Assembly (NCBI GenBank): GCA_022826705.1
Contig: JAJDUJ010000029.1
Coordinates: 11,026 to 75,025, forward strand
Source: Acidimicrobiia bacterium
GTDB taxonomy: Bacteria; Actinomycetota; Acidimicrobiia; Acidimicrobiales; Bin134
Direction of reading: 5' to 3'
DNA: 64,000 nt
Shown: piece after piece, positions 1 to 64,000 of the stretch
Position numbering within the stretch: the first letter of the stretch is position 1
How the letters are laid out: each line of letters opens with the position of its first letter
Program-made: the position numbers and the translations under genes
The notes under the pieces: generated by a model
Told to the model about the DNA's origin: nothing
What the model saw: only the letters and a program-made list of their open reading frames with translations
Databases searched by the model: none

Positions 1-1
1 C

Positions 2-595
2 CAGCGCCAAGGGTCGGTCCTACCGAAGGGATTCTGGTGGTTCGCAGTATCGGCCTTCTTCTTGGTGGGATCCTCCCAGCCGCTTTTTTCTTGGGCCGTG
101 CCGTACTTGGACGAAGGCCTGGGCACCTCCAAGCCGGTGGCGGGCGCTATCGCCGGAATTGCCGCCGGACTGGGCGCGGTTTGCATGTCGCTGACCGCGT
201 TACGGGCCGACTACCTCGGCCGAACTCGCCGCGTGCCGCTCATCGTCGGGCTGTGCGTGGTGCTGACCGCGTCGCTTCTTATGACCATGAGTGGCCTGAC
301 GCTAGGTCTGGCCGTGGCCACCGTCGGGCTATTTGCCGGTTTCATCGTCCAATTGGCGGCCATAGGCATCATGCACGCCGCAGTGGTAGATCGGGTCCCG
401 CAAGCCGTGGCCCGAGCCACCGGCGTCACGATGACCGGCTATTACATGGGCGCGCTGGCCACCCCAGTGAGCTTCGGCGCGTTGGTCGACTGGCTGGGCA
501 CTTACACCTGGGCCTGGCTAATCATGGCACTGGGCAGCACCGCAGCTGCCGCCTGCTTCGCCCGCGCCAACCGAGTCGGCGACGTTGTCTCTTGA
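2..595 (+). CDS. MFS transporter, C-terminal part (5' end outside window)
   Basis: Frame open from base 2 (QRQGSVLPKGFWWFAVSAFFLVG...); about six hydrophobic helices; ADYLGRTRR loop and DRVPQAVARATG MFS-like motifs. Confidence 0.75.
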   Translation, partial: QRQGSVLPKGFWWFAVSAFFLVGSSQPLFSWAVPYLDEGLGTSKPVAGAIAGIAAGLGAVCMSLTALRADYLGRTRRVPLIVGLCVVLTASLLMTMSGLTLGLAVATVGLFAGFIVQLAAIGIMHAAVVDRVPQAVARATGVTMTGYYMGALATPVSFGALVDWLGTYTWAWLIMALGSTAAAACFARANRVGDVVS

Positions 596-647
596 CCGGT
601 GGCCAGGCGACGGCCAAGCTCGCTGACGGGCTCCCCAGGGTGAGGCA

Positions 648-2462
648 ATGAGCTACGAGCACGTTTTGGCGCCGGTTGAGATCAATGGGCTGAAGATCAA
701 GAACCGAGTGGTGCGCACCGCGCACGGCACCAACATCGGCCAAGGCCGACTAAACGACGAGTTGATCGCCTACCACGAAGCCCGAGCTGCCGGCGGGTGC
801 GGGCTGACCATCTTGGAAGCGGCGTCGGTCCATCCCACCGACATGGGCACGCTGCGGCTGCACGACGCCTCGGTGGTGGACGACTACCGGCGGCTGATGG
901 GCCGGCTGGCCCCTTACGGCATGACGGTTTTCCAGCAGCTCGGCCATCTCGGCTATGAGGGGGTGACCGCCGATGGCGACCCGCCGTGGTCGGCGTCGGA
1001 GTATCCCGGCCCCAGCATTCGCCGCCCGGCCAAGGCTATGACCGCCGACGACATCGCCGAGCTCACCGATGCCTTCGCCCATGCCGCCCGGTGGAGCGTC
1101 GAGGGAGGTGTCCACGGGGTGGAGGTCCACATCGCCCACGGTTACCTGCTCCAGCAGTTCATGTCGTCGGCCACCAACCAGCGCACTGACGAATACGGCG
1201 GCTCGTGGGAGAACCGCATCCGCCTGGCCCGCGAAGTTGTTGGCGCGGTGCGGACAGCGATCGGTGCCGAGATACCGCTCGGCGTGCGGATCGGATCAGA
1301 AGCCGTGGGTGACGGGGGAGTGACAGAGCACGACTGCGCCGAGTTGATGAGGGTGCTGGCCGACGACGGCCTCATCGACTATGTGAACCTCACCTACGGA
1401 AGCTGTCTTCGGCCCCACAAGATCATGGGCGGGATGCACGAGCTGCCCGGCTACGAGTTGGAGGCCGCTGCTCCGGTGGTGGCTGCTGTGGATCTGCCCG
1501 CCATCGTCACCGGCCGGTTCCGCACCCTGGCCGAGGCCGACCAATTGATCGCCGAAGGGGTGGCCGACATGGTGGGCCTCACCCGAGCCCACATCGCTGA
1601 CCCTGATCTAGTGGCCAAGAGCGTTGAAGGCCGGGAGGCCGAGGTTCGCCCCTGCATCGCCGGTAACGATGGCTGTGTCGGCGGCCTCAACCGGGGCCGC
1701 CTCTCTTGTGCCGTCAACCCCGCAGTGGGCCGCGAACTGGAGTTCCCACGCTTGGAACCGAGCACCCAACCCCGACAGGTTGTGGTTGTCGGCGGCGGAC
1801 CCGGTGGCATGGAAGCGGCCCGGCGGGCCGCCAAGCAGGGGCATTCCGTCGTGTTGTTCGAGGCCCGCGACAGCCTGGGCGGCGCGGTCCGACAAGCCCA
1901 AGAGCTACCCACCCGGGCCTTGCTGGGCGACATCTGCGACTGGCAAGAGCGAGAGCTGTCCCGGCTCGGCGTTGATGTGTGGTTGAACCAAGCCGCCGAT
2001 GTCGATGCAATCACCGCTGCTCGCCCCCACCTCGTAGTTGTGGCCACCGGTGCCACCGGTGCCGAACTCCCCGACATCAGCACAATGCCCACAGGCGCCA
2101 CCGCAGTAGTAGACGACCGCTTCGGCGGCTACGAGGCTCTTGGCCTCGCCGAGTGGCTGGCCACCCGAGGCCTAGCCGTAACCGTGACCACCCCCGGCCG
2201 CCGAGTAGCCGCCAATGCCCTGCTCGACCTAGTAGTCCAACCCGCCCTAGAGCGCCTGCAAGCCCTAGATGTCAACATTCAAACCAAACTCGACATCCCC
2301 CCCGAGGCCGACTTCACCCTCACCGTGGCCAAACACGCCCACGACCCCCTGTCCGCCGGTCTCGCCAACGCCGGCCTCAATGTCCAAGTCATCGGCGACG
2401 CCCGCGAACCGGGCACCATCCTCACCGCCATCACCGACGCCCACGGTGTTGAATTCGGCTAG
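648..2462 (+). CDS. NADH:flavin oxidoreductase (old yellow enzyme / 2,4-dienoyl-CoA reductase-like) with FAD-binding domain
   Basis: KNRVVRTAH, GVEVHIAHGYLLQQF, NQRTDEYGGS, CAVNP, VVVVGGGPGGMEAA. Confidence 0.9.
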   Translation: MSYEHVLAPVEINGLKIKNRVVRTAHGTNIGQGRLNDELIAYHEARAAGGCGLTILEAASVHPTDMGTLRLHDASVVDDYRRLMGRLAPYGMTVFQQLGHLGYEGVTADGDPPWSASEYPGPSIRRPAKAMTADDIAELTDAFAHAARWSVEGGVHGVEVHIAHGYLLQQFMSSATNQRTDEYGGSWENRIRLAREVVGAVRTAIGAEIPLGVRIGSEAVGDGGVTEHDCAELMRVLADDGLIDYVNLTYGSCLRPHKIMGGMHELPGYELEAAAPVVAAVDLPAIVTGRFRTLAEADQLIAEGVADMVGLTRAHIADPDLVAKSVEGREAEVRPCIAGNDGCVGGLNRGRLSCAVNPAVGRELEFPRLEPSTQPRQVVVVGGGPGGMEAARRAAKQGHSVVLFEARDSLGGAVRQAQELPTRALLGDICDWQERELSRLGVDVWLNQAADVDAITAARPHLVVVATGATGAELPDISTMPTGATAVVDDRFGGYEALGLAEWLATRGLAVTVTTPGRRVAANALLDLVVQPALERLQALDVNIQTKLDIPPEADFTLTVAKHAHDPLSAGLANAGLNVQVIGDAREPGTILTAITDAHGVEFG

Positions 2463-2500
2463 CTACCTCGGCGGAGACCGACGCCAGACCGCAATCGACC

Positions 2501-3802
2501 CTATTGGAATGAAACGAACTCTGGGGTGGGGGTGAGTTCTAGGACTTGTTGCGGGGTGGCCATGGGGGAGTCTTCGTCGTAGAAGTTCTTCCAGCCCCAA
2601 TAGAACTGGTCGGCGTCAGGTTCGTTGGTCAGAAAGTTCCAGGTGTTGTACTTGAGATTGAGAGGGCCTTGGCCGTCCATGTGGATCAGCACCGCCAGCT
2701 CTGGGGGCGTGTCGATGAGTTCGCGGTCGGTGATCATGGAGAACCGGAATTGGTGGAGGACGAGCAGCTTCTGTGGCAGGGCCTCTTCTCGGACGATCCC
2801 GGCCAGCCACTCCACCACCTGATTGATCTCGGCCGCGTCCACTGTGCCGATCTGCTCGAGATGCACCTCGTGGGGCTTGAGCCTCCACTCAGGATCGAGG
2901 GCTAACCCCACATGGGGCAGGCGCAGGAACTCCTCGTACATCTTCGCCTGCGTCAGAAAGTCGCTTCGCCCCGACTGAAGGTCCAGCACCACGTACATGT
3001 CATTGGCGGCCGCAGCCTCGATCCAAGGCCTGATGTCGTCCTTGAGTGTCCCCACCGAGTAGTCGCCATCGCTGCTGGCGCTGGCCGATGCAACGGTGGC
3101 GATGATCTCAAAGGTGGGCAGCACCGCATAACCATCGCCGTCGTAGCCCTGGGAGATGGATCGGAGGCGCTCAACCCCGGCTTCGGGACCCTGTTCCCCC
3201 AGCACGCCCAGTGCTGATGTCGCCGGGTGGCCGTACAGGGCCACCAAGCGGCGGTTAATGCCTGAGTCGAACATAAGCAGGCCGCCCCCGGGAATCTCAT
3301 GGCCCCTGCGGATGACCTCCAACTGCCATAGCGCGTCCTCGCCGAGGTCCGGAGCCACTATCACCTCCGAGGCGTCCAGGATCTTTTGCCTGGTCTGCGG
3401 GGAAAGGGCTCTGAGGTCGTCGGTGGCCACGATCACCGTGTTGCCGATTTGGTGGCCTTGGGCCGCCAGCGTCGTGGCCTGCTCGTCGTCGGCCACCACC
3501 CACACGCGCTCGACCACCGCCACGGGGGCCGGTGTCGCGGGCGGCTGGTCGACTTCGGGGGGCTTGAGGTTGAAATCGGCATGAACCTCAGGTGCAGAGG
3601 ACGCCCCCCGGATCGCGGCCACTGCCAAACCGGCGATAGACGAAGGGGTAACAGCATCATTGGCCCCGGTGCCTTGGGCCGTGGGAGACGCAGTGATGGA
3701 CGCGTGCGTAGTGGTTGAGGCCGTTCCAACCGGCAGGCACGACGTTGCAACCGCAGCCAGCGCAACAACGATGATCCAGTAGGGGCGAAAACGGATTCGC
3801 AA
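2501..3802 (-). CDS. Putative lipoprotein with conserved actinobacterial C-terminal domain
   Basis: Signal peptide ending VATSC; AAGGAG RBS before TTG; C-terminal VALYGHP...GLALDPEWR...HMDGQG...WGWKNFYDED. Confidence 0.6.
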   Translation of the reverse strand: MRIRFRPYWIIVVALAAVATSCLPVGTASTTTHASITASPTAQGTGANDAVTPSSIAGLAVAAIRGASSAPEVHADFNLKPPEVDQPPATPAPVAVVERVWVVADDEQATTLAAQGHQIGNTVIVATDDLRALSPQTRQKILDASEVIVAPDLGEDALWQLEVIRRGHEIPGGGLLMFDSGINRRLVALYGHPATSALGVLGEQGPEAGVERLRSISQGYDGDGYAVLPTFEIIATVASASASSDGDYSVGTLKDDIRPWIEAAAANDMYVVLDLQSGRSDFLTQAKMYEEFLRLPHVGLALDPEWRLKPHEVHLEQIGTVDAAEINQVVEWLAGIVREEALPQKLLVLHQFRFSMITDRELIDTPPELAVLIHMDGQGPLNLKYNTWNFLTNEPDADQFYWGWKNFYDEDSPMATPQQVLELTPTPEFVSFQ

Positions 3803-4038
3803 CTAAGGCTCCTTCAGATTTCATCAGGCCTTGTCGCCAAATCAGCGCAATGCCCGTTTTGAAATCCGCATGCCCTAGCTCGAGTCCGACCTTTCGGACA
3901 AGAACCCCCTACAAAGCGGCAGGCAACATGCTAGCGCAACACCAAGTACCTCGGAAGGACAATCGACAAGATTCCCAACGTGAGACTTGCAATCGACTTG
4001 AGGGGGACAGGCACCCCTGAACGCTCAGCTGATGCGTG

Positions 4039-4689
4039 TTATTGCAGCGAGAACGGGGGATAGCGGTCGGTGATGAGCAGAAACGCGTAGGCGTTGACTC
4101 GCAGTTGCCAGCGCTCTACGCCGACCACGAAGTCGAAGAGGCCGCGCGGGTAGCGACCGGTAAACATGATCGCGAACCACGCGAACACAACGCTCAGGAA
4201 GGCTGCGATGTACAGGAAGAACAGAAGGATGAGGTGCGGGATAGCGAGGAACCATTTGACTAGAGGCATCCAACGCTTCAGATCGCGGGACGCGTCAGGG
4301 TAGTCCAAGTCTAGGTGGACGGCTTGTTGCTCGTCGGTTGAGGGGTATTCCTCTCGCAGCAGCCCCATGTAGGCCGTAATTCGGGTTACAAATCTCGTGA
4401 GTTCGAGGTTCCAGTCGAACCACCACCGCGGGTACTTGCGGCGAAACAGGAGCATCAGCAAGGTGGGAAGGAACAGGGCGCCAAATAAGGCTTGCAGGCC
4501 ATCCCAGACGTCGCTACCCCAGCCGCTGGAACTGCTGGTAACTAGCAGGAGCACGATCACAATGGGGATGATCAGAATGATGCGGAATAGCGTCTTTACC
4601 CGGCTCAGGCCAGTTTCCGGGTAGTCGATATCCAATCGTGCTGGGTAGCTGGTTCCAGTGCCTTCTGCCATGCTCGAGGTGTCGGACAT
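4039..4689 (-). CDS. DUF4389 family membrane protein
   Basis: Twice-repeated RYPRxxFD motif with hydrophobic helices, C-terminal TDRYPPFSL; GGAGG RBS before ATG 4689. Confidence 0.8.
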   Translation of the reverse strand: MSDTSSMAEGTGTSYPARLDIDYPETGLSRVKTLFRIILIIPIVIVLLLVTSSSSGWGSDVWDGLQALFGALFLPTLLMLLFRRKYPRWWFDWNLELTRFVTRITAYMGLLREEYPSTDEQQAVHLDLDYPDASRDLKRWMPLVKWFLAIPHLILLFFLYIAAFLSVVFAWFAIMFTGRYPRGLFDFVVGVERWQLRVNAYAFLLITDRYPPFSLQ

Positions 4690-4726
4690 GGCTGCCTCCA
4701 AAAGATATCGGTTGTCGCATACTACC

Positions 4727-4840
4727 TTACTTCTCGGCGGTGCCCAGGTAGGAGGCTTGGAGGTCGGGGTGGGCCAGAAGGTTGTCGGCGGTGTCGTCGA
4801 GCACCACCTCCCCTGAGGTGGGCTTGAGTATTCCCAGAAG
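4727..4840 (-). pseudogene. 38-codon relic of a LivF-like ABC ATPase
   Basis: Reads LLGILKPTSGEVVLDDTADNLLAHPDLQASYLGTAEK*, matching the LivF C-terminus pattern (GxVVLxxxAxxLLxxPxxxxxYLG); no start codon or Walker motifs. Confidence 0.55.
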
Positions 4841-4897
4841 GTGCCCGCTTCGGCCAGTCGCTGCCTTGGCGGTGGCAGGTGTAAGAAGTTCGCCGGT

Positions 4898-6085
4898 CTA
4901 TTTCGCCACCAGGTCGGGGCCGACGTCGTCGAAGCGGCGCCTGCCCACCAGGGCCAATGTGCGGTCGATGTCGGCGCGATAGATGTCGAGCATTCGGGCC
5001 ACTCCGGCCTCGCCGGCTGCGGCCAAACCCCAGAACCAGCTTCGCCCGCCCATCGCGGCTTGGGCGCCCAAGGCTCGGGCCTTCACCACGTCGGACCCCC
5101 GCTGGCAACCGCCGTCCACCAGCACCTCGGCCCTGTCGCCCACCGCCTCGGCGATCTGGGGGAGCACGGCGAACGCCCCCGGCACCGAGTCGAGCTGGCG
5201 CCCGCCGTGGTTCGACACGATCACGCCGTCAGCGCCCCATTTCACTGCGGCCTCGGCGTCGGCCACAGAGATCACTCCCTTAATGAGCAGCGGGCCGTCC
5301 CACTCCCGCCGCAGCCACGCCAGGTCGTCCCAAGTACGGGAAGGGTCGGCCAGCTCTCGGTCCACGTAGGCCCCGATGGCGCTGGCGTCATCGCCGATGC
5401 CCAGTTCCACCAGGCTGCCGAAGGTGATGTCGGGGCCGGTCACCAGTTGGCGCAGCCACCGCAGCCGCCGGGCTGTGTCCAGCGCGCTGTTCAAACGGAT
5501 GCGAGGGGGAAGCGACATTCCATTGCGCAGGTCGCGCTCTCGCTTGCCCACCACCGGCACGTCCACCGTCAACACCAATGCCTCATAGCCTGCGTCTCGG
5601 GCCCGATTCACCAGCGACTGCACCACCTCGGGGCTCTTCCACAGATAGAGCTGGAACCACCGCCGGCAGTTGGGCGCCGCTGCGGCTATGTCCTCCAGTG
5701 AGTAGCCCGATCCAGTGCTCACCGCGAACACGGTGCCCGCGGCAGCAGCCGCCCGGGCTGCGGCCAGCTCACCCTCGCGATGCACCAGCGTGGCCAGCCC
5801 GGCCGGGGCCAGCAGGAATGGCAGCGATACCGGCCGGCCCAGCACGGTGGTGGACACGTCCCGGTTTGCCACATTCACCAGATAGTTCGGGGCCAGCTCC
5901 ACCTTGTCGATGGCAGACCGGTTGGCGGCGATGGTCAACTCGCCCTCGGCACCGCCCTCCACGAACTCGAACACCATCTTGGGCAGCCGCCGCCGGGCGG
6001 CCTCCCGGAAGTCGGCGTAGGTGTGCCACCGGGCCGCCCCCTTGGGGGCTCGGGCCAGCATCCGGCTCAGCTCTCGCAGCTTCAT
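4898..6085 (-). CDS. FMN-dependent alpha-hydroxy acid dehydrogenase (LldD-like)
   Basis: ARRRLPKMVFEFVEGGA, LVLTVDVPVVGKRERD, VSNHGGRQLD, DGGCQRGSDVVKA. Confidence 0.92.
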   Translation of the reverse strand: MKLRELSRMLARAPKGAARWHTYADFREAARRRLPKMVFEFVEGGAEGELTIAANRSAIDKVELAPNYLVNVANRDVSTTVLGRPVSLPFLLAPAGLATLVHREGELAAARAAAAAGTVFAVSTGSGYSLEDIAAAAPNCRRWFQLYLWKSPEVVQSLVNRARDAGYEALVLTVDVPVVGKRERDLRNGMSLPPRIRLNSALDTARRLRWLRQLVTGPDITFGSLVELGIGDDASAIGAYVDRELADPSRTWDDLAWLRREWDGPLLIKGVISVADAEAAVKWGADGVIVSNHGGRQLDSVPGAFAVLPQIAEAVGDRAEVLVDGGCQRGSDVVKARALGAQAAMGGRSWFWGLAAAGEAGVARMLDIYRADIDRTLALVGRRRFDDVGPDLVAK

Positions 6086-6092
6086 CGTCTCA

Positions 6093-7040
6093 TCACCCTC
6101 CAGACATTGCCGCGGCCAACAGCCGGGTCACGGCCCGCAGCGTGGGCACTTCGAGTTGATGGCCGTCGGCAATCTCCACCAGGTCGCCGAACACGGCCTG
6201 CACTTCGAAGGGCCGCCCCCGGTCGATGCTCTGCAGGATGGAAACCCGAACCTCGGTCTCCCCGGCCGCCTCCATGCCCTCGCCCACGGCTCGGAGGCGC
6301 TGATGGGCCTCAGCCCGGCTCTCCTGGGTAAGCGCCCGGATCTGGAATGGCCCGTGCCCGTCGATTAGCTCCACGCCTTCTGCCGCGGCGATGGCTGCTC
6401 CTTCGCAAGCCAGGTCGTAGAACACGTCACGGGTCTCCGGCAACAAGAAAATTCGGTGGTACACCAGCCGGGTCAGGCCCACCACTCCCATGGCCGCGGC
6501 GGCCAGCACCCCTTTGGACCACAGCGCGGGGGCGATGTCGTCGTGGACCTCCAGCTTGCGTCCCGGCAAGGCCGCAGCGATGGCCGCCGCCGTGCCCGGC
6601 GTGGTGCTCGACAGGTCGCCCAGCAAGGTGGGGCCGTCAAATGAGTGAGAAGCATGGCCGGGCTCACCCAGCGTGCCGCCCACCAACGACACGCAGCCCA
6701 CAGCGGCGGCTCCGAATCGGGCCGCTAGCGGCTCGGCTTGGCGCACCCCGTTCTGCACCGAGAAGGCGGCTTGGGCCAAACCCCGGTAGCCGTCCAACAG
6801 CTCAGCGTTGTCAAATGCCTTGCTGGCCAACAGCAAGATGTCGCAGTCGCCCGCTTGGGCCGGGTTGGTGATCGCTCTGATGGCCACCGGTGCCTGGTCG
6901 TCGATCCTCAGCCCGCTCCGATTCACCGCTTCGGCGTGAGCCGGTCGGGCTACCAGGGTCACATCGGCACCTGCTTCGGCGAACCATGCGCCGTACACCG
7001 ATCCCAGCGCTCCGGCCCCCAGCACAACCACTGTCGTCAT
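6093..7040 (-). CDS. Ketopantoate reductase (ApbA/PanE) family protein
   Basis: VLGAGALG Rossmann motif, LLASKA, SVQNG, LWSK, SILQS..RGRPFEV. Confidence 0.8.
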   Translation of the reverse strand: MTTVVVLGAGALGSVYGAWFAEAGADVTLVARPAHAEAVNRSGLRIDDQAPVAIRAITNPAQAGDCDILLLASKAFDNAELLDGYRGLAQAAFSVQNGVRQAEPLAARFGAAAVGCVSLVGGTLGEPGHASHSFDGPTLLGDLSSTTPGTAAAIAAALPGRKLEVHDDIAPALWSKGVLAAAAMGVVGLTRLVYHRIFLLPETRDVFYDLACEGAAIAAAEGVELIDGHGPFQIRALTQESRAEAHQRLRAVGEGMEAAGETEVRVSILQSIDRGRPFEVQAVFGDLVEIADGHQLEVPTLRAVTRLLAAAMSGG

Positions 7041-7126
7041 TGATGCTGCCCACGATTGGGGCCGTAATCAGACACCCCGGAGGTCTCACACTGGCGCTGT
7101 CCCATTGATGCCGTACTCTAGGGGCC

Positions 7127-7828
7127 ATGAGCACTACCGAGAGCGAAGCCAGAGAGATTGTGAACGACATTGTGTTGGCTTGTCGGGCCTTGACCGTGAG
7201 GGGGTGCGACACCGGCATCGGCGGCCATGTCAGCGTGCGGGTACCCGGCGAGGACGCCTTCTGGATCAACGCCTTCGACCGGACGCTGGGCGAGATCACC
7301 GCCGACGACGTAATGAAGCTCGACTACGAGGGCAACCTGCTGGAGGGCAACCGGGAGGTGAGCCTGGGCTTCGAGTTCCATGCCGGGGTGTATCAGAACC
7401 GCAACGAAGTGAACGCCATCGTTCATAGTCACGGCCGATGGATCACCGCGCTGGCCTCCTTGGCCCGCCCGTTGAAGATGCGTCACAACCTTTGCTGCAT
7501 CTTCCACGACGACCAGGTGCTCAGCCCCGACGACCGCTTCGAATCCATCGGGCCGGCCATCGAGACCAACCACACCGTGATCATCCCCTGGCACGGGGCC
7601 ATCTGCGTGGGACCCACCCTGGCCCGGGCCGCCGCCCTTCACGCCACCCTGGAAGACCAGGCCCAGCTCGACGTGCTCCTTGAGCCCACCGACGCCCCCG
7701 AGATTCCCGAGCACTTACGGCTCGGGCTGAAGAAGCTGGTGGACGACCAGGCTGGCTACCTAGAGCAGACCTGGACCCTCATGCGCCGCCAAGGCCAGCG
7801 CCACCTGGAGGCCCACCCCACCGGCTAA
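7127..7828 (+). CDS. Class II aldolase/adducin family protein
   Basis: GGHVSVR, EFHAGVY..R.EVNAIVHSH, WHG metal-binding histidines. Confidence 0.85.
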   Translation: MSTTESEAREIVNDIVLACRALTVRGCDTGIGGHVSVRVPGEDAFWINAFDRTLGEITADDVMKLDYEGNLLEGNREVSLGFEFHAGVYQNRNEVNAIVHSHGRWITALASLARPLKMRHNLCCIFHDDQVLSPDDRFESIGPAIETNHTVIIPWHGAICVGPTLARAAALHATLEDQAQLDVLLEPTDAPEIPEHLRLGLKKLVDDQAGYLEQTWTLMRRQGQRHLEAHPTG

Positions 7829-7844
7829 GCGCGGTTAGCTTCGG

Positions 7845-8696
7845 CTAGGCCAAGTCAGCCATCGAGGCCAGCTCGTAGGGCTGGCTCATCAACCATTCTT
7901 TCCAACGATCAGTGCCGAACAGCTCGTACTCGTCGGTGCGCACATGAAAGGAGTCGGGCTCGATCACCTCTATCTCGGCGCCACCGGGCGCGTTGGGGTG
8001 AAAGGCGCAGAACACCAAGTTCTCTTCCAGGCTGCCAAGCATCTCCTGATATGCGGCCGGCTCCTGCGGCGCCCGAGAAAAATCAGTCTCCAGCACAACG
8101 TCAAACACCGGCATCCCTGCCGCTCGGGCATCCGCGGCGGCGGACCTGATGGCCTCGTCTGCGGCTTGGGCCTCTGATGGGCTGGCCACATGGCGTCGGG
8201 GGCCATAGGCGGCCAGAGAATCAGTAATGAGCACCGGCACCCCGTAGTCGATGCCCACCGCCACGTAGCGGTCGCACCACTCCGGGGCCAGCGCCGAGCC
8301 CATGTGGGCATCCAGGTGGGTCACGTTGACCCCAAACGCCAGCGCTCGGTCGATCTGGGCCCGCCACTCCTGCTCCACCGCGTCGGGGTGGGCGTTGCGT
8401 CGCACCTCTGCCACAGTGCGCCACAAGAATCCGTGCTCGTCGACCAGCCCCGACGAAGGACCCGCCGTGCTCACCGGACCCCAGCGATAGCAGGCTTTCT
8501 CTGCGTTGAGCGTGAGGTGGATGCCGCAGTCGAGGGTGTCATCCCCAGCCGCAGCCTCGGCGATCTCGGTGAACCACGGGCACGGCACCATCACCGAGCC
8601 GGAGGTGATGGTGCCGAAGTGCGACAGCTCGATAAAGGCCTGGTTGGCACCGTGGCACATCCCCACGTCATCGGCGTGGATCACCAGTCGAGTCAC
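7845..8696 (-). CDS. YdjC/ChbG family carbohydrate deacetylase
   Basis: VIHADDVG, SVMVPCPW, GIHLTL, THLDAHM. Confidence 0.88.
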   Translation of the reverse strand: MTRLVIHADDVGMCHGANQAFIELSHFGTITSGSVMVPCPWFTEIAEAAAGDDTLDCGIHLTLNAEKACYRWGPVSTAGPSSGLVDEHGFLWRTVAEVRRNAHPDAVEQEWRAQIDRALAFGVNVTHLDAHMGSALAPEWCDRYVAVGIDYGVPVLITDSLAAYGPRRHVASPSEAQAADEAIRSAAADARAAGMPVFDVVLETDFSRAPQEPAAYQEMLGSLEENLVFCAFHPNAPGGAEIEVIEPDSFHVRTDEYELFGTDRWKEWLMSQPYELASMADLA

Positions 8697-8728
8697 AATT
8701 TCGAAACTAGTCCGCTTACCATCTTGCT

Positions 8729-9613
8729 GTGGCTTTGAGTCATTTCTCCCCCGACGCCGATCCGGTCGAGGTGAGCGACCATCTCCGTCGCTACGGCTAC
8801 GCCATCGTCGACGACGTGGCCGATGCGGCCACCATGGACCGGCTCGAAACCGAGGCCATGCCCTACATCGAGACCTCCGACGCCGGCCGCGATGAGTACG
8901 ACGGCCGGTTCACCCGTCGCACCGGCGCCCTAATAGCCCGCTGTCCCACGGCACGCGAATTGATCATGCACCCCGTGGCGGTCGGCACCGTCGGCCATTT
9001 CCTCAGCCATGTGAGCGCCGTGCAGCTCCACCTCACCCAGATCATCTCGGTGGAACCGGGAGAGACCCGCCAGAAACTGCATCGCGACGAGATGGCCTTC
9101 GACTTCTTCCCGTTCGGGGCCGACTATCACGTGCAGTGCAACACCATGTGGGCGCTCACCGACTTCACCTCGGCCAACGGCGCCACCCACATATTGGCCG
9201 GCAGCTCAGGTGTGGGCGACGACGAGGCCCTCAACTTGCCCGATGCCCAGGCCGAGATGGGCCGGGGCAGCGTGCTGTTCTACGACGGCAAGGTGCTCCA
9301 CGGCGCCGGGGCCAACACCAGCAGCGCCGTGCGCCGGGGGGTGAACATCACCTACGCCGTGGGCTGGGTGCGCCAAGAGGAGAACCAGTATCTGGCCTGC
9401 CCGCCCGAGATCGCCCGCACCCTAGACGACGATCTGCTGAGAATGATGGGCTACACCCAGGGGGCTTTCGCCCTGGGCTATGTGGGCGACCAGACCGACC
9501 CCTTGGCCGCACTGCGAGGAGGTACCGCCAAGGCCAAGACCATCGGCGCCGTGGCCCAAGACAACGAAAACGCTCGCCAGTTCGTCACCGATATCGACGA
9601 CTTGGGTCGCTAG
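8729..9613 (+). CDS. Phytanoyl-CoA dioxygenase (PhyH) family Fe(II)/2OG enzyme
   Basis: QKLHRD (HxD), WALTDFT..NGAT, LHGAGAN, RQEENQYL. Confidence 0.88.
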   Translation: MALSHFSPDADPVEVSDHLRRYGYAIVDDVADAATMDRLETEAMPYIETSDAGRDEYDGRFTRRTGALIARCPTARELIMHPVAVGTVGHFLSHVSAVQLHLTQIISVEPGETRQKLHRDEMAFDFFPFGADYHVQCNTMWALTDFTSANGATHILAGSSGVGDDEALNLPDAQAEMGRGSVLFYDGKVLHGAGANTSSAVRRGVNITYAVGWVRQEENQYLACPPEIARTLDDDLLRMMGYTQGAFALGYVGDQTDPLAALRGGTAKAKTIGAVAQDNENARQFVTDIDDLGR

Positions 9614-9647
9614 CGGCAATTCCCAGGCCATCGGCTACCGTGCCGCC

Positions 9648-10115
9648 ATGGCTTTGATCACCGACCCCTTCCATACCGGCATCGTCGTCGCTGATGTTGA
9701 GGAGTCCATGGCCCACATCTCGGCAGCCACCGGCCTCACCTGGCATTCCCTGCAATCCCTCGACCTCGACCTGCTGATAGACGGTGAGGTGGTGTCCACC
9801 AGCGTGCAGTTCTCCTACACGGTGGAGGGCCCGGTGCAGCTCGAGCTGGCCGCCGGCCCCAAAGGATCTTTCTGGGATTTCGATCTCTACGGGGGGCTCA
9901 ACCACATGGGCTACTGGACCGAAGACCTCCACGCCGACATCGCCGCGCTCCAGGCCGGGGGGTGCGAGCTGATCTACGGCGGTGCCAGCGAAGACGGTGG
10001 GCTTCAGGGGTTTGCCTTTCTGGTTCCCCCCACCACCGGCCTGCGGATCGAGCTCATCGATGTGGCCATGCGCCCCGCATTCGACAACTGGTTCGCGGGC
10101 GGGGAATTCGGCTGA
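9648..10115 (+). CDS. VOC/glyoxalase family protein
   Basis: FHTGIVV, QLEL, GLNHMGYW, RIEL. Confidence 0.8.
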   Translation: MALITDPFHTGIVVADVEESMAHISAATGLTWHSLQSLDLDLLIDGEVVSTSVQFSYTVEGPVQLELAAGPKGSFWDFDLYGGLNHMGYWTEDLHADIAALQAGGCELIYGGASEDGGLQGFAFLVPPTTGLRIELIDVAMRPAFDNWFAGGEFG

Positions 10116-10154
10116 TCGCCCTCTGTCTGATCCCATTCAGAGGGCCTCAAGGCG

Positions 10155-11228
10155 ATGACCGCTACGCTGGACAGTGTGACCGCTCCGGCCGCGTTCGATC
10201 AGATCCCCGTGGTGGATCTCGGCCCCCTGTCGGGTACCCGGGCCGAGCGCGAGGCCCTGGCCGAGGAGCTGTGCCGGATCTGCCACGAGGTCGGCTTCCT
10301 GCTGGTGGTGAACCATGGGGTGTCCGACGACCTGAGCGGCAACATCTTCGCCATGCTGCGGAAGTTCTTCGCCTTCTCCGAAGAGCAGAAGAAGTTGATC
10401 GACAAGCGGCGCTCCCGCCACTTCCGGGGCTGGGAGCCGGAGGGGGCCGAATACACCAACAATCGCCCCGACATCCGAGAGCAGATCGACTGGTGGACCG
10501 AGTGGCCTGCCGAGCCCAAAGACGTCGAGCCCTACTACCTGCGCCTGCTGGGCCCCAACCAGTGGCTTCCCGATGGGCTCCTCCCCGGCCATAGAGACCT
10601 CACCAACCAGTGGTTCGACGAGCTGGGGGGCTTGGCCAACCGCCTCTTGGGGGCGCTCTCGCTGGGGCTGGGGCTGGGAGAGGATTACCTGGAGCGGTCG
10701 TTCGGAACCCAGACCATGTCGCTGGCCAAGTTCATCCACTATCCCCCCACTCCCGAAGGTGAGGCCGGTGTCAACGCCCACCGAGACACTGGGTTCTTGA
10801 CCGTGCTGGATCCCGGCCCCACCGCCGGGCTGCAAGTGCAGAACCAAAATGGCCAGTGGATCGACGTGCCCTCGGTGGAGGGGTCGTACGTGATCAACCT
10901 GGGCGAGACGCTCCAGGCCATGACCGGCAACTACCTGGTGGCCACCGCCCACCAGGTGATCACCACCGAAGAGCGCTACTCGGCAGGCTACTTCCACGGC
11001 CCGTCGCTCGATGTGGCCCTAACCACGCTGCCGCTCGAAGAGAAATTCGCCGCCGCCGTAGCCGCCAGCCCCCACCACAACAGCGCCGGGTTCATGGCCA
11101 GCATTGCCGAGACCCAGGCCGGTGTGGCCGACATGTCCAGCTCCTACCGCCCCTCCACCTACGGCGAGCAGCTCTGGAACTACTTCTCCCGCAGCTACCC
11201 CGAAAACGTCGCCGCCCACTACGGCTAG
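10155..11228 (+). CDS. Isopenicillin N synthase-like Fe(II)/2OG oxygenase
   Basis: IPVVDL, GFLLVVNHG, AHRDTG (HxD), GLQV, ATAHQV, RYS. Confidence 0.88.
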   Translation: MTATLDSVTAPAAFDQIPVVDLGPLSGTRAEREALAEELCRICHEVGFLLVVNHGVSDDLSGNIFAMLRKFFAFSEEQKKLIDKRRSRHFRGWEPEGAEYTNNRPDIREQIDWWTEWPAEPKDVEPYYLRLLGPNQWLPDGLLPGHRDLTNQWFDELGGLANRLLGALSLGLGLGEDYLERSFGTQTMSLAKFIHYPPTPEGEAGVNAHRDTGFLTVLDPGPTAGLQVQNQNGQWIDVPSVEGSYVINLGETLQAMTGNYLVATAHQVITTEERYSAGYFHGPSLDVALTTLPLEEKFAAAVAASPHHNSAGFMASIAETQAGVADMSSSYRPSTYGEQLWNYFSRSYPENVAAHYG

Positions 11229-11304
11229 TACTTTCAGGTAATTACAGCTATAGCCACTAGCTATGGCTATGATTTACTTCACGAGTCGTTGGGGAGGTCA
11301 CCTC

Positions 11305-11589
11305 ATGGCAGCAAAACAGCGGACCATTCCGGCTGGAGAGTTCAAGAACCGGTGCCTGGCCCTGATGGATGAGGTGAACGAGACCGGCGAGGAGATCGTG
11401 ATCACCAAGCACGGCAAACCGGTGTCGCTCCTGATTCCGGTGAAGGAGCGGAAGCCAATATTCGGGATGTTCAAGGATCAGATCAAGATCACCGGCGACA
11501 TTATGTCTCCCGCTATCCCTCTTGAGGATTGGGAGGCCATCAGCAATCCCGACCGGGTGCTAAATCCTGAACTCCCAATTCGCGAGTGA
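11305..11589 (+). CDS. Phd/YefM family antitoxin
   Basis: AGEFKNRCLALMDEV..TGEEIVITKHGKPV; GGAGG RBS before ATG 11305; overlaps toxin start. Confidence 0.88.
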   Translation: MAAKQRTIPAGEFKNRCLALMDEVNETGEEIVITKHGKPVSLLIPVKERKPIFGMFKDQIKITGDIMSPAIPLEDWEAISNPDRVLNPELPIRE

Positions 11590-12002
11590 TCCTTCTCGAC
11601 ACCCACACCATCTTGTGGTCGACGACGGATTCGCATCTCCTAGGAGATCGATTCAGGGCCACGCTCGAAACAGCATGGGATGCTGGCTCTGTGGCTGCTT
11701 CGTCATTCGTGTTCTGGGAGCTCGCCCTATTGCAGGCGAAAGGAGTACTGGAAATGGCCCAGCCTCCACGGCAAATCAGGGACAAACTGCTAGCGAACGG
11801 CCTGACCATTATCCCGGTGGACGACGAAATCGCCATTCGGTCTGTTGAGCTTGGCGCGGCGGGATTCCATTCCGATCCCGCCGATCGGATCATTACCGCC
11901 ACAGCCATCGTCGGCGGCTACCAGCTGGCCACTGCCGATCGTGCGATCACCGATTGGGCCAACCGAACCAGGCTTGTCTCAATTCTCGACCCCAAGAATT
12001 GA
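11586..12002 (+). CDS. vapC: VapC PIN-domain toxin
   Basis: ILLDTH, WE, HSDPADRIITATA, LATAD. Confidence 0.9.
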   Translation: MILLDTHTILWSTTDSHLLGDRFRATLETAWDAGSVAASSFVFWELALLQAKGVLEMAQPPRQIRDKLLANGLTIIPVDDEIAIRSVELGAAGFHSDPADRIITATAIVGGYQLATADRAITDWANRTRLVSILDPKN

Positions 12003-12024
12003 CGAAGCTCTGAATTCACCGTCT

Positions 12025-13235
12025 TTAGGGCGGTTCGGGGGGTTGCTGCCAGGGGGGTTTGAGGTAGGGGCGGTTGGTGTCGGGGTGGTGTTCGACTGTC
12101 CAGTCGCGGTGGTGGGCTTTGTGGTGGCAGGAGTGGCAGAGCAGCACGAGGTTGTCTTGCTGGGTGGGGCCTCCGTGTTGCCATTCGATGACGTGGTGGG
12201 GCACGCACCACTCGGGCTCGGTCCCGCAGCCGATGCAGCCTTGGTCTCTGGCGGTGATGGCGGCTCGGAGTTGGGGGCTGGGGTGGCGTTGGCGGCCCAG
12301 TGAGAGGCATTGGAGGTCGGCATCGAAAATGCCGGTGAGGATTTCGGCGTCGCAGGCCAGCTTGCGGAACTCGTCTTGGGGAATCGGTGTGCCATCGGCC
12401 AGGCGGGGGTTGCCGAGTTGGCGGTCTATGGCGTCGTAGTCGGCGAGGATCAGCAAGCTGGTCGGCTGGGGCTGATCGCCAGCTTCGCATCTGTGGTTCT
12501 AGTCAACAGCTCCGCGATTGCATCAGCCCGCCGATGGCGGGCGTCAAGGCGCTCTCGGCCGGTGGTGGCGTGCCAGGCCATGTCGGTCTTGTGGTTCAGC
12601 GCGGCTCGGATGCGCTGTGCGGTGACAGGGTCGAACAGGGCGAACAGGCGCCACATGCCGTCGTCTTGTTCGGTGAAGCTGGCCATGCGGGCCTTCCGCT
12701 GGCGCTCAAAGCGCTTGGAGCCGTCATTATCGCCAGCCATTTCGTCTTGGTGCTCGCGAACGGTGCGCCTTAGCTGCTCAGGCGTCTGGGTCTCGGCGGC
12801 CTCGACCATCTTGGGCTCGTCTATCGGGCCCGCCTGGGCGGCCGCCCCGAGGATGCGGGCATGCTCGGTGGTGATCCGGCTGTCGGCCAGCGCCCCTCGA
12901 GTAGTCGGCAGCGATTCAAGCTGCTCGGCCTCGCGCATGGTTCGCTGGGCCTGCTGGCCCGACTGGCGCAACTCGGACTTCAGAATGTTGGCCGTGTCAT
13001 AGGGGGTGGTGCGCCGCTTCTTCTCCGCCACCGCCTCGGCCAAGAACCCGTCCAACTGGTTGCGGGACCGCCCTATCAGACGCAGCCGCAAGTCCAGGGA
13101 AGCGTCGTCCAACCCGGTGATGTCCACCGCATCAACATGCACGCCAACCCTGGCGTTTCCCCTGGTCAAAGCCCCAGATACCATGCCTACCAGTCTACCG
13201 ACACCAGTGACGGTATCTCTGTGGCTCACATCCAA
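12025..13235 (-). pseudogene. DUF222 + HNH endonuclease gene split by a frameshift near 12456-12490
   Basis: 12450..13235 encodes the DUF222-like part (RRADAIAEL); 12025..12456 encodes ARDQGC..C...HHVIEWQHGGPT...NLVLLC..CH; the join needs a frame change. Confidence 0.75.
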
Positions 13236-13311
13236 GCTTGTATCTGCTACACAATGTCGTCATTACATTGCGAGCACTTGAGACGTTTCGGGCAGCGGCA
13301 AGGCCTGGTAG

Positions 13312-16300
13312 ATGGATGACTTCCTCGTAGACCGGGATCCCACAACTTGGTCGGCACCGGCAGGGTTTCCGTCATCACTGACGCCGGCGGGGGTGTTTGT
13401 TCAGGATGCTCCAAGCGGGTTGGAGGTGACGCTGGTTCGAGCGTCTAGTAAGCCCAGGACAGCGGAACTGCGTGATGGGTGGTCAAAGCGGCGGGCCGGG
13501 CGGGCCAGCCCGGTGCTGCTGGTGGCGTTCTATCCCACTGCTGAAGGTCAGCTGGTTTCCTTGTGCGGCCCGGTGGGGGAGCCGCCGGTGGTGCACCACG
13601 ACCTCGAAGTGTCGCAGGCCGAGCGCCTGTCTGAGGTGGCGTTGAGCGAGCCCAGCCACCATGCTGCCACCCGGTTCCTGTTGGCGGCCATGCCCGAGCT
13701 GGAGTCGCCTTTCCCCGGACTCCGCAACGTTGGCCTGTTGGCCACTCAAGAACTGAGGGCTGGCGTACCCGATCGAACAGACTGGCCAACCGCTAGCCAT
13801 AAGTCATTGGCGCTTCTTGGGCGTCGAGGCCGACGACTGGTAGAGGGCTTGGGCTTTCACATCCAGACGCTGGCCACCAATGCCTCTATGCTCACCATTG
13901 ACGGCCGCAATCATGCCGTGGCCGTGTTTTGCGACGAGGACGAGCCCTTCGAGGCGCCCTCGAACCGGTTCGACAACACCTCCCCGGTGTCGAGGGCTCT
14001 GGCTCTGGCCGACCAGCACCGGGTGGACTGGGTGATTCTCACCCGGTCGTCGGAGATCCGCCTCTACGCCGCCCGTCCCGACACCGGTGTGGGCCGCAAG
14101 GGTCGGGCCGAGACGTTCGTGGAGCTGAACCTGTCGCTCGTTCCCGATGAGTTGGCCGGCTACCTGCACCTGCTGTTCTCAGCCGATGCGCTGGCCGACA
14201 ATGGCACCCTCGATCAGATACTCGAGCACTCGGCCGATTTCGTCGCCGAACTGGCCGTTCGGCTTCGAGAGCGGGTGTACCACCAGACGGTTCCGGCACT
14301 GGCCAACGCGGTGGCCGCCCGGCGGTCTCGTGATCGACACGGAGACGACTTGGGCGAAGGCGATCAGGCCGACGCCTACGAGCAGGTGATGGTGATCTTG
14401 TTCCGGCTGCTGTTCGTGGCCTACGCCGAGGACAAAGACCTGCTGCCCTATCGCACCAACGGGCGCTACGCCGACCACTCGCTGTCACATATAGCCCGGC
14501 TGCTGGCCGATGATCGCCGCCTGGAACGTGCCGACTATGACGAGCAGGCCACTGATCTGTGGGACGACGTAAACCAGCTTTGGGATGCAGTCAACCACGG
14601 CAATGCCGACTGGGGCGTGCCCGCCTACAACGGTGGCTTGTTCTCCGCCGATCCCGAGGTGAGTCCGTCGGGAGCGGCCATCGCCCATATCAGTCTGACT
14701 AACGCCGAGTTCGGTCCTGCTCTCTCCGCGGTATTGGTGGACCAGAGCCCCGAGGGGGTGGGGCCAGTGGACTTCCGCTCGCTGTCCGTGCGGGAGTTCG
14801 GCACCATCTACGAGGGCCTCTTGGAGTCGAAGCTGTCAGTGGCCCAAGACGATCTGGCCATCAAGACCATCAAGGGCAAAGAGCAGTACGTGCCCGCGGC
14901 CGGAGACGACGAAGTGGTAGTGGAGGCAGGTGCGGTGTACTTCCACAACCGCTCTGGGGTGCGCAAGGCCACGGGCTCCTACTTCACCAAGCCGTTCGCC
15001 GTCGAACATCTGCTCGACAACGCATTGGAGCCCGCCCTCGATGACCATATCGCCCGGCTCGACGACCTGCGAGAGCGAGGCGACGACGCCGCGGTGGCCG
15101 AGGCCTTCTTCGACTTCCGCTGCGCCGACATCGCCATGGGCTCGGCCCACTTCCTGGTGGCCGCCGTCGACCGCATCGAGGCCCGCCTATCGGCCTGGCT
15201 CACCCTCCATCCCGTTGCCGCCGTGACCGCAGAACTGAACCGTCTGCGCACCACCGCCCTCGAAGCTCTGGGCGATCTGGCCGACGGGGTGCCGATCGAA
15301 TCCGGTTCCCTACTGCGCCGCCAAGTGGCCCGCCACTGCGTCTACGGCGTGGACAAGAACCGAGTAGCCGTCGAGCTCGCCCGTCTCGCCATCTGGGTCC
15401 ACACCTTCGTCCCCGGCCTCCCCCTGTCGTTCCTAGACCACAACCTGGTCCAAGGCGACAGCCTGACCGGGGTGACGTCTGTGGACGATGCCGCCGCAGC
15501 GGTTGCGCCGAAGGGGAGCAAGGACGGGGCATCGCTGTTTGTTCATCAGTTGGAGAGTCTCTTGGAAGCCTGCCAAGCGCCCCTGGCTCGACTCGGGCGG
15601 CTCAACGACGCAGACAAGGCCGAGATCGAAGCAGCCCGAACCGCCCACGCCCAGACCCGTGAGGCTGTCTTACCGGCCGAAGCCGTTTTCGATGTGGCCA
15701 CCGCAGTGCGTGCGGGGGCCATTGAAATACACAAGGACTTCGACTTCAGCCCAGAGAAGGTGGCATCCCTAGCCGAACAGTCAGCCGTGCGTGCCGCGGT
15801 GGAGCGGATGACCCCGGTCCACTATCCGACGGTGTGGCCAGAAGTGTTCGCTCGGACCGAGCGAAGCGGCTTCGACTGCCTGCTGGGCAATCCCCCTTGG
15901 GAGAAAGTAGTGGTGGACAGGGAAGTCTGGTGGGGGATGCACCTACCGGGCGTCCGGTCGCTGCCAGTGGCGAAGCGGCGAGCCCGCATCGATGCTCTAG
16001 AGGCACAGCGGCCAGACCTAGCTGAAGAGTTCGAAAGCGAAAGGGAGCGGGCCGAAGCGCTCAAACTGGTACTGCGAGCCACGTTCCCCAACCTCGGGTC
16101 AGGGCAAACCGACCTCTACAAAGCGTTCTCCTGGGCCAACCTCGCCTTGTGCCGAGAAGGAGGCAAGATCGGTATGGTGCTGCCTCGGTCCGCGGTATCT
16201 GACGCTGGCATGGCCAACTGGCGAACCGAGATCGTCGGTGCTCCTATCAATGACGCAACTAAGCGCAGGGGGGGGGTACCCAGCCCGATGCGGCTATCGG

Positions 16301-16977
16301 TGGCCACGGTCATCAACCACAAGGGCTGGGTGTTCGAGGGGGTCCACAACTCCTACACGGTGGCGCTGGTGGCGGTCACCCGGTCTTCTCCGTCGTCACC
16401 TGCCTCAACACCAAGCATTGGGCGTTCGACGGGGTCGACGGCCGCTACACCGTCGCGCTCGTCGCCGTCCGCAAGCTCAGCCCCCGAGCCGAGCCAAGGG
16501 GGTGGCTTTGAGGGCGACCCAGATGAGCCGCATGTAGCCATCTACCCCGGCCCGGCGAGTTCGCCAGCCCATTTCCACACCATGGTGGACGGGAAACCGG
16601 AACTTGTGCCGGTATCGGAGTTCACCCGGTGGTCAAACACGGCGGCCTTCCCCCAGATTCCAACACGACCCGCCTTCCGCGTCTGGCGCAAGATCAAACA
16701 GCATCCTCGCTTCGACGGCGCCGACGTATCTGATCCCGCTGACTCTCTCTCTCTCTCTCTCTCTCGGAAAGCCGCGGAACTGGCGCTTCCGACCGGTTCA
16801 GGGCGACCTCAACGCGACCAACGACCGCCACCGGTTCTGGAACGACGACGGACGTGGCGCTTCCGGGCAGTGGCCGAGTTCCACGCGACGCACGACCGGA
16901 GCAGGTTCGTGAACGACGATGGCGCTTCCGCCCAGTTCGAGAATTCGACGCGACGCACGACCGGAGCAGGTTCGTGA
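13312..16977 (+). CDS. Type IIG/Eco57I-like gamma-class N6-adenine DNA methyltransferase (current phase state, 1221 aa)
   Basis: GSYFTKP, ADIAMGSAHFL (motif I), YGVDKN, LLGNPPW (motif IV), TDLYKAF, WVFEGV (motif VIII); N-terminal WVILT...RLY region. Confidence 0.9.
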   Translation: MDDFLVDRDPTTWSAPAGFPSSLTPAGVFVQDAPSGLEVTLVRASSKPRTAELRDGWSKRRAGRASPVLLVAFYPTAEGQLVSLCGPVGEPPVVHHDLEVSQAERLSEVALSEPSHHAATRFLLAAMPELESPFPGLRNVGLLATQELRAGVPDRTDWPTASHKSLALLGRRGRRLVEGLGFHIQTLATNASMLTIDGRNHAVAVFCDEDEPFEAPSNRFDNTSPVSRALALADQHRVDWVILTRSSEIRLYAARPDTGVGRKGRAETFVELNLSLVPDELAGYLHLLFSADALADNGTLDQILEHSADFVAELAVRLRERVYHQTVPALANAVAARRSRDRHGDDLGEGDQADAYEQVMVILFRLLFVAYAEDKDLLPYRTNGRYADHSLSHIARLLADDRRLERADYDEQATDLWDDVNQLWDAVNHGNADWGVPAYNGGLFSADPEVSPSGAAIAHISLTNAEFGPALSAVLVDQSPEGVGPVDFRSLSVREFGTIYEGLLESKLSVAQDDLAIKTIKGKEQYVPAAGDDEVVVEAGAVYFHNRSGVRKATGSYFTKPFAVEHLLDNALEPALDDHIARLDDLRERGDDAAVAEAFFDFRCADIAMGSAHFLVAAVDRIEARLSAWLTLHPVAAVTAELNRLRTTALEALGDLADGVPIESGSLLRRQVARHCVYGVDKNRVAVELARLAIWVHTFVPGLPLSFLDHNLVQGDSLTGVTSVDDAAAAVAPKGSKDGASLFVHQLESLLEACQAPLARLGRLNDADKAEIEAARTAHAQTREAVLPAEAVFDVATAVRAGAIEIHKDFDFSPEKVASLAEQSAVRAAVERMTPVHYPTVWPEVFARTERSGFDCLLGNPPWEKVVVDREVWWGMHLPGVRSLPVAKRRARIDALEAQRPDLAEEFESERERAEALKLVLRATFPNLGSGQTDLYKAFSWANLALCREGGKIGMVLPRSAVSDAGMANWRTEIVGAPINDATKRRGGVPSPMRLSVATVINHKGWVFEGVHNSYTVALVAVTRSSPSSPASTPSIGRSTGSTAATPSRSSPSASSAPEPSQGGGFEGDPDEPHVAIYPGPASSPAHFHTMVDGKPELVPVSEFTRWSNTAAFPQIPTRPAFRVWRKIKQHPRFDGADVSDPADSLSLSLSRKAAELALPTGSGRPQRDQRPPPVLERRRTWRFRAVAEFHATHDRSRFVNDDGASAQFENSTRRTTGAGS
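16268..16276 (+). repeat. G9 homopolymer inside the methyltransferase gene
   Basis: AAGCGCA-GGGGGGGGG-TACC. Confidence 0.95.
16294..16469 (+). repeat. Two paralogous 28-codon modules (16294-16377 in frame; 16386-16469 in another frame), offset 92 nt
   Basis: LSVATVINHKGWVFEGVHNSYTVALVAV vs FSVVTCLNTKHWAFDGVDGRYTVALVAV; 17/28 identical. Confidence 0.9.
16497..16512 (+). promoter_or_regulatory. Candidate prfB-type +1 programmed ribosomal frameshift signal
   Basis: AGG GGG TGG CTT TGA G in the module-B frame; same geometry as E. coli prfB AGG GGG TAT CTT TGA C; a +1 shift enters the main ORF frame. Confidence 0.65.
16743..16765 (+). repeat. (CT)11C microsatellite inside the methyltransferase gene
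   Basis: GA-CTCTCTCTCTCTCTCTCTCTCTC-GGAAA, encoding SLSLSLS. Confidence 0.95.
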
Positions 16978-16995
16978 ACGACGATGGCGCTTCCG
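16781..16995 (+). repeat. Tandem diverged repeats (74, 65, 65 nt plus a partial fourth), each starting TGGCGCTTCCG
   Basis: Starts at 16781, 16855, 16920, 16985; units encode WRFRPVQGDLNATNDRHRF, WRFRAVAEFHATHDRSRF, WRFRPVREFDATHDRSRF in three different frames. Confidence 0.92.
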
Positions 16996-17011
16996 CCCAG
17001 GAGCAGCGGCC

Positions 17012-17758
17012 ATGAGTGAGGCATGGCCAGTGTACAAGGGCACGTCGTTCAACCTTTGGGAGCCCGACACCGGCATCTATTACGACAGCGCAGACGCAGA
17101 GAGCATGATCGCTCATTTGCATGAGAAGCGGCTGTCGCAGCGTCGTACCCATTCATCGGCGTTCGCCCAACAAGACCAATCGGTCACCGACGATCCAGCA
17201 ACGCTGCCTTGTCGGCATCCGCGTATCGCATTGCGAAATGTGACTAACCCCACGAATACACGCACGCTTCTTGCCGCACTGGTTCCCGGTGATCGGGTGA
17301 TTGTGCATCACGCCCCCTATCTGCTGCGTACTGCGGGTTCGGCTGCTGACGAGGCGTTTGTTCTTGGTGTTCTGTGCTCAATGCCCTGTGACTGGCAGGC
17401 CCGGCGGACTGTCGAGTTGAACCTGACGTTTGAACAGCTCAACTTACTGTCCATTCCCGATCCTGGAAGAGGGCATCCCGTTCGCGACCGAGTAGCAGAA
17501 ATCGCTGCCCTACTAGCTGCCCAAGACGACCGGTTCTCTGGATGGGCCGCTGAAGTAGGCGTGCCTGTCGGCACTGTTGACGCGGGGGGGGGGGCTTGGC
17601 TGCTAGCCGAATTAGACGCCTGTGTCGCCTATCTCTACGGCTTAGACGAGGACGACATCACGGTGGTGTACGACACATTCGGTCGTCCGGGACAGTGGGA
17701 TGAACGACGCGACGCCGTCCTCTCCTGCTTCCGCCGAATCGGGGATTCATGGACCTGA
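17012..17758 (+). CDS. Separately encoded target-recognition (specificity) subunit S1, 248 aa
   Basis: AGGAG RBS at 16999-17003; WPVYKG...PRIALRNVTNPTNTRTLLAALVP...ELDACVAYLYGL, resembling the type IIG C-terminal TRD. Confidence 0.8.
   Translation: MSEAWPVYKGTSFNLWEPDTGIYYDSADAESMIAHLHEKRLSQRRTHSSAFAQQDQSVTDDPATLPCRHPRIALRNVTNPTNTRTLLAALVPGDRVIVHHAPYLLRTAGSAADEAFVLGVLCSMPCDWQARRTVELNLTFEQLNLLSIPDPGRGHPVRDRVAEIAALLAAQDDRFSGWAAEVGVPVGTVDAGGGAWLLAELDACVAYLYGLDEDDITVVYDTFGRPGQWDERRDAVLSCFRRIGDSWT
17584..17594 (+). repeat. G11 homopolymer inside S1
   Basis: GAC GCG GGG GGG GGG GCT TGG. Confidence 0.95.
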
Positions 17759-18521
17759 AGATGCCGCGTCTGAGTTCAACGAGATTTGGCCGGTCTACAA
17801 GGGCACCTCGTTCAATCTCTGGGAGCCGGACACAGGTGTCTACTACGACAGCGCGGATGCTCAGACCATGATTACTCATCTTCAGGAGAAGCGACTGTCG
17901 CAACGCCGCACCCGGACGTCTGCATTTGCTGAGCAGGACGAATCAGTTGCTGATGACCCTGCAACGCTGCCCTGCTTGAATCCCAGGATCGCATTTAGGG
18001 ATGTTGCCCGATCGACAGATACACGAACGCTCATAGCTGCTCTTATTCCCGGTGTCCGGGTAATTGTGCATCAGGCGCCCTACTTGCTTCGCACTCTTGG
18101 TGCAGGCAGGGATGAGGCGTACTTGCTCGGTGTCCTGAGTTCAATGCCTTGCGACTGGCAGTCCCGGCGCACTGTCGAACTGCACATGACCTTTGAGCAG
18201 TTTGGTCTGTTGTCCATTCCCGACCCCGGAGAGGGTCATCCTGTCAGGGACCGAGTCGTGGAAATCGCCGGCCGCCTGGCTGCGGTGGACGAGCGGTTCG
18301 CGGAATGGGCGGCAGAGGTGGGGGTGCCGGTGGGGTCGGCCAATGACGAGACGGCCAAACAAGACCTCATCTGTGAGCTCGACGCCTGCGTCGCCCACCT
18401 CTACGGCCTCGACGAAGACGACTTGGCCGTGGTCTACGAAACCTTCAGCGAAACCGTTGACTACTCCGACCGCCACGCCGCCGTCCGCACCCATTTCAGG
18501 AAGCTGCATGACTGCGGTTGA
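17700..18521 (+). CDS. Second specificity subunit S2 (paralogue of S1), 273 aa; start uncertain
   Basis: WPVYKG...PRIAFRDVARSTDTRTLIAALIP...ELDACVAHLYGL; colinear with S1 at a 763-nt offset. Confidence 0.78.
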   Translation: MNDATPSSPASAESGIHGPEDAASEFNEIWPVYKGTSFNLWEPDTGVYYDSADAQTMITHLQEKRLSQRRTRTSAFAEQDESVADDPATLPCLNPRIAFRDVARSTDTRTLIAALIPGVRVIVHQAPYLLRTLGAGRDEAYLLGVLSSMPCDWQSRRTVELHMTFEQFGLLSIPDPGEGHPVRDRVVEIAGRLAAVDERFAEWAAEVGVPVGSANDETAKQDLICELDACVAHLYGLDEDDLAVVYETFSETVDYSDRHAAVRTHFRKLHDCG

Positions 18522-21500
18522 GAAGCCCGAGTTGGCCGTTAACCGGGGCCAGGACACGGTGGCGGGAGCGCTGAACGGGTTCATTTCCCATGCCGCAACC
18601 GGGTTTGTGGGCGGGGCCTGTTTGGATGTGGCCACTGCCTATTTCAACGTGGGCGGCTACTCGCTGCTGGCCGATTCGCTGGATCAGGTCACTGGCGTGC
18701 GGCTGTTGCTGGGAGCGGAGCCGACCCCTCCGGAGAGCCGCCGGCGGGCGCTGCGGACTGAATCGGCCAATCCCCAGCGGGCGATCCGGGCTCGGCTGCG
18801 CCAGGCGCTTGAGGGCCACGAGCAGAACCTTGTGGTTGAGCGAGACCACTTGGGGTTCACGTTTGAGGTTGATGCCTCCACTCGCCGGCTGGTGAAGTGG
18901 CTGCGCTCGGAGAATGTTAAAGTGCGCCGTCTGGAGGGGCGGTTCTTGCACGGCAAGGCGTTCTTGGTGGGGAACCGCTCCCATGGGGTGGTGGCCGGTT
19001 CGTCCAATTTCACCTATGCGGGGTTGGCCACCAACTTGGAGCTGAACCTGGGCAACTACTCGCCCCATGTGGTGGGTCAGGTGCGCGACTGGTTCGAGGA
19101 ACTGTGGGCCGAGGCCGCGGAATACGACTTGGCCTCGCTGTTCGAGGCCCGATTCGAGCCTCACTCCCCTCAGCTCGTGTATCTGCGAATGCTGTGGGAG
19201 TTCTACGGCGAGGAACTCGAGGCCGAGGCCGCCGCCGAAGGCGCGCCGCAGATTCACCTCACCAATTTCCAATCAGACGGGCTGTGGCGGGCCCGGCGCA
19301 TCTTGGACGAGCGCAACGGGGTCCTCATTGCTGACGAGGTCGGCCTGGGGAAGACGTTCTTGGCCGGAGAGTTGATCCGGGAGGCGGTGCAGGATCGTCG
19401 TCAACGGGTGTTGGTGATCACCCCTGCCACGCTGCGCGACGGGCCGTGGCGGGCATTCGTTCATGAGCACTTGTTGGCGGTGGAGCTCGTGTCGTACGAG
19501 GAGCTGATGGCCGACAGCCGCCTAAACCCCGAGCACACAACTGCCATCAAGCTGAAAGCTGCCATCAACGAATACGCCATGGTGGTGATCGACGAGGCCC
19601 ACAACCTACGCAATCCTGGCACCCAGCGGGCTCACGCGCTGCGCCAGCTGTTGGCAGGATCGCCTCCCAAGGAGCTGGTGATGCTCACCGCTACTCCGGT
19701 GAATAACAGCCTGTGGGACTTGTATCACCTGCTGGGCTACTTCTTACGCAGCGATGCTGTGTTTGCCGATGCTGGCATTCGCTCTCTGCGCGACCACTTC
19801 GCCAAAGCGATGGCTCTCAACCCCGACGACCTCACCCCCGAGCATTTGTTCGACGTGCTGGACGCGGTGGCGGTCCGCCGAACCAGGTCGTTTGTCAAGC
19901 GCTTCTACCCCAATGACACCATCAAGGTCGGCGGGCAAGAACGGCAGATCGTCTTCCCCACTCCCCGGGTCCACAAGGTGGACTACAACCTCGACGAGGT
20001 GATGCCCGGTTTCTTCGACCGGTTTGCCGATGCGCTCGATCCCGACGCCAGCGTCGAAGATCCCGGCGTGCTCACGATGGCTCGGTATTCGCCATCGCAG
20101 TTTCGTTTAGACCATGAGGAAGATGCTTACGAGAAACAGCTTGCCGGGCTGTTGCGATCTGGATTGCTGAAGCGTTTCGAGTCTTCGCCCTATGCCTTTG
20201 CCGAGACCTGTGAGCGAATGGCCAAGAGCCATGACACCTTTCTGTCGCTGCTCGACAACGGCCGGGTAGCCACTGGCGACGCTTTGGCTGACTGGATCGC
20301 CACCGACTCCGACGAGATGGACGAAGATCAGGTCGACACCTTCCTGGGCGGAATCGTCGGGGTGTCCGATGACGCGGCCGAGTACGACCTCGAACATCTC
20401 CGAGAATACGTGGACCGAGATCGAGACCTGCTGAGGTCGTTCGTTGCCGAGGCCCGCACCGTCACCCGCGCAGATGATCCCAACCTGAACGCCTTGGTTG
20501 AAGAGCTGGCCCAGATCTCCGCCGATGCCGCTGCTGAAGGTATCGGCCCCGACGACGTGCGCGATCGGGGCAAGGTATTGATCTTCAGCTATTACGCCGA
20601 CACCGTCGCCTGGGTTTTTGAGCATCTGGTTTCCACTGTTGAAGCCGATGAGCGCCTGGCTCCCTATCGAGGTCGCATCGCCTCGCTAGCGGGCAACTCC
20701 GGCTCGGGGAGCAAGGAGCGAGTGCTGTGGGGGTTCGCCCCCAAGACCACCGATGCCCCCGAGGGCGCCGATGAAGACCTGTTCGACATCGTGGTGGCCA
20801 CCGACGTGCTGGCCGAGGGGGTTAACCTCCAGCAGGCCCGTCACATCATCAACTACGACCTGCCCTGGAACCCGATGCGGCTGGTACAGCGCCATGGCCG
20901 CATAGATCGCATCGGCTCGCTCCACACCGAGGTGTTCCTGCGCTGCGTGTTCCCCGACGATCGCCTCGACGACCTGCTCGGTCTCGAAGAGCGACTGCAC
21001 CTGAAGATCGCCCAGGCTGCCGCCAGCATCGGCGTTGGCGAGGTGCTGCCCGACCAAGTTACCCAAGTCGAGACCAACTTCACTGAGACCAAAGAGGAAA
21101 TCGACCGTCTTCGCAACGAAGACGCTGAGTTGTTCGAACGAGGCGGCACCGCCCGAGGCGTACTGTCGGGCGAGGAGTTCCGCCAAGAACTGCGCCAAGC
21201 CCTTGAAGACTCCGACCTGGCCCGCCAAATCAAGTCCCTCCCCTGGGGCTCAGGCTCAGGCATGGCCGTGGCAAGCCCCGATGGCCACCCCGGCTACATC
21301 TTCTGCGCCCGAGTAGGCGACCACCCCAAACCCCTATTCCGCTTTATCGAAACCGGCTCCGATGCGGACAGTTCCGTGGTAGACGAAACCTTGGCCTGCC
21401 TCCACAAAGCCCGCCCCCCAGATGGTTTCGGCACCGACCGCCAATTGGACGACGCCACCATCCAAGCCGCCTTCACCGCCTGGGAGACCGCCCGCGCTCA

Positions 21501-21843
21501 CATCGTGGAGCGGTGGAACTTCATGTCCGACAAAGCCAACCTAGAACCCAAAATCCCACCCCGCCTCCGCCGTGCCGCCGACATCCTCCGAGAGCACTCA
21601 CCCCCCGACCTCACCCAAGAAGACCTTGACCGCGCTATAGACACCATCAACGCCCCCTACCCCGAACGCACCATCCGCACCCTCCAAGCCGCTATCAGCA
21701 ACATCGAAGACCCTGCCCAGCAAGCCCAAAATATCCTCAACACCATCCACCACCTAGGCCTACAGCCCTACACACCCCCCACCCCCCTCCCCGAAATCCA
21801 CAAAACCGACGTCCACCTAGTTACCTGGCTAGCACTGACCTGA
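18508..21843 (+). CDS. PLD-nuclease domain fused to SNF2-family helicase, 1111 aa
   Basis: ATAYFN, LHGKAF...GSSNFT...NLELN (PLD); ADEVGLGKT, IDEAHN, LTATP, EGVNLQ...NYDLPWNP...QRHGRIDRIG; AGGAAG RBS before ATG 18508. Confidence 0.9.
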   Translation: MTAVEKPELAVNRGQDTVAGALNGFISHAATGFVGGACLDVATAYFNVGGYSLLADSLDQVTGVRLLLGAEPTPPESRRRALRTESANPQRAIRARLRQALEGHEQNLVVERDHLGFTFEVDASTRRLVKWLRSENVKVRRLEGRFLHGKAFLVGNRSHGVVAGSSNFTYAGLATNLELNLGNYSPHVVGQVRDWFEELWAEAAEYDLASLFEARFEPHSPQLVYLRMLWEFYGEELEAEAAAEGAPQIHLTNFQSDGLWRARRILDERNGVLIADEVGLGKTFLAGELIREAVQDRRQRVLVITPATLRDGPWRAFVHEHLLAVELVSYEELMADSRLNPEHTTAIKLKAAINEYAMVVIDEAHNLRNPGTQRAHALRQLLAGSPPKELVMLTATPVNNSLWDLYHLLGYFLRSDAVFADAGIRSLRDHFAKAMALNPDDLTPEHLFDVLDAVAVRRTRSFVKRFYPNDTIKVGGQERQIVFPTPRVHKVDYNLDEVMPGFFDRFADALDPDASVEDPGVLTMARYSPSQFRLDHEEDAYEKQLAGLLRSGLLKRFESSPYAFAETCERMAKSHDTFLSLLDNGRVATGDALADWIATDSDEMDEDQVDTFLGGIVGVSDDAAEYDLEHLREYVDRDRDLLRSFVAEARTVTRADDPNLNALVEELAQISADAAAEGIGPDDVRDRGKVLIFSYYADTVAWVFEHLVSTVEADERLAPYRGRIASLAGNSGSGSKERVLWGFAPKTTDAPEGADEDLFDIVVATDVLAEGVNLQQARHIINYDLPWNPMRLVQRHGRIDRIGSLHTEVFLRCVFPDDRLDDLLGLEERLHLKIAQAAASIGVGEVLPDQVTQVETNFTETKEEIDRLRNEDAELFERGGTARGVLSGEEFRQELRQALEDSDLARQIKSLPWGSGSGMAVASPDGHPGYIFCARVGDHPKPLFRFIETGSDADSSVVDETLACLHKARPPDGFGTDRQLDDATIQAAFTAWETARAHIVERWNFMSDKANLEPKIPPRLRRAADILREHSPPDLTQEDLDRAIDTINAPYPERTIRTLQAAISNIEDPAQQAQNILNTIHHLGLQPYTPPTPLPEIHKTDVHLVTWLALT

Positions 21844-21952
21844 GTAGCTGAGTGATTCCGCAGAGGAATCGACCGACTCCAGCGAGGAATATCGCTGTGT
21901 AGCCTCCCAGGGTGGATGGCTACCGAGGAGGTTGCACCCTGGTAGAAGGGCA

Positions 21953-21987
21953 CGGCCCGGAGCGGGGTTGGGCTTCGCTCCGGGCCG
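21953..21987. terminator. Hairpin between the convergent helicase gene and tRNA operon
   Basis: CGGCCCGGAGCG-N11-CGCTCCGGGCCG, perfect 12-bp stem. Confidence 0.7.
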
Positions 21988-21999
21988 TTGGGGGGTGGG

Positions 22000-22075
22000 T
22001 GGTGGTCGGGACCGGCGTCGATCCGGTGACCTTCCGCTTTTCAGGCGGACGCTCTGCCAACTGAGCTACCCGACC
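22000..22075 (-). tRNA. tRNA-Phe (GAA)
   Basis: GGTCGGGTAGCTCAGTTGGCAGAGC...CTGAAAA...CCCGACCACCA; CCA encoded. Confidence 0.95.
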
Positions 22076-22088
22076 ATGTTCTGTTGTG

Positions 22089-22163
22089 CGGTCCCGACGG
22101 GATTTGAACCCGCGACCTCCGGCTTGACAGGCCGGCGTGCACTCCAAACTGCACCACGGGACC
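22089..22163 (-). tRNA. tRNA-Asp (GTC)
   Basis: GGTCCCGTGGTGCAG...CTGTCAA...GGTTCAAATCCCGTCGGGACCG. Confidence 0.95.
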
Positions 22164-22231
22164 ATGCTGTGGGGCTTATGCACTCTACTCGCGCGCCGGG
22201 TGGACTGTTCTACTCGAATTTCCGCCTGGGA

Positions 22232-22321
22232 GCTTCGGGTGGCCAGGCCCTCGGGATCGAAGTTGGGTTCGCCCTGGAGTTGGGTGATCCGCAGGGCGAC
22301 CTGATCGACATGGCCCTGCTC
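22232..22321 (-). pseudogene. 30-codon relic of a bacterioferritin-like gene
   Basis: EQGHVDQVALRITQLQGEPNFDPEGLATRS resembles the EQxHADxIAxRIxQLGGEPxFxPxGLxxRS segment of ferritin-like proteins (recalled motif). Confidence 0.55.
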
Positions 22322-22324
22322 AAT

Positions 22325-22361
22325 CCTTGAAATTCCACTATTGCATAGTAGAATTTCAAGG
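22325..22361. promoter_or_regulatory. 37-bp AT-rich palindrome just upstream of the AAA ATPase
   Basis: CCTTGAAATTC-C-ACTAT-TGC-ATAGT-A-GAATTTCAAGG. Confidence 0.6.
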
Positions 22362-22374
22362 ATAAACTGGCCGA

Positions 22375-23535
22375 GTGCCATTGATTGCTCGGTCGGTTGA
22401 CACGCAGAGGCTGCGCGAGGCGATTTCGCATGCTCCGGTGACGTTGCTCACCGGTCCTCGTCAGGCAGGGAAGTCCACTCTGGCGGGCCAGACCGTTAGC
22501 TCGTCGCCGGCTGCGTTCTTCGACCTTGAAGATCATCGCGACCTCGCCCGTCTCGCCGAGCCGACGCTGGCTCTGCGCGACACCGGCGAGACGATGGTCA
22601 TCGACGAGGCCCAGCGGATGCCGGAGTTGTTCCCCACGCTTCGCGTGCTCGTGGATGAGAACCGCAGGCCGGGCCGGTTCGTCGTGCTGGGCAGCGCGTC
22701 TCCCGACCTTGTCGGCCTCGGCTCGGAGTCGTTGGCCGGCCGGGTGACGTTCGTGGAACTCGGGGGCTTTCGGCTCGCCGATGTCGGCCCTGAGCGTCTC
22801 GACGACCTGTGGCTGCGAGGGGGCCTGCCGGAGTCCTTCGTGGCGGCCACCGATGAGGCGTCCAACCGGTGGCGCGACGATTACATCTCCACTTTCTTGG
22901 AGCGCGATCTGGCCGCTTTGGGCTTCAGGTTTCCGGCCACGACGATGCGGCGATTCTGGACGATGCTGGCCCATTATCACGGGCAGACCTGGAACGGGGC
23001 CCGCATCGCCCGGTCGATCGATGTCTCGGAGTCGACCGTGAGACGCTATGTCGACGCGCTGAGCGATGCCTTGGTGGTGCGCCAACTGCGGCCGTGGTTC
23101 ACCAACATCTCGAAGCGCCAGGTCAAATCGCCTCGGGTCTACATCCGCGACTCGGGCCTGCTGCACCGCCTGCTCGGGATTTCCACGATGTACGACCTCG
23201 AGCGATCCCCGATGCTCGGCGCGAGCTGGGAGGGCATGGTGGTCGAGCAGATCCTCACCAGATTCGCCTCCGCCGACCCAACCTACTGGTCGACCCATGG
23301 AGGTGCGGAGCTTGACCTGCGCCTGGAGACCGACGGACGGGTCCTCGGATTCGAGATCAAGCGCACGGCCCAGCCAGCGGTCACGAAGTCGATGCACATC
23401 GCCCTAGCCGACCTCGAACTCGACCACCTCTTCGTCGTGTACGCCGGCCCCCACCGCTTCGCGCTCACCGATCGCATCACCGCCATCGGGGCGGCAGACC
23501 TCCTGACCGCTCAAGATCCCTTGTCCGCGCCCTAG
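22375..23535 (+). CDS. AAA_14 family ATPase with DUF4143
   Basis: LTGPRQAGKST, VIDEAQ, VLGSAS, ESLAGR, LRGGLP, KRQVKSPRVYIRDSG, ELDL..FEIK. Confidence 0.9.
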   Translation: MPLIARSVDTQRLREAISHAPVTLLTGPRQAGKSTLAGQTVSSSPAAFFDLEDHRDLARLAEPTLALRDTGETMVIDEAQRMPELFPTLRVLVDENRRPGRFVVLGSASPDLVGLGSESLAGRVTFVELGGFRLADVGPERLDDLWLRGGLPESFVAATDEASNRWRDDYISTFLERDLAALGFRFPATTMRRFWTMLAHYHGQTWNGARIARSIDVSESTVRRYVDALSDALVVRQLRPWFTNISKRQVKSPRVYIRDSGLLHRLLGISTMYDLERSPMLGASWEGMVVEQILTRFASADPTYWSTHGGAELDLRLETDGRVLGFEIKRTAQPAVTKSMHIALADLELDHLFVVYAGPHRFALTDRITAIGAADLLTAQDPLSAP

Positions 23536-23663
23536 CGCTCCGGATTCGATGCGGGTGGCAGGGCGCCGCTGTCCACGGCGCACCCTGTGTCGTTTTCTCC
23601 GAAGGCGAACCATGAAGCCCAAGGGTCTTCGACACCGCGATGCACGACCGCGGCTGAAACTAG

Positions 23664-23736
23664 CACCCCCAACGGGATTCGAACCCGTGTTACCGCCTTG
23701 AAAGGGCGGCGTCCTAGGCCGCTGGACGATGGGGGC
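23664..23736 (-). tRNA. tRNA-Glu (TTC)
   Basis: GCCCCCATCGTCCAGCGGCCTAGGAC...CTTTCAA...GGTTCGAATCCCGTTGGGGGTG. Confidence 0.95.
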
Positions 23737-23833
23737 TCTCGGCCCGATAAGGCCGACTTACGTTACCAGCCCTCCTTGGCGGAACCGCATTGAAAAACAG
23801 ATACCATGATCCCTACCGCGAAAGGAGCATGGG

Positions 23834-24298
23834 GTGGAGAACGAGGTCTGGCGCTGGCTGTGGACGTGCTCCGCGGTGGTCTTCTCCTTGGCCGAGGTGT
23901 TTACCGCCGGGTTCTTCCTGCTCCCCTTCGCCATAGGCGCGGCCGCGGCCGCGGTGCTGGCTTGGGTGGACGCCCATATTCTCTGGCAGTGGCTGGTGTT
24001 TTTTGTGGGCAGCGCGGTCAGTTTTGTCTACTTGCGCCGGTTCGTCCGTCGCCTCGACAAAGATGAGCAGCCCCGAGTGGGGGCCAGCCGGCTCCTCGAC
24101 GCCCACGGCAAGATCATCGAGCGGGTGGACGACGACGCGCAGACTGGCATGGTTCGAATCGGGGGCGAGGAATGGCGGGCCTCCGCCGCCGAGCCCATTG
24201 AAGTGGACACCCGGGTGATGGTCACCCAAATCGACGGCACCCGTCTGGTGGTCGTTCCCGCTCCCCAAGAGCAACCCACTGAGAGCACAGAAAGCTAG
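23834..24298 (+). CDS. NfeD-like membrane protein
   Basis: N-terminal TM helices, GMVRIGGEEWRA OB-fold; adjacent to SPFH gene. Confidence 0.88.
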   Translation: MENEVWRWLWTCSAVVFSLAEVFTAGFFLLPFAIGAAAAAVLAWVDAHILWQWLVFFVGSAVSFVYLRRFVRRLDKDEQPRVGASRLLDAHGKIIERVDDDAQTGMVRIGGEEWRASAAEPIEVDTRVMVTQIDGTRLVVVPAPQEQPTESTES

Positions 24299-24307
24299 GT
24301 AGCAGTC

Positions 24308-25246
24308 ATGGAAGCCGTGGTCGCCCTATTCATCATCATTGCGTTAGCGCTCATCCTGATCGCCGCGCTGGGAATCCGCATCATCCGCCCCTATGAGCGG
24401 GGTCTCATCGAGATGCTGGGCCGCTATCAGCGCACGGTGGACTCCGGCTTGCGGTGGATCCTCCCGTTCGTGCAGCGCATCAGCAAAGTTGACATGAGGG
24501 AGCGGGTCATCGACGTGCCTCCCCAAGAGGTGATCACCAAGGACAACGTGGTGGTAACGGTGGACGCGGTGATCTTCTTCGAGGCCACCGACCCGGTGAA
24601 GCTCAAGTACAACGTCGGCAACTTCCAGTTGGCGGTCACCAAGCTGGCCCAGACCAACCTGCGTAACGTGATCGGCGATCTCGACCTTGACGCTGCCCTC
24701 ACCTCCCGAGAGCTGATCAACGGCAAGCTGCGCCAGATCCTCGACGACGCCACCGACAAGTGGGGCACTCGAGTGGTGAGAGTAGAGATCCAGCGCATCG
24801 AGCCGCCGCCCGACGTCACCGAGGCCATGCACCGCCAGATGAAGGCCGAGCGCGACCGCCGGGCCATCGTCACGGAGGCCGAGGGCGACAAGCGCTCAGC
24901 CATTTTGCGGGCCGAGGGCCAAAAGGAAAGCCAGATCCTGGAAGCCGAAGGCGAGGCCGAGGCCATCAAGCGGGTGGCCGACGCCGAGCGCTATCAGTTC
25001 GAAACGGTGGCCGAAGGTGAGGCCTCCGCTATCGAGCAGGTGTTCGGTGCCATCCATACCGGCGACCCCACTCCCGATCTCATTGCGATCCGCTACCTGG
25101 AAGCACTGAAGAGCGTGGCCGACGGCAACGCCACCAAGATCTTCCTGCCCCTCGACACCAGCGGCCTCACCAACGCCATGGCCTCTCTCTCCGAGATCGC
25201 CCGGGCCGGCCAAGGCGAACCGGCGGCCCGAGCTGTCGAGGAATAG
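24308..25246 (+). CDS. SPFH/stomatin (band 7) family protein
   Basis: [29 protein letters not shown]. Confidence 0.92.
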
Positions 25247-25250
25247 CCAG

Positions 25251-25727
25251 CTACAGCTCGGAGGCCGACGCCTCCACCAGGTGCTCTAGCAGCCAACCCA
25301 GGTACCAGTAGGCCGATCGGGCCACCGATTCGGCGTCGGCCTCATCGGTTTCTTCAAACTCATCGTCTTCGGTGACCTCCAAGCGAGTGCCCAGCACCAG
25401 CCGGATATCGTTGACCGCCCCCATCCACGCGGCCAACTGCTCTTGGTCCAACGCCGTGGCCTCGGCCAGCTCGGCCACGATATCCAGGCGGGCCAGGCGC
25501 TTGGACACCAGCTCGTCTCGCACCATGTCCCGGTACTCGGCCTCGGCCTCGGCATCGTCGGGCCGGGCAGTGGGAAACAACCGAGTGAGCATCTCGTCGT
25601 TGGGGTCGTCGGCCAGCAGCGACCGCAGATCGGGAACGATGGCGGCGATCAGCGCCCGCTCCTCTTCTCGCAGGTTGAGTGAGTACGTCCCGTCGCCGTT
25701 GGGCACCACCGGCTGTCGCGGCGCCAT
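25251..25727 (-). CDS. DUF2017 family protein
   Basis: RLFPTA, WMGAVNDIRLVLGTRL, YWYLGWLLE; follows clpS. Confidence 0.85.
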   Translation of the reverse strand: MAPRQPVVPNGDGTYSLNLREEERALIAAIVPDLRSLLADDPNDEMLTRLFPTARPDDAEAEAEYRDMVRDELVSKRLARLDIVAELAEATALDQEQLAAWMGAVNDIRLVLGTRLEVTEDDEFEETDEADAESVARSAYWYLGWLLEHLVEASASEL

Positions 25728-25767
25728 CAGGTTCCATTCCTTAGCGCAGGCACAGACAATTGGCCCA

Positions 25768-26115
25768 TCAGTCGTCGTGCTCCATGGTGGCCCACAGGCC
25801 GTACTCATGCAGGCGAAAGACGTCCATCTCCGCCTTCTCCTTGGGGCCGTCCGACACCACGGCCCGCCCCTTGTAGTGGACGTCGAGCATCAGCTGGGTG
25901 GCCTTCTCTTTGCTGTAGCCGAACAGCTTCTGGAACACGAAGGTCACATACGACATCAGGTTGATGGGGTCGTTCCACACGATCACCTTCCACGGCCGAT
26001 CGGGCCGCACGTCGGTGTCATCGGCAGTTTCCCTAACCTCCGACGGGGCGATCTCGACGGGCGCAGCGGGAGCCATGGCGGCAGGGGCAACTTCGACAGG
26101 GACGGGCGGACTCAT
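25768..26115 (-). CDS. clpS: ClpS adaptor protein
   Basis: [16 protein letters not shown]...MLDVHYKG. Confidence 0.95.
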
Positions 26116-27023
26116 GCCGGCACCGCCTGGGCAACGTCGGCCTCGACCCGCACCAGCGGGCCCCTTGCGTTAAGCCAGAAGAACACGGTGACTATCCACA
26201 GTAGGGCGGCACCGGCAATATGCGCGCCCACCAGAAGCACCGGCACACCGGTGAAGTACTGCACATATCCAATGAGCCCTTGGCCCAGCGCCACCCCCAG
26301 CACGGCCCGCCCCCACCGCTGGACTCGCTCGGGAGCGCCCCGCTGGCGCAGCCACCACACCATTCCGGCCAGCACCACCAGCAGCGCCACCACCGTGGTC
26401 CCGTGAATCTGGGCCACGTCTCTCACGGCCACGTCGATGCGCTCAGCGTCCTCATCACCGCTGTGCGGCCCGGCGCCGGTCACGATCGTGCCGGTCACGA
26501 TCACCACCGAGGTGAGCGCCACCACCCCGTTGCCCAGCCAATGGGGGCGGGGTCGGGGCTCGCGTTGGCGCTCATAGTCCTCCGAGGCTCGCCACAGCAG
26601 CACCACTGCATTCCACAGCAGCACCATCGACAGCAAGAAGTGGCCGATCACCAGCGTCGGGGGCAGCTCGTACAACACCACCAGGCCCCCAAGCACGATC
26701 TGGGCCAGCACTCCAGCCACCAAGCCCCACGACAGCCATACCAAGTCGGCTCGCCTCGGCTTCCGCCAGTGGGAGCCCAAAACAGTGGCGATGACAATGG
26801 CCGACACCAGCCCGGTGATGAGGCGGTTGATGAACTCGATCATGGCGTGGGTCTCCAGCGGCGCCACCAGCTGGTCGTTGTCACACGCCGGCCAATCGGG
26901 GCAGCCCAACCCTGAGCCGGTGAGCCGGACCGCGCCCCCACTCACGATGATCAACGCCAAAAGGGCCAGCGCCCAGATGGTGATCTTGCGGTAAGTAGCG
27001 GGGGAGACCCGGGGTTGGATCAC
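26112..27023 (-). CDS. ctaA: Heme A synthase
   Basis: [32 protein letters not shown]; GTG start at 27023. Confidence 0.9.
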
Positions 27024-27155
27024 GTTTCGAATTGTACGGGTCGTCTGTGACAGTCGGTCATGCCGAGTCGATGGTTTTCGGGGCTTTCGCAACGGAAAAA
27101 GCGCCCTCCCGATACCTTGGCCTGCCCCGCGCCGAAACCGTACTCTGGGCAGGTC

Positions 27156-28058
27156 ATGGGTGTTGCCCGCTTGTCTCCTCGCAGCCGTACGCGCACCGCG
27201 CGGGCCTACGTGGCGCTCACCAAACCCCGCATCATTGAGCTGCTGCTGGTGACCACGGTGCCCACCATGGTTGTGGCCGACCGGGGCATCCCCTCGGTGT
27301 GGCTGATGGTGGCCACCGTTGTCGGCGGCACCCTCGCTGCCGGTGGCGCCAACGCCATCAACATGTACGTAGACCGCGACATCGACCGGCTCATGGAGCG
27401 CACCAAGAACCGCCCCCTGGTCACCGGGGAGATCGCCCCCCCGCGGGCCCTGGTCTTTGCCATCGCCCTTGAGGTGCTGGCCTTTATATGGCTGTGGGGC
27501 TTTGTGAACCTGCTCAGCGCGGTGCTGGCGGTGTCGGCCACCGCCTTCTACGTATTCGTGTACACGATGTGGCTCAAGCGCACCTCCACCCGCAACATCA
27601 TCATCGGCGGGGCCGCCGGGGCGGTGCCGGTGCTGGTGGGCTGGTCGGCGGTCACCAACAGCCTGAGTTGGGCCCCGCTGGTGCTGTTCGGTGTTATTTT
27701 CTACTGGACGCCGCCCCACTTCTGGGCCCTGGCCATCCGCTATCGCGACGACTACCGGGCGGCCAACGTGCCCATGCTCCCCGCAGTGGCCAGCACCCGC
27801 ACCACCGCAGTGCGGATGATCGGCTACACCGTGGTGCTGTGGGGGCTGTCGGTGCTGTTCAGCGCGGTGGGCGAGATGGGGCTGGTGTACTTGCTGAGTT
27901 CCGTGGTGCTGGGCGCGGTGTTCTTGTATTTGGCCGTGGAGGTGCTGCGCACGAAGGAGACCGCGTCGGCGATGCGGCTGTTCTCCTACTCCATCACCTA
28001 CATCACGCTGCTGTTCGCCGCGATGGTCGTCGACCAGGTGGTTCGGACCGGTGTTTGA
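27156..28058 (+). CDS. ctaB: Heme o synthase (protoheme IX farnesyltransferase)
   Basis: LTKPRII, NMYVDRDID..M.RT..RP, YTMWLKR, WTPPHFWALA. Confidence 0.95.
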   Translation: MGVARLSPRSRTRTARAYVALTKPRIIELLLVTTVPTMVVADRGIPSVWLMVATVVGGTLAAGGANAINMYVDRDIDRLMERTKNRPLVTGEIAPPRALVFAIALEVLAFIWLWGFVNLLSAVLAVSATAFYVFVYTMWLKRTSTRNIIIGGAAGAVPVLVGWSAVTNSLSWAPLVLFGVIFYWTPPHFWALAIRYRDDYRAANVPMLPAVASTRTTAVRMIGYTVVLWGLSVLFSAVGEMGLVYLLSSVVLGAVFLYLAVEVLRTKETASAMRLFSYSITYITLLFAAMVVDQVVRTGV

Positions 28059-28166
28059 CGCAGATTTCCGCCGGCCCCTGGAGCCCATTGGGCAGAGTTG
28101 TCTGATGAGAGAAACGACACAGGCGATGTGTAAAGTTCGCTCGCACACTTGCCTTCGTGGAGCACG

Positions 28167-29831
28167 ATGACCCTCACCGAAACGAGGCCAGAAACAGAGG
28201 CGGTCGCGGCAGGCGACGACGTGAGGCCGGCGACCCAGTCGTCGGCCCCTCAGTGGACCCCGCCCACCGGTCTCGCCGGCATTCTCAGCACCGGGGATCA
28301 CCAAGTAATCGGTCGCCTCTACATCGTCTTTTCCCTGCTCCTCTCGGGTTTGGCTCTCACCCTCGGAATGCTGATCGGCATCGAGCAAGCCGACATCGAT
28401 GGGGGCTTCGGGGTGTTCGGCCAGGCCAATGAACTCTTCCAGGTCTTCGGCCTCTACCGGACCACGCTGATTCTCTGCGGCTTGGTCCCGCTGTTTCTGG
28501 GTTTGGCCACTGCGATAGCGCCCCGCCAACTCAGCGCCTCCTCGGTGGCCTTCCCCCGGGCGGCGGCCGCCGCCTTCTGGACCTGGCTCGTGGGCGCCAT
28601 CGCCCACATTGCCGCCACCTTCTCCTTTGGCGGCTTGGGCTCGCTTCAGGCCGGAGCTGCCCGCGGGCAGTCGGTAGAGCTCACCGTGCTGTCGCTGGGC
28701 ATGATCGGGGTGGGCCTGCTGGTGGGCGCCGGCGTGATCTTCACCACCTTGGTCACCCAGCGCCCCGCCGGGATGGACTTGCTCCAGATGCCCTCCTTCT
28801 CGTGGTCGATGCTGGTGGCCACCGGCGTGTGGCTGTTCTCGCTACCGGTGCTGCTGGCCAACCTGGTGGTCTCCTGGGTGGACATGCGGGGGGCCGACTC
28901 CCTGCGCTTCGGCGGCGGAGATGCGCCGTTCGAGATGGTGGCCTGGGCGTTCGACGCTCCTCAGGTGTACGCCTGGACGATCCCGCTGCTCGGCATCACC
29001 GCCGAGGTGTTCACCGCCGCCCACCGCAGCAGCCCCAAGCTGTTCGAGCCCATGGCCTTCATCGTGGGCGCCTTCGGGCTCCTGTCCTTTGGCGCTTGGG
29101 CCCAGAGCTTCTTCGACAGCGCCGACCCGTTGGCCCAAGACGCCCACGTTGTGACCAACGAGGTGGTGTTCACCGCGTTCGCATTGGCCATCGCCTTGGT
29201 GGTGCTGGCCTACGGCGGCTGGCTGGCATTCAACGCCTACTCTGCCGGGGAGCGTCCCCAGATCACCCCGCAGTTCGCACTGGTCACGCTGTCGGGGGCG
29301 CTGCTGACTGCTGCGGTTGTCGCCGGTGTGCTCCGGGTGGCCGAGCCCGCTCTGGGTGTGCTGCGGGAGGCCGACAGCGACATCTGGCGAGGGTTCTTCG
29401 ACGCCATGGACGATCTGGAGGGCTCCAGCCTGGTCACCGGGCTGATGAACTTTGCGGTGTTGGGCGCGCTGCTGGCTGCGGTAGCCGGCCTCTTCCATTG
29501 GGCGCCTGCACTGCTGGGGCGCCCCCTCAACGCGCCGCTGGGATTCTTGGCGGTGCTCCCGCTGGCCGGGGGTGCCATTTTGGTGGGGGCCACCGATGCG
29601 CTGGGCGGGTTCTTCGACCAGCCGGCCCGGCCCTACGCCGCGGGCAATCCGCCCTATGGTCCCGGCCACTTTGATGAGATCGACGCCCTCGGCTTTGTGG
29701 AGGCGCTCAACGTGATCGGGCTGATCGGCTACATCGCGGTTTTGGGCGGTTTGGCGCTGGTGGCGCTGAACGTGGCTCGCAGCCTCGGTGGGGCGCCGAT
29801 GGACGAGGCCGAGCAAGGGGAGGGCGCCTGA
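28167..29831 (+). CDS. Degenerate heme-copper oxidase subunit I paralogue lacking the ligand histidines
   Basis: STGDHQVIGRLY, AFPRA...FW, WAFDAPQVY (vs FGHPEVY), GAWAQSFF (vs WAHHMF). Confidence 0.75.
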   Translation: MTLTETRPETEAVAAGDDVRPATQSSAPQWTPPTGLAGILSTGDHQVIGRLYIVFSLLLSGLALTLGMLIGIEQADIDGGFGVFGQANELFQVFGLYRTTLILCGLVPLFLGLATAIAPRQLSASSVAFPRAAAAAFWTWLVGAIAHIAATFSFGGLGSLQAGAARGQSVELTVLSLGMIGVGLLVGAGVIFTTLVTQRPAGMDLLQMPSFSWSMLVATGVWLFSLPVLLANLVVSWVDMRGADSLRFGGGDAPFEMVAWAFDAPQVYAWTIPLLGITAEVFTAAHRSSPKLFEPMAFIVGAFGLLSFGAWAQSFFDSADPLAQDAHVVTNEVVFTAFALAIALVVLAYGGWLAFNAYSAGERPQITPQFALVTLSGALLTAAVVAGVLRVAEPALGVLREADSDIWRGFFDAMDDLEGSSLVTGLMNFAVLGALLAAVAGLFHWAPALLGRPLNAPLGFLAVLPLAGGAILVGATDALGGFFDQPARPYAAGNPPYGPGHFDEIDALGFVEALNVIGLIGYIAVLGGLALVALNVARSLGGAPMDEAEQGEGA

Positions 29832-30427
29832 TGGCTGATATTGCCGTAGGCACGCCGCTGGCCGCACCGCTGCCCCGTCAGCGCACCCTGCTGGTGGGCA
29901 CGGTTTTCGGCACCGCCGCCTCGCTCATGTACTTCGCCGCCCTGCTGGCGGTTTACCTGCGGGAGCGCTCTGATGCGCTTTCCGGCGGCGGGGATTGGAT
30001 CCCGTCGAGCGCCAACGTCCAGTTGGCCCCGCCCACGGTGGCGGCGTGGACCATGCTCATGTCGGTGGTCACCATGCAGTGGGCGGTGTACTCCATCGCC
30101 CGCGACGACCGCACCCACGCCATCATGGCCACCGCGCTGACCACTCTGTTCGGCATGTCGGTGGTGGTCACCACCTCGTTCCAGTACACCGACATGGGGC
30201 TGGTGGCCGACGAGTCGATCGCCGCCACGTTGATATACGTCATCTCAGGGTCGCACTTGGCCATGATCGGCATTGGCCTGGTGTTCCTGCTCCTCATGGC
30301 CTTTCGGGCTTTGGCCGGCCAGTACAGCAGCCGCCAGACCGACGGGTTCGTGGCCGCGTCCATCTACTGGTACGCCGTTGTATTCGTCTATGTCGTCATC
30401 TGGACGGCGATCTTCGTGCTGAAGTAG
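29831..30427 (+). CDS. Cytochrome c oxidase subunit III-like paralogue
   Basis: MQWAVYSIARDD, IYVISGSHLAMI, SIYWYAVV. Confidence 0.75.
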   Translation: MADIAVGTPLAAPLPRQRTLLVGTVFGTAASLMYFAALLAVYLRERSDALSGGGDWIPSSANVQLAPPTVAAWTMLMSVVTMQWAVYSIARDDRTHAIMATALTTLFGMSVVVTTSFQYTDMGLVADESIAATLIYVISGSHLAMIGIGLVFLLLMAFRALAGQYSSRQTDGFVAASIYWYAVVFVYVVIWTAIFVLK

Positions 30428-30433
30428 GCCCTG

Positions 30434-31267
30434 GTGTTCACCCCCGGCTTCCGCTTGTTCTTCGGCTTCACTCTGGCCGCAGTGGCCGCCGCCGCCGTCT
30501 ACGGCGTGGCCAGCGGCAGCGCGGGCGAAACCGAGTACTTCGCGGTGCTCAACGTGGAGACCTGGGTGGGCGTGCTCAGCCTCGGTTACAAGGGCGGCAT
30601 CGGCGACCACGTGGGCTATGTGGTGCTGATGGGCTTCGCGGTGCTCTCCGCGCTGGTGGCCCTGTTCTTGGTGGCCTTCCGTGACGCCGATGCCGAGTCG
30701 GTGGGCGAGCTGATGGACGACGGCCAAACCCCTGAGCCCCAAGCCGACCTGGAGGCCAATTACTGGCCGGCCGTGGCCGCCGCCGGAATGGGGGCGATGA
30801 TCGTGGGTCTGGTGACCCACGCCACCATCTTCGTGATCGGGCTGGTGATCGTGGCGGCGGCGGTGTTCGAGTGGATGCTCGCCGCGTGGGCCGACCGGGC
30901 CACGGCCGATCCGGTGGTGAACCGAAACCTGCGCAACCGCATCATGCGCCCCATCGAGTACCCCGTGACCGCGGCAATCGGCGTGGCGGTGCTGGTGCTG
31001 GCCCTGTCCCGCGTGTTCTTGACCGTGTCGAAGTTCAGCGCAGTGATCGTAGCCGGGGTCTTGGCCACCGTGATCTTCTTCATCGCGGTGGTGTTCGCAG
31101 TCGCCCCCAAGATCAGCCGGTCGGTGATCGCCGGAACCGTGGCTTTGGTGTGTGTCGGCGTTCTGGTTGCCGGGGTGGTCACCGCGGCAATGGGCTCGCG
31201 CGACTTCCACCACAAAGGCCCGGCCTACGAGCACGGCGAGCCCGCGGCCAAAAACGGAGGCCATTAG
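30434..31267 (+). CDS. Membrane protein with a CtaF/subunit IV-like segment
   Basis: Multi-TM; NYWPAV resembles the SYWPIV segment at the ctaD C-terminus. Confidence 0.55.
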   Translation: MFTPGFRLFFGFTLAAVAAAAVYGVASGSAGETEYFAVLNVETWVGVLSLGYKGGIGDHVGYVVLMGFAVLSALVALFLVAFRDADAESVGELMDDGQTPEPQADLEANYWPAVAAAGMGAMIVGLVTHATIFVIGLVIVAAAVFEWMLAAWADRATADPVVNRNLRNRIMRPIEYPVTAAIGVAVLVLALSRVFLTVSKFSAVIVAGVLATVIFFIAVVFAVAPKISRSVIAGTVALVCVGVLVAGVVTAAMGSRDFHHKGPAYEHGEPAAKNGGH

Positions 31268-31301
31268 TGATGGCGCTCACGCGGATGAGGGGCGGTGTCC
31301 G

Positions 31302-32567
31302 ATGAGCGGGCGGGCTAGGGGACTGGTCTGGCTGTCCAGCCTGCTGGTGATCGCCGGCACGATCGCCTTGATCGTGGTGGCCATCGTGGTGGACAAAGAC
31401 CACCCGCTGTCCACGCTGTCGCCCGTCGGCCGCCAGGGCCGCGACATCGCCGAGCTGATCAACCCCATCTTCATCGTGGCCGGCGTGGTGTTCTTCTTGG
31501 TCCAAGGGGCGGTGCTGGCCCTGTGGTGGCGCTATCGGGTTGCGGGCTCAGAGACCGGCGATGGCGAGTACGGCTACTACGACGACGACGAGTTCCCCGA
31601 CCAGACCCACGGCAACAACCGTCTCGAGATCGCCTGGACCATCGTGCCGACCGTGCTGTTGGCGGTGATCTCGGTGTTCACGCTGGTGGCCCTGTTCGCG
31701 CTCGACGATGTGAAGGCTTCCGACGAGGACATCACCGTCACCGTGATCGGCCAGCAGTGGTGGTGGGAGTACCAGTACCACCTCGACGGCGACACCGACA
31801 CCCCACCCGATTTCGTGACCGCCAACGAGCTGGTCATCCCCGTCGGGGTGGACGTGGCCTTGGACATCAAGTCCCGCGACGTGATCCACTCCTTCTGGAT
31901 TCCCAAGCTGAACGGCAAGCGCGACGCGGTTCCCGGCCGCTCCCACGACTGGGTGATCCAATCCGAAGAGCCCGGCCGCTTCCGGGGGCAGTGTACGGAG
32001 TTCTGCGGTCTGTCCCACGGCTACATGAAGATGGTGGCCGTGGCCCTGCCCACCGCAGAGTTCCACCAGTGGAAGAACAACCAGATGACCCCGGCTGAGG
32101 CCCCGGCCGAAGGCACGCCAGAAGGCGAGGGCTGGGCCACGTTCAGCCAGCAGTGCGCAAGCTGCCACGTGGTTAACGGGCTCACCTCGGCGGCCAACCG
32201 AGGCGGGGCCGCTGATTCGCCCCCCGACGACTGGGACATCTACGGCGAGCACAACGGCGGCAGCGCTGGTCCAGTGCTCACCACCGAGCTGGTGGCCGGG
32301 GCTGCCCCCAACCTCACCCACCTCATGACCCGGGGGACCTTTGCCGGGTCGGCGTTTGATCTCTATTTGAACGCTGGCGACCACATCCCCTACCTGGACC
32401 TGGCCGAAGCCGGGACACTCAACCGGGGCGAACTGGAGGCCTGGATCTCCAACGCCCCCGAGCGCAAGCCCGCCGATGCCGATGACCTCCGGGGCATGCC
32501 CGCCCGCACCGGGTTGAGCCCCACCGACATCGACAATGTCGTCGCCTTCCTGTCCACCCTCGACTGA
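31302..32567 (+). CDS. ctaC: Cytochrome c oxidase subunit II with fused cytochrome c
   Basis: LEIAWT, QWWWEY, DVIHSFW, CTEFCGLSHGYM (CuA), CASCH. Confidence 0.95.
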   Translation: MSGRARGLVWLSSLLVIAGTIALIVVAIVVDKDHPLSTLSPVGRQGRDIAELINPIFIVAGVVFFLVQGAVLALWWRYRVAGSETGDGEYGYYDDDEFPDQTHGNNRLEIAWTIVPTVLLAVISVFTLVALFALDDVKASDEDITVTVIGQQWWWEYQYHLDGDTDTPPDFVTANELVIPVGVDVALDIKSRDVIHSFWIPKLNGKRDAVPGRSHDWVIQSEEPGRFRGQCTEFCGLSHGYMKMVAVALPTAEFHQWKNNQMTPAEAPAEGTPEGEGWATFSQQCASCHVVNGLTSAANRGGAADSPPDDWDIYGEHNGGSAGPVLTTELVAGAAPNLTHLMTRGTFAGSAFDLYLNAGDHIPYLDLAEAGTLNRGELEAWISNAPERKPADADDLRGMPARTGLSPTDIDNVVAFLSTLD

Positions 32568-32577
32568 TTGTGAGCCG

Positions 32578-34668
32578 ATGACCGTCACCGACCGCACGAT
32601 CACCGCCCCCGAGGAAACCCTCGCGCTGCCGGCTGGCCCGGCCATCGCCCATCGCCCCCTCGGCATCTTCACCCGGCCGCAGGGCAGCGAGGGCTGGAGG
32701 AGCTGGCTGTTTACCGTCGACCACAAGCGCATCGGCATCATGTACGGCGCCGCGGCCCTGTTCTTCTTCCTGGTGGGTGGGGCCGAGGCCCTGTTCATCC
32801 GCCTCCAGTTGGCCACCCCCAACGGCTCGGTGATCGGGGCCGGCACCTACAACGGCGTGTTCACCATGCACGGCGTGACCATGGTGTTCCTGGTGATCAT
32901 GCCCATGGCCGCCGCCTTCGCCAACTACCTGCTCCCCTTGCAAGTGGGGGCCCGAGACGTGGCCTTCCCGCGCCTCAACGCCTTCAGCTTCTGGTGCTTT
33001 TTGGCCGGCGGTCTGCTGCTCACCTCCTCAATCCTTGTCGGCGGCTGGTTCCAGAATGCGCCCGACGGCGGCTGGTTCGCCTACGCCCCCAACACCGGAC
33101 TGCTCTTCTCACCCTCCAAGGGCATCGATTTCTACGCCGTCGGGTTGCAGATACTCGGTATCGCCTCGCTGGTCAGCGCCATCAATTTGATTGTGACCGT
33201 GTTGAACATGCGAACGCCGGGTATGAGCTTCTTCCGGATGCCGGTGCTCACCTGGATGCTGCTCATCACCCAGTTCCTGTTGCTGTTCGCCCTCCCGGTG
33301 ATCACCGTGGCCCTTTTCCTGTTGATGTTCGACCGGCTGTGGGACGCCAACTTCTTCAACGTGGAGGCCGGGGCCGATCCGCTGCTGTGGCAGCACCTGT
33401 TTTGGATATTCGGCCATCCCGAGGTGTACATCCTGATATTGCCCGCCTTCGGGATCGTGTCGGAGATCATCCCCACGTTCTCCCGCAAGCCGCTGTTCGG
33501 CTACCACTTCATGGTGGCCTCCGGCATCGCCATCGGCTTCATGGGCTGGGGGGTGTGGGCCCACCACATGTTCACCTCCGGCGTGGGGCCGCTGTCGGTG
33601 GCCGCGTTCTCGGTGTCCACCATGTTCATCGCCGTGCCCACCGGGGTGAAGATCCTCAACTGGCTGGCCACCATGTACCGGGGTCGATTGCGATTTACCA
33701 CCCCCATGCTCTACGCCGTGGGCGTGGTGTCGATGTTCACCATCGGCGGGCTCTCGGGGGTGACCCACGCCATCGCGCCCTCCGACACCCAGCAAACCGA
33801 CACCTATTACATCGTGGCCCACTTCCACTATGTGATCTTCGGCGGGGCGCTGCTCGGGCTGTTCGGCGGCTTCTACTACTGGTGGCCCAAAGCGTTCGGT
33901 TACAAGCTCAGCGAGGCGTGGGGCAAGGCCAGCTTCTGGGTGATGCTCATCGGGTTCAACTTCACGTTCGGCCCCATGCACATCCTCGGCTTGCAGGGCA
34001 TGTCCCGGCGCATCGCCACCTATCGGGCCGACGAGGGCTTTGCCCTCTGGAACATGGTGGCCACCATCGGGGCTTTCGTGATCGCCGTAGGGGTGGCCAT
34101 GTTCTTCTGGAACGTGTACGTGAGCACCCGGAACTGGCGGCGGGCCGGTCGGCCCGACGTGGGGCCCGACCCGTGGGACGCCCGGGGACTGGAGTGGATG
34201 ACGGCCTCCCCGGTTCCCGAGCACAACTTCGACGAGGACATTCAGGTGGACCGCCTCGACCACTTCTGGCACCGCAAGTACGGCAAAGACGAGAGCGGCC
34301 GGGTGGTGAGGGCCGCTCCCACCTCGGAGATCGCCCACGACGGCAGCAACACCAACGTGCACTTGCCGTCTCCGTCGTACTGGCCCATCGTTCTGGGCGG
34401 GGGCATCCTGCTGGTGGGCTACGGCATCATCTACAACTTGTGGCTGGCCGCCGCCGGACTGGTGTTCCTGATCGGGGCCATCTACGGCTGGATTCTGGAG
34501 CCGGCCGACGACCCCGACGCCGCCGGCCACCACGACGATCACCATGACGACGATGACGGCGACGACCATGGCGACCCCGACGGCAACGGCGGACCCAGCG
34601 GCAACGGCGAGTCGGCGTCGGCTGAGACCGAGGAGCCAGAGACCGAGGAGGCTGCGACCGTTGGCTGA
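32578..34668 (+). CDS. ctaD: Cytochrome c oxidase subunit I with C-terminal extension
   Basis: DHKRIG, TMHG, FGHPEVY, WAHHMF, VAHFHYV. Confidence 0.97.
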   Translation: MTVTDRTITAPEETLALPAGPAIAHRPLGIFTRPQGSEGWRSWLFTVDHKRIGIMYGAAALFFFLVGGAEALFIRLQLATPNGSVIGAGTYNGVFTMHGVTMVFLVIMPMAAAFANYLLPLQVGARDVAFPRLNAFSFWCFLAGGLLLTSSILVGGWFQNAPDGGWFAYAPNTGLLFSPSKGIDFYAVGLQILGIASLVSAINLIVTVLNMRTPGMSFFRMPVLTWMLLITQFLLLFALPVITVALFLLMFDRLWDANFFNVEAGADPLLWQHLFWIFGHPEVYILILPAFGIVSEIIPTFSRKPLFGYHFMVASGIAIGFMGWGVWAHHMFTSGVGPLSVAAFSVSTMFIAVPTGVKILNWLATMYRGRLRFTTPMLYAVGVVSMFTIGGLSGVTHAIAPSDTQQTDTYYIVAHFHYVIFGGALLGLFGGFYYWWPKAFGYKLSEAWGKASFWVMLIGFNFTFGPMHILGLQGMSRRIATYRADEGFALWNMVATIGAFVIAVGVAMFFWNVYVSTRNWRRAGRPDVGPDPWDARGLEWMTASPVPEHNFDEDIQVDRLDHFWHRKYGKDESGRVVRAAPTSEIAHDGSNTNVHLPSPSYWPIVLGGGILLVGYGIIYNLWLAAAGLVFLIGAIYGWILEPADDPDAAGHHDDHHDDDDGDDHGDPDGNGGPSGNGESASAETEEPETEEAATVG

Positions 34669-34672
34669 GACA

Positions 34673-35290
34673 ATGACCGCCGAGGCGCCTGCTCATACCC
34701 CAGAGCACCATGACGGAGAGCACCACACCAGCACAGGCTTGTCCAACGAGAAGCTGGCCATGTGGGTGTTCCTGGGCTCGGAGTGCCTGCTGTTCGGCGG
34801 GCTCATCTCCACTTACATGTTCAACAAGGGGCGCATCGGCCCCGACGACGTCGGCCCCAACGACGTGTTCGACATCCCGTTCACCTCGGTCAGCTCGTTT
34901 GTGCTTTTGATGAGCTCGCTGACCATGGTGTTTGCGGTGTCGTCCATCGCCCGGGGCGATCTGCGGGGCAACCGCATCTGGCTGACCACCACCGCCGCGC
35001 TGGGGGCCACCTTCGTGGCCGGGCAGGTGTACGAGTTCACCGCCTTCTACAGCGAAGGCCTCGGGTTCACCACCAACCTGTTCGGCTCTGCCTTCTACGC
35101 CCTAACCGGATTCCACGGCGCTCACGTCACCATCGGCATCGTCATGCTGATGTCGCTGCTCGTGATGTCGATGCGGGGCAACCTCGGCCCGGAGCGGGCC
35201 GAGACAGTGGAGATCATCGGTTTGTACTGGCACTTCGTCGACATCGTGTGGATCGTTATCTTCACGATCGTGTACCTCTTCCCGCAATAG
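34673..35290 (+). CDS. ctaE: Cytochrome c oxidase subunit III
   Basis: WVFLGSE, TGFHGAHV, YWHFVD; alternative TTG start at 34661. Confidence 0.95.
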   Translation: MTAEAPAHTPEHHDGEHHTSTGLSNEKLAMWVFLGSECLLFGGLISTYMFNKGRIGPDDVGPNDVFDIPFTSVSSFVLLMSSLTMVFAVSSIARGDLRGNRIWLTTTAALGATFVAGQVYEFTAFYSEGLGFTTNLFGSAFYALTGFHGAHVTIGIVMLMSLLVMSMRGNLGPERAETVEIIGLYWHFVDIVWIVIFTIVYLFPQ

Positions 35291-35298
35291 GATTCGTC

Positions 35299-35649
35299 AT
35301 GGCCACCGTCACCCCAGACTCCCCAGACACGGCTCACTCTCCCGAGGAGCACGCGTCTGCGGGCGGGCACGCCCATCCATCCAACTGGCTCTATGTCAAG
35401 GTGGCCATCTACCTCGCGCTGCTCACCGCGTTCGAGGTGTTCACCTACTTCGAGACGGTGCACGGGTGGGGCGACACCGCCATCATCATCATGCTCGTGA
35501 TCATGATGCTGCTGAAGTTCTTCTTGGTGGTGGCCTTCTTCATGCACCTGAAGTTCGACTCTCCGATCTTCTGGCGCTTATTTGTCTTCGGTCTGATATT
35601 GGCTATGGCGGTGTACATGGTCATGCTCACCGCATTCCGCTTCTGGTAG
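35299..35649 (+). CDS. Cytochrome c oxidase subunit IV (COX4_pro) family
   Basis: LAxLTAFE, KFFLVVAFFMHLKFD. Confidence 0.88.
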   Translation: MATVTPDSPDTAHSPEEHASAGGHAHPSNWLYVKVAIYLALLTAFEVFTYFETVHGWGDTAIIIMLVIMMLLKFFLVVAFFMHLKFDSPIFWRLFVFGLILAMAVYMVMLTAFRFW

Positions 35650-35655
35650 ACGGCC

Positions 35656-36567
35656 ATGGCCTTTGCCGCCGACACCGATATCTGGCGGTACCAGCCCCAT
35701 GCCGAGGTGTGGATAATCCTGCTGGCCGCCATTGCCATGGCCTGGTACGCGGCCCGGATCATCGCCCCCAAGGCCGCTCCCATCGGCGAGCCCCCCTTCG
35801 CCCGCTATCACAAACTGGCCTTCGTCGGGGCGATGGTGTTGCTGTGGGTGGCCAGCGATTGGCCGATGCACGACATCTCCGAGGAGTACCTGTACTCGGT
35901 CCACATGATCCAGCACCTGCTCATCACCCTGGTGGTGCCCCCGCTGCTGTTGGCCGCCATTCCCGAATGGCTGGCCCGGTTGGCGCTCAGCGGCGACGGC
36001 AGTGTGGGGGTCTGGGTGCAGCGGCTGGCCCGCCCGGTAGCCGCCGGGATCCTGTTCAACTTCATGGTGGCGGTGAGCCACATTCCCTGGGTGGTGAACA
36101 CCTCGGTGGAAAGCGGCGCCCTTCACTACTTCGTACACCTGTTGCTGTTTGGCACCGCAGTATTGATGTGGATGCCGGTGTGTGGCCCGATCCCCGAGCT
36201 GCACATGCGCGAGCCGGGCAAGATGGTCTACTTGTTCTTGATGTCGGTGGTGCCCACCGTGCCCGGAGGATTCCTGACCTTCGCCCAGGGGGCGGTTTAC
36301 AGCGCCTATGACCACGATGTGCGCCTGTGGGGCATCGGCCTTCAGGCCGACCAGCAGGCCGCCGGGCTCATCATGAAGTTGGTGGGCGGGATGTATCTGT
36401 GGACGTGGATCGGGGTGTTGTTCTTCCGCTGGGCCGGAAAGCAGCAGCGGGACAATTCCCAGATGCGCTTGGTAACCACCGTTCCCTCCGGCCCCATTGC
36501 CGCCGACACCCGAGTTCCGGTCACGTCCGGTTCCAACGGCTCCAACTCCACTAACGGGTCTCGATGA
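35656..36567 (+). CDS. caa3-type oxidase assembly factor (CtaG-like)
   Basis: SVHMIQH, PPLLL, DQQAAGLIM. Confidence 0.88.
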   Translation: MAFAADTDIWRYQPHAEVWIILLAAIAMAWYAARIIAPKAAPIGEPPFARYHKLAFVGAMVLLWVASDWPMHDISEEYLYSVHMIQHLLITLVVPPLLLAAIPEWLARLALSGDGSVGVWVQRLARPVAAGILFNFMVAVSHIPWVVNTSVESGALHYFVHLLLFGTAVLMWMPVCGPIPELHMREPGKMVYLFLMSVVPTVPGGFLTFAQGAVYSAYDHDVRLWGIGLQADQQAAGLIMKLVGGMYLWTWIGVLFFRWAGKQQRDNSQMRLVTTVPSGPIAADTRVPVTSGSNGSNSTNGSR

Positions 36568-37838
36568 TCGATCTGCGCTTGGTGCGCAACGAGTACGACG
36601 CAGTGCGGGCCGGGCTGGCCCGCCGGGGAATCGACCTGTCCGAGCTGGAGCAGGTGGCGGCCTTGGATGAGCGCCACCGCTATCTCACCACCGAGCGCGA
36701 TGCGATGCGCCACGAGGTGAAGGAGTTGTCCCAGAAAGTGGGACAGCTCAAGCGCGATGGCCGCGATGCCGAGGCCGACGAGGCTGCGGCCCGGAGCCGC
36801 ACGCGGGGCGAGCAGGGCAAGGCCCTGGCCGAAGAGGCCGACTCGGTGGCCGCGGAGATCCACGACTTGCTGCTGCACATCCCCAACCTGCCCGCCGCCG
36901 ATGTGCCCGACGGCGAAGATGAGGGCGACAACCCGGTGCTGCGGGTGGAGAACTTCGACCCCGATGCCTACGGCGAGCACCAGCGGGTGCCCCATTGGGA
37001 GTTCGCGGTGGAGGCCGGCTGGCTTGACATGGAGCGCGCTGCCAAGCTGTCGGGGTCCATGTTCGCCATGCTCCGAGGTCCGGGGGCTTCGCTGGCCCGG
37101 GCCATGGTTCAATTCGGGCTGAATCGCAACGCCGACCGCTACGAGGAGATTCGCCCGCCCACCCTGGTCCACAGCCAGGTGATGGTGAGCACCGGCCAGC
37201 TCCCCAAGTTTGCCGATGACGCCTACTGGCTGGAGCGCGACGACCTGTGGGCCATTCCCACCGCCGAGGTGCCGCTCACCTCTCTGGCCTCGGGCGAGAT
37301 TCTCGACGAGGCCGACCTGCCCATGAGGATGATGGCCTACACACCCTGCTACCGCCGGGAGGCTGGCGCCGCGGGCCGCGACACCCGGGGCCTGCTGCGA
37401 GTCCACGAGTTCGACAAGGTGGAGATACTGGCCTACGCCACCCCCGATCAGGCCCCAGCGGTCCACGCTGAGATCCTGGAGCGGGCCGAGGCCGCGGTGG
37501 CCGAGTTGGGCTTGGCCTATCGCATCGTGGACATCTGCACCGGCGACCTGGGCCAATCCCACCACCGGTCGTGGGACGTGGAGGTGTACGCCCCCGGCGC
37601 CGACCAGTGGCTAGAGGTGTCGTCGGTGTCTTGGTACTCCGACTACCAGGCCCGCCGGGCCAACCTGCGCTACCGGCCCACCGGCGAGAAGGGCACCCGC
37701 ATCCTCCACACCCTCAACGGCTCCGCCCTCGCCGTCCCCCGAGTATGGGCCGCACTCGTGGAGACCCATCGCCAGCCCGACGGCTCCGTAGCCATCCCCG
37801 AACCCCTGCGCCCCTACCTGGGCCGCGACGTTCTCTGA
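36564..37838 (+). CDS. serS: Serine--tRNA ligase
   Basis: IPTAEVP, YRREAG..GRDTRGLLRVHEFDKVE, HTLNGS. Confidence 0.97.
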   Translation: MIDLRLVRNEYDAVRAGLARRGIDLSELEQVAALDERHRYLTTERDAMRHEVKELSQKVGQLKRDGRDAEADEAAARSRTRGEQGKALAEEADSVAAEIHDLLLHIPNLPAADVPDGEDEGDNPVLRVENFDPDAYGEHQRVPHWEFAVEAGWLDMERAAKLSGSMFAMLRGPGASLARAMVQFGLNRNADRYEEIRPPTLVHSQVMVSTGQLPKFADDAYWLERDDLWAIPTAEVPLTSLASGEILDEADLPMRMMAYTPCYRREAGAAGRDTRGLLRVHEFDKVEILAYATPDQAPAVHAEILERAEAAVAELGLAYRIVDICTGDLGQSHHRSWDVEVYAPGADQWLEVSSVSWYSDYQARRANLRYRPTGEKGTRILHTLNGSALAVPRVWAALVETHRQPDGSVAIPEPLRPYLGRDVL

Positions 37839-37844
37839 TTCTGC

Positions 37845-38168
37845 TCAGCTGGAGATCGCCAATCCGCCGGTGGCGGCGGCCAGACCCAAGGCGAGACTGA
37901 CAGCGGCGTAGGCGATGGCGCGGGTGCGCCCGAGGGCGGTCAGTTCTACGGCAAGGGTCGACAGTGTGGTAAGCGATCCCAGGCCGCCGACGCCTACCGC
38001 AGTCATCACCGGATTGCCGCTTCCAGCTAGAAGGCCGAGGGCGAAGCTGCCCAGTACGTTCACCACAAGGGTGCCCCAGGGCCAGGTGGGGGAGTTGAAT
38101 CGCTGCGCGGTGGCGGCCCGAAGCAGGGTTCCCGCCACTGCCAGCACCGCGAACCCGAGCGCGGTCAT
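37845..38168 (-). CDS. crcB: Fluoride channel FluC/CrcB
   Basis: WGTLVVNVLG, GGLGSLTTLST. Confidence 0.85.
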   Translation of the reverse strand: MTALGFAVLAVAGTLLRAATAQRFNSPTWPWGTLVVNVLGSFALGLLAGSGNPVMTAVGVGGLGSLTTLSTLAVELTALGRTRAIAYAAVSLALGLAAATGGLAISS

Positions 38169-38569
38169 CGGGCTTGCCTTATCTGGGTCTTGCGCAGCGC
38201 CGCGCCGATCACAGCCAGTGCCACCCCGCCCAACACGGAGACGGCCAGATAGCCGGCGGCGAAACCCCAGTCGTCGTCGCGGGCCATCTGGGCTACGTCC
38301 ACAGTGAGCGCCGAGAACGTGGTGAGGCTGCCGCAGAAGCCGGTACCGAGTCCGAGGGTGATCGGTAGTTCAGCCCGGGCTGACCAGGCCTCGGCGGCCA
38401 GATAACCGAGCACCAGACAGCCAATCAGGTTTACGGCCAGCACCCCCCAGGGCCAGGTGTCGGTGGAGGGCAGCGCCTCGACCAGCGCCCAGCGCGTGCC
38501 CGCTCCGGCTAGCCCGCCTATTCCGACAGCAATTGCGGCCCGGGTTGCTAGCGACAAGCTATGCGCCAC
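38165..38569 (-). CDS. crcB: Fluoride channel FluC/CrcB (second copy)
   Basis: AVNLIGC, GTGFCGSLTTFS. Confidence 0.88.
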   Translation of the reverse strand: MAHSLSLATRAAIAVGIGGLAGAGTRWALVEALPSTDTWPWGVLAVNLIGCLVLGYLAAEAWSARAELPITLGLGTGFCGSLTTFSALTVDVAQMARDDDWGFAAGYLAVSVLGGVALAVIGAALRKTQIRQAR

Positions 38570-39686
38570 CGCTCTCGGCCAGCGGCGGGCCGGGGTCGCT
38601 GCGGGGCCGGAAGCGGAACCACAGCACAATGCCCACGATTACTGCGAGCAGTACCTCCCAGAGAACCGGCCACCGACCGGGGTCGGTGAACCAGTGGCCC
38701 ACTCGCTCGGGGATGGCGGCGATGGTTCGCGCCAGCGGCAGCACCAACAGGTCGCCCTGGTATTGGATTGCCTCCGACAAGGCGTAGCCCACCGCGACAA
38801 CGGCAGAGGCCGCGGCCAGCCAGGGTCGGGGGATGCGGTGGCGGAACGCCCACAGCAGCACGGCCAGCACCAGGAACGCAGTGGCCAGGCCGAAGCGGTT
38901 GCCGCCCACGTCGATGATCCAGTTCTCCAGCCGGATGGACACCCGATTGGAGGCCTCCACGAACGGGTTGTTGGCCTCGAAGTCGTCGCGCAGCAGCACC
39001 TGGACTTCCCACCAGCCATAGAACCCCAGCACGACGCCGGCCACCACCAGGAAACCGCCCGAGATCTTGTTGATGTGGGGCAGCAGGCGGCGCATGTGGG
39101 CGGTGACCCCGGAGCGTCCCATGGCCACGGCCAAGGTCAAGAAGGTGATAACCAGCCCCATCCCCAGCGCGTAGGCCAAGAACCGCACGGTGCCCTCCCA
39201 CACCCCGTCGGTGCTGAACGAGCCGCTGACCGAGCCGAAGAACACCGGGCTGGCGCAACCCAGCGACACCACCGCATAGGAAACCCCGAACAAAAACATG
39301 GAGATCAGCCCTTGGCTATCGCCCCCCTTGGACAGTCGGGGCACAGAGATCTTGGGCTCGAAGCCGGCCAGCATGGCGATGCCCAGCACCACCATGAGCC
39401 CGCTGATCACCAGCGTGATCCACGGACCTCGGTCGGCGATGGTGGATGTGGAGATGAGCGACGAGGTGAGCGCGCCGATGATGCCGAAGAAGGCCACGAA
39501 TCCGGCAGTGAGGGTGAGCCCGACCAGCAATCCCCGAAGCACGTTTCGACCGGTGTCGGTTGACTGGTCTTGGCTGCCGATGCCCAGGAAGTAGGCCAGG
39601 TAGGCCGGCAGCATGGCGAACCCGCACGGGTTCACGGCGGCGACCAGACCGGCGCCGAAGGGAACCGCCAGGTCGAGGTCGAACAC
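38559..39686 (-). CDS. ccdA: CcdA-like cytochrome c biogenesis protein with C-terminal extension
   Basis: NPCGFAMLPAY, SLGC..P, YALGMG. Confidence 0.85.
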   Translation of the reverse strand: MFDLDLAVPFGAGLVAAVNPCGFAMLPAYLAYFLGIGSQDQSTDTGRNVLRGLLVGLTLTAGFVAFFGIIGALTSSLISTSTIADRGPWITLVISGLMVVLGIAMLAGFEPKISVPRLSKGGDSQGLISMFLFGVSYAVVSLGCASPVFFGSVSGSFSTDGVWEGTVRFLAYALGMGLVITFLTLAVAMGRSGVTAHMRRLLPHINKISGGFLVVAGVVLGFYGWWEVQVLLRDDFEANNPFVEASNRVSIRLENWIIDVGGNRFGLATAFLVLAVLLWAFRHRIPRPWLAAASAVVAVGYALSEAIQYQGDLLVLPLARTIAAIPERVGHWFTDPGRWPVLWEVLLAVIVGIVLWFRFRPRSDPGPPLAESGGA

Positions 39687-39696
39687 AACCTGAAGG

Positions 39697-40194
39697 TTAC
39701 GGGGTTAGATGCGTGTTTATGTGCTCGGTGATCTGGTCGGCGGTCAGGCCCCCGGTGTGCTGATAGGCGACCTCGCCGTCGGGGGCGATGAACAAAGTGG
39801 TGGGCATGCCCAGAATCCCATAAGCGTTTCCGATGGCAGAGTTTGGGTCGACCCCTGTGGCATAGCTGACCCCGGTGTCGGCCACGATCTCCCGGGCTCT
39901 GGTGGGGGTGTCGTTGTAGGCCAAACCGACAATGGCGATGTCTGGGCGCTGTTGGTTGATGGACTCCAAGGCGGGCATCTCCGTGATGCACGGCGTACAC
40001 CACGAGGCGAAGAAATTGAGCACCACAGGACGGTCGAGGAAATCGCCAACGGCAGCGGTGCCCCCGTTGAGCAGCTCGAACTCGATTTCCGTTGCTTGGA
40101 CATCGTCGCCGGCCCCTGAACCACAGGAGCCGGCGACGACGACGATCAGCGCCGCAGCGACAGCCAATGCTGCTCGGCGGCACCGCCCGGCCAT
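39697..40194 (-). CDS. TlpA/ResA thioredoxin-like lipoprotein
   Basis: NFFASWCTPC..EMP, GMPTT. Confidence 0.88.
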   Translation of the reverse strand: MAGRCRRAALAVAAALIVVVAGSCGSGAGDDVQATEIEFELLNGGTAAVGDFLDRPVVLNFFASWCTPCITEMPALESINQQRPDIAIVGLAYNDTPTRAREIVADTGVSYATGVDPNSAIGNAYGILGMPTTLFIAPDGEVAYQHTGGLTADQITEHINTHLTP

Positions 40195-40246
40195 CAGGCC
40201 ATACCGGCCATCAAACCGAACCAGCCATCAAGCCGGGCGTCGGCCA

Positions 40247-40585
40247 TCAAGCCGAGCGGAGCCGCTCACGCAGATGTACGGGCACCGGCACCTGGACAAA
40301 CTCGTCCTCGGGGCGGGGCACTTTGGCCGGGCGACCCCGACGACGCTTGCTGGTCAGCACCCTGCCGTTGCGGAACAGCTGGCCGCCCCACACGCCCCAC
40401 GGCTCGCGGCGGGCGATAGCGCCTTCCAGGCACTCGGCCATTACCGGGCACTCGGCGCAAATGGCCTTGGCCCGGGAGATGTTCTGGAGCTCGTCGGAGA
40501 AGAAGATCTCCCCAAGCGAGGCGTCGATGGTGCGGCACGCAGCATCCAAGCGCCAGGGTGCGTTCTCAAAGAGGAGCGCTTCCAT
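40247..40585 (-). CDS. whiB7: WhiB7/WblC-like Fe-S transcription factor
   Basis: Four cysteines, EPWGVWGG, C-terminal AT-hook KRRRGRPAK; AAAGGAG RBS. Confidence 0.8.
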   Translation of the reverse strand: MEALLFENAPWRLDAACRTIDASLGEIFFSDELQNISRAKAICAECPVMAECLEGAIARREPWGVWGGQLFRNGRVLTSKRRRGRPAKVPRPEDEFVQVPVPVHLRERLRSA

Positions 40586-40649
40586 GTTGTTCTCCTTTCG
40601 GGGGTCTTCGGCTAGGTGCTTTCAGATGGTTGGTTGGGTGGTGGTTGCA

Positions 40650-40683
40650 AACTGAAAAGGCCGCCGGATTTTTCCGGCGGCCT
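40650..40683 (-). terminator. Intrinsic terminator within the whiB7-like leader
   Basis: AGGCCGCCGGA-AAAA-TCCGGCGGCCT followed by TTTCAGTTT on the minus strand. Confidence 0.8.
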
Positions 40684-40711
40684 CGGTGAGTATTTGATCC
40701 TTGTAGGTGTT

Positions 40712-40876
40712 CTACGTGGATCCTCCCCGAGGCCTGGTGTTGGCAGTCTTCTGACCAAACACGCATGGTGTGTGATGGGTCGTCCAATAGCCGTGGCCAA
40801 TTCGGGCCATGTCAGCCATCGCTACGCGCGCGGCTCGGCCTGATTGGCCGATGGCGAGATAGCTCCTGGCGAACAT
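40712..40876 (-). other. Candidate 54-codon leader uORF upstream of the terminator
   Basis: MFARSYLAIGQSGRAARVAMADMARIGHGYWTTHHTPCVFGQKTANTRPRGGST*; stop about 30 nt before the hairpin. Confidence 0.4.
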
Positions 40877-40948
40877 GACCACTACTCAACAGTGTATTGA
40901 GCGCGATGTCAATTTATTTCCCGATCAATTTGCTCTCAGAACCGACTA

Positions 40949-42025
40949 CTACAGCCCGGGCTTGATTTCGAACGTCACCAGCCCGTCGGGGGTGACGTCT
41001 TGGCGGGCTTCGCCGATCACCTTGAGATGCACCAGGTGGGCGAAGGTCTCACTGGCGGCCATGTCGCCCCAGGCCCGCTCGCTGAACAGCACCCGCATGA
41101 ACTCCTCCACGGTGGCGCATCCCAAATGGCTGCTGGCATGGCGAAGCACATTCAACCGCTCGTGATGGTGGTCGCAGATGTGATCTGCTCTGGCCCCTAT
41201 ATCGGAAAACGGGTGTCCGTGAGCGGGCAGGGCCACGGTGGCCTCATCCAGCGTCTTCATGCGGTCCAGCGAGTCGAAGAACTCGGAAAGCGAGTCATCG
41301 GTGTCGCTGCGGCCGGCGATGTGCGGCGTGATAGTGGGCAGAACGTGGTCGCCGGAGAACACCGCGCCGTGCTCAGGATCGTAGAGGCAGAGATGATCGC
41401 CGGTGTGACCCGGTGTGTGCAGCGCCACCCAGTCCCTACGGGCGAAGCGGACCACCTGGCTGTCTACCACCTTCACCGACGGCTTGGGGGTCTGGAACCA
41501 GCGAGCGTGGAGGTTGTCCTTGGCTCGGAACCGCTGGATGTACTCCCGGCTGGGCGGAGTTCTCTCGGTTCCCCACGGGGTGAACGAGCGGAAGCTCTCC
41601 TCGATTCGCTCAAAGATCTCCTCGTCGGTGGCATTGTCCTCGGCATCGTGGGTTTCTGTGGTCTCGCGGCGATCCCAGATCGGGCGAAAGCTCTCGTGGG
41701 TCAAGATGTCGGCTCCGGCCTCTTCTCGAAGCCGCTCGGCACCGCCGAAATGGTCGAAGTGGGAGTGGGTGATGATTGCGGTGTGGACATCGCCGATCTT
41801 GTAGCCGGCACGGCCCAGCCGGTCGACCAGGGCGTTCCAAGAATCAGGACCGGGCAGTCCGGGGTCCACCACCGCCACCCCTCGCTCGTCTTCCATCACA
41901 TAGCAGTTCACATGGCCTAGCCCCGGCAGGTTGATGGGCAACATGGTGCGGAGCACACCGGGGACAACCTCGGTGACCTCGGTGGTTGCTTCCTCCTGTT
42001 CCTGCTTGCGAGGCCGCTCGGTCAC
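40949..42025 (-). CDS. MBL-fold metallo-hydrolase
   Basis: THSHFDHFG, HTPGHTGDH, FSGDH, PAHG. Confidence 0.9.
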   Translation of the reverse strand: MTERPRKQEQEEATTEVTEVVPGVLRTMLPINLPGLGHVNCYVMEDERGVAVVDPGLPGPDSWNALVDRLGRAGYKIGDVHTAIITHSHFDHFGGAERLREEAGADILTHESFRPIWDRRETTETHDAEDNATDEEIFERIEESFRSFTPWGTERTPPSREYIQRFRAKDNLHARWFQTPKPSVKVVDSQVVRFARRDWVALHTPGHTGDHLCLYDPEHGAVFSGDHVLPTITPHIAGRSDTDDSLSEFFDSLDRMKTLDEATVALPAHGHPFSDIGARADHICDHHHERLNVLRHASSHLGCATVEEFMRVLFSERAWGDMAASETFAHLVHLKVIGEARQDVTPDGLVTFEIKPGL

Positions 42026-42573
42026 CCACCAGCCTCCGTGGGAATTGCAAAAAACTGTTCGCGATAGTGGCGGAGCTCATCGAGGCTCTCGCGGATGTCG
42101 TCGAGGGCCCGATGGCCTTTGGCCTTCTTGGGCGCCTGCTGAAATGCCTTGGCGTTCCACCGCCGAGCCAGTTCCTTGATGGTGGAGACGTCGATGGAGC
42201 GGTAGTGCAAGAAGTGCTCCACCTCGGGAAGCTGGGCAGCCAAGAAGCGGCGATCGACTCCGATGGAGTTGCCGCACAGCGGCACGGTGCGGGGTTTGTC
42301 GATGTGCTCTTTGAGGAAGGCCAGGGTCATCTCGCCCGCAGCTTCCAAGCTGAGCGTGGATGCCTTGATCTGATCCAGCAGCCCGCTTTTGGTGTGCATC
42401 TCCACTACCACGTCTTGCATCGAGGCCAATGCCTCAGGGGGGGCCGAAACCACCAGGTCAGGGCCCTCCGCCACCAGCTCTAGGTTGTCATCGGTGATGA
42501 GTGTGGCGATCTCCACGATCACGTCAGTGGCCGGGTCTAACCCCGTCATCTCCAAGTCCATCCAAGCCAGCAT
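42022..42573 (-). CDS. orn: Oligoribonuclease
   Basis: WMDLEMTGL, LCGNSI..DRRFL, HRALDDI.ES. Confidence 0.97.
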   Translation of the reverse strand: MLAWMDLEMTGLDPATDVIVEIATLITDDNLELVAEGPDLVVSAPPEALASMQDVVVEMHTKSGLLDQIKASTLSLEAAGEMTLAFLKEHIDKPRTVPLCGNSIGVDRRFLAAQLPEVEHFLHYRSIDVSTIKELARRWNAKAFQQAPKKAKGHRALDDIRESLDELRHYREQFFAIPTEAGG

Positions 42574-42673
42574 CTTGAGTTGACCCTAGAGGTTGGGGCC
42601 TGAAAAACCTGAGTCGGCGGGTAATCGCCCAGATCGGGGGAAGTGTCGGCTCTGGCCATGTAGTGTCACCGCC

Positions 42674-43111
42674 GTGTTGGAGATCCCCATTGTTCGCAGC
42701 CGCCCTGACCTGCCATTTCCCCGCTACGCCACCGAGGGCGATGCTGGGGCCGACCTCGTGGCCAGCGAAGACGTTGAGCTGGCCCCGGGAGGTGGTCGAG
42801 GCCTGGTGCCCACCGGCACGTTCATCGCCATCCCCGAGGGATATGCCGGGTTTGTGCAGCCCCGAAGCGGGTTGGCGCTGCGCCATGGGGTCACCTGTTT
42901 GAACACGCCGGGGCTGATCGATTCCGGCTATCGAGGCGAGTTGAAGGTTCTGTTGGTGAACACTGACCCGGCCGAGCCGTTCACTGTGCGCCGCGGCGAT
43001 CGGATCGCCCAGCTTGTGCTGCAAAAGGTGGAGCAGGCCGACTTCGTGGAAGTGGAGGAGCTGCCCCCGTCTTCACGGGGATCGGGAGGATTCGGCTCTA
43101 CTGGGGCCTAA
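42674..43111 (+). CDS. dut: dUTP diphosphatase
   Basis: [31 protein letters not shown]. Confidence 0.97.
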
Positions 43112-43470
43112 GCCGACTTCTGAAGCCAAACACGGTGCTCGTCGGGGTCGAGCTTCCACGAGTCCACCAGCGATCCGGCGGAAGACTCGAAACGGTCGAT
43201 TCTGTCGTGGGGGATCGGCTTATCTCCCCGCTGGTCAAGCTGGGCTTCCACGGTCACGATGCCCGCTTTGCTCTGGAAGTCGAATGCCATGGTTCCGTCG
43301 GACCGTTCTGGGTCGAGCAGCAGCACCACTGCCTCCTTGATGACCCGGCTGAGGTTGGCCATGTCGTCGGAAGAGAATCCCTGGTGGCCGGCCGCGTGGA
43401 TGGCGGCGATCTCAGCCATGCGGCCGTACCCTTGAGCCGCGGGCACCTCGACTCTCACGCCGCCGCTCAC
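43108..43470 (-). CDS. Hypothetical protein, weakly RsbW-like at the N-terminus
   Basis: [13 protein letters not shown]...[10 protein letters not shown]...EAVVLLL; start uncertain. Confidence 0.4.
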
Positions 43471-43575
43471 GGCTCTCAGTCGGCGGTCTTCGCCGGTTCC
43501 ATGCTCTGAGAGTACCAACCGAGCAACAAGACATTGAAAAAAGAGTGCGGGGAGCGCGGCATATATCCTGGCTCG

Positions 43576-44355
43576 ATGCTTCGAGTCGGCCTGATTGGCT
43601 GTGGGGCCATCGGCTCCGTGGTGGCCCGGGAACTGTCGCAAGGGGCGGTGCATGGTGTGGAGTTGGCCGCAGTTCTCGATCCTGTTGTCCGTCATCCCCT
43701 GAGTGTGGATTATCGGGAATCGCTGCTGTCCCGATCGGATGTGGTGGTGGAAGCCGCTGGCCATGCCGCCCTTAGCGAGCACGGGGTGGCGGTGCGGGAA
43801 GCAGGCACCGACCTGCTGGTGGTGAGCATTGGAGCATTGGCCGATGGAGACCTAGAGGCTCGGTTGCGACAGGCCGAGGGCGGGCGATTGTTTCTGTGTA
43901 CCGGGGCCATTGGCGGCTTCGACATCCTGCGAGCAGCCATGCTCTTTGGGCCGTTGGAGGAGGTGGCCATCACCAGCACCAAGCCTGCGATGGCTCTCAG
44001 TCGCCCGTGGATGGACGAGACGATTCAGGATGCGCTGGCCCACGGCACCGAGCCGGTGACGGTGTTCGACGGCCCGGCCCGGGAGGCGTGTGCCCTCTTT
44101 CCGGAATCGGCCAACGTGACCGCCACCCTGTCGCTGGCCACCGTCGGATTCGACCACGTGCGGGTGCAGATGGTGGGCGATCCGGAGGCCACCCGGGTGC
44201 GCCATGTTGTGGCTGCTTCCGGGGAGGCGGGCACCTACGAGCTGTCGTTCGAGAATGCCGCCTCTCCCGACAACCCCCGAACCAGCGCGGTCACCGCCTA
44301 CTCGGTGCTTCGGGCAGTGGGCGACTTGCGTCGGCCCTCAGTGTCTTTCCTCTAA
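43576..44355 (+). CDS. nadX: L-aspartate dehydrogenase family
   Basis: LIGCGAIG, VVEAAGH, GAIGGFD, FPESANV, NPRTS. Confidence 0.85.
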   Translation: MLRVGLIGCGAIGSVVARELSQGAVHGVELAAVLDPVVRHPLSVDYRESLLSRSDVVVEAAGHAALSEHGVAVREAGTDLLVVSIGALADGDLEARLRQAEGGRLFLCTGAIGGFDILRAAMLFGPLEEVAITSTKPAMALSRPWMDETIQDALAHGTEPVTVFDGPAREACALFPESANVTATLSLATVGFDHVRVQMVGDPEATRVRHVVAASGEAGTYELSFENAASPDNPRTSAVTAYSVLRAVGDLRRPSVSFL

Positions 44356-44364
44356 GCTGAAGCG

Positions 44365-45633
44365 ATGGTTGACCTGCCAGATCAATTTGTATTTAACACC
44401 TTTGCCTTTTTGATCTGGGGTGCATTGGTGATGTGGATGTGTGCGGGCTTCACGATGCTGGAGTCCGGCGCGGTCCGCACCAAGAACGCCTCCATGATCT
44501 GCCTCAAGAACATCGGCATCTACTCCATCGCGGGCCTGGCTTATTTCATCGTCGGCTACAACATCATGTACGTCGACGTCGGTGACATCTTCGGCTCATT
44601 CGAATTCCTCTACGGGCCGTCGGGTGCCGAGAAAGCCCTGCTCAACGGAGACGAGAGCGCGGTAGGCAGCGTGGTGGACAACGGATACGCCGTGATGTCC
44701 GACTGGTTCTTCCAGATGGTCTTCGTGGCCACTGCTGCATCCATCGTGTCGGGGGCCATTGCCGAGCGCATCAAGTTGTGGTCGTTCTTTGCGTTCACTC
44801 TCGTATTGACCGCATTCATCTATCCCATTGTGGGTTCCTGGACCTGGGGAGGCGGTTGGCTGGCCCAAGAGGGTTTCCAGGACTTCGCCGGCTCCACCAT
44901 TGTCCACGGCACCGGCGGTTGGGCCGCCTTGGCCGGAGTACTGGTGGTGGGTCCCCGGCTGGGCAAGTTCAAAGCGGACGGCAGCGTGAAATTAACCCCG
45001 CCCTCCAACGTGCTGGTGGTGACGCTGGGGGTGTTCATCTTGTGGCTCGGCTGGTTCGGATTCAACGGTGGTTCCCAGCTCGCGCTGGGCACCCCGGGTG
45101 ATGCGGTGGCGATGACCATCGTGTTGGTCAACACAAATCTGGCCGCCGCGGCCGGCGTGATTGCCGCCCTGGCCGTCTCCCGTTCGATCTTGGGGAGGAT
45201 CGACCTCTTCGCCGGCCTCAACGGGGCCATCGCCGGACTGGTTGCCATAACCGCCGGCCCCACCATGGTGGATCACTGGTGGGCGATGATCATCGGCGCA
45301 ATCGGCGGTCTGCTCTGCACCATCGCCATCAAGGTGCTGGAGATAGTCAAGGTGGACGATGTGGTCGGCGCCATTCCCGCCCACCTCGTTGCTGGCATTT
45401 GGGGAACCCTGGCCGTGACTATCGCGGCCGGCGGCCGATTCCACATTCAGCTTCTGGGCATCGTGTCCATCGGGGCGTTTGTCTTCATCGCCTCCTTGGT
45501 GGTGTGGAAGGTGCTGGACATCATGATGGGCCTGCGGGTGTCGGCTGACGTCGAGCGCATGGGCCAAGACGTGGCCGAGCTCGGCATCGAGGCATACCCG
45601 GAGTTCGTGCTGATGCCCGAAGAGTTGGACTAA
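44365..45633 (+). CDS. amt: Ammonium transporter
   Basis: FFQMVF, GAIAERI, DFAGSTIVH, WFGFNGGS, DDVVGAIPAH. Confidence 0.97.
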   Translation: MVDLPDQFVFNTFAFLIWGALVMWMCAGFTMLESGAVRTKNASMICLKNIGIYSIAGLAYFIVGYNIMYVDVGDIFGSFEFLYGPSGAEKALLNGDESAVGSVVDNGYAVMSDWFFQMVFVATAASIVSGAIAERIKLWSFFAFTLVLTAFIYPIVGSWTWGGGWLAQEGFQDFAGSTIVHGTGGWAALAGVLVVGPRLGKFKADGSVKLTPPSNVLVVTLGVFILWLGWFGFNGGSQLALGTPGDAVAMTIVLVNTNLAAAAGVIAALAVSRSILGRIDLFAGLNGAIAGLVAITAGPTMVDHWWAMIIGAIGGLLCTIAIKVLEIVKVDDVVGAIPAHLVAGIWGTLAVTIAAGGRFHIQLLGIVSIGAFVFIASLVVWKVLDIMMGLRVSADVERMGQDVAELGIEAYPEFVLMPEELD

Positions 45634-45649
45634 TAGCCCAGCTTCAACG

Positions 45650-45741
45650 AATCAGGTGCGGTGTTCTGGAGGGTTGATCCGGTTCTGACCAATCAGGTGC
45701 GTTGTCCTGAAGACTTGATCCGGTTCTGACCAATCAGGTGC
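45650..45741. repeat. 41-bp tandem repeat (2.2 copies) between convergent genes
   Basis: AATCAGGTGC at 45650, 45691, 45732; TTGATCCGGTTCTGACCAATCAGGTGC twice. Confidence 0.85.
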
Positions 45742-46483
45742 AGGGTTCTGCGGGTGCCACGGCGGGGAGTCGGCCAGCCCGCATGGAGGTGACCGAGGTG
45801 CCGTCGGTCTCGAAGATCACCCGGTAGTCCACGTCTGGCTCATCCACCGGGACGAATTGGATCGAGTTCCCGCTGCCGTCGGCATAGGGGGTGACCACCA
45901 GCCGTTCCCCGAACAGCTCGTGGAGCTGGGCCTCGGTGCTGCCCACGCTGGCTCCCGACCGGGTGGTGATGCTCGGGTTGGTGACATCCACCCGCTCGAT
46001 GGAGCTGTTGTAGATCGTGACCACCACTCCCGTGGGGCCGTTGGCCGGGGCGAGCAGGTAGCAGCGGGGGGTGCCGTCTTCTGGGCCGCCGGCCCAAAGG
46101 GTGGGGAGCGACTGGGCTGCCTGGTCGGGGGTCATGCCGAAGAACATCGACCCGAGTCCCGCGGTGGTGAGCTTGTCGGAACTGCTGAAGGCCGGATTGC
46201 TGAGGTCAACTGGCTCGGGTGGGTCAATCGGTTCGGCGGTCGAGATGGGGATCGGCGTGGGTTCATCAACGGGAACAGGTGTGGACTCCTCGACCGGTTC
46301 GGGTGCGGGCTCCTCGTCGACGGGTTCCTCAACGGGGGTTTCTTCAACCGGGGCCGGTGTGGACACTGGTGCTGGTGCTTCTGTGGCGGCGGGCTCTGGG
46401 GTGGCATCCTCCGCCGTGTCGTCGTTCCCGCAGGCCGCGAAGAACAGAACCAATATGGCAACCAAAGCAATCGATCGACGCAT
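45734..46483 (-). CDS. Lipoprotein with a Pro/Glu/Thr-rich linker
   Basis: LFFAAC lipobox; low-complexity spacer; globular C-terminal domain. Confidence 0.7.
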   Translation of the reverse strand: MRRSIALVAILVLFFAACGNDDTAEDATPEPAATEAPAPVSTPAPVEETPVEEPVDEEPAPEPVEESTPVPVDEPTPIPISTAEPIDPPEPVDLSNPAFSSSDKLTTAGLGSMFFGMTPDQAAQSLPTLWAGGPEDGTPRCYLLAPANGPTGVVVTIYNSSIERVDVTNPSITTRSGASVGSTEAQLHELFGERLVVTPYADGSGNSIQFVPVDEPDVDYRVIFETDGTSVTSMRAGRLPAVAPAEPCT

Positions 46484-46519
46484 GGCCTCAGCGTAGTAGG
46501 CCGAGCGATAGGTGTCTTG

Positions 46520-46592
46520 TAGGCCGCCTGGGACTCGAACCCAGCACCTTGAGATTAAAAGTCTCCTGCTCTACCTGATGAGCTAGCGGCCC
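46520..46592 (-). tRNA. tRNA-Lys (TTT)
   Basis: GGGCCGCTAGCTCATCAGGTAGAGC...CTTTTAA...GGTTCGAGTCCCAGGCGGCCTA. Confidence 0.95.
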
Positions 46593-46644
46593 GCCGTCAC
46601 TGTATCGCCCAGACCCATTGTTGCGGTCGGTAATATGCCGCCCA

Positions 46645-46836
46645 GTGGAAGCCTGGGAATCCCTGCTAAGCGACGTGGAAAGCGAGTTGATCGACGTGGA
46701 GGCGGTGCTCGCTGATCTCGACGACCTCGATGCATTGCGCCATCGGGTTCACGCCGCCCAGGCCGACGGAAGCATTGACCAGCGTCCCGTGCTCCAGCGC
46801 TGCGCTGAACTGATTTGGAGCGCTGCGCTGGGTTGA
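46645..46836 (+). CDS. Small acidic helical hypothetical protein
   Basis: MEAWESLLSDVESELIDVEAVLADLDD...; fills the gap between tRNA-Lys and the convergent phosphatase gene. Confidence 0.35.
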   Translation: MEAWESLLSDVESELIDVEAVLADLDDLDALRHRVHAAQADGSIDQRPVLQRCAELIWSAALG

Positions 46837-46837
46837 T

Positions 46838-47443
46838 CTAGAGCAGGTCAGCGGCGGGCACCTGGATGTCCACGCCCTCGAGGGGGTGGACCCGCTCGCC
46901 GGCAACCAGTTGGCCGTTGTCCACAGTCACCCATCGGCCGCTCATGTTTGTGACCCGGCTAGGAGGGCAGCCCAGGTGGGCCTCCAGGGAGTAGATGACT
47001 CCTCCGTGGGTCACCACAATGGCCGACCGGTCGCCCACCACCGTGGCCAATCGGTGGAGGCCGGCCAACACTCGGGCCAATAGGGCGTCGTCTTGCTCCC
47101 AGCCCGGTGGGCGGCGGCCGTCTTCCAGGAATCCGGGGTACCGCTCCTCGATCTGCGCCCGGGTCAATCCGGAGAACTCCCTCACATCCCGCTCGATCAG
47201 CTCGGCAACCGGGATCGGCAGGTCGCAGCCGAGCGCTTCGGCAATGATCTCTGCGCTCACCCGGGATCGTTGGAGGGTGGACGTGGCCACCACGTCAACC
47301 GGCTCGAGCCGGGCCGCGGCTTCGGCCGCCTGCCGGCGTCCCAACTCCGATAACGGGGGGTCGGCCTGACCTTGCCAGCGCCGAGCCGCGTTCCATTCCG
47401 ACTGCCCGTGTCGGATCAGAAGGAGACGAGCCACGGCTGTCAC
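46838..47443 (-). CDS. Histidine phosphatase family protein
   Basis: LIRHGQSEWN..RWQG, LIERD, VVTHGG. Confidence 0.92.
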   Translation of the reverse strand: MTAVARLLLIRHGQSEWNAARRWQGQADPPLSELGRRQAAEAAARLEPVDVVATSTLQRSRVSAEIIAEALGCDLPIPVAELIERDVREFSGLTRAQIEERYPGFLEDGRRPPGWEQDDALLARVLAGLHRLATVVGDRSAIVVTHGGVIYSLEAHLGCPPSRVTNMSGRWVTVDNGQLVAGERVHPLEGVDIQVPAADLL

Positions 47444-47504
47444 GGTAATGGGCGGGGCTTTTCAGACTGCGGCAGTGGCAGAGTATTCCCGTACAATTCT
47501 GCCC

Positions 47505-47741
47505 ATGGCCACGCTGCGCCTGTTCGCACACGTCAGGGAGGCGGCGGGCACCGGACGAGACGAAGTCCCCGGCGCCACTGTCGACCAAGTACTGGCCACT
47601 GCGGTGGATCGCTATGGCGCGGCCTTTGCCGAACAGCTTCAGATTTGCCGGGTGTGGCTGAACGGCGAGCCGGTTACCGGATCTGAGCCGGTCGCCGACG
47701 GCGATGAGGTGGCTGTGCTGCCCCCAGTGTCCGGGGGGTAG
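47505..47741 (+). CDS. MoaD/ThiS ubiquitin-like sulfur carrier
   Basis: LRLFAHVREAAG...VAVLPPVSGG. Confidence 0.92.
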   Translation: MATLRLFAHVREAAGTGRDEVPGATVDQVLATAVDRYGAAFAEQLQICRVWLNGEPVTGSEPVADGDEVAVLPPVSGG

Positions 47742-47806
47742 CCTCAATTGGCCATGCCAGTTCTTTGTTCGCGGGGCAACCTCGTCATGATTCGGGGATT
47801 GGGGTC

Positions 47807-49021
47807 ATGACCCAGAACGTGGCGATCTTGTCTCTGCACACGTCGCCGCTAACCCAGCCCGGCGTGGGCGACAGCGGCGGCATGAACGTGTATGTGCGGG
47901 AGATGGCCGCGGCCTTGGCCCACTCGGGCAGCGAGTGCCGGGTGTATGTGCGGCGAGCCCAGGAAGGGCTGCCCGATGAGGTGGACATCGAACCGGGCGT
48001 GACTGTGGTCCACATCAACGCTGGGCCCGTCGAATTGAACAAGGAAGACCTCCCCGGGGTGGTGGAAGAGTTCGCTGATGGTGTGCTGGCTGATTTCCGG
48101 CGACACCGGCGCCCCGATGTGATTCACGCCAATTACTGGCTTTCGGGGGTGGCCGGTCACCGGGTCAAGCACGCGGTGGAAGTACCGCTGGCCGTGACCT
48201 TCCACACGCTGGCCCGGGTAAAGGCGGCCACTGGCGATCCCGAGTCGGAGCTCCGGGCCCAGGCCGAGACCGAGGTGATCGGCTGTGCCGATGCGGTGAT
48301 TGCCTCCTGTGAGCCAGAAGCCCAGCAACTTCGAGAGTTCTACGACGCCCCGCCCGAACGGATTGAGCTAGCCGCGCCGGGAGTGGAGCACGCGCTGTTC
48401 TCCCCCGGAGATCGCGATGGTGCCCGCACCGCCCTCGGATTGGGCCAAGGTCCGGTGTTGCTCTTTGTCGGCCGGATTCAGCCGTTGAAACGGCCTCTGG
48501 TTGCGGTGGAAACACTGGCGTGTCTGGGTCGCGAGGATGCCCGCCTGCTTGTGGTTGGAGGGCCCAGCGGCACCGAGGGTAGGACCGAGTATCGGCGCCT
48601 CCAAGACCGCATTCACGCCTTGGGCCTGGAGGATCAGGTGACGCTGGTTCCCCCCCGTCCCCACCACTGGCTGTCCACTTACTACCGGGCCGCCGATGTT
48701 GTTCTGGTTCCCAGCCGCAGCGAGTCGTTCGGACTGGTGGCCCTGGAGGCGGCGGCCAGCGGCACCCCGGTGGTGGCCGCTCCCGTGGGCGGGCTGCGCT
48801 CGATAGTGGACCACGGCCGAACCGGATTCCTGGTAGACGATGCCACCGCCGAGGCATTTGCTGCTCAGACGGCCGCCCTCATCGACAACCCGCTGCTGGC
48901 CGCCGAGACGGCCATGAATGCAGCCGAGCGGGCCCGTTCGTATTCGTGGGCGGCCATGGCCCGCTCGTTGCGAGCTACATATCGAAGGGTCCAGTCCCGA
49001 GTGCCTGTCTATTGCACATGA
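47807..49021 (+). CDS. mshA: D-inositol-3-phosphate glycosyltransferase
   Basis: HTSPL.QPG.GDSGGMNVY, HANYWLSG, GRIQPLK, SESFGLVALEA. Confidence 0.9.
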   Translation: MTQNVAILSLHTSPLTQPGVGDSGGMNVYVREMAAALAHSGSECRVYVRRAQEGLPDEVDIEPGVTVVHINAGPVELNKEDLPGVVEEFADGVLADFRRHRRPDVIHANYWLSGVAGHRVKHAVEVPLAVTFHTLARVKAATGDPESELRAQAETEVIGCADAVIASCEPEAQQLREFYDAPPERIELAAPGVEHALFSPGDRDGARTALGLGQGPVLLFVGRIQPLKRPLVAVETLACLGREDARLLVVGGPSGTEGRTEYRRLQDRIHALGLEDQVTLVPPRPHHWLSTYYRAADVVLVPSRSESFGLVALEAAASGTPVVAAPVGGLRSIVDHGRTGFLVDDATAEAFAAQTAALIDNPLLAAETAMNAAERARSYSWAAMARSLRATYRRVQSRVPVYCT

Positions 49022-49055
49022 CGCCGCCGATGGCCTGCAACCCTGTCCATTTCCC

Positions 49056-49511
49056 ATGATTCTGCGGCCCGAGGAGTTGGCCGCTTTGGAGTCGGACATC
49101 GATGCCTGGCTGGACGACCAACTCCACACCAATCCCACCGTGTTGACCGTGGACCGGGGCGAGCCCGGCCAGCGCCGTTGGTACGTGCGAATGGTGGGGG
49201 AGGAGAAGACGGTGTCCACCGTGTGGTTCACTCTCGGCCAGCGCCAGTTGCACTGCGAATGCCACTTCATGCCCGCACCCGAGGAGAACGAGGGCCGGCT
49301 GTATGAGTATCTGTTGCGCCGCAACCGCGAGCTGGCCGGTTTGCGTTTCGCCATCGGGATCGAGGATGCCGTGTTCCTGGTGACCGAGCTGCCAGCCCAC
49401 ACGGTGACCGAGGCGGAGATCGACCGGCTCTTGGGGTCGTTCTACGCTTATTCCGAGCGGTGGTTTCGGCCCTGTATGCGGATCGGCTACCAGACTCGGT
49501 TCAAAGATTAG
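49056..49511 (+). CDS. YbjN-domain protein
   Basis: WYVRMVGEEK, YEYLLRRN; usual mshA neighbour. Confidence 0.8.
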   Translation: MILRPEELAALESDIDAWLDDQLHTNPTVLTVDRGEPGQRRWYVRMVGEEKTVSTVWFTLGQRQLHCECHFMPAPEENEGRLYEYLLRRNRELAGLRFAIGIEDAVFLVTELPAHTVTEAEIDRLLGSFYAYSERWFRPCMRIGYQTRFKD

Positions 49512-49663
49512 CACTTTTTGATAATTTTTAGTTGTTTTCAATGTAAATTGGATGTAAGTTCCTTGGGTAGTGCTCTTGGTCGGTGGGAGTGATCGGGGAA
49601 GTCATCCCACCGGCCAGAGTTTTTTGCCGGATGAGACCGGCTCTGGGGTGCTATAGCAGTGAG

Positions 49664-50458
49664 GTGGCACTTCGACTGCAACTCATCGGCGGAGGCCGCA
49701 TGGGCGAGGCCTTGCTCGGCGGCTTGCTGGCCGGCGGATGGGCTCAGCCGGGCGAGCTGGCCGTAGTAGAGAAGATCTCCGATCGGCGAGAAGAATTGGC
49801 CGAACGCTTCAGCGGCGTGACGGTGGCCGACCATCCGCTCCAACAGGCTGATGCTGTTCTCGCCGTCAAGCCCGACGATGCCGCCTCGGCCGGAAGCAAC
49901 CTCAAGTCGGCGGGGGTCGGCCGGGTCCTCAGCATTGCAGCCGGTGTGACCACTGGGGCCCTCGAGGCAGTTCTCGGCCCCGGCGCCCGGGTTATCCGGG
50001 CCATGCCCAACACCCCCGCGCTGGTAGGCGAGGGCGCAGCGGCCATTGCCGCGGGCCGTCATGCCACCGAGGGGGATCTGGAATGGGCCACCGGCGTGCT
50101 GGAAGCGGTTGGCACGGTGGTGGTGTGCGATGAGTCGATGCTCGACGCGGTCACCGGGCTCTCCGGTTCGGGGCCTGCCTACCTGTTCTGGATGGCGGAG
50201 AACTTAATGGCCGCCGGACAAGAGGTGGGCCTTTCCCCAGACATGGCCGATGCCCTCACCCGCCAGACCCTCTTGGGGGCGGCCCGGCTGCTGGCCGAGT
50301 CAGGCGAGTTGCCCGCCGACCTGCGGGCCGCGGTGACCTCTCCGGGGGGCACCACCGCCGCGGGTATCGCCGAGCTGGAAGCCCGAGGGGCGGCGTCGGC
50401 ATTCATCGCTGCGGTGGTGGCTGCCACCCAGCGCAGCCGCGAGCTGGGTGGTACCTGA
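49664..50458 (+). CDS. proC: Pyrroline-5-carboxylate reductase
   Basis: IGGGRMG, LAVKP, RAMPNTP, TGLSGSGPAY, VTSPGGTT. Confidence 0.97.
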   Translation: MALRLQLIGGGRMGEALLGGLLAGGWAQPGELAVVEKISDRREELAERFSGVTVADHPLQQADAVLAVKPDDAASAGSNLKSAGVGRVLSIAAGVTTGALEAVLGPGARVIRAMPNTPALVGEGAAAIAAGRHATEGDLEWATGVLEAVGTVVVCDESMLDAVTGLSGSGPAYLFWMAENLMAAGQEVGLSPDMADALTRQTLLGAARLLAESGELPADLRAAVTSPGGTTAAGIAELEARGAASAFIAAVVAATQRSRELGGT

Positions 50459-50552
50459 GGAATCAAACGGCAGGTTAATCAGGCATAGGTGTGGTAACCG
50501 GCCATAGCGGGGGGTGCCACTTGAGGAGGCAAACGGCGGGTTAATCAGGCAT
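50456..50552. repeat. 31-bp direct repeat pair, 66-bp period
   Basis: TGAGGAATCAAACGGCAGGTTAATCAGGCAT and TGAGGAGGCAAACGGCGGGTTAATCAGGCAT (3 mismatches). Confidence 0.85.
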
Positions 50553-50639
50553 TTCTTGTTGTTGTCCATGCGGGGTGGCACACCACTAGCAGTGCCGCGT
50601 AAGGTGAGCGGCGCACAGCGGAGTCAGGGGTGTGATGGC

Positions 50640-50834
50640 ATGGCTAAGCCAGATGGGCGGGAAAAACTCATGACCGTGGCAGAGGTTGCTGCCCTCATGA
50701 GAGTGTCAACGATGACGGTCTACCGGCTGATAAAGGCCCGAGACCTTCCCGCGGTGAGGATCGGCAAGTCGTATCGATTGCGAGAGGGCGACGTCGACCG
50801 GTACTTGGCCAGTCGCTACACCCAGGCAGGCTGA
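50640..50834 (+). CDS. Excisionase-like HTH DNA-binding protein
   Basis: MTVAEVAALMRVSTMTVYRLI...AVRIGKSYR. Confidence 0.9.
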   Translation: MAKPDGREKLMTVAEVAALMRVSTMTVYRLIKARDLPAVRIGKSYRLREGDVDRYLASRYTQAG

Positions 50835-50877
50835 CACTGCCACTCCCCCTTGGCCCCCACAAGGTGTTGGCCAAGCA

Positions 50878-51741
50878 ATGACGCTGCGGTACGACACCAT
50901 CTCGTTCCTGTCCGATTACGGGCTGAGCGATGAGTTCGTGGGAGTGGTCAAGTCGGTCATCCGCTCCATCGCCCCCGAGGTGGCGGTGGTGGACATCACC
51001 CACGACATCGCCCCCCACGATGTGCGGGGCGGAGGTTTGGCTCTGGCCCGCAGCGCCCAGTACTTGGTGCCCGGCGTTGTGCTGGCGGTGGTCGATCCCG
51101 GTGTGGGCGGCAGCCGGCGAGCGGTAGCAGTGGAGGTGGGCGACGGCGCTTCGGTGCTGGTCGGTCCCGACAACGGCCTGCTGGCCCCGGCGGTGGCCAT
51201 GGTGGGCGGCGCCTCCCGAGCGGTGGAGCTCACCGCCGAGCACTATCACCTCGCTTCGGCCGGACCGACGTTCGCGGGCCGCGACGTGTTCGCCCCTGCC
51301 GCGGCCCACCTGTGCTTGGGCACCGGCCTCGAAGACCTGGGGACGCCGGTCCCGGTGGACTCCCTGACCCCCGGCATGGTGCCGGTGAGCCGGACCGACG
51401 GCGAAACGATCCATGCCGAGGTGTTGTGGATCGACCGGTTTGGCAACTTGCAGCTCAACCTGGATCCCGCCGAGATAGCGCCAATGGGCGATGGGCTCCG
51501 GCTCACCGCCAGCGACGTCGGCCGCACCGCCCGGCGAGTCAATAGCTTCAGCGATCTCGGCAGTGGCGAATTGGGGGTGCTGGTAGACTCGTACGGCTTG
51601 GTGGCTGTAGCCGTCAACCGGGGATCAGCGGCTCTGGAGTTGAGCTGTGTGGAGGGAGACTCCATCACCGTTGAGCCCGGCGGACCCGCTCCGGCCACTC
51701 CGGTGGAACTGCAACCCAAACGATCAGATGAACTGACATGA
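50878..51741 (+). CDS. DUF62 / SAM hydrolase-halogenase family protein
   Basis: FLSDYG, DITH, VVDPGVG..RR, GPDNG, TFAGRD, IDRFGN, VAVNRGSA. Confidence 0.88.
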   Translation: MTLRYDTISFLSDYGLSDEFVGVVKSVIRSIAPEVAVVDITHDIAPHDVRGGGLALARSAQYLVPGVVLAVVDPGVGGSRRAVAVEVGDGASVLVGPDNGLLAPAVAMVGGASRAVELTAEHYHLASAGPTFAGRDVFAPAAAHLCLGTGLEDLGTPVPVDSLTPGMVPVSRTDGETIHAEVLWIDRFGNLQLNLDPAEIAPMGDGLRLTASDVGRTARRVNSFSDLGSGELGVLVDSYGLVAVAVNRGSAALELSCVEGDSITVEPGGPAPATPVELQPKRSDELT

Positions 51742-51827
51742 GACCCGGAACAACCATCGCCATCGCCATCTTGTTGCTGGCCATCCTTGTCGCCGCGGCT
51801 ATCCAGTTGTTCGTGCTTGCTCGGTAA
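51738..51827 (+). CDS. 29-aa single-TM small protein (below ORF-track cutoff)
   Basis: MRPGTTIAIAILLLAILVAAAIQLFVLAR*; ATGA overlap with the upstream stop, ends 6 nt before the next start. Confidence 0.65.
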   Translation: MRPGTTIAIAILLLAILVAAAIQLFVLAR

Positions 51828-51833
51828 TCGGCT

Positions 51834-52463
51834 ATGCCCGTCGATGAGATCCTGTACCCGGTGAACCTTCGGGTTCGCGGCCATCGCTGCCTGGTGGTGG
51901 GAGGAGGACAGGTGGCATTGAACAAGGTGGATGGACTGCTGGAAGCCGGGGCCGTAGTGGACGTGATCGCCCCGGACGTAGTTCCGGAGTTAGACGACCA
52001 TCCTGGCGTCACCGTCCATCGCCGTTCCTATCGCCCGGGCGATGTCGAGGGCTACCGGCTGGCGGTGGCGGCCACCGGGAAGGCCGAGGTCAATGCCGAG
52101 GTCTACCGCGACGGCGAGGCCGCCGGAGTATGGGTGAACAGCGCCGATGATCCCGTGCATTGCTCGTTCACCTTGCCCAGCAGATTGCGTCGAGGACCGC
52201 TGCTGGTGACTTGTTCCACGGGGGGGCACAGTCCGGCGTTGTCGCGCTGGTTCCGCCAGCGCTTGGAAGAAGAGATCGGCCCCGAATACGAGACCCTGTT
52301 ATGCCTACTCAGCGAGGCGCGAGAGAGGATTCGGGCTGCGGGGGTGCACACCGAGGACCGGGCTTGGCAAGATGTACTGGATTCGGGAATGCTGGAGTTG
52401 ATCCGCTCCGGTGAAACCGGACGGGCAAAAGCGATGATCGACCGGCTGGTCGATAACCCTTGA
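51834..52463 (+). CDS. Precorrin-2 dehydrogenase / sirohydrochlorin ferrochelatase (SirC/Met8-like)
   Basis: LVVGGGQVA..K, VNSADDP..CSF, STGGHSP. Confidence 0.92.
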   Translation: MPVDEILYPVNLRVRGHRCLVVGGGQVALNKVDGLLEAGAVVDVIAPDVVPELDDHPGVTVHRRSYRPGDVEGYRLAVAATGKAEVNAEVYRDGEAAGVWVNSADDPVHCSFTLPSRLRRGPLLVTCSTGGHSPALSRWFRQRLEEEIGPEYETLLCLLSEARERIRAAGVHTEDRAWQDVLDSGMLELIRSGETGRAKAMIDRLVDNP

Positions 52464-52470
52464 TGAACCA

Positions 52471-53721
52471 GTGTCAGTACTTGCAATAGGCCTCAACCAT
52501 CGAACGGCACCGCTCGGTCTGCTGGAGCGGATGACCATTGACGATTCCAGCCTGCCCAAAGCGCTGGCCGACCTCATCGGGCGCGAGCACCTGTCTGAGG
52601 CCGTGGTGCTGTCCACCTGCAATCGCACGGAGGTCTACGTCTTTGCGGAGACCTTCCACGGGGCATTCCAGAACGTGCGCGACTTCCTCTCCGAGACCGC
52701 CCATGTGGCCCCCGAGCAGTTCAGCGACGCGCTCTACGCCCACTACGAGGCCGATGCCGTGTCGCACCTGTTCTCGGTGGCCTGCGGCTTGGACTCAGCT
52801 GTGCTCGGAGAGCACGAGATTCAAGGGCAGGTCAAGAGCGCGTGGGAGACAGCTCGGCTGGAGGGCACTTGCGGCACCTCGCTGAACACCCTCTTCCGCC
52901 ACGCGGTGGAGGTGGGCAAGCGGGCTCGTTCCGAGACCGGCATCTCCCGACATATCACCTCGGTCTCCCAAGCGGCGGTGGCTCTGGCCGCCGAGCGGTT
53001 GGAGGGACTGGCCGGCCGCCGGCTGATGGTGCTGGGTGCCGGTGATATGGGCGAGGGCATGGCCGCCAGCTTGGCCAAGAGTGGGGCGGCCGAGGTTGTG
53101 GTGGCCAATCGCACCACGGGCCGGGCGGCGGAGTTGGCCGAGCGCATCGGGGGCCGGGCCGTGGGCCTGCCCGAGATGGCCGCTGAACTGGCGGTTGTGG
53201 ATGTACTTTTGACTTCGACGGGGGCGTCGTCGCTGATCCTGGAGCATTGCGATGTGGCTGAGATCATGGCTGAGCGGGGCAATCGTCCGCTGCTGATCGT
53301 TGACGTTGCCGTTCCCCGCGATGTGGATCCCGCCGCCGGCGATCTGGACGGGGTGACGCTGCTGGATATGGACGATCTGCGGGCCTTCGCCGATCGCGGC
53401 CTGCGGGAGCGACGGGCCGAGTTGGAGCGGGTGCGCGACATCATCGACCACGAGCTGAACCGCTATCTGGACTACAGCTCGGCCCGGGAGACGGCACCGC
53501 TGATTACCGCCTTCCGCACCCGGGCCGAGGTCTTGCGCAAAGAGGAGTTGGATCGCCACGCCACCGGACTTTCGCCTGCGGAGCGGGACGCAGTGGAGGC
53601 CGCCACTCGTGGTTTGGTGGCCAAGCTGCTGCACGAGCCCACCGTCAGGCTGAAGGACGCGGCCGGATCGCCGCGGGGCGACCGCCTGGCCGAAGCACTC
53701 CGGGACCTGTTCGATCTCTAG
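52471..53721 (+). CDS. hemA: Glutamyl-tRNA reductase
   Basis: LSTCNRTE, GLDS..LGE.EI.GQVK, VLGAG.M, DVAVPRD. Confidence 0.97.
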   Translation: MSVLAIGLNHRTAPLGLLERMTIDDSSLPKALADLIGREHLSEAVVLSTCNRTEVYVFAETFHGAFQNVRDFLSETAHVAPEQFSDALYAHYEADAVSHLFSVACGLDSAVLGEHEIQGQVKSAWETARLEGTCGTSLNTLFRHAVEVGKRARSETGISRHITSVSQAAVALAAERLEGLAGRRLMVLGAGDMGEGMAASLAKSGAAEVVVANRTTGRAAELAERIGGRAVGLPEMAAELAVVDVLLTSTGASSLILEHCDVAEIMAERGNRPLLIVDVAVPRDVDPAAGDLDGVTLLDMDDLRAFADRGLRERRAELERVRDIIDHELNRYLDYSSARETAPLITAFRTRAEVLRKEELDRHATGLSPAERDAVEAATRGLVAKLLHEPTVRLKDAAGSPRGDRLAEALRDLFDL

Positions 53722-53725
53722 TCCC

Positions 53726-54586
53726 ATGCTGCGGGCCGCCACCCGAGGCAGCGCCTTGGCCCGCTGGCAGACTGCTCACATTGCCAACCTGCTGAGCCGC
53801 GCCGCCGACGTCGAGCCGCTTCTGGTGACTACCGCGGGCGACCGCCAAGCCGAAACGCCGATCTCGGCCATCGGCGGCAAAGGGGTGTTCGTCAAGGAGG
53901 TGCAAGCCGCCGTGCTCGACGGCCGGGCCGATTTCGCGGTGCACTCGGCCAAAGACCTTCCTGCCGCAACCCCCGACGGCCTGATGATTGCGGCCGTGCC
54001 CCGCCGGGCCGACCCCCGAGACGTGCTGGTGGGCTGTCGATTGTCGGATCTACCAGAGGGGGGACTAGTGGCCACAGGTTCAGCCCGCCGCCGGGTCCAG
54101 CTTCGGGAGCTACGCCCCGATCTGCGGTTCGCCGAGCTGCGGGGCAACATCGGCACCCGTCTGGCCAAGGCCGCCGACTTCGACGCGGTGGTGATGGCCA
54201 AGGCCGCTTTGGACCGCTTGGGTGAGCATCCGCCGGTGGTGGATGTGTTGGCCTGCGAAGCCATGGTGCCTCAAGTGGGCCAAGGAGCCCTGGCAGTGGA
54301 ATGCCGAGCCGATGATCGGCGGGCGTGCGAGTTGCTGGCTGCCATCCAAGACCCGGTGGCCCGCCGGGAGGTGGATGCCGAGCGGGCGTTCCTAGCTGCC
54401 CTGGGCGGCGATTGCACGCTGCCCGCCGGCGCCCACGCCCATTTGGACGGCACCACGCTGGCCATGCGGGCCGTGCTGGCCGACGGCCTCGACGGCCGGT
54501 GCCATACCGCGGTGGGCGAAGGCGACGATGGGGAGGCCCTGGGACGGGAGTTGGCCCGCCAACTTCTGGATACGGTGGCCTGGTGA
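53726..54586 (+). CDS. hemC: Hydroxymethylbilane synthase
   Basis: TRGSALARWQ, GKGVFVKE, VHSAKD, RGNIGTR, LGGDC. Confidence 0.97.
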   Translation: MLRAATRGSALARWQTAHIANLLSRAADVEPLLVTTAGDRQAETPISAIGGKGVFVKEVQAAVLDGRADFAVHSAKDLPAATPDGLMIAAVPRRADPRDVLVGCRLSDLPEGGLVATGSARRRVQLRELRPDLRFAELRGNIGTRLAKAADFDAVVMAKAALDRLGEHPPVVDVLACEAMVPQVGQGALAVECRADDRRACELLAAIQDPVARREVDAERAFLAALGGDCTLPAGAHAHLDGTTLAMRAVLADGLDGRCHTAVGEGDDGEALGRELARQLLDTVAW

Positions 54587-54617
54587 CCGGGTACTTCAAG
54601 CCGGCTTCGATGGCCCG

Positions 54618-56081
54618 ATGACCGTCTACCTGGTTGGCGCCGGGCCGGGCGATCCTGCTCTTTTGACTTTGAGGGGGGCTGAAGTTCTGGCCAGTGCCGA
54701 TGTGGTGGTGTACGACCGGCTGTCGGTGGCCTCGTTGCTCGACTTGGCTCCGGCCCATGCCGAGCGCATCTCGGTGGGCAAGCAGCCCGGCGGACCTCGC
54801 ACCTCCCAAGACGACATCAACGCCCTGCTGGTGGCTCGGGGTCGGGCCGGCCAGCAGGTGGTGCGCCTCAAGGGCGGCGACCCCTTCGTGTTCGCCCGGG
54901 GCGGTGAGGAGGCCGCCGCGCTGGCCGCGGCCGGGATCGCCTTCGAGGTGGTTCCCGGCATCACCTCCGCGGTTGCGGTTCCCGCTTACGCCGGGATCCC
55001 CGTGACCATGCGCTATTCCTCCACCTCGTTCACCGTGGTCACTGGCCACGAGGACCCGGCCAAAGGGGAGGGATCGGTGAACTGGGAGGCGGTGGCCGCG
55101 CTGGGCGGCACGGTGGTGGTGCTAATGGGCGCGGCCCGCTGCCGCGCCATTTGCGAACGGATCATCGCCGGGGGCATGGCCCCCGACACCCCGGCGGCCG
55201 CGGTGCAGTGGGGCACCCGCCCCAACCAGCGCACGCTGCGGGCCACCCTGGCCACTCTGGCCGACTTGGAACCCCAACCGCCGGCCACCATCGTGATCGG
55301 CGAGGTGGCTGCTGCCGACCTGGCCTGGTTTGAGAACCGGCCCCTATTCGGCCGCCGCATCGTGGTGACCCGGGCCCAGCCCCAGGCCGCCGAGCTGGCC
55401 TCCAAGCTTCGCCAACGGGGAGCGGAGGCCATCGAGCTGCCGGCCATCGCCTTCGCGCCTCCCGAGGACCTCGACCGCCTGGCCCAGGCCGCGGCCCAGG
55501 TGGGCCGCTACGACTGGGTGGTGTTCACCTCGCCTACCGGAGTGGCCCGGTTCTTCGAGCAATTGCGCGATGCCCGCAGCCTCGGAGGGGTTCAAGTGGC
55601 CGCCATCGGCCCGGGCACCGCCGCCGCACTGGCCGAACGCAACGTTGTGGCCGACTTGGTGCCCGAGCAGTACGTGGCCGAGGCCCTGCTGGAAGCTCTG
55701 TCTCAAGGCATTGGGCCCGACGGTCCCGGTCGAGCGCTCATTCCCCGGGCCGAGACCGCCCGCGATGTGCTGCCCGACGGTCTGACCGCCGCGGGCTGGG
55801 AGGTGGACGTGGTTCCCGCCTACCGAACGGTGGCGCCGGTCCCTGATCCCGACGCGGCAGCCTTGCTGGACAACGCCGAGGTCATCACTTTCACGTCGTC
55901 GTCCACCGTGACCAACTTCGTGGATACCTTCGGCGCCGACGCGGTGCCCGCGGTGGTGGCCACCATCGGCCCTATCACCTCCGCCACCGCCCGCAATCTG
56001 GGCCTGGAGGTAGCCCTCGAGGCTTCCGAGCACACCATCGAGGGCCTGATCGCCGCCCTCGAGGACTTCTTCAGCCACTGA
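54618..56081 (+). CDS. cobA: Uroporphyrinogen-III C-methyltransferase / synthase fusion (CobA-HemD)
   Basis: VGAGPGDP, RLKGGDPFVFARGGEE; C-terminal HemD VVFTSPTGV, TFTSSSTV. Confidence 0.93.
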   Translation: MTVYLVGAGPGDPALLTLRGAEVLASADVVVYDRLSVASLLDLAPAHAERISVGKQPGGPRTSQDDINALLVARGRAGQQVVRLKGGDPFVFARGGEEAAALAAAGIAFEVVPGITSAVAVPAYAGIPVTMRYSSTSFTVVTGHEDPAKGEGSVNWEAVAALGGTVVVLMGAARCRAICERIIAGGMAPDTPAAAVQWGTRPNQRTLRATLATLADLEPQPPATIVIGEVAAADLAWFENRPLFGRRIVVTRAQPQAAELASKLRQRGAEAIELPAIAFAPPEDLDRLAQAAAQVGRYDWVVFTSPTGVARFFEQLRDARSLGGVQVAAIGPGTAAALAERNVVADLVPEQYVAEALLEALSQGIGPDGPGRALIPRAETARDVLPDGLTAAGWEVDVVPAYRTVAPVPDPDAAALLDNAEVITFTSSSTVTNFVDTFGADAVPAVVATIGPITSATARNLGLEVALEASEHTIEGLIAALEDFFSH

Positions 56082-56137
56082 GGGCCACCAGGTTCCCGCT
56101 GCCGAAATGGAAGAACCCAAACTCTAGGATCGCGGGC

Positions 56138-57385
56138 ATGGTCACCAACCAGGGGTTGTTCGAGCGGGCGCGGCGGGTGATCCCCGGCGGGGTCAACTCG
56201 CCGGTGCGCTCGTTCCGGTCGGTGGGGGGCACCCCGTACTTTGTGGCCCGGGCCGAGGGGCCCTATGTGTGGGACGTGGAGGGGCACCGCTACATCGACT
56301 ACGTGCAGAGCTACGGCCCCGGCATCTTGGGCCATGCCCATCCGGCGGTGACCGACGCGGTGGCCAAAGCCGCCGCCGACGGAACCAGCTACGGGGCGCC
56401 CACCGAACGCGAGGTGCTGCTGGCCGAACTGTTGTGCGACCGGGTACCGGCAATGGACTGGACCCGGCTCACCTCCAGCGGCACTGAGGCGGCCATGGCC
56501 GCCATCCGGCTGGCCCGGGGAGCTACCGGCCGCACCAAGATCATCAAGTTTGCCGGCTGCTACCACGGCCACAGCGACGGACTGCTGGCCGCCGGGGGCA
56601 GCGGCGTGGCCAACCAGGGCCTCGCCGACTCGGCTGGCGTCACCCCCGGAGCGGTGGCCGACACCGTGGTGGCCCCCTACAACCAGGTTCCCGTTGTGGA
56701 CCGCGACGTGGCCGCAGTGGTGGTGGAGCCGGTGGCGGCCAACATGGGAGTAGTGGCCCCGGTCCCCGGATTTCTGGAGGGGCTGCGAGCCGCGTGCGAC
56801 GAGGCCGGCGCCCTATTGGTGTTCGACGAGGTCATCACCGGCTTCCGCCTGGCCCCCGGCGGCGCCACCGAGTGGTTCAGCGTGACTCCAGACCTGTGGT
56901 GCTTCGGCAAGGTGGTAGGCGGCGGGTTGCCCATCGGCGTGTTCGGCGGGCGAGCCGATCTGATGGAGCACCTGGCCCCGCTGGGCGGCGTGTACCAAGC
57001 CGGAACCCTGTCGGGAAACCCGCTGGCCACCGCGGCTGGATTGGCCACCCTGGAACAGCTCACCCCCGACGCCTACCGCACCCTCACCAACACCGCAGTC
57101 CGACTGGCCGACGGCATGACCGCGGCCGCCAACGCGGCGGGCGTGGCCTGCACCGTGCCCCGGGTGGGGTCACTGCTCGGAGTGTTCTTCTGCGTCGACG
57201 CGCCAACTGATTTCGACCAGGCCAAGGCCGCCGCCGAAAACGGCGTCTATCCCCGGGTGTTCCACGCCCTCCTTGAAGCGGGCGTGGCCTTCGCCCCCGG
57301 CCCCTACGAAGCCCTGTTCCCGAGCCTGGCCCACGCCGAAGATGACATCGATGAGACCGTGGAGGCCTTTTCCGCGGCTTTGTAG
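56138..57385 (+). CDS. hemL: Glutamate-1-semialdehyde 2,1-aminomutase
   Basis: PGGVNSPVR, SGTEA, GCYHGH, FDEVITGFR, GKVVGGGLP, GTLSGNP. Confidence 0.97.
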   Translation: MVTNQGLFERARRVIPGGVNSPVRSFRSVGGTPYFVARAEGPYVWDVEGHRYIDYVQSYGPGILGHAHPAVTDAVAKAAADGTSYGAPTEREVLLAELLCDRVPAMDWTRLTSSGTEAAMAAIRLARGATGRTKIIKFAGCYHGHSDGLLAAGGSGVANQGLADSAGVTPGAVADTVVAPYNQVPVVDRDVAAVVVEPVAANMGVVAPVPGFLEGLRAACDEAGALLVFDEVITGFRLAPGGATEWFSVTPDLWCFGKVVGGGLPIGVFGGRADLMEHLAPLGGVYQAGTLSGNPLATAAGLATLEQLTPDAYRTLTNTAVRLADGMTAAANAAGVACTVPRVGSLLGVFFCVDAPTDFDQAKAAAENGVYPRVFHALLEAGVAFAPGPYEALFPSLAHAEDDIDETVEAFSAAL

Positions 57386-58587
57386 ATGTACTCGGCTGGG
57401 CCGGGGTTGTCGGGGTCCATGAGATTGGCCATGATCCGCAGGGCCCACTCCATGGCCGGGCGAGATTGCATGCCGATCCGGGTCAGCTGCCGCAGCAACG
57501 CCGGCTTGCCGATCAGCCGGGCGAATATCCGGGCCACTCGGAAGTACGCCCCGTAGTTCTCCTCCAACAGTTTCGGGTACCGCCAGATCGCCCCGCCGTC
57601 ACCGGTGGCGATGGCCTCGGCCACCAAGTCGGCGGCCATCTTCCCGGTCTCGTAGGCGTAGTCGATGCCCTCGCCGTTGAAGGGGTTCACCGATCCGGCC
57701 GCGTCTCCCACCACCAGATACTTCGGACCCACTTTCGGGTGTACCGACCCGGCCATGGGCAGACGCCCTCCCACCGGCTCCATGAGCGGCCGGTTGGGGT
57801 CGATCTCCCAGTAGGGAGGGAGCGTGGCCGCGAACTCCCGCATCAGATGGGAGGTGTTCACCGAGGTGTAGTCGCGGAACGTGGACAACAGCCCTGCGCC
57901 CACGTTCACGCTTCCATCGCCCAGAGGGAAGATCCAGCCATAGCCGGGCAGCGAATTGCCATTGCGGTCTCGCATGTCCAGGGCGCTCTCGATCCACGGC
58001 GTGTCGTGCAGCGGGCTCTCGAAGTAGGTGCGGATCGCCATGCCCTGGGGGTAGGCCCGGTCTCGGGCGGTGCCCAGGGCCCGGCCGAACCGGGAGTTGG
58101 CCCCGTCGGCCACCGCCACATATTGGGCCTGGATCTGGTCGGTTTGCCCGGTGGCCTTATCCACCACCTCGGCCCCGTCGAGCACCCCGTTGACCAGGAG
58201 CGGTTGGGTGGCTTCGGTGCCCAGGAGCATCTCGGCCCCGGCGGCCACCGCATGGTCGGCCACCAGCTTGTCGAGCTCCCGCCGTCGAACCACATAGCCA
58301 TAGTCGGGGAACACCGAGTGCTTCGGCCAGGCCAGCTCCATGGTGCGCTTGTGGGCCACCGCCCGCAGGCCCCCGTAGCGGTGGTAGCGGGTGAGCTGGT
58401 CGGCCAGGCCCATGTCGCACAGCGACTTGACCGCCCGGGGGGTGAGTCCATCGCCGCAGGTCTTGTCGCGGGGGAACTCCTTGCGCTCCACCACCACCAC
58501 GTCGAGGCCGTGGCGGGCTGCCCAGTAGGCGGTGGCTGCTCCGGCCGGACCACCGCCTATCACCAACAGGTCGCGGCGAGGCGTCAT
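57304..58587 (-). CDS. Geranylgeranyl reductase family FAD oxidoreductase (MenJ-like)
   Basis: IGGGPAG, PRDKTCGDG, ADGANS, GYGWIFP, VGDAAG.VNPFNGEGI; convergent overlap with hemL. Confidence 0.9.
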   Translation of the reverse strand: MTPRRDLLVIGGGPAGAATAYWAARHGLDVVVVERKEFPRDKTCGDGLTPRAVKSLCDMGLADQLTRYHRYGGLRAVAHKRTMELAWPKHSVFPDYGYVVRRRELDKLVADHAVAAGAEMLLGTEATQPLLVNGVLDGAEVVDKATGQTDQIQAQYVAVADGANSRFGRALGTARDRAYPQGMAIRTYFESPLHDTPWIESALDMRDRNGNSLPGYGWIFPLGDGSVNVGAGLLSTFRDYTSVNTSHLMREFAATLPPYWEIDPNRPLMEPVGGRLPMAGSVHPKVGPKYLVVGDAAGSVNPFNGEGIDYAYETGKMAADLVAEAIATGDGGAIWRYPKLLEENYGAYFRVARIFARLIGKPALLRQLTRIGMQSRPAMEWALRIMANLMDPDNPGPAEYIYKAAEKASTVSSMSSSAWARLGNRAS

Positions 58588-58635
58588 CGACAGGATTCGC
58601 GGTTGATCACGCCGCCGACTCGGCTCGCGAGAGGA

Positions 58636-59424
58636 TTAGCCCGCTCCGACTCCGGCGGTGGACAGCAGGCCGCTCAACGTGCTGCGGAAGGTCTGTCCGA
58701 TGGCGAATTGGCTTGGCACCACCCCTTCGGCCTCAAACAGCTCTTCCAGATCATGCAGGTCGGCCTCATCGGCACCACCGATCTCCACCCGCTCGAAGTA
58801 GGTCACCGCCAGGATCTCCCGGGCGCTCAGGTCTTCGCCGAAGGCGGGCATGCCGTTGGCCGCTCCCAGTGACACCTCGTTGTTGTCGCCATACAGGGTG
58901 CCAGGTTCGGCGGGGGAGCCGTTGACGATCCAGATGACGTGGTCTCGCCAGTCGCCGAAGGTGGCCATTACCTCGCCGTTGCTCAACGCCGGGCCCACTC
59001 CGCCGCCGCCTTCGGCGCCGTGGCAGCCGGCGCAACCGCCGCTGCCGTCATACACCTCCCGGCCCATGGCAATGATCTCGCTGTCGCGCTCGGGCGATTC
59101 CAGAGTGCCGGCGAAGATGATGGCCCAGAACGGTAGGAAGATCAGCACCGGCACGGCCCACACCGGAATCTTCTTGCGACTCAAAGCGGCCTGTACCCAT
59201 GGCTTGACCGGTTCCGGTTGGGGTTCGGGCTCCGGCTCCAGGTCGGGAAGCTCGGGCAATGAGGGGCCCGCCGCGGCGGCCGGGGCCTGGGTTTCAGCCA
59301 CCGCAGGGGCGGCGGATGTCTCCGATGGCGGTGCCTCTGCGGCCGGTTCGTCGCCGGTGGACGCGCCGAGGTCCTTGCGACGATCTGCCGATCGTTTCAG
59401 CAGATGCTCGGGTACTTCTACCAA
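58636..59424 (-). CDS. Membrane-anchored monoheme cytochrome c
   Basis: CAGCH, distal MP; one TM helix; GGAGGAG RBS before TTG 59424. Confidence 0.85.
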   Translation of the reverse strand: MVEVPEHLLKRSADRRKDLGASTGDEPAAEAPPSETSAAPAVAETQAPAAAAGPSLPELPDLEPEPEPQPEPVKPWVQAALSRKKIPVWAVPVLIFLPFWAIIFAGTLESPERDSEIIAMGREVYDGSGGCAGCHGAEGGGGVGPALSNGEVMATFGDWRDHVIWIVNGSPAEPGTLYGDNNEVSLGAANGMPAFGEDLSAREILAVTYFERVEIGGADEADLHDLEELFEAEGVVPSQFAIGQTFRSTLSGLLSTAGVGAG

Positions 59425-59585
59425 CGCTCCTCCGGTGTGATTCCCGGCCGGCACCACGTCCAGCCCCGTGCCACATTAGGCCCGCTCAAGGCTAACGGCC
59501 TAACCATTGCCAGCAGTGGCTTGGGTGCCTGGAGTATTGACGTACTCTATTGTTTTGAACTTGCAGAAGTGGGCATAATGAGCCG

Positions 59586-60224
59586 GTGAGAATGTCTGAG
59601 ACATCGGAAGCTATCCGATGGATTACAGCAATGGGGCCAAACTCGTGGTTCTGGGGTCACCAGGTTCCCGTTCGTCCCCATGTTGCTCAGCCTGTCTTGT
59701 CGAGACTGTGCAGGGAAAAGTCGCTTGGTCTGCACCGTGTGGTGCGCGGTCTCTACTGGCTGGGCTTCCCCGAAGATCACGAATATCACGGGATTGGCCC
59801 CAATCTTGAGATCGGCGCCTTGATCTACGCTGGACCTGGAGCAGGTCTAGCTCGCTGGAATGCACTGAACAGGATGGGATGGACGCTTCAGTGCGATCCC
59901 AAGGCCTCCGTGGCTGTCTTGGGTCGTCGGTTGCAGCCGATTGATCCCACCGTTCGCTTTTTCACGAATAGGAACCGCAGACGCGAGTCTTTGACATGGG
60001 CAGAAGTCACAATTTTGGAGGCTCTCGCCATGTTCCCCTACACCGAGGAGCCGTGGGACGACTGCTTGGAGACATTGAAGAACGGCGTGTCCGCCGGTCG
60101 GCTCAAGTGGGATCTGCCGATGAGACCCGAGGCCCTGCTCTGGGCCGCAGAAACCGAAGGCGGAGACGAAAACATGCTTGAGAGAGCCCAGGGAATCTCT
60201 AAAGTGCTCTCGGGGCCGCGTTGA
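59586..60224 (+). CDS. AbiEi-like (type IV TA) antitoxin
   Basis: LSRL...LHRVVRGLY winged-helix motif; overlaps the start of the nucleotidyltransferase gene. Confidence 0.65.
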   Translation: MRMSETSEAIRWITAMGPNSWFWGHQVPVRPHVAQPVLSRLCREKSLGLHRVVRGLYWLGFPEDHEYHGIGPNLEIGALIYAGPGAGLARWNALNRMGWTLQCDPKASVAVLGRRLQPIDPTVRFFTNRNRRRESLTWAEVTILEALAMFPYTEEPWDDCLETLKNGVSAGRLKWDLPMRPEALLWAAETEGGDENMLERAQGISKVLSGPR

Positions 60225-61222
60225 GGCTTTCTGGGTCTGAGTTCCTTGACCAGCCGGGTATCGGTCCTGGCGCACCAGGGCTGGCTGGGGCACTTGGGCG
60301 ATTCGAGACCCTGGCCGAAAGGGTCAAAGGGGGTCTTGGAATTGCTGCTCGTGAAATTGTCAGGGACTACTGGTTGACCGCCTGTCTATTCGGAATCGTT
60401 TCGAATAGTCCAAGCGGTCTGATGTTTCGCGGGGGCGGCAACAGCGAACCACTGGCACGATGCGTATTCGCGGGAGGCACTTCTCTGGTCTCGGCGTGGG
60501 CGATCACGGAGCGTTATTCCGAAGACTTGGATCTGCTCGTGTTGACCGTGGAACAGCGGCCCACAAATAGCGCGGCCAAGAGGGCGCTCGGTGTGCCGAC
60601 TGGCTGGGTGGCGTCTTCTCTCAATCTCTTGAAGGAGGAAATTGATACCAGGCACATGGGCAATGTCGGATTCAGGCGGTCACATCTGGAGATCGGCGGA
60701 GAGCCAGGCTTCTTGAAGATCGAGACCACAGTTGAACCGACCGACGACGCACTCTTCAAGACACGTACTGTCACCTCCCTCCTGGGTAGATTTGCTACTT
60801 CCGACGACCTCGACCACTTTCCAGAGCTCGGAGGTTTCGAGATGCCCTGTGTCGTGCCTGGGTACACGGCGGCCAACAAGTTCGACGCCCTGCACCGGCG
60901 AGCCGTGGCCGGAGAAATCAACGAGCTGGCTCAAAGGGGCCGCGATCTATACGACTTGGCCAGGATTGCCTCTTCAGAACACGCCAGTGAGGCTCGGGAG
61001 CTGATCCCGTTCCTTGCAGAGCGGTCATCGTCCTCCCCGGGACGCCGGCAGGATGTCCCGCGCCCTCAAGGGGGTTACGCCAACAGCCCTGCGTTCAAGT
61101 CTGGCTCAGAGCCCCAAGATGCCCTCAAGAATGGCTACCTGGCAGCCACTGATCTCATTTGGGGGAAAGCGCCCTCGTTTGATGAAGCCATTGAGATGGC
61201 GGTCAGCCTCGACAGTGCATAG
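60221..61222 (+). CDS. AbiEii-like nucleotidyltransferase toxin
   Basis: FAGGTSL...RYSEDLDL, ANKFDAL, RDLYDL. Confidence 0.85.
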   Translation: MRLSGSEFLDQPGIGPGAPGLAGALGRFETLAERVKGGLGIAAREIVRDYWLTACLFGIVSNSPSGLMFRGGGNSEPLARCVFAGGTSLVSAWAITERYSEDLDLLVLTVEQRPTNSAAKRALGVPTGWVASSLNLLKEEIDTRHMGNVGFRRSHLEIGGEPGFLKIETTVEPTDDALFKTRTVTSLLGRFATSDDLDHFPELGGFEMPCVVPGYTAANKFDALHRRAVAGEINELAQRGRDLYDLARIASSEHASEARELIPFLAERSSSSPGRRQDVPRPQGGYANSPAFKSGSEPQDALKNGYLAATDLIWGKAPSFDEAIEMAVSLDSA

Positions 61223-61308
61223 GTCGGCGAACTCCACCACTGGAACTCAGACCAAACCGTTTACAATCAACTCTGTCGCGCCCACCAATAGAAATCGGGG
61301 ATCGTGTA

Positions 61309-63165
61309 ATGGCTGTCGATGTGCAACAGATCACCGGAGTTGCTCAACCGGTGACTCAGCTATTGTCGAACAGGCGTTACGGTCTTGACTTCTACCAGCG
61401 GGAATACAGATGGGAAGACGCTCAGGTCGGCGAGCTAATTGATGACCTTGCTGGTCGTTTCCTGGACGAGTTTGATCAATCTCACGAGCGGACATTCGTC
61501 AACTCATACCGGCCCTACTTCCTTGGACCAATCGTTACTGCGAACCGAGATGGCATCCGATATCTCGTGGACGGCCAGCAGCGCATCACGACGCTCAGCC
61601 TTTTGTTGATCTACATCCGCCGTCTGCTGGACGAGAACTTCCGTGAGGACGCGGAGGCCCTCAACACTCTGATCTTCTCTACGGCATTCGGAAAGAAGAC
61701 ATTCAACATCGACGTCGAAGAGCGACAAGGATGCATGGACGCCATCTTTGAGGGCGAAGAGTTCGACCCAAGTGACGGGCCCGAGTCTGTACGCAACCTT
61801 TGGAACAGGTACCAGACGATCGTCGAGCGGTTCCCCATCGACCTCCAAGGCGACACGCTGCCCTACTTCTCCGACTGGGTACAGCACCGGGTCGTCCTCG
61901 TGGACATCGGTGCTCCCGACCAGGACATGGCCTTGGAGATCTTCGAGGCGATGAATGACCGGGGACTTCGCTTGAGCAACACTGACATGCTCAAGAGCTT
62001 TCTGCTCGCACGTGTCGGCGACGAGCAGGTCATTCGCGAACTCAATGACTCTTGGCGTAAGCGAGTCACCGATCTGGCCGATGCCGAGAAAAATGCTGAT
62101 GCCGAGTTTGTCAAGGCTTGGCTACGGGGCAACTACGCCCTCACCCAGCGAGAGCGCAGGGCCAACGCGGCACCGGGGGACTTCGATGTCATCGGCACGG
62201 CCTTCCACAAGTGGGTCCGCGACAGCGCAGGTGCCATCGGGCTCGAGAGCGAAGCCGACTATCGCCGCTTCGTGGAGGTGGAGTTCTTCGAACTCAGTGG
62301 GCGCTACCTTGAATTGCTCCACGCATCCGGAGAACTGCAGCCTGGCCTCGAAGCCGTCTTCTACAACGCCAGAACCGGCTTCACGCTACAGATCCCGGTG
62401 ATCCTCGCTGCGATCACACCAGATGACGACGATGCAACATTCATGAGGAAGGCAGCTCTAGTTGCCGGAGCGCTCGACATCTATGTGGTGCGAAGGATGG
62501 TGAACTACCGCAACTTCGGCTACTCCACCGTCGTCTACACCATGTTCAATCTGATCAAGGAAGTGCGCAACCAACCTGCTGACGAAATCCGACATGTGCT
62601 AGCCCGCTGGCTTGAGAGCGAACATGAACAGCTTGACGGGATCAGGACATACAGCCTCGCGCAGCGAAACCGAAGGTACATCCGCTACATCCTGGCCCGG
62701 ATGACAGCATGGCTTGACAGCGAACTGGGAACGAGTGGGACATTTGCCGACTATTTCGACAGGTCGAGAAGACACCCATTCGAGGTCGAGCACATCTGGG
62801 CCGACAAATTCGAACGGCACACCGATGAGTTCTCCAACAGCTTCGAATTTCAGGAGCAGCGAAACAGACTGGGAGACCTTGTGCTCCTGCCCAAGGACTT
62901 CAACGCCAGCTATGGCGACATGCCCTACGAGGAGAAAGTCGAGCACTACTACGGTCAAAATCCGCTGGCCCAATCGCTACATCCGAGGACATACGAGAAC
63001 AACCCAAGTTTCCGCCGGCTACGTGACACCTACGGCCTTGCGTTTCAGGCATACCCCGAATCCTTCAAGAAGGCCGATATCGAAGCTCGCCAAGAGCTCT
63101 ACTTGGACCTCGCCAAGGTGGTGTGGGATCCAGCACGCCTTGATCTCATTACCAACCACAAGTGA
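61309..63165 (+). CDS. GmrSD-like type IV restriction enzyme (DUF262 + DUF1524)
   Basis: YQREYRW, DGQQR, FEAMNDRG, EHIW, NRLGDLVLL...N. Confidence 0.88.
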   Translation: MAVDVQQITGVAQPVTQLLSNRRYGLDFYQREYRWEDAQVGELIDDLAGRFLDEFDQSHERTFVNSYRPYFLGPIVTANRDGIRYLVDGQQRITTLSLLLIYIRRLLDENFREDAEALNTLIFSTAFGKKTFNIDVEERQGCMDAIFEGEEFDPSDGPESVRNLWNRYQTIVERFPIDLQGDTLPYFSDWVQHRVVLVDIGAPDQDMALEIFEAMNDRGLRLSNTDMLKSFLLARVGDEQVIRELNDSWRKRVTDLADAEKNADAEFVKAWLRGNYALTQRERRANAAPGDFDVIGTAFHKWVRDSAGAIGLESEADYRRFVEVEFFELSGRYLELLHASGELQPGLEAVFYNARTGFTLQIPVILAAITPDDDDATFMRKAALVAGALDIYVVRRMVNYRNFGYSTVVYTMFNLIKEVRNQPADEIRHVLARWLESEHEQLDGIRTYSLAQRNRRYIRYILARMTAWLDSELGTSGTFADYFDRSRRHPFEVEHIWADKFERHTDEFSNSFEFQEQRNRLGDLVLLPKDFNASYGDMPYEEKVEHYYGQNPLAQSLHPRTYENNPSFRRLRDTYGLAFQAYPESFKKADIEARQELYLDLAKVVWDPARLDLITNHK

Positions 63166-63200
63166 TCCCGCTGAATTCCGGAGCGTTTGTTTGGTGTGGC

Positions 63201-63998
63201 TTAGGCGGCAAGTCCGAGGCGGCGGCGCTCGCTTTCGATGATTTGTTCCTCCTGGGATGACTGAGAGGAGGTTGCCACAGAGCTGTCGATGGCAGCGGAG
63301 GTGGTGCTCTTCATGGCGCTGGGTCGGATGTAGCTGGCGAAGAGGGCCGACTTGCGGGCGAGGATGGCGAGCATGTGTTCGTCGACGCTGTTCTCGGTGA
63401 GCAGCCGGTGTACTTCTACTGGTCGGAGCTGCCCCATGCGGTGGCATCTGGCGATGGCCTGTTCTTCGGTGGAGGGTTTCCACTGGGGTTCGGCGATGAT
63501 GACGACAGAAGCGGCCTGGATGTTGAGTCCGATGCCGCCGGCTTCGATTTGGCTCACGAGGACTGCCGGCTCGCGTCGAGATGTGAACTGGTTTACCAAT
63601 TCTTGTCGCTGTGGTCCTGTCACACTGCCGGTCAGGGGGCCCATGGCGAGTGGGCCGAGCGCGGCGTGCACCCGGTCGAGCACGTCGCGGAAGTACGAGT
63701 ACACGATCACTTTGCGACCGTTGTCTGTGGCTTCTTCGACGATCTCGCGCAGGCGGGCCAATTTGGGCGAGTCAGAAGGGTTGTCGGTAAGGAACACGGC
63801 TCGACGCATTTCCATGAAGTTCCCCGAGGCAACGGCTCTTCGATACCTGTCTGCGGCCGCGCCCTCGAGCGGCAGCCAGTCTGCGGTTTCGATCTTTTCG
63901 GGGAGTTCGTCGAGCACGTCGGTCTGGTTGCGCCGCAGGTACACGGGGGCGGCAGCTCTCTGGAAGGCGTCGGCGCTGTTGCGTCCCTCAACGGTGAG
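63201..63998 (-). CDS. SNF2-family helicase, C-terminal part (5' end outside window)
   Basis: LRRNQ, SPKLARL, QIEAGGIGLNIQAAS, EQAIARCHRMGQ. Confidence 0.88.
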   Translation of the reverse strand, partial: LTVEGRNSADAFQRAAAPVYLRRNQTDVLDELPEKIETADWLPLEGAAADRYRRAVASGNFMEMRRAVFLTDNPSDSPKLARLREIVEEATDNGRKVIVYSYFRDVLDRVHAALGPLAMGPLTGSVTGPQRQELVNQFTSRREPAVLVSQIEAGGIGLNIQAASVVIIAEPQWKPSTEEQAIARCHRMGQLRPVEVHRLLTENSVDEHMLAILARKSALFASYIRPSAMKSTTSAAIDSSVATSSQSSQEEQIIESERRRLGLAA

Positions 63999-64000
63999 AA

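Follow-up and report, generated by a model that had tools for sequence, protein, structure and literature searches.

Can a simple sequence repeat inside a restriction-modification gene choose between two working versions of the same structural element? This question is raised by a gene in the window analysed here, a stretch of 64,000 nucleotides of contig JAJDUJ010000029.1 from an Acidimicrobiia bacterium, a sponge symbiont. An earlier note, made from the sequence alone, had claimed that a G9 tract selects between two motif VIII loops, modules A and B, which are encoded in different reading frames.

Gene layout and reading frames

The gene encodes a Type IIG-like N6-adenine methyltransferase of the restriction-modification type. 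It matches the PADLOC profile REase_MTase_IIG PDLC03620 (E=8e-205, profile positions 56-1029 of 1378) and Eco57I in Pfam (E=4e-11). The product of 1221 aa consists, in this order, of an N-terminal domain, a helical domain, the gamma-class N6-adenine methyltransferase domain (NPPW at residues 860-863), a linker and the repeat unit R2. For the AlphaFold model of the main-frame protein (pTM 0.82), the best Foldseek matches in the PDB were BrxX/PglX, CamA, DrdV and M.TaqI. The following features determine how the gene is read:

13312..16977, + strand: open main frame of the assembled sequence (G9), 1221 aa
16268..16276, + strand: SSR1, the G9 tract (frame selector), within the loop that joins helix alpha-E to strand beta6
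16297..16377, + strand: module A (SVATVINHKGWVFEGVHNSYTVALVAV), consisting of beta6, the motif VIII Phe loop and beta7, in the gene's own frame
16389..16469, + strand: module B (SVVTCLNTKHWAFDGVDGRYTVALVAV), alternative copy of the A hairpin, located 92 nt further downstream than A and encoded in its -1 frame
16497..16511, + strand: AGGGGG-TGG-CTT-TGA, putative +1 frameshift signal of the prfB type, closing the B frame
16510..16742, + strand: linker L (EGDPDEPHVAIYPGPA...FRVWRKIKQHPRFDG...), small alpha/beta unit in the main frame, common to the A and B states
16535..16537, + strand: TAG ending the third frame (off state); a natural gene call of this type is P0032 with 1076 aa

All that the earlier note had stated about the sequence was confirmed. 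The tract lies at 16268-16276, where the note had placed its start. As proposed there, module A is read with G9, and module B is then translated as the Ser/Pro-rich TRSSPSSPASTPSIGRSTGSTAATPSRSSPSASS; the product has 1221 aa, and the same holds for G6 and G12. For G10 and G7 the claim was that the frame stays open through module A and reads module B. This holds, also for G13, but the claim omitted the TGA at 16509-16511, which terminates the B frame 13 codons past module B. The literal G10 product therefore has 1066 aa and the C-terminus ...RKLSPRAEPRGWL, and a complete enzyme needs a +1 frameshift or an equivalent. The premature stop expected for G8 and G11 (OFF, about 1074 aa) was found for G8, G11 and G5, which end at the TAG at 16535-16537 with 1073-1075 aa.

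The core of module A (INHKGWVFEGVHNSYTVALVAV, 16312-16377) follows the reading frame of the gene (position mod 3 = 1), and the core of module B (LNTKHWAFDGVDGRYTVALVAV, 16404-16469) starts 92 nt after it at position mod 3 = 0. A comparison of the copies over 66 nt gives 18 nucleotide differences, and 14 of the 22 residues are shared. The beta7 strand is identical in both: YTVALVAV, which had been described as shared despite five third-position differences, indeed shows exactly five nucleotide differences, all of them at third codon positions. The variation was also correctly located beside the motif VIII Phe, around which fixed positions differ (NHKGWVFEGVHNSY vs NTKQWAFDGVDGRY). The assignment to motif VIII fits the predicted fold, in which alpha-E, a loop, beta6, the Phe loop and beta7 lead through the last hairpin of the gamma-class domain. 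AlphaFold places the strands of module A at fragment residues 663-671 and 686-693 with a loop between them, and in the predicted structure of the natural B-state protein P0030 module B forms the same hairpin. In the predicted models of the A state and the natural B state, the in-frame copy is the hairpin and the out-of-frame copy has a pLDDT <50.

Conservation, selection and natural alleles

Both modules are carried by 47 of 79 homologous loci, mostly from sponge-symbiont Acidimicrobiia, and the two-module layout spans two phyla, down to about 50% protein identity. Module B is one frame behind A in all 47 loci, and the offset is exactly 92 nt, as in the window, in 46 of them. Chance falls far short of explaining this arrangement. 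In 43 related loci the SSR1 site is occupied by G6-G21, C10-15, (GA)n, (TC)23-33, or units of 4, 5 or 10 nt; the unit is never a multiple of 3, and the repeat is always located between SDAGMANWR and module A. From the repeat to B, no stop is present in the A frame or the B frame in 46 loci. Stops in the third frame occur between the repeat and B in 6 loci and between B and the linker in 16 loci. The first stop of the B frame is found at an identical offset in 40 of 46 loci, and the N-terminal 980 residues are intact in 40 related loci. Single-module relatives are without the repeat and have their module in frame. Among such genes B-like loops were found, of the VDGRYTV type in three loci (L040, L061, L072) and as IDARYTV in P0029.

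Across about 40 loci the differences H/D, S/R, G/Q and H/T between A and B are fixed: H is present in A in 37/37 and D in B in 40/40 cases, S in A in 35/37 and R in B in 40/40. The codon-position variability, given as entropy, is 0.21/0.16/0.71 for module A and is concentrated at position 3 of the A frame. For module B it is 0.16/0.94/0.30 in A-frame numbering and is concentrated at position 3 of B's own frame. Both modules are under purifying selection, each in its own frame, and for B (33 distinct loci) this confirms the selection as protein that had been deduced from the window.

Natural alleles are present in all three frames. The frame states A:B:off are 11:11:21 among 43 scorable loci, counts that may be blurred by miscalled long homopolymers in long-read assemblies. 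B-in-frame alleles are thus equal in number to A-in-frame alleles, and they include sisters of A-state alleles (e.g., L001 and L009). The states carry no phylogenetic signal: on a tree of 35 gene bodies they need 13 changes, compared with 14.2 +/- 1.3 for shuffled labels, and sister pairs differ in frame state. Such randomisation is as expected for DNA slippage. The tract itself is unstable. X2 has G11 where the window has G9, with about 2.6 kb otherwise identical; X3 and X4, near-identical strains from different sponge samples, have G5 at SSR1; and the L009 strain in X22 has one extra G in 1001 nt that are otherwise identical. All of the sequence evidence comes from assembled contigs, in which mixtures of tract lengths within a population are hinted at by contig breaks only, and no RNA run was found to contain the gene.

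The end of the B frame and the downstream region

Where the B frame ends, ribosomes slipping +1 on CTT (16506-16508) past the TGA (16509-16511) would continue with GAG at 16510 in the main frame. About 45 of the 47 loci have the motif NGGGGG TGG CTT TGA or a variant of it compatible with slippage; such variants include GGAGG, CCT TGA and, in L076, the E. coli-like spacer TAT. The codons GGG GGT GGC TTT of the site occur in about 41-44 of 45 loci, and their usage in the same genes is 22%, 18%, 50% and 20%. The synonymous positions are frozen despite the codon usage, and overlapping constraints in two frames could be the source of part of this conservation. At the invariant GGGGGTGGCTTTGA, the periodicity of selection switches from the B frame to the A frame. 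The linker is in the frame of A in 46 of 47 loci, with an A-frame periodicity of 0.48/0.34/1.46, and it is folded in the predicted structure. In L049 and L070 the site is replaced by a C12 and a G17 tract, which likewise connect B with the linker.

The 16S rRNA of relatives ends in the canonical anti-Shine-Dalgarno sequence, and prfB in the window's genome is a single frame. The prfB frameshift motif was found in none of 2,658 Actinomycetota surveyed, and its frameshift efficiency was 6.6% in M. smegmatis compared with 52.7% in B. subtilis (PMC12421855). Taken together with the single-frame prfB, this suggests that the full-length B isoform may be scarce.

Behind the linker lie a second repeat and further coding elements:

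16743..16765, + strand: SSR2, (CT)11.5, second frame selector
16781..17003, + strand: three and a half tandem units with a spacing of 74, 65 and 65 nt, in three different frames
17012..17758, + strand: C-terminal domain cassette 1, a separate ORF (PADLOC profile 1131-1371)
17700..18521, + strand: C-terminal domain cassette 2, sharing 68% identity with cassette 1 and read in a different frame
18193..21843, + strand: partner gene (maximal ORF) with PLD/HKD nuclease domain and SNF2 helicase

In relatives, the SSR2 unit has 1, 2, 4, 5, 7 or 8 nt and never 3, and contigs from all four metagenomes break at this repeat. The tandem units encode WRFRPV-QGDLNATNDRH / AEFHATHDRS / REFDATHDRS. Each frame contains one good unit and then a stop (16910-12, 16975-77, 17013-15), and the order Q, A, R with successive -1 frames was observed in about 30 loci. 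Cassette 1 starts with an ATG that shares bases with the stop codon ending the third repeat frame (ATGA), and inside this cassette a G11 tract is located at 17584-17594 (+2 in X2, +4 in X3). Two to four cassettes are present in 15 of 73 related loci. A match to the partner gene is present in 65 related loci, and in 60 of these it is encoded downstream in the same orientation.

A probable three-state switch and its alternatives

We consider it probable that the locus is a three-state switch between isoform A, isoform B (reached via a +1 frameshift) and off, with A and B probably differing in the base that is read beside the methylated adenine. The findings support the earlier note's reading of the tract as a selector. 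The G9 tract would be a hypermutable contingency repeat in front of the last beta-hairpin, which is encoded twice in different frames, and replication slippage would set the frame and thereby the three states. In state A (G9, G12, G6), hairpin A would be made, the B copy would form a disordered Ser/Pro-rich loop of about 40 residues, and the linker would follow in the same frame. In state B (G10, G7, G13), the A copy would become a disordered Gly/His/Gln-rich loop and hairpin B would be made. A fraction of the ribosomes would then slip +1 at AGGGGG-TGG-CUU-UGA, as in prfB, enter the main frame and complete the B isoform; the others would terminate, giving a truncated protein without the recognition domain. 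In the off state (G8, G11, G5), translation would end at 16535-16537. As two of the three frames would encode alternative working versions, the repeat would be a selector and not only a breaker, and switching would presumably be reversible within a clone. In BrxX (PDB 9ewz, 8q56, 8c45), the loop 587-601 (F592 to residue 598), after the pocket Phe, reads the base pair beside the flipped adenine. By analogy, the HNS/DGR positions would be equivalent to BrxX residues 596-598, the A/B positions around the motif VIII Phe may read the base pair adjoining the target adenine, and different methylation motifs for A and B are probable. For this enzyme, a partner of the PLD-SNF2 nuclease-helicase, slippage would alter the recognition site, or at a minimum its activity or dose.

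It is unlikely that A and B are equivalent hairpins and that the tract sets only the dose, with full expression in state A, a few per cent full-length plus truncated protein in state B and none in the third frame. With state B limited by an inefficient, RF2-sensitive +1 frameshift, the three states would work like a rheostat (high/low/off) for a defence enzyme that may be toxic to its own cell. This would fit the probable inefficiency of prfB-type sites in Actinomycetota (6.6% in M. smegmatis), the identical beta7 strand and the prevalence of off alleles (21/43), which suggests a cost of expression. However, pure dose does not require that distinct A and B signatures are kept over about 40 diverged loci; moreover, the differing positions fall in the loop that reads DNA in BrxX, and the other two repeat-controlled elements of the gene are also parts of the recognition domain. 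If no ribosomal frameshift occurred at all, which we regard as improbable, state B would end at the TGA (16509-16511) as a nuclease/methyltransferase core without recognition domain, which might be a regulator or decoy, or might pair with separately made recognition cassettes. Gene callers do give products of 1042-1070 aa ending in ...PRGWL in many genomes, the motif slips poorly in one tested actinomycete, and the C-terminal cassettes are separate ORFs anyway. This reading, however, leaves unexplained the frozen synonymous sites of GGGGG-NNN-CTT-TGA, the exact prfB geometry and the slippery C12 and G17 replacements, and the linker and the R unit have no start codon of their own.

Mixing at the level of expression, in which RNA polymerase slippage provides each cell with A, B and truncated forms at once, the tract length in the DNA matters little and nothing heritable is switched, is very improbable. 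In other systems, tracts as long as the 9-33 units found here suffice for transcriptional slippage, and the gene is intact despite many off-frame alleles. Against this, transcriptional slippage is less favoured on G/C than on A/T tracts, the tract lengths demonstrably differ in the DNA of near-identical strains, and the states are randomised on the tree; slippage of RNA polymerase and of DNA replication are not mutually exclusive. Hardly credible is a decaying pseudogene, with the second copy and the frame breaks as relics of tandem duplications in a gene that is being lost and the G tract as an ordinary inactivating hotspot. The separation of the assembled gene from its C-terminal domain and the off frame of about half of the related loci could be read in this way, but conservation, selection and open frames already contradict it: the identical frame offset across 47 loci in two phyla, the purifying selection on each copy, the A and B frames that are always open, the 40 loci with intact N-terminal residues and a repeat unit that is never a multiple of 3.

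The three-state arrangement would add a variant to repeat-driven specificity switching; no published description of it was found in the literature. Phase-variable restriction-modification genes include the Type III mod phasevarions, cj0031 of Campylobacter jejuni (Type IIG, poly-G) and pglX of the Streptomyces coelicolor Pgl system (G tract). They resemble the present gene in having a repeat inside the coding sequence whose unit length is not divisible by 3, tracts that vary between close strains, and natural on and off alleles. Whereas those genes are two-state on/off switches, two of three frames would work here.

The putative frameshift signal has the elements of prfB at the same spacing, namely the internal Shine-Dalgarno-like AGGGGG, a 3-nt spacer (in L076 the TAT of E. 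coli), CUU and UGA, and the +1 frame continues a conserved protein. Unlike prfB, it would not be autoregulatory, would be used only once the DNA repeat provides the alternative frame, and is located in a phylum whose prfB never has the motif (PMC12421855). BrxX/PglX, the best structural match of the predicted fold, shares the gamma-class domain with NPP[YW], but it has a single loop and no intragenic selector. Sequence similarity to BrxX was undetectable by HMMER, and none of the neighbouring ORFs tested encoded a BREX partner (BrxC, PglZ); in the present locus the PLD-SNF2 protein is the partner.

Frameshift-mediated specificity switching was described for the H. pylori Type IIG enzyme JHP1272 (Hpy99XIV) and HP1353-HP1354, where a frame change at the second tract converts GGWTAA to GGWCNA, beside the methylated adenine (Krebes et al. 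2014, PMC3936762). Like the present gene, they are single-chain restriction-methyltransferase genes with two or more homopolymer tracts; in H. pylori one tract acts as on/off switch and another alters recognition next to the methylated adenine. There, however, all that the second tract does is add a further recognition piece at the C-terminus. The tract described here would pick between two paralogous hairpins of the methyltransferase domain in different frames; the unused copy is a predicted disordered loop, and one path would need a prfB-like +1 frameshift. Type I hsdS genes (inverting shufflons, and repeat-containing hsdS such as NgoAV) also switch stochastically between DNA-recognition modules of one restriction-modification system. 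They do so by recombinases and inverted repeats or by truncation of the S subunit, in contrast to the present gene, in which the alternatives occupy separate reading frames of a single gene and no recombinase is involved.

The G tract and the two motif VIII modules

The product of the gene carrying the G tract is a gamma-class N6-adenine DNA methyltransferase of the Type IIG/Eco57I-like kind, as judged by motif IV, family profiles and the predicted fold. Motif IV (NPP[YFW]) occurs as GNPPWEKV at residues 859-866 and is invariant in three family alignments (A1-A3). The protein scores 43.6 bits with Pfam Eco57I (PF07669; cut-off 25.3), and it matches positions 56-1029 of the 1378 in the PADLOC profile REase_MTase_IIG (PDLC03620) with E=8e-205. 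The predicted models have a Rossmann-like fold with the motif order IV, V, VI, VII, VIII of the gamma class, and a Foldseek search returned BrxX/PglX, CamA, DrdV, BsaXI, M.TaqI and LlaBIII as similar (probability 1.00). A sequence search against solved structures with one protein and two profiles gave matches only around NPPW and otherwise noise, and the gene was not found among the RNA runs searched.

13312-16977, + strand: main frame of the methyltransferase, 1221 aa, with NPPW and matches to Pfam Eco57I and the PADLOC profile
16268-16276: G tract (G9)
16312-16377: module A, INHKGWVFEGVHNSYTVALVAV, in the gene's own frame
16404-16469: module B, LNTKHWAFDGVDGRYTVALVAV, starting 92 nt after the start of A and one frame behind

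As in phase-variable (contingency) genes, the gene contains an intragenic simple repeat with a unit size not divisible by three (G9 here; units of 1, 2, 4, 5 or 10 nt in 43 loci). Tract lengths fall into state A (G9, G6, G12), state B (G10, G7, G13) and off (third frame; G8, G11, G5). Translation of the window agrees with the earlier note for G9, which yields a 1221-aa product with B read as a Ser/Pro-rich stretch, and for G8 and G11, which lead to a stop at 16535-16537 (products of 1074 and 1075 aa). For G10 and G7 the note had the frame running through A and into B. This holds, but the TGA at 16509-16511 was omitted, at which the B frame ends 13 codons past module B (1066 aa). YTVALVAV is the same in both modules, with the five differences, all at third positions, that had been described.

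In an AlphaFold2 model of state-A residues 331-1221 (pTM 0.82), helix alpha-E is followed by a loop of reduced confidence with the G-tract codons (mean pLDDT 53 over its ten-residue block), strand 663-671 (SVATVIN), loop 672-685 (HKGWVFEGVHNS) and strand 686-693 (YTVALVAV). Module B, translated out of frame (698-735), stays below a pLDDT of 50. P0030, a homologous protein that is naturally in state B, gave a model with pTM 0.86, in which the hairpin is formed from B (1002-1008 and 1023-1030) as it is from A in the state-A model, and the out-of-frame translation of A (953-998) has a pLDDT below 50. A Pfam scan of the isolated module region aligned only Eco57I, up to helix alpha-E, and the hairpin lies beyond the aligned part. 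No other hairpin of the gamma-class domain follows this one, so that the module Phe can be equated with the aromatic residue of motif VIII, judging from the topology of the models and from M.TaqI, where this residue is Phe196.

Conservation, selection and tract instability among relatives

A protein search yielded 129 homologues. The close ones come from sponge metagenomes and, where named, belong to Acidimicrobiia or Ca. Poriferisodalis/Poriferisocius. Downstream of a repeat located where the window has G9, gene calls of these close homologues terminate in all three frames, and most of them end in one of the three. State-A calls run from module A through a Ser/Pro-rich stretch into the linker HVAIYPGPA..., the alpha/beta unit after module B. 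State-B calls read ...GHGHQPQGLGVRGGPQLLHGG... with A out of frame, followed by VVTCLNTKQWAFDGVDGRYTVALVAV RKLSPRAEPRGWL-stop, and third-frame calls end in ...GVALRATPMSHM-stop. In sponge-microbiome genomes, many such genes appear to have been annotated as shortened or disrupted proteins. The more distant homologues (1340-1360 aa) are fusions with a single copy each of the module, the WRFRP-like unit and the C-terminal domain; this single-module architecture is the ancestral form.

Scanning of species-representative genomes revealed 79 related loci, 47 of which contain both modules. The spacing between A and B is exactly 92 nt in 46 of these, B lies one frame behind A in all 47, and the linker shares the frame of A in 46. 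The repeat ahead of module A may be a homopolymer (G6-G21, C10-C15), a dinucleotide repeat ((GA)n, (TC)23-33) or a repeat of longer units ((ACGA)13, (GCCGA)10, (ACAGG)23, 10-nt units repeated 6-9 times), and in none of 43 loci is the unit a multiple of three. The repeat is missing from single-module relatives, among them the isolate Geodermatophilus saharensis; their module is in frame, and its distance from NPPW is constant.

Table. Per-site entropy by codon position, counted in the A frame, in 33 non-redundant loci with identical spacing
Region: position 1; position 2; position 3
Module A: 0.21; 0.16; 0.71
Module B: 0.16; 0.94; 0.30
Linker: 0.48; 0.34; 1.46

Module A and the linker vary most at A-frame position 3. 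Module B varies most at A-frame position 2, which corresponds to codon position 3 when B is read in its own frame. Module B thus evolves as a protein in its own frame, as the earlier note had proposed from the window alone. About 40 distinct sequences have N, W, F, V and YTV in common between the modules, which differ at the positions around them.

Table. Residues that distinguish modules A and B
Position: module A; module B
After N: H; T
Before W: G; Q
After W: V; A
F+1: E; D
F+4: H (37/37); D (40/40)
F+5: N; G
F+6: S (35/37); R (40/40)

The stretch from the repeat to B contains no stop in the A frame or the B frame in 46 loci; stops of the third frame lie between repeat and B in 6 loci and further on in 16. 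A reading as pseudogene was rejected, as it is contradicted by the codon-position periodicity, the open frames and the conservation. In single-module relatives the triplet F+4 to F+6 is HGQ, EVR, DGR, HQQ, EHR or TPQ, so that the B-type triplet DGR does occur there.

Among 43 scorable loci, A is in frame in 11, B in 11 and the third frame in 21; alleles with B in frame, for which the earlier note had asked, thus occur in nature. The frame states carry no phylogenetic signal: on a tree of 35 N-terminal bodies there are 13 state changes, compared with 14.2 ± 1.3 for shuffled labels. The window (A) and the locus L002 (off) form a sister pair with 99% identity and different states, and the states also differ in the sister pair L001 (A) and L009 (B).

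Tract lengths were also read from assembled contigs of metagenome runs. In sponge run X2 the tract is G11 and the sequence of the window is otherwise unchanged over about 2.6 kb, runs X3 and X4 contain a strain with 5-7 substitutions and G5, and the L009 strain in run X22 has gained one G with 1001 nt otherwise unchanged. Near-identical strains hence differ in tract length (G9/G11/G5; X22), as is typical of contingency genes, and by this between-strain pattern the G tract looks like a hypermutable contingency repeat. Contigs of run X1 break at the G tract; such breaks may hint at mixtures of lengths. At window 16290-16360, X1 and X2 contigs also revealed several further family members of other strains from the same sponge samples, with (TC)n or (GA)n just upstream of module A.

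A prfB-like site downstream of module B

The TGA that ends the B frame is the last codon of a site resembling the frameshift site of prfB.

16497-16511: putative prfB-type +1 frameshift signal, AGGGGG TGG CTT TGA (next nucleotide G)

The prfB site of E. coli reads AGGGGG TAT CTT TGA C; the geometry is shared, whereas the spacer is TAT in E. coli and TGG in the window. In about 45 of 47 loci a Shine-Dalgarno-like element is separated by 3 nt from CUU, with an in-frame UGA directly after the CUU. In 40 loci NGGGGG (GGAGG in three) is combined with TGG CTT TGA (TGG CCT TGA in six, where CCT can re-pair in the +1 frame), one further locus has the spacer TAT, and in the rest the site is either weaker or missing. 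By slipping +1 at CTT, the ribosome would continue with GAG at 16510 in the main frame and read EGDPDEPHVAIYPGPA..., the linker that single-module homologues also have; the 0 frame does not continue the protein.

The site is invariant between variable flanks, insertions sit just 3' of it, and the periodicity of selection shifts at it from the B frame to the A frame. Read in the A frame, it encodes Gly-Gly-Gly-Phe as GGG GGT GGC TTT in about 41-44 of 45 loci, while these codons account for only 22%, 18%, 50% and 20% of their codon families in the same genes. At two loci the site is replaced by a slippery homopolymer that bridges the B and linker frames, C12 within L049:10067-10240 and G17 within L070:10275-10440; here DNA slippage seems to have taken over the bridging from the ribosome. 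The 3' end of the 16S rRNA is canonical (GGATCACCTCCTT) in relatives, as taken from three complete ones, that of the window genome itself being unassembled.

A state-B protein ending at 16511 has no linker, no WRFRP unit (tandem recognition-type units after the (CT)n repeat) and no docking of the C-terminal cassette, and thus loses its whole recognition part. The linker itself lacks a start codon. Together with the selection on B as protein, these two points argue for some restoration of the frame. The prfB gene of the window genome is a single frame without frameshift and was for this reason rejected as source or model of the signal. None of the 2,658 Actinomycetota surveyed has the motif in prfB, and its efficiency was 6.6% in M. 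smegmatis versus 52.7% in B. subtilis, the former being the only published value for an actinomycete with a prfB motif (PMC12421855). Because of the single-frame prfB, the absence of the motif from prfB in Actinomycetota and the low efficiency, we would expect state B to give a minor full-length isoform plus a truncated product.

Further repeat-controlled elements and a possible specificity switch

Devices of this kind abound in the 3' third of the gene. Downstream of the linker, the locus contains further tandem units and cassettes.

16743-16765: (CT)11.5 repeat
16743-17015: (CT)11.5 and, after it, three and a half tandem WRFRPV...ATxDR...F.NDDG units with spacings of 74, 65 and 65 nt
17012-17758: C-terminal cassette 1, a separate ORF whose ATG overlaps the frame-3 stop (ATGA, 17012-17015)
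17584-17594: G11 tract within cassette 1
17700-18521: C-terminal cassette 2, in another frame, 68% identical to cassette 1
18193-21843: PLD(HKD)-SNF2 helicase gene, directly downstream of the methyltransferase locus

Each frame contains one version of WRFRPV...ATxDR (QGDLNATNDRH, AEFHATHDRS, REFDATHDRS) and hits a stop shortly after its own unit. The order of units and the succession of frames are repeated in about 30 related loci, with repeat units of 1, 2, 4, 5, 7 or 8 nt. Both cassettes match the PADLOC profile at about positions 1131-1372, and two to four of them are present in 15 of 73 related loci; L034 and L071 have three to four in series. The G11 tract of cassette 1 is longer by two in X2 and by four in X3, and this tract as well as the (CT)n repeat is also variable or broken in contigs of four sponge metagenomes. 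The best PADLOC match of the PLD-SNF2 gene is the candidate 'HKD+Snf2' (C3a139). A match to this partner is present in 65 related loci, 60 of which have it downstream and in the same orientation. Given its conservation, cleavage may be delegated to it.

The gene is best read as a three-state selector, in which the length of the tract would pick isoform A, isoform B or off, with isoform B arising by +1 frameshift at the prfB-like site. The three WRFRP units would be chosen by (CT)n as modules A and B are by the G tract, and the alternative cassettes, with the G11 tract, would be switched likewise. Such repeats could also merely set the dose of the enzyme, which is less favoured than a switch of specificity, since all repeat-controlled elements sit in or next to DNA-reading parts. 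In the BrxX-DNA structure, F592 and I595 of loop 587-601 lie around the flipped adenine and V599 takes the adenine's place; residue 598 contacts the last base pair, and the loop sets its specificity (bioRxiv 10.1101/2024.04.12.589305). The fixed differences between A and B at F+4 to F+6 (HNS versus DGR) are equally far from the Phe along the chain and, by analogy, may correspond to these residues of the BrxX loop.

Taken further, and only tentatively, the locus could be a combinatorial, recombinase-free specificity switch, in which at least three hypermutable repeats each pick one of two to three paralogous DNA-reading elements stacked in different frames (motif VIII loop A or B, three WRFRP units, at least two C-terminal cassettes) and a prfB-type +1 frameshift rejoins the main frame. 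If this were true, a slip from G9 to G10 would change the accepted base beside the methylated adenine, self-marking and attack by PLD-SNF2 would change specificity at once, and within a clonal population of the symbiont at least a dozen restriction specificities would coexist.

In restriction-modification genes, repeat-driven phase variation is known mainly from a few pathogens, where it serves for switching on and off. The on/off repeats of Type III mod, Campylobacter cj0031 and Streptomyces pglX are relatives in principle. Among published cases, H. pylori JHP1272 and HP1353-54 come closest: one homopolymer is an on/off switch of the enzyme, and a second one adds a small extra recognition domain, which alters bases -1 and -2 relative to the methylated A (PMC3936762). 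JHP1272 gains an extra C-terminal recognition piece on a complete enzyme, whereas in the window gene the frame change exchanges an internal hairpin between two out-of-frame copies. No description of this selector architecture was found in the literature searched. New is the storage of alternative copies of an internal catalytic-domain hairpin in different frames. Also new are the unused copy, which according to the models would be translated as a tolerated disordered loop, and the use of a prfB-like signal as putative frame rejoiner, as suggested by its sequence. A repeat would here act as selector between selectively maintained alternative modules, encoded by the same DNA in different frames, and out-of-frame DNA within a gene can be a stored spare part and not noise. 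The prfB signal would gain a second natural use, in Actinomycetota, where it was thought absent and ineffective, and the motif VIII loop is pointed to as a switchable specificity determinant.

Two further features lie on either side of the locus.

11263-12002: Phd/YefM antitoxin and PIN-domain toxin pair, just upstream of the locus
22375-23535: AAA_14/DUF4143 ATPase

The neighbours tested comprise this pair, ORFs of unknown function, the PLD-SNF2 gene and the ATPase. BREX (BrxC, PglZ), DISARM (DrmA, DrmB) and MANTIS/Gao_RL were rejected as home system, their partner genes being absent among these neighbours. With the Phd/PIN pair and the ATPase the neighbourhood is defence-island-like; the other upstream ORFs are unconserved and the flanking genes are not conserved among relatives. 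The methyltransferase, its cassettes and the PLD-SNF2 gene look like one mobile defence module. Four sponge-associated members belong to Chloroflexota (L073, L050, L078 and L059, from Caldilineaceae and Dehalococcoidia MAGs), which points to horizontal transfer between phyla inside sponge microbiomes. L073 has the complete layout of two modules and repeat, and L051 contains two whole copies of the gene in tandem.

Follow-up and report, generated by a model that had tools for sequence, protein, structure and literature searches.

Phase-variable methyltransferases driven by repeat tracts (SSRs) are known from several systems, such as the type III mod phasevarions, the type IIG enzyme cj0031 of Campylobacter and pglX of Streptomyces coelicolor with its G tract. 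In type I hsdS shufflons and similar specificity switches, a recombinase acts on inverted repeats. Another relevant device belongs to translation: the +1 frameshift cassette composed of a Shine-Dalgarno (SD)-like stretch, CUU and UGA is, to our knowledge, regarded as essentially private to prfB. The prfB consensus consists of AGGGGG, CTTT placed 3 nt downstream, and then TGA; this motif was absent from all 2,658 Actinomycetota surveyed, and the shift that it directs amounted to 6.6 ± 4.4% in M. smegmatis vs. 52.7% in B. subtilis (PMC12421855).

A type IIG-like methyltransferase gene of an Acidimicrobiia bacterium, located in a 64,000-nucleotide stretch of DNA that was analysed as a whole (the window), shares features with all of these. 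As in the SSR phase-variable methylases, the length of an intragenic homopolymer or microsatellite shifts the methylase reading frame; those genes are ON/OFF switches, whereas in this gene a second, putatively functional copy of a catalytic segment lies in the off frame, and a putative recoding signal would return the ribosome to the main frame. As in the hsdS shufflons, alternative protein segments are placed side by side and one of them would be chosen stochastically, but here the alternatives are held in different reading frames and no recombinase would take part. In a literature search of incomplete coverage, neither a methylase with a prfB-like cassette nor alternative cassettes stored by frame were found.

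The methyltransferase gene and its repeat tracts

The host ORF (P0002) and the features around it are listed in Table 1. It matches the PADLOC profile REase_MTase_IIG (PDLC03620) with E=8e-205 over profile positions 56-1029 of 1378, and positions 1132-1371 are matched by CT1 and CT2, both of which lie in other frames or ORFs than P0002, so that the N-terminal, methylase and C-terminal TRD regions of the profile are all represented at the locus. The downstream HKD-SNF2 protein may be the one that carries out restriction.

Unbroken paralogues in the same genus are single ORFs or chains of 1334-1340 aa, which PADLOC likewise calls REase_MTase_IIG. Their domain order is identical, i.e., NPPW, GxxGxVLP, one motif VII/VIII module, post, C module and TRD, and module A is homologous to their lone module. 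They differ in having this single module, in the absence of the SSRs and of the GGGF/TGA junction, and in a C module fused straight onto the TRD. As these paralogues lack GGGF, Gly-Gly-Gly-Phe does not represent a functional motif inherited from an ancestor. AlphaFold, given an alignment of 75 rows, returned a model of low quality (mean pLDDT 56), which has two strands in module A, at residues 506-512 and 528-535, and renders off-frame B as disordered (residues 538-579). A phmmer search against the PDB sequences gave zero matches, and Foldseek nothing significant, its top matches, BrxX, M.TaqI and CamA, all having E>0.1.

Table 1. Features of the methyltransferase locus, numbered from the first letter of the window.
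Feature	Position	Strand	Basis
Host ORF, 1221-aa type IIG-like N6-adenine methyltransferase, in state G9 + (CT)11	13312..16977	+	ORF list, Pfam Eco57I PF07669, PADLOC
SSR1, G9 tract, sets the downstream reading frame	16268..16276	+	Tract reading, strain and locus comparison
Module A (MRLSVATVINHKGWVFEGVHNSYTVALVAVTR), methylase motif VII/VIII region, main frame	16288..16383	+	Entropy, paralogue homology
Module B and tail (VFSVVTCLNTKHWAFDGVDGRYTVALVAVRKLSPRAEPRGWL), -1 frame	16383..16508	+	Entropy, frame openness
Internal SD-like GGGGG	16498..16502	+	GGGGG in 35/39, GGAGG in 3/39 non-redundant loci
3-nt spacer, E-site codon TGG	16503..16505	+	T16503 in 37/39 loci despite rare main-frame Gly codon GGT
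Putative slippery P-site codon CTT (CTT_T)	16506..16508	+	C16506 in 38/39 loci
TGA stop of the B frame, putative ribosome pause point	16509..16511	+	Same position in 47/50 loci
Post segment (EGDPDEPHVAIYPGP...HPRFDG), main frame, would be entered by +1 shift	16510..16742	+	Main-frame entropy periodicity
TAG ending the third (OFF) frame, created by rare Val codon GTA	16535..16537	+	Locus comparison
SSR2, (CT)11	16743..16764	+	SSR here in 49/50 loci, units of 1, 2, 4, 5 or 8 nt
Three C modules (WRFRPV..AT.DR.RF.NDDG), one held by each reading frame	16778..16988	+	Kept in most loci
CT1 and CT2, two tandem TRD-like C-terminal domains; G11 tract in CT1 at 17584-17594	17012..18521	+	PDLC03620 matches
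PLD(HKD)-SNF2 helicase partner	18505..21843	+	Pfam PLDc_2, SNF2-rel_dom, Helicase_C; PADLOC HKD+Snf2 / DrmD-like

Homologous loci, 50 in total, were collected from sponge-symbiont Acidimicrobiia of several genera, and counts at single positions refer to the 39 non-redundant ones. The gene family occurs widely among sponge symbionts, and the defence repertoires of these organisms have ecological interest. A repeat occupies the SSR1 position in 48/50 loci (none was found in L037 and L060), with unit sizes of 1, 2, 4, 5, 7 or 10 nt; SSR1 and SSR2 taken together over the 50 loci give units of 1, 2, 4, 5, 7, 8 and 10 nt, never a multiple of 3. In the same strain, SSR1 measures G9 in one run (X1) but G11 in another (X2), and a near-identical variant (5 SNPs) in X3/X4 has an SSR1 allele 4 nt shorter; these DNA runs were compared as contigs only, where within-sample heterogeneity is invisible. 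The gene thus combines the two marks of an SSR phase-variable methylase, a non-3n intragenic repeat and length polymorphism in near-identical strains.

A putative prfB-type signal at the end of the module-B frame

The sequence-only reading had placed a prfB-type +1 frameshift signal at the end of the module-B frame, and both the sequence and the frame were confirmed: 16497-16512 is AGG GGG TGG CTT TGA G, in the -1 frame of the methyltransferase gene, with AGG at 16497-16499, GGG at 16500-16502 and the last G at 16512 around the codons of Table 1. The signal codons are in frame mod 0 and the ORF in frame mod 1. The geometry ascribed to the site, an AGGGGG SD-like stretch, a 3-nt spacer, CTT_T and an in-frame TGA, agrees with the published consensus (PMC12421855), and a long +1 ORF follows, as the +1 frame past TGA has 155 open codons in the window and encodes the conserved post segment. 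The main frame across the site is GGG GGT GGC TTT GAG GGC GAC ..., i.e., GGGFEGDPDEPH, so that a +1 slip at CTT_T would lead to the main frame from GAG at 16510. Indeed, when a G10 tract was modelled together with a one-base skip at 16509, the 1221-aa protein was restored without stops, with the junction ...AEPRGWL-EGDPDEPHV, just as had been claimed. The post-stop base in the window is G, as also pointed out before, rather than the C of the weak terminator TGAC; among the 39 loci it is G in 24, C in 10, A in 2 and T in 1.

We consider it rather likely that the motif is a real RF2-type +1 programmed frameshift site, of probably low efficiency, in a phase-variable methyltransferase gene. With the prfB site it shares the SD-like GGGGG, the spacing of exactly 3 nt, CTT and the RF2-specific stop TGA, as well as the slip of tRNA-Leu(GAG) from CUU to UUU, as proposed here, and a linear signal without conserved RNA structure. 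It differs from the prfB site in its host, a restriction-modification methylase, so that no RF2 feedback loop is closed; in the post-stop base, mostly G and not C; in its distance of ~1066 codons into the ORF vs. ~25 in prfB; in being needed in only one of three DNA phase states; and in its occurrence in Actinomycetota, the phylum whose prfB lost the signal. The site would work like a prfB site yet stand outside the prfB autoregulatory system.

The match to the prfB signal is not explained by chance: GG[GA]GGNNNCTTTGA is found in 7 copies on both strands of the 3.45-Mb genome vs. ~3.9 expected from base composition, and the window copy is the only one where a long ORF upstream is joined to another long one in the +1 frame. 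As for the translation machinery, tRNA-Leu(GAG), which reads CUU, and tRNA-Pro(GGG) are both present in the genome. The 16S 3' end, GGATCACCTCCTT, carries the anti-SD CCUCC in 9 genomes of the same genus; the MAG's own 16S is absent from the assembly. A stimulatory RNA structure was rejected, since 20 diverse junctions folded with RNAalifold showed no covariation and an energy of -2.1 kcal/mol. Reinitiation after TGA was also rejected, as the main frame is without ATG, GTG or TTG within ~40 nt, the nearest TTG and GTG being in the third frame only, which is closed 9 codons on.

Several observations weigh against frameshifting. The prfB gene of this organism is a single ORF without frameshift, so it could not serve as a positive control. 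Of the stops in the genome, TGA is the most frequent (55%), so RF2 is probably abundant, which counts against a shift. In the actinomycete reporter the prfB motif shifted only 6.6% (PMC12421855), and the efficiency here may be low for the same reason. The motif is also dual-coded, for the main-frame Gly-Gly-Gly-Phe forces GGnGGnGG.

Conservation and selection at the junction

Protein identity among the homologous loci falls to ~45-50%, and the layout is still kept: SSR1 is followed by two diverged motif VII/VIII copies, main-frame A and then B, which is at -1. Wherever A, B and post all gave regular matches (47 loci), A and post share a frame and B is offset by -1. L057 is irregular in layout, and L063 differs. 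The entropy by codon position shows how these segments have evolved. The greatest variation in A and post falls on main-frame position 3, and B with its tail has the highest entropy at position 3 of the B frame (0.40/0.28/1.03). This pattern argues that B is translated and under purifying selection and that the coding frame changes at the motif. By this measure A and B each behave as coding sequence, A in the main and B in the -1 frame, and the selected frame switches exactly at the motif. Moreover, a stop precedes the junction in the B frame in 2/39 loci vs. 16/39 for the third frame, and the B frame is open across A.

These patterns bear on the possibility that the locus is a decaying pseudogene with tandem out-of-frame duplications, in which the motif is coincidental. 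The frame is broken in many assemblies, 21/50 being in the OFF state, and L057 has a 1-nt deletion inside A, as decay would have it; but a layout kept over ~50 loci of several genera to such low identity and codon-position periodicity in both frames leave this reading essentially refuted, and neither SSR units that are never multiples of 3 nor a motif present only 7 times genome-wide agrees with it.

The sequence-only reading had proposed the conservation of the signal in homologous loci as a check, and the outcome was favourable. The 14-mer GG[GA]GGTGGCTTTGA (GG[GA]GG-TGG-CTT-TGA) is exact in 39/50 loci. In 6 further loci the TGG spacer and TGA persist, with CCT or CCC as P-site codon and a run rich in G before the spacer (G4 in L060), so that ~45/50 loci keep the signal; the position of TGA is kept in 47/50. 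Averaged over the 14-mer, conservation is 0.965, which ranks second within 430 nt; the flanks are poorly conserved. The SD-like stretch is GGGGG or GGAGG in 38/39 non-redundant loci (GGAGG in L030, L032 and L049) and GGCGG in L045, and the TGG spacer is of constant length in every motif-bearing locus. The P-site codon is CTT in 33/39 loci and CCT or CCC in 4/39, the variants over all 50 loci being CCT in five, CCC in one and CAT in one. GGAGG would be a better SD, and CCC_T and CCT_T are prone to shifting, so that these variants are compatible with the mechanism. Three main-frame wobble sites, T16503, C16506 and T16509 (the last in 37/39 loci; Table 1), are near-fixed and adjacent wobble sites vary, so that the rare codons TTT and GGT are held at the motif; in the genome TTT accounts for 13% of Phe, GGT for 11% of Gly, CTT for 6% of Leu and GTA for 6% of Val codons.

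A different account of the same conservation is that TGA is only a conserved terminator. The B-state product would then be truncated, with the N-terminal domain and a methylase core completed by B and without post, C and TRD, and would serve either as a functional short isoform or as a cheaply aborted OFF product, while the likeness to prfB would arise because a selected off-frame stop overlaps the main-frame codons for Gly-Gly-Gly-Phe-Glu. Main-frame GGN GGN GGN TTY GAR automatically yields a G-rich stretch before the stop, the post-stop base is mostly G, and the prfB cassette is weak in an actinomycete (PMC12421855). The third-frame TAG at +25, the first third-frame stop past the junction in most loci, is likewise kept through a rare codon (A16536 in 31/39), which indicates that off-frame terminators are themselves selected here, and L022 retains GGGF after the loss of both T's and the stop. 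A terminator, however, does not explain why C16506 is fixed (CTT, not NTT) together with T16503, why the P-site variants are restricted to CCT, CCC and one CAT, or why the stop lies at the exact nucleotide where the selected frame changes. Nor does it fit with purifying selection at the protein level on B as a copy of methylase motif VII/VIII, and a TRD-less methylase core is without evident use, as the unbroken paralogues are single chains of 1334-1340 aa. In L050 and L063 a G17 or C12 tract stands in for the motif at the same spot, which shows that these loci require B and post to be joined in frame; that two lineages place a long frame-shifting homopolymer here is again left unexplained by a terminator. 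On balance, we regard the terminator account as unlikely, and recoding at the motif as the preferred reading.

Natural B-state alleles provide a further comparison. The SSR1 states across the loci are 13 A : 15 B : 21 off, a tally taken from MAG assemblies, in which homopolymer lengths may be wrong, and B-state genomes are no commoner than chance gives. The frame stops on the motif TGA in 13/15 B-in-frame loci. In 12 of these 13 the upstream ORF has 723-1136 codons (111 in L057), and the +1 frame past TGA is open for 121-197 codons in the 13 and for 129-197 in the 12 with long ORFs. L057 was rejected as a natural "B-only" case, since it has the 1-nt deletion in A but its assembly falls in the third frame.

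Such alleles also bear on a mechanism in which the ribosome is uninvolved. In this mechanism the G5 run (16498-16502) would be a minor slippage tract for DNA or RNA polymerase, where occasional loss of a base would restore the frame. The motif does hold a G5 run, and the homopolymers of L050 and L063 at this position do exactly that. Had this been the usual route, a compensating indel in the run might be expected in natural B-in-frame alleles, as the sequence-only reading had pointed out, but none was found among those that end on the motif TGA. L016, in the A state with G14, and L029, in the B state with G13, share the same junction, and run length is unchanged in motif-bearing B-state genomes and in four sponge-metagenome assemblies of this strain, where variation was seen at the G9 tract and none at G5. 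The run is, moreover, interrupted as GGAGG or GGCGG in the four loci named above, and slippage leaves the conserved TGG CTT TGA downstream of it unexplained. A tract of G5 is too short for frequent slippage. With these variants and no length change seen, G5 was rejected as a DNA slippage tract, and polymerase slippage as a whole appears very improbable.

A proposed frame-encoded switch of catalytic segments

Under programmed frameshifting, a length change of SSR1 (here G9) by DNA slippage would put the ribosome in one of three frames. In frame 1, the present one, A would be read, B would be read off-frame as a Ser/Pro-rich linker of ~42 aa, and translation would continue, the A-state protein containing ...EPSQGGGFEGDPDEPH.... 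In frame 2 (G10, G13, etc.), A would be off-frame, giving a Gly-rich linker, and module B, a paralogous copy of the motif VII/VIII strands of module A, would be read properly. Ribosomes in frame 2 would reach CTT TGA with tRNA-Leu(GAG) on CUU in the P site and UGA awaiting RF2. GGGGG, 3 nt upstream of CTT, would pair with the 16S anti-SD, the tRNA would re-pair on UUU, and translation would resume at GAG in the main frame (...PRGWL-EGDPDEPH...), so that the shifted B-state product would have the junction peptide GWLEGDPDEPHVAIYPGP... / GWLEGDPDEPHVAIYPGPASSPAHFHTMVDGKPELVPVSEFTR. Those terminating in frame 2 would give a truncated product of ~1066 aa with the C terminus ...EPRGWL. In frame 3 no module would be in frame, and translation would end at the conserved TAG 25 nt past the motif (OFF).

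Probably, ribosomes do shift at the motif. They probably do so at a low to moderate rate, which would make the B state one of low dose or of sensitivity to RF2, and the B isoform may be functionally distinct. No RNA run among those searched for the stretch holds it. The comparative data support the earlier interpretation that a DNA slip and a ribosomal slip together may swap an internal segment. A broader proposal, which we hold to be evenly poised, is that the locus is a recombinase-free, frame-encoded cassette switch: hypermutable repeats would choose the frame, functional segment copies would be stored one per frame (A/B after SSR1, C1/C2/C3 after SSR2), and the RF2-type site would rejoin B to the main frame. 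Such a switch would have three states: the A isoform; the B isoform at low dose and sensitive to RF2, accompanied by the truncated product; and OFF.

If this is true, the prfB cassette would be in use outside prfB for the first time, and DNA slippage and programmed ribosomal slippage would for the first time be seen to act together in exchanging an internal catalytic segment. The SD-CUU-UGA cassette would then be portable, reused for another purpose in Actinomycetota, where it has been thought to work poorly. A repeat tract would select between two paralogous catalytic segments in different frames and not merely between ON and OFF, so that two of three tract lengths would be productive, and a dose-graded or RF2-sensing state may be added. 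Annotation would also change, as such genes in MAGs are now called frameshifted pseudogenes.

Locus and its two modules

The MAG holding the window (3.45 Mb, 64.6% G+C) has its close relatives among sponge-associated Acidimicrobiia, namely Candidatus Poriferisocius, Poriferisodalis, Aldehydirespiratoraceae and the 'Sva0996' group. On the 3′ side of the methylase ORF, two TRD-like domains in other frames are followed by a PLD(HKD)-SNF2 helicase. These tandem domains, CT1 and CT2 (17012-18521, ~69% identical; one, two or three copies in some relatives), are probably alternative specificity domains. After the SSR2 tract, three diverged C modules (WRFRPV..AT.DR.RF.NDDG) lie at 16778-16988, one per reading frame and repeating every 65-74 nt, in an order kept in most loci. 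Every frame reads its own C module and then hits a TGA within the GTGAAC of the next copy, and the stop in the frame of the third module overlaps the CT1 start (ATGA).

Methylase ORF and repeat tracts in the window
Feature	Position	Strand	Evidence
1221-aa ORF, Eco57I-type N6-adenine methyltransferase	13312..16977	+	Pfam PF07669; PADLOC REase_MTase_IIG PDLC03620, E=8e-205
G9 tract (SSR1)	16268-16276	+	sequence
(CT)11 (SSR2)	16743-16764	+	sequence
G11 tract, inside CT1	17584-17594	+	sequence

Module A, located after G9 in the main frame, encodes ...SVATVINHKGWVFEGVHNSYTVALVAVTR, and module B, 92 nt beyond A in the -1 frame, encodes ...SVVTCLNTKHWAFDGVDGRYTVALVAVRK LSPRAEPRGWL*. In the present state of the window, translation of B is out of frame and yields a Ser/Pro-rich linker; a predicted structure of low confidence (mean pLDDT 56) has two strands in A and a disordered off-frame B. 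Unbroken paralogues of the same genus have one module (...RRIDFLINRRLWMFDTHPQYGVALTVAERR) with the post segment, i.e., the main-frame part after B (...APDDAHRVAL...), almost directly after it and no GGGF, indicating that A and B are duplicates of the methylase motif VII/VIII strands. These paralogues (L068-L070, in G015, G021 and G010; 1334-1340 aa) are not phase-variable and are encoded in one frame without SSRs, their C module is joined straight to the TRD, and a large ORF lies on their 3′ side.

A prfB-like motif at the junction of B and post

The sequence-only reading had placed a +1 frameshift signal of prfB type at the end of B, and AGG GGG TGG CTT TGA G is indeed found at 16497-16512, in a frame (mod 0) at -1 to the methylase ORF. 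Its geometry, AGGGGG, 3 nt, CTTT and TGA, equals the prfB consensus, in which CTTT lies 3 nt downstream of AGGGGG and is followed by TGA (PMC12421855). For comparison, 50 usable homologous loci, 39 of them non-redundant, were obtained by genome searches down to ~45-50% identity. The motif proved conserved: GG[GA]GGTGGCTTTGA is exact in 39/50 loci, TGA is at the identical nucleotide in 47/50, and the 14-mer forms an island (mean conservation 0.965) amid poorly conserved flanks. Variants are CCT TGA in five loci, CCC TGA in one, GGCGG TGT CTT TGA in L045 and CAT TGA in L052, and L022, which has lost the stop, encodes its retained GGGF by the preferred codons GGC and TTC. Both CCC_T and CCT_T are known to be prone to shifting. 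The genome has seven occurrences of the motif against ~3.9 expected. In L059 and L065, a ~130-nt insertion 3′ of the motif carries a second cassette copy (GGGGGTGGCCCTGA ... GGGGGTGGCCTTGA and GGGGGTGGCCTTGA ... GGGGGCGGCCTTGA, respectively).

A and post share one frame with B at -1 in 47 loci; L057 is irregular, and L063 has post in a third frame. In L057, a 1-nt deletion in the GAGGGGG run of module A (~4690-4700) splits A over two frames, which could reflect an error of the assembly or one more small site of slippage. Entropy over the three codon positions is 0.33/0.20/0.83 in A and 0.49/0.39/1.46 in post, both by the main frame, and 0.40/0.28/1.03 in B by the B frame. These values indicate that B is translated, with purifying selection acting on it in the B frame, and that the selected frame switches exactly at the motif. 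From the start of A to the junction, stops occur in 0/39 non-redundant loci in the main frame, 2/39 in the B frame and 16/39 in the third frame.

Terminator or frameshift site

TGA might merely end a truncated or aborted B-state product. The motif is dual-coded, since the main frame reads Gly-Gly-Gly-Phe and forces GGnGGnGG, and a second off-frame stop, TAG in the third frame at +25 nt from the junction, arises from a GTA codon (16534-16537), a rare Val codon (6% usage) kept in 31/39 loci. This TAG is a conserved terminator of the OFF phase, so selection for off-frame terminators acts here, which sustains such a plain terminator as the main rival reading. It leaves unexplained, however, the selection on B and the fixation of main-frame wobble sites at T16503 (37/39) and C16506 (38/39). 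T16509 (37/39) is another fixed main-frame wobble site; those a few codons past the motif vary freely, and the codons kept at the motif are rare genome-wide (TTT 13%, GGT 11%, CTT 6%). Nor does a plain terminator account for L050 (=L012) and L063, in which a G17 and a C12, respectively, stand in the very place of the motif as a third frame-shifting tract. Without a need for a frame connection from B to post at this spot, these replacements are difficult to account for. For these reasons, a plain terminator appears unlikely.

In 12 of the 15 B-state loci (L029-L033, L037, L038, L040, L045, L056, L061 and L064), an ORF of 723-1136 codons terminates on the motif TGA, past which 129-197 more codons are free of stops in the +1 frame. 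The outcome that would have spoken against a frameshift, an insertion or deletion in the G5 run, is found in none of the 12, and the motif interpretation survives. The junctions of L016 (G14, A state) and L029 (G13, B state) are identical. In four assemblies from sponge metagenomes, representing this strain or a variant almost identical to it, the SSR1 alleles are G9, G11 and one that is 4 nt shorter, and 16498-16502 is unchanged.

Likely efficiency and a proposed three-state switch

The 16S rRNA 3′ end in same-genus genomes reads ...GGATCACCTCCTT, with whose anti-SD the GGAGG variants of the motif pair better, and the genome encodes tRNA-Leu(GAG) and tRNA-Pro(GGG). No conserved RNA structure was found at the junction, and the prfB signal likewise lacks one. 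Reinitiation after TGA is excluded, because no main-frame start codon is close by. As had been remarked, the stop is followed by G (by C in only 10/39 loci), and the main stop codon of the genome is TGA (55%), so that efficiency is likely low. The prfB gene of the organism itself (G000:C6:300268-301320, L014), directly downstream of secA, is a single ORF lacking both an internal stop and an SD-CTT-TGA cassette. Prince et al. report the motif in 0/2,658 Actinomycetota, and shifting of 6.6 +/- 4.4% in M. smegmatis vs 52.7% in B. subtilis (PMC12421855).

The proposed +1 frameshift is nevertheless supported by strong comparative evidence, and the most likely model would be a three-state switch: G(3n) would give the A isoform, G(3n+1) the B isoform by +1 frameshift plus a truncated product, and G(3n+2) OFF. 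The methylase site is proposed to act like a prfB signal outside the prfB autoregulatory system. At both SSR positions, repeat types have been replaced many times between species (window; L016-L067) among poly-G, poly-C, GA, CT, CA, 4-mers, 5-mers, a 7-mer, an 8-mer and 10-mers, with unit lengths of 1, 2, 4, 5, 7, 8 or 10 and never 3, 6 or 9. Such turnover is strong evidence that the selected property is frame-switching itself.

Follow-up and report, generated by a model that had tools for sequence, protein, structure and literature searches.

What does a dinucleotide repeat do inside a methyltransferase gene if each of the three reading frames 3' of it leads to its own copy of the same protein element? 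This question is raised by a locus in a 64,000-nucleotide stretch of DNA from an Acidimicrobiia bacterium (hereafter the window, i.e. the whole stretch analysed), where a (CT)11+C tract lies inside a 1221-aa open reading frame, 29 nt 3' of the codons for HPRF. The explanation that we consider best, with a probability of about 0.6, is a three-state specificity selector with no OFF state, placed in the hinge between the methyltransferase and recognition domains. The three-position selector is the well-supported part of this reading; a shift in DNA specificity is what we infer from the behaviour of the unit flavours and from structural analogy, i.e. the choice of frame probably re-aims the enzyme at another DNA motif instead of turning it off.

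Anatomy of the locus

The M gene (Table 1) encodes an Eco57I-type N6-adenine methyltransferase with an NPPW motif, assigned by Pfam to PF07669 and by PADLOC to REase_MTase_IIG (PDLC03620, profile positions 56-1029 of 1378, E 8e-205). The S1 protein, whose N-terminus reads MSEA-WPVYKG, matches positions 1132-1371 of the same profile (E 1.6e-46). As in type IIG/IIL enzymes, a gamma-class N6-adenine methyltransferase domain is thus followed by a C-terminal recognition domain. In its present form, the M product ends with unit 2 and a 22-aa out-of-frame tail. Searches of the N-terminal 530 aa of M with Pfam and NCBIfam recognised no nuclease family. The PLD-SNF2 gene (PADLOC 'HKD+Snf2', E 1.2e-53), whose ATG overlaps the S2 stop by 14 nt, always adjoins the M gene, which suggests that restriction is delegated to this putative nuclease partner; the same partner is found 3' of a fused M gene in Geodermatophilus. 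The island consists of the M, S1, S2 and PLD-SNF2 genes only, and its neighbours are metabolic genes and tRNAs.

Table 1. Coordinates of the features of the locus, as positions in the window
Feature	Position	Strand	Basis or remark
M gene, current state, 1221 aa	13312..16977	+	Pfam PF07669, PADLOC, translation
Upstream G9 tract, same M gene	16268..16276	+	second switch, apart from the (CT) selector
HPRF codons	16702..16713	+	last conserved M-core element 5' of the hinge
(CT)11+C tract, slippage-prone frame selector	16743..16765	+	encodes (LS)n or (SL)n in the hinge
Unit 1, WRFRPVQGDLNATNDRHRF, flavour QGDxN	16781..16837	+	window frame 2; stop TGA 16910-16912
Unit 2, WRFRAVAEFHATHDRSRF, flavour xExH	16855..16908	+	frame 1 (current); stop TGA 16975-16977
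Unit 3, WRFRPVREFDATHDRSRF, flavour RExD	16920..16973	+	frame 0; stop TGA 17013-17015
Partial fourth unit, WRFRP-GAAA	16985..17011	+	in frame with S1; contains the S1 Shine-Dalgarno AGGAG
S1, rest of recognition and C-terminal domain, separate protein	17012..17758	+	PADLOC PDLC03620
S2, second copy of the S1 domain	17700..18521	+	70% identity to S1
PLD(HKD)-SNF2 helicase-nuclease partner gene	18508..21843	+	Pfam PLDc_2, SNF2-rel_dom, Helicase_C

Units 1 to 3 all encode W-R-F-R-P/A-V-...-AT-x-DR-x-RF, in one frame each. Every copy falls in a new frame because the unit spacing (74, 65 and 65 nt; TRF period 65) equals 2 modulo 3. Unit 1, which starts one base earlier than a naive count gives, is read when the repeat number equals 12 modulo 3, unit 2 at the current (CT)11 and unit 3 when the number equals 10 modulo 3. 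The original prediction, made from the letters of the window, had the tract and the layout of three units in three frames correct to the base. Its product lengths of 1200, 1221 and 1233 aa for (CT)12, (CT)11 and (CT)10 and their stops (Table 1) were likewise recovered, as were the overlap of the unit-3-frame stop with the S1 start as ATGA (17012-17015) and, in units 2 and 3, a TGA as part of GTGAAC where unit 1 has TGGAAC.

The partial fourth unit is a remnant of the ancestral unit-to-S junction; its AGGAG (16999-17003) lies 8 nt 5' of the S1 start. State 3 is special in being translationally coupled or fused to S, and the states could differ mainly in S supply. Two further homopolymeric tracts are present. 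S1 carries a G11 tract at 17584-17594, and the G9 tract of the M gene, whose length varies among samples, sets whether the M core reads through to the hinge. In most species-representative assemblies, the upstream G tract is such that M core and hinge region are in different frames, so the selector is often unexpressed in the assembled state.

Several other identities were considered for the system and rejected. For BREX (PglX/BrxX), the NF033451 score was 15.2 bits against a cut-off of 400, and no BREX partner genes were found; DISARM class 1 gave just partial matches to the DrmMI and DrmD models, without the DrmA and DrmB (DUF1998) that the class calls for; MANTIS/Gao_RL requires AAA+ partners, which are absent here. 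The frameshift suppression described for Mycoplasma mod in a preprint concerns leaky OFF states, not alternative segments. RNA runs were searched for the locus and none containing it was found; a search of the literature on the host genus gave nothing relevant.

Conservation, selection and repeat-length variation

The locus was compared with homologues in a set of 61 distinct loci, mostly one per species of sponge-associated Acidimicrobiia, with the HPRF codons as anchor in every comparison. A repeat occupies the same site in 59 of the 61. Its period was 1 in 24 loci, 2 in 28, 4 in five and 5 in four, and a period of 3 or 6 was found in none of the 61. The repeats include C/G runs, CT/GA/CA repeats, and tetra- and pentanucleotide repeats, the longest tracts reaching 243 nt. 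Three units in three frames are present in about 58 of the 61 loci, and this recurrence in independent loci places the layout far beyond chance. Units 1, 2 and 3 lie in frames f, f+2 and f+1 with open leaders in 47 loci, and most of the others proved to be arranged likewise on inspection. All three states occur in nature, the current frame falling on unit 1, 2 or 3 in 25, 16 and 16 loci, respectively.

Each unit is under purifying selection in its own frame. Variation is concentrated at the third codon position of that frame: at positions 1, 2 and 3, diversity amounts to.165,.064 and.435 in unit 1, to.243,.085 and.379 in unit 2, and to.236,.136 and.361 in unit 3. With 91% identity to consensus, unit 1 is better conserved across loci than the other two, the apparent conservation being inflated at fixed positions by the use of protein patterns in the unit search.

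The length of the tract is polymorphic between close relatives. As read from assemblies, unitigs and Logan contigs rather than raw reads, the (CT)11 of the window corresponds to (CT)18 in a genome with 99% identical flanks and to (CT)9 in a 95%-identical strain, and four sponge samples from one study gave 11 repeats, at least 14, 11 with a minor longer allele, and at least 13. The locus thus shows two features of repeat-driven phase-variable (contingency) loci, an intragenic repeat whose unit is not a multiple of three and whose length differs among near-identical genomes (in contigs). Comparative, population and selection evidence support what had been proposed from the window, namely a selector with three positions, in which each frame contains one intact unit and closes soon after it, and no OFF length at the (CT) tract.

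Possible roles of the units

The non-switching relatives form a sister family of more than 1800 proteins, which bear out the expectation of a single unit directly after HP-R-F/L (spacer of 9-10 aa); the E(F/L)xxTND..F element of type IIG enzymes, to which the original prediction likened the segment, corresponds to their consensus W-R-A-R-P-V-x-E-F-H-A-T-N-D-K. The same three flavours are found in this family (xE[FL]H, RE[FL]D and QGD[FL]N, counted 76/21/12), and they differ at a pair of residues i,i+3 (A/T..H, R..D and Q-G..N). Flavour is distributed at random on phylogenies, both on the M-region tree (27 changes vs 26.8 after shuffling) and on the S-domain tree (29 vs 30.6), and protein pairs with 80-90% identity share it in 56% of cases vs 54% by chance. 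In the catalytic domain, flavour 1 needs the D of the G-x-G-D-P-DLY loop to be replaced by N or H; at this position, the switching family has Q, H or N and never D. No covarying partner was found elsewhere in the protein for flavours 2 and 3.

Structure models place the unit as the ordered first element past the hinge between the methyltransferase and recognition domains. In the AF2 model of a single-unit protein (P0035, pLDDT 93.9), it is predicted as a strand plus an ordered loop (pLDDT about 95). In that of a natural state-1 fusion (L061), unit 1 is predicted to be ordered (pLDDT 82-85) with unchanged secondary structure, and the repeat-encoded and out-of-frame stretches have pLDDT below 50. 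The modelled fold matches CamA-DNA, BrxX/PglX-DNA, M.TaqI and MmeI, the best matches being BrxX/PglX and CamA (9ewz, 8c45, 7lt5); as PDB sequences yielded no usable match to either a fused homologue or the family profile, the link to BrxX and CamA is one of fold only. In BrxX, K681 and D684 just past the hinge read base pair 2, and their mutation alters specificity (PMC11842806). For CamA, residue 346 and Ile349, in the first loop of the recognition domain, read base pair 3 (PMC8187626). By chain order and rough spacing, the unit would be equivalent to BrxX 681-684 and CamA 346-349. The discrete and phylogenetically random flavours, their i,i+3 difference and a place matching the BrxX/CamA loop thus lend indirect support to the unit as a putative DNA-recognition segment, the role first proposed for it.

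A mechanism can be proposed on this basis. The host system would be a two-gene, restriction-modification-like defence made of the M gene and the PLD-SNF2 nuclease-helicase gene. Slipped-strand mispairing would alter the length of (CT)n and, the period being 2, each step would shift translation to another frame, in which one of three tandemly arranged, diverged versions of the recognition domain's first element, with lengths of 2 modulo 3, could be read. Each frame is open up to its own unit and is closed about 22 codons later by a TGA within the next unit. Whatever the repeat length, the product would then comprise the complete M core, a disordered linker (made up of the repeat and the out-of-frame units) and a single ordered unit, of type QGDxN, xExH or RExD. 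The remaining part of the recognition domain (S1, S2) is made separately from its own SD/ATG, with a start overlapping the unit-3-frame stop. We infer that the i,i+3 pair of the unit (A/T..H, R..D or Q-G..N) would contact a single base pair, placed a few nucleotides 5' of the adenine that is methylated; in that case, switching would alter one motif position for both modification and restriction, and the system would not be turned OFF.

A more speculative extension, which we hold to be possible rather than probable, is that the coding is frame-multiplexed throughout the operon. Each slippery tract would pick among DNA-contact elements lying in different frames: G9 between two versions of the catalytic-domain beta6-loop-beta7, (CT)n among three first recognition-domain loops, and G11 between S1 and S2. 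A recombinase-free operon could in this way yield a dozen or more specificities, and the unit flavours would constitute a one-base-pair code valid across the more than 1800 single-unit proteins.

The same selector might instead serve units that change something other than the DNA sequence read, such as S1/S2 docking, the tightness of split-domain assembly, the methylation-restriction balance, or how sensitive the enzyme is to phage inhibitors that mimic DNA and bind in the recognition cleft. We regard this as unlikely, albeit with several observations in its favour: the recognition domain is physically split directly after the unit in 46 of the 61 loci, several loci have two or three S genes, the covariation of flavour 1 with the catalytic-domain loop shows a protein-protein contact, and Ocr binds recognition-domain residues of BrxX (PMC11842806). 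However, all three flavours are kept with a single S domain at many loci and throughout the single-unit family, and no column of the S domain covaries with flavour.

It is quite improbable that the units are equivalent and act as a frameshift buffer, securing a complete protein at any repeat length, or upon slippage of RNA polymerase or the ribosome, in an insert-tolerant hinge that gained a slippery repeat. Such a buffer would account for the lack of an OFF frame and for a repeat-encoded linker that is predicted to be disordered, and tracts of up to 243 nt would slip in transcription too. Equivalent units are nevertheless hard to reconcile with three distinct flavours, the same as the alternatives of the single-unit family, kept over about 58 loci. 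Units 2 and 3 of the window agree at 45/45 flanking bases but differ at 8/21 bases of the flavour core, and the maintenance of four repeat classes at one site fits selection for mutability, not tolerance. Over all loci, concerted evolution of units 2 and 3 is modest, identity outside the flavour core being 0.79 within loci vs 0.74 between; as an argument, concerted evolution is strong at the locus of the window and at five others only.

An effective ON/OFF switch, in which only the unit-3 frame, fused or ATGA-coupled to S, would give an active enzyme and the unit-1 and unit-2 frames a truncated, inactive or regulatory M, appears very doubtful. Conservation of the overlap between the unit-3-frame stop and the S start, seen as (A/G)TGA in 30 of 42 split loci, is in keeping with such a switch, as is the in-frame fusion of the last unit to S that persists in 15-18 of the 61 loci. 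Yet units 1 and 2 are under purifying selection in their own frames, unit 1 most strongly conserved of all, and the M core avoids the residue incompatible with flavour 1. In addition, S has its own start 4 codons 5' of WPVYKG, often with an SD, and an internal Met/Val is kept there even in fused loci. Finally, that the gene is decaying into a pseudogene, or that the layout is an artefact of assembling repeat-rich DNA, as might be suspected from the M gene being broken at the upstream G tract in many assemblies and from the poor handling of long repeats in MAG assemblies, is highly improbable in view of an identical layout in dozens of species, closed long-read chromosomes among them, of third-position variation that fits own-frame coding, and of stop-free leaders in at least 47 loci.

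Relation to known systems and significance

Type I hsdS shufflons, as in Streptococcus pneumoniae and Mycoplasma, exchange silent and expressed cassettes by site-specific inversion. The present locus shares with them the stochastic production of several alternative specificity determinants (putative ones here) from one locus, but has no recombinase, the choice being made by the reading frame. In Haemophilus influenzae lic1, a (CAAT)n repeat brings start codons in different frames into use, i.e. alternative initiation at the 5' end. There too, the three frame states are all distinct and used, but their outcome is a level of expression and not an alternative protein segment as here.

A close comparison is with Helicobacter pylori, where frameshift-mediated specificity switching is documented for the type IIG enzymes JHP1272 (Hpy99XIV) and HP1353-HP1354 (HpyAXVI) (Krebes et al. 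2014, PMC3936762) and where a frame change turns the motif GGWTAA into GGWCNA instead of affecting just expression (PMC3936762). Both cases have a simple repeat near the 3' end of a large methyltransferase gene, a frame at this repeat that sets the recognition element carried (with a motif effect that is conjectural here), and a second tract in the gene that acts as ON/OFF. H. pylori has two states, an extra C-terminal recognition domain being added or omitted and overriding part of the regular one, whereas here there are three, each frame with its own copy of one small hinge element and none without; in addition, the recognition domain continues here in a separate protein, and fold family and partner nuclease also differ.

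Phasevarions rely on repeat-driven ON/OFF switching of type III mod or type I hsdM/hsdS genes (PMC5909438, PMC7383803). The intragenic methyltransferase repeat, slipped-strand mispairing and tracts hypervariable between close strains are common to both; in phasevarions, however, the result is ON/OFF or truncation with two of three frames dead, whereas all three frames are productive here and encode alternatives. Like BrxX/PglX and CamA, the M protein combines a gamma-class NPPY/W catalytic domain with a C-terminal recognition domain, joined by a flexible hinge. In BrxX and CamA, the first recognition loop past the hinge reads one base pair via residues i and i+3; unlike the present family, these two enzymes are not phase variable at the unit site.

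Phase variation is normally a two-state ON/OFF affair in which two of three frames are wasted; here, all three store versions of an element, and a dinucleotide repeat works as a three-way selector without a recombinase. Such genes resemble frameshifted pseudogenes in assemblies, which leads to mis-annotation. If the units set one base of the motif, bacteria would have in this arrangement a compact means of rotating their restriction-modification specificity against phages. The pairs A/T..H, R..D and Q-G..N would further point to a naturally occurring residue code from which specificity might be predicted or engineered, and this code, if true, would cover a large uncharacterised family of methyltransferase and PLD-SNF2 defence systems.

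Operon architecture and anatomy of the (CT)n tract

The methyltransferase gene (M) encodes an Eco57I-type N6-adenine methyltransferase (PF07669 match, NPPW motif) that matches the PADLOC REase_MTase_IIG profile at positions 56-1029 of 1378. It is followed by S1 and S2, separate recognition and C-terminal domain genes that are 70% identical copies, and by a PLD-SNF2 helicase-nuclease gene, with end-to-start overlaps throughout all four genes. The host belongs to a sponge-symbiont Acidimicrobiia lineage (Candidatus Poriferisocius group). No brx or drm genes were found in the flanks of the operon, which comprise metabolic genes and a tRNA cluster. This four-gene defence operon forms a compact island adjoining the tRNA cluster, which lies directly downstream of the helicase gene, with the metabolic genes upstream.

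Coordinates of the operon and of its repeat-associated features in the window
Feature	Position	Sequence or description
HPRF codons	16702-16713	conserved; end of M core
(CT)11+C tract	16743-16765	in 1221-aa ORF 13312..16977; 29 nt 3' of HPRF codons
Unit 1	16781-16837	WRFRPVQGDLNATNDRHRF; frame +1 relative to current
Unit 2	16855-16908	WRFRAVAEFHATHDRSRF; current frame
Unit 3	16920-16973	WRFRPVREFDATHDRSRF; third frame
TGA and in-frame ATG	16910-16921, 16975-16986	TGAacgacgATGG
S1	17012..17758	C-terminal part of REase_MTase_IIG family, profile 1132-1371
S2	17700..18521	C-terminal part of REase_MTase_IIG family, profile 1132-1371
PLD-SNF2 helicase-nuclease gene	18508..21843	after S2
G9 tract	16268-16537	tract itself at 16268-16276; region includes the two versions after it, VATVINHKGWVFEGVHNSYTVALVAV and VVTCLNTKHWAFDGVDGRYTVALVAV
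G11 tract	17584-17594	within S1
tRNA-Phe, tRNA-Asp, tRNA-Glu genes	22000-23736	- strand

The original prediction was that a (CT)n tract is followed by three tandem copies of a short segment (units 1 to 3), one per reading frame; when recomputed, its description of the tract, the units, the stops, the product lengths and the TGA placement proved exact. Unit spacings are 74, 65 and 65 nt, every one equal to 2 mod 3, and the stops of the three frames lie at 16912, 16977 and 17015, i.e. (CT)12 gives 1200 aa, (CT)11 1221 aa and (CT)10 1233 aa. The frame-1 and frame-2 stops are the TGA within the next unit's GTGAAC (Val-Asn), and unit 1 has TGGAAC at the site where the following units have GTGAAC. 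The frame-3 stop and the S1 start share an ATGA (17012-17015), with AGGAG 8 nt upstream. Units 2 and 3 of the window are identical at 45/45 flanking bases and differ at 8/21 bases of the flavour-defining segment. Each frame-closing TGA is followed 6 nt on by an in-frame ATG: the one past the frame-1 stop (ATG 16919) opens a 279-aa ORF running into S1, and the one past the frame-2 stop opens an 11-codon ORF ending across the S1 start. These ATGs may act as termination-reinitiation relays to S1.

We propose that slippage of the repeat would set the reading frame, that the frame would decide which unit completes the M protein, and that this unit and S would together form the recognition domain. 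We give a probability of about 0.9 to the locus being such a three-state selector.

Single-unit relatives and structural models

A sister family of more than 1800 proteins (~1350 aa) carries M and S in one chain, with the repeat absent. As expected of non-switching homologues, these proteins have a single unit near HPRF (layout HP-R-L/F-D, 9-10 aa, one unit), with WPVYKG 28 aa past the unit's Trp. Their flavours are the same three as those of the switch units, i.e. xE[FL]HATNDK (76), RE[FL]DATNDK (21) and QGD[FL]NATxDK (12), and are unrelated to phylogeny: flavour changes numbered 27 on the M-region tree (26.8 with shuffled labels) and 29 on the S-domain tree (30.6 with shuffled labels), and flavour was shared in 56% of pairs 80-90% identical, against a chance expectation of 54%. 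The closest pair of discordant flavour (86% identical) differs in a ~20-aa patch around the unit. A loop of the catalytic domain covaries with flavour 1, the Asp of its G-x-G-D-P-DLY becoming N or H; the switching family, where one core has to serve all three flavours, has Q, H or N at that position, never D. From the shared flavours and these core-loop residues, we conclude that the switch units are the three naturally occurring alleles of a single hypervariable element, and the M core of the switching family appears adapted to all three.

In Geodermatophilus, a PLD-SNF2 gene follows the fused sister-family gene. In G. saharensis (L081, FZOH01000001.1), this gene pair adjoins small HTH genes and a phage-type integrase, which suggests that integrative elements carry the two-gene system.

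In an AlphaFold model computed for a single-unit protein of 786 aa (pLDDT 93.9, pTM 0.90), the unit is a short strand and an ordered loop (pLDDT about 95). It immediately follows the final helix of the catalytic-domain region and precedes the WPVY strand. Foldseek groups this model with CamA-DNA, BrxX/PglX-DNA, M.BseCI, M.TaqI and MmeI. A natural state-1 fusion was also modelled (L061, frame 1 running on into S; pLDDT 81.8, pTM 0.80), in which unit 1 is ordered (82-85) with the secondary-structure pattern of the single-unit model. The TGA of the unit-1 frame is gone from this 1534-aa ORF (L061:170-4772), which crosses ~65 aa of out-of-frame units to reach S, so that state 1 yields a full-length fusion. 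As its repeat-encoded and out-of-frame stretches fall below 50 pLDDT, the repeat would sit in a flexible hinge between domains, with the out-of-frame junk looped out.

The flavour-defining residues form an i,i+3 pair (A/T..H, R..D or Q(G)..N) that, by chain order and spacing rather than superposition, resembles residues of BrxX and CamA. The BrxX hinge comprises residues 638-675; G2 and C2' are read by K681 and D684, and changes to these residues alter the specificity for that position (PMC11842806). CamA reads base pair 3 via residue 346 and Ile349, in the first loop of its recognition domain past the linker at residue 320 (PMC8187626). We lean slightly towards the selector affecting one base pair of the recognition motif; the strongest rival is that the units instead alter docking, S choice or inhibitor sensitivity.

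Conservation, selection and frame states across homologous loci

Homologous loci were retrieved with an alignment of the 75 aa preceding the repeat (56 in species-representative genomes, 12 in metagenomes), giving 61 distinct loci, window included. For each unit type, nucleotide diversity peaks at the third position of its own frame, with values at codon positions 1/2/3 of.165/.064/.435 (unit 1),.243/.085/.379 (unit 2) and.236/.136/.361 (unit 3), and own-frame identity to consensus is 0.81-0.91, versus 0.59-0.74 in other frames. The search by protein pattern biases fixed positions; given the signal at third positions and the almost complete set of recovered units, the conclusion of own-frame selection is robust. 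The tail after each unit is uniform, i.e. 21-24 aa (unit 1), 22 aa (unit 2) and 11-17 aa (unit 3). A rival reading makes the units a mere frameshift buffer.

An ON/OFF switch with frame 3 alone active is a further rival. In 30 of the 42 split loci, the stop of the unit-3 frame and the start of S share an (A/G)TGA, 4 codons before WPVYKG, and 15-18 loci retain a fusion of unit 3 to S. S has its own start in every state, the arriving M frame currently picks unit 1 in 25 loci, unit 2 in 16 and unit 3 in 16, and database proteins terminate in one of three conserved C-termini matching the frame states.

The weakest rival, decay or artefact, faces a layout found in 47 of the 61 loci, with the order unit 1, 2, 3 in frames f, f+2, f+1 and a stop-free path from the repeat to each. 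Most loci missed by the protein patterns have the matching layout by eye, and a few loci have extra 65-nt unit-3 copies, only two units or the order 1-3-2. A simple repeat lies within about 150 nt after HPRF (mostly ≤90) in 59/61 loci; repeats comprise C or G runs (9-28 nt), CT/TC/GA/CA tracts (17-62 nt), CCGA/GACC/AGGC/ACCG (26-243 nt) and CGAGC/CCGAG/AGCCA/ACCGA (64-181 nt), with periods 1, 2, 4 and 5 counted 24, 28, 5 and 4 times, and no repeat of period 3 or 6 was found at the site among the 61 loci.

Two loci without a repeat (L026, L075) keep all three units; both are fixed in the frame of unit 2, whose flavour is the most frequent one among single-unit proteins. Giant repeats of ~60 copies of GACC (243 nt, L049) and ~36 copies of AGCCA (181 nt, L056) encode a low-complexity hinge of 60-80 aa. 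Copy number of the 65-nt unit 3 varies in L017, L060 and L063, giving 4-5 units; since 65 = 2 mod 3, an extra copy rotates the frame coupled to the S start, possibly a second, slower switch.

Tract-length variation and comparison with known switches

Compared with (CT)11 in the window, a genome with 99% flank identity on both sides has (CT)18, and farther relatives have (CT)9, (TC)16 and (CT)27. Four sponge samples from a single study show, in their Logan contigs, (CT)11, at least 14 repeats, (CT)11 together with a longer minor allele (depth 6 versus 33) and at least 13 repeats; a strain 95% identical from a different host has (CT)9. Since these contigs are unitigs, not reads, repeat-length spectra within one population are only hinted at.

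Two other tracts of the operon likewise vary in length among these samples. The G9 tract, which differs by +2 and -4 between samples, precedes two versions of the catalytic-domain beta6-loop-beta7 segment in different frames; the CamA counterpart of this loop ('loop-2') faces DNA. In ~45/60 loci, as assembled, tract length at this site puts the hinge region in a different frame from the N-terminal 1000 aa, so the HPRF-holding ORF is only 215-330 aa. From these frames, expression of the selector would depend on a second switch, the upstream G tract. The G11 tract shows differences of +2, +4 and +12 between samples, and S1 is frameshifted at this site in several same-genus genomes (G004, G011, G020).

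The closest known system is H. pylori JHP1272 / HP1353-54, where a C-terminal domain, added through a second homopolymer tract, changes the motif (PMC3936762). The proposed device in the window differs in having three productive frames, each holding its own copy of one small element, without an OFF state.
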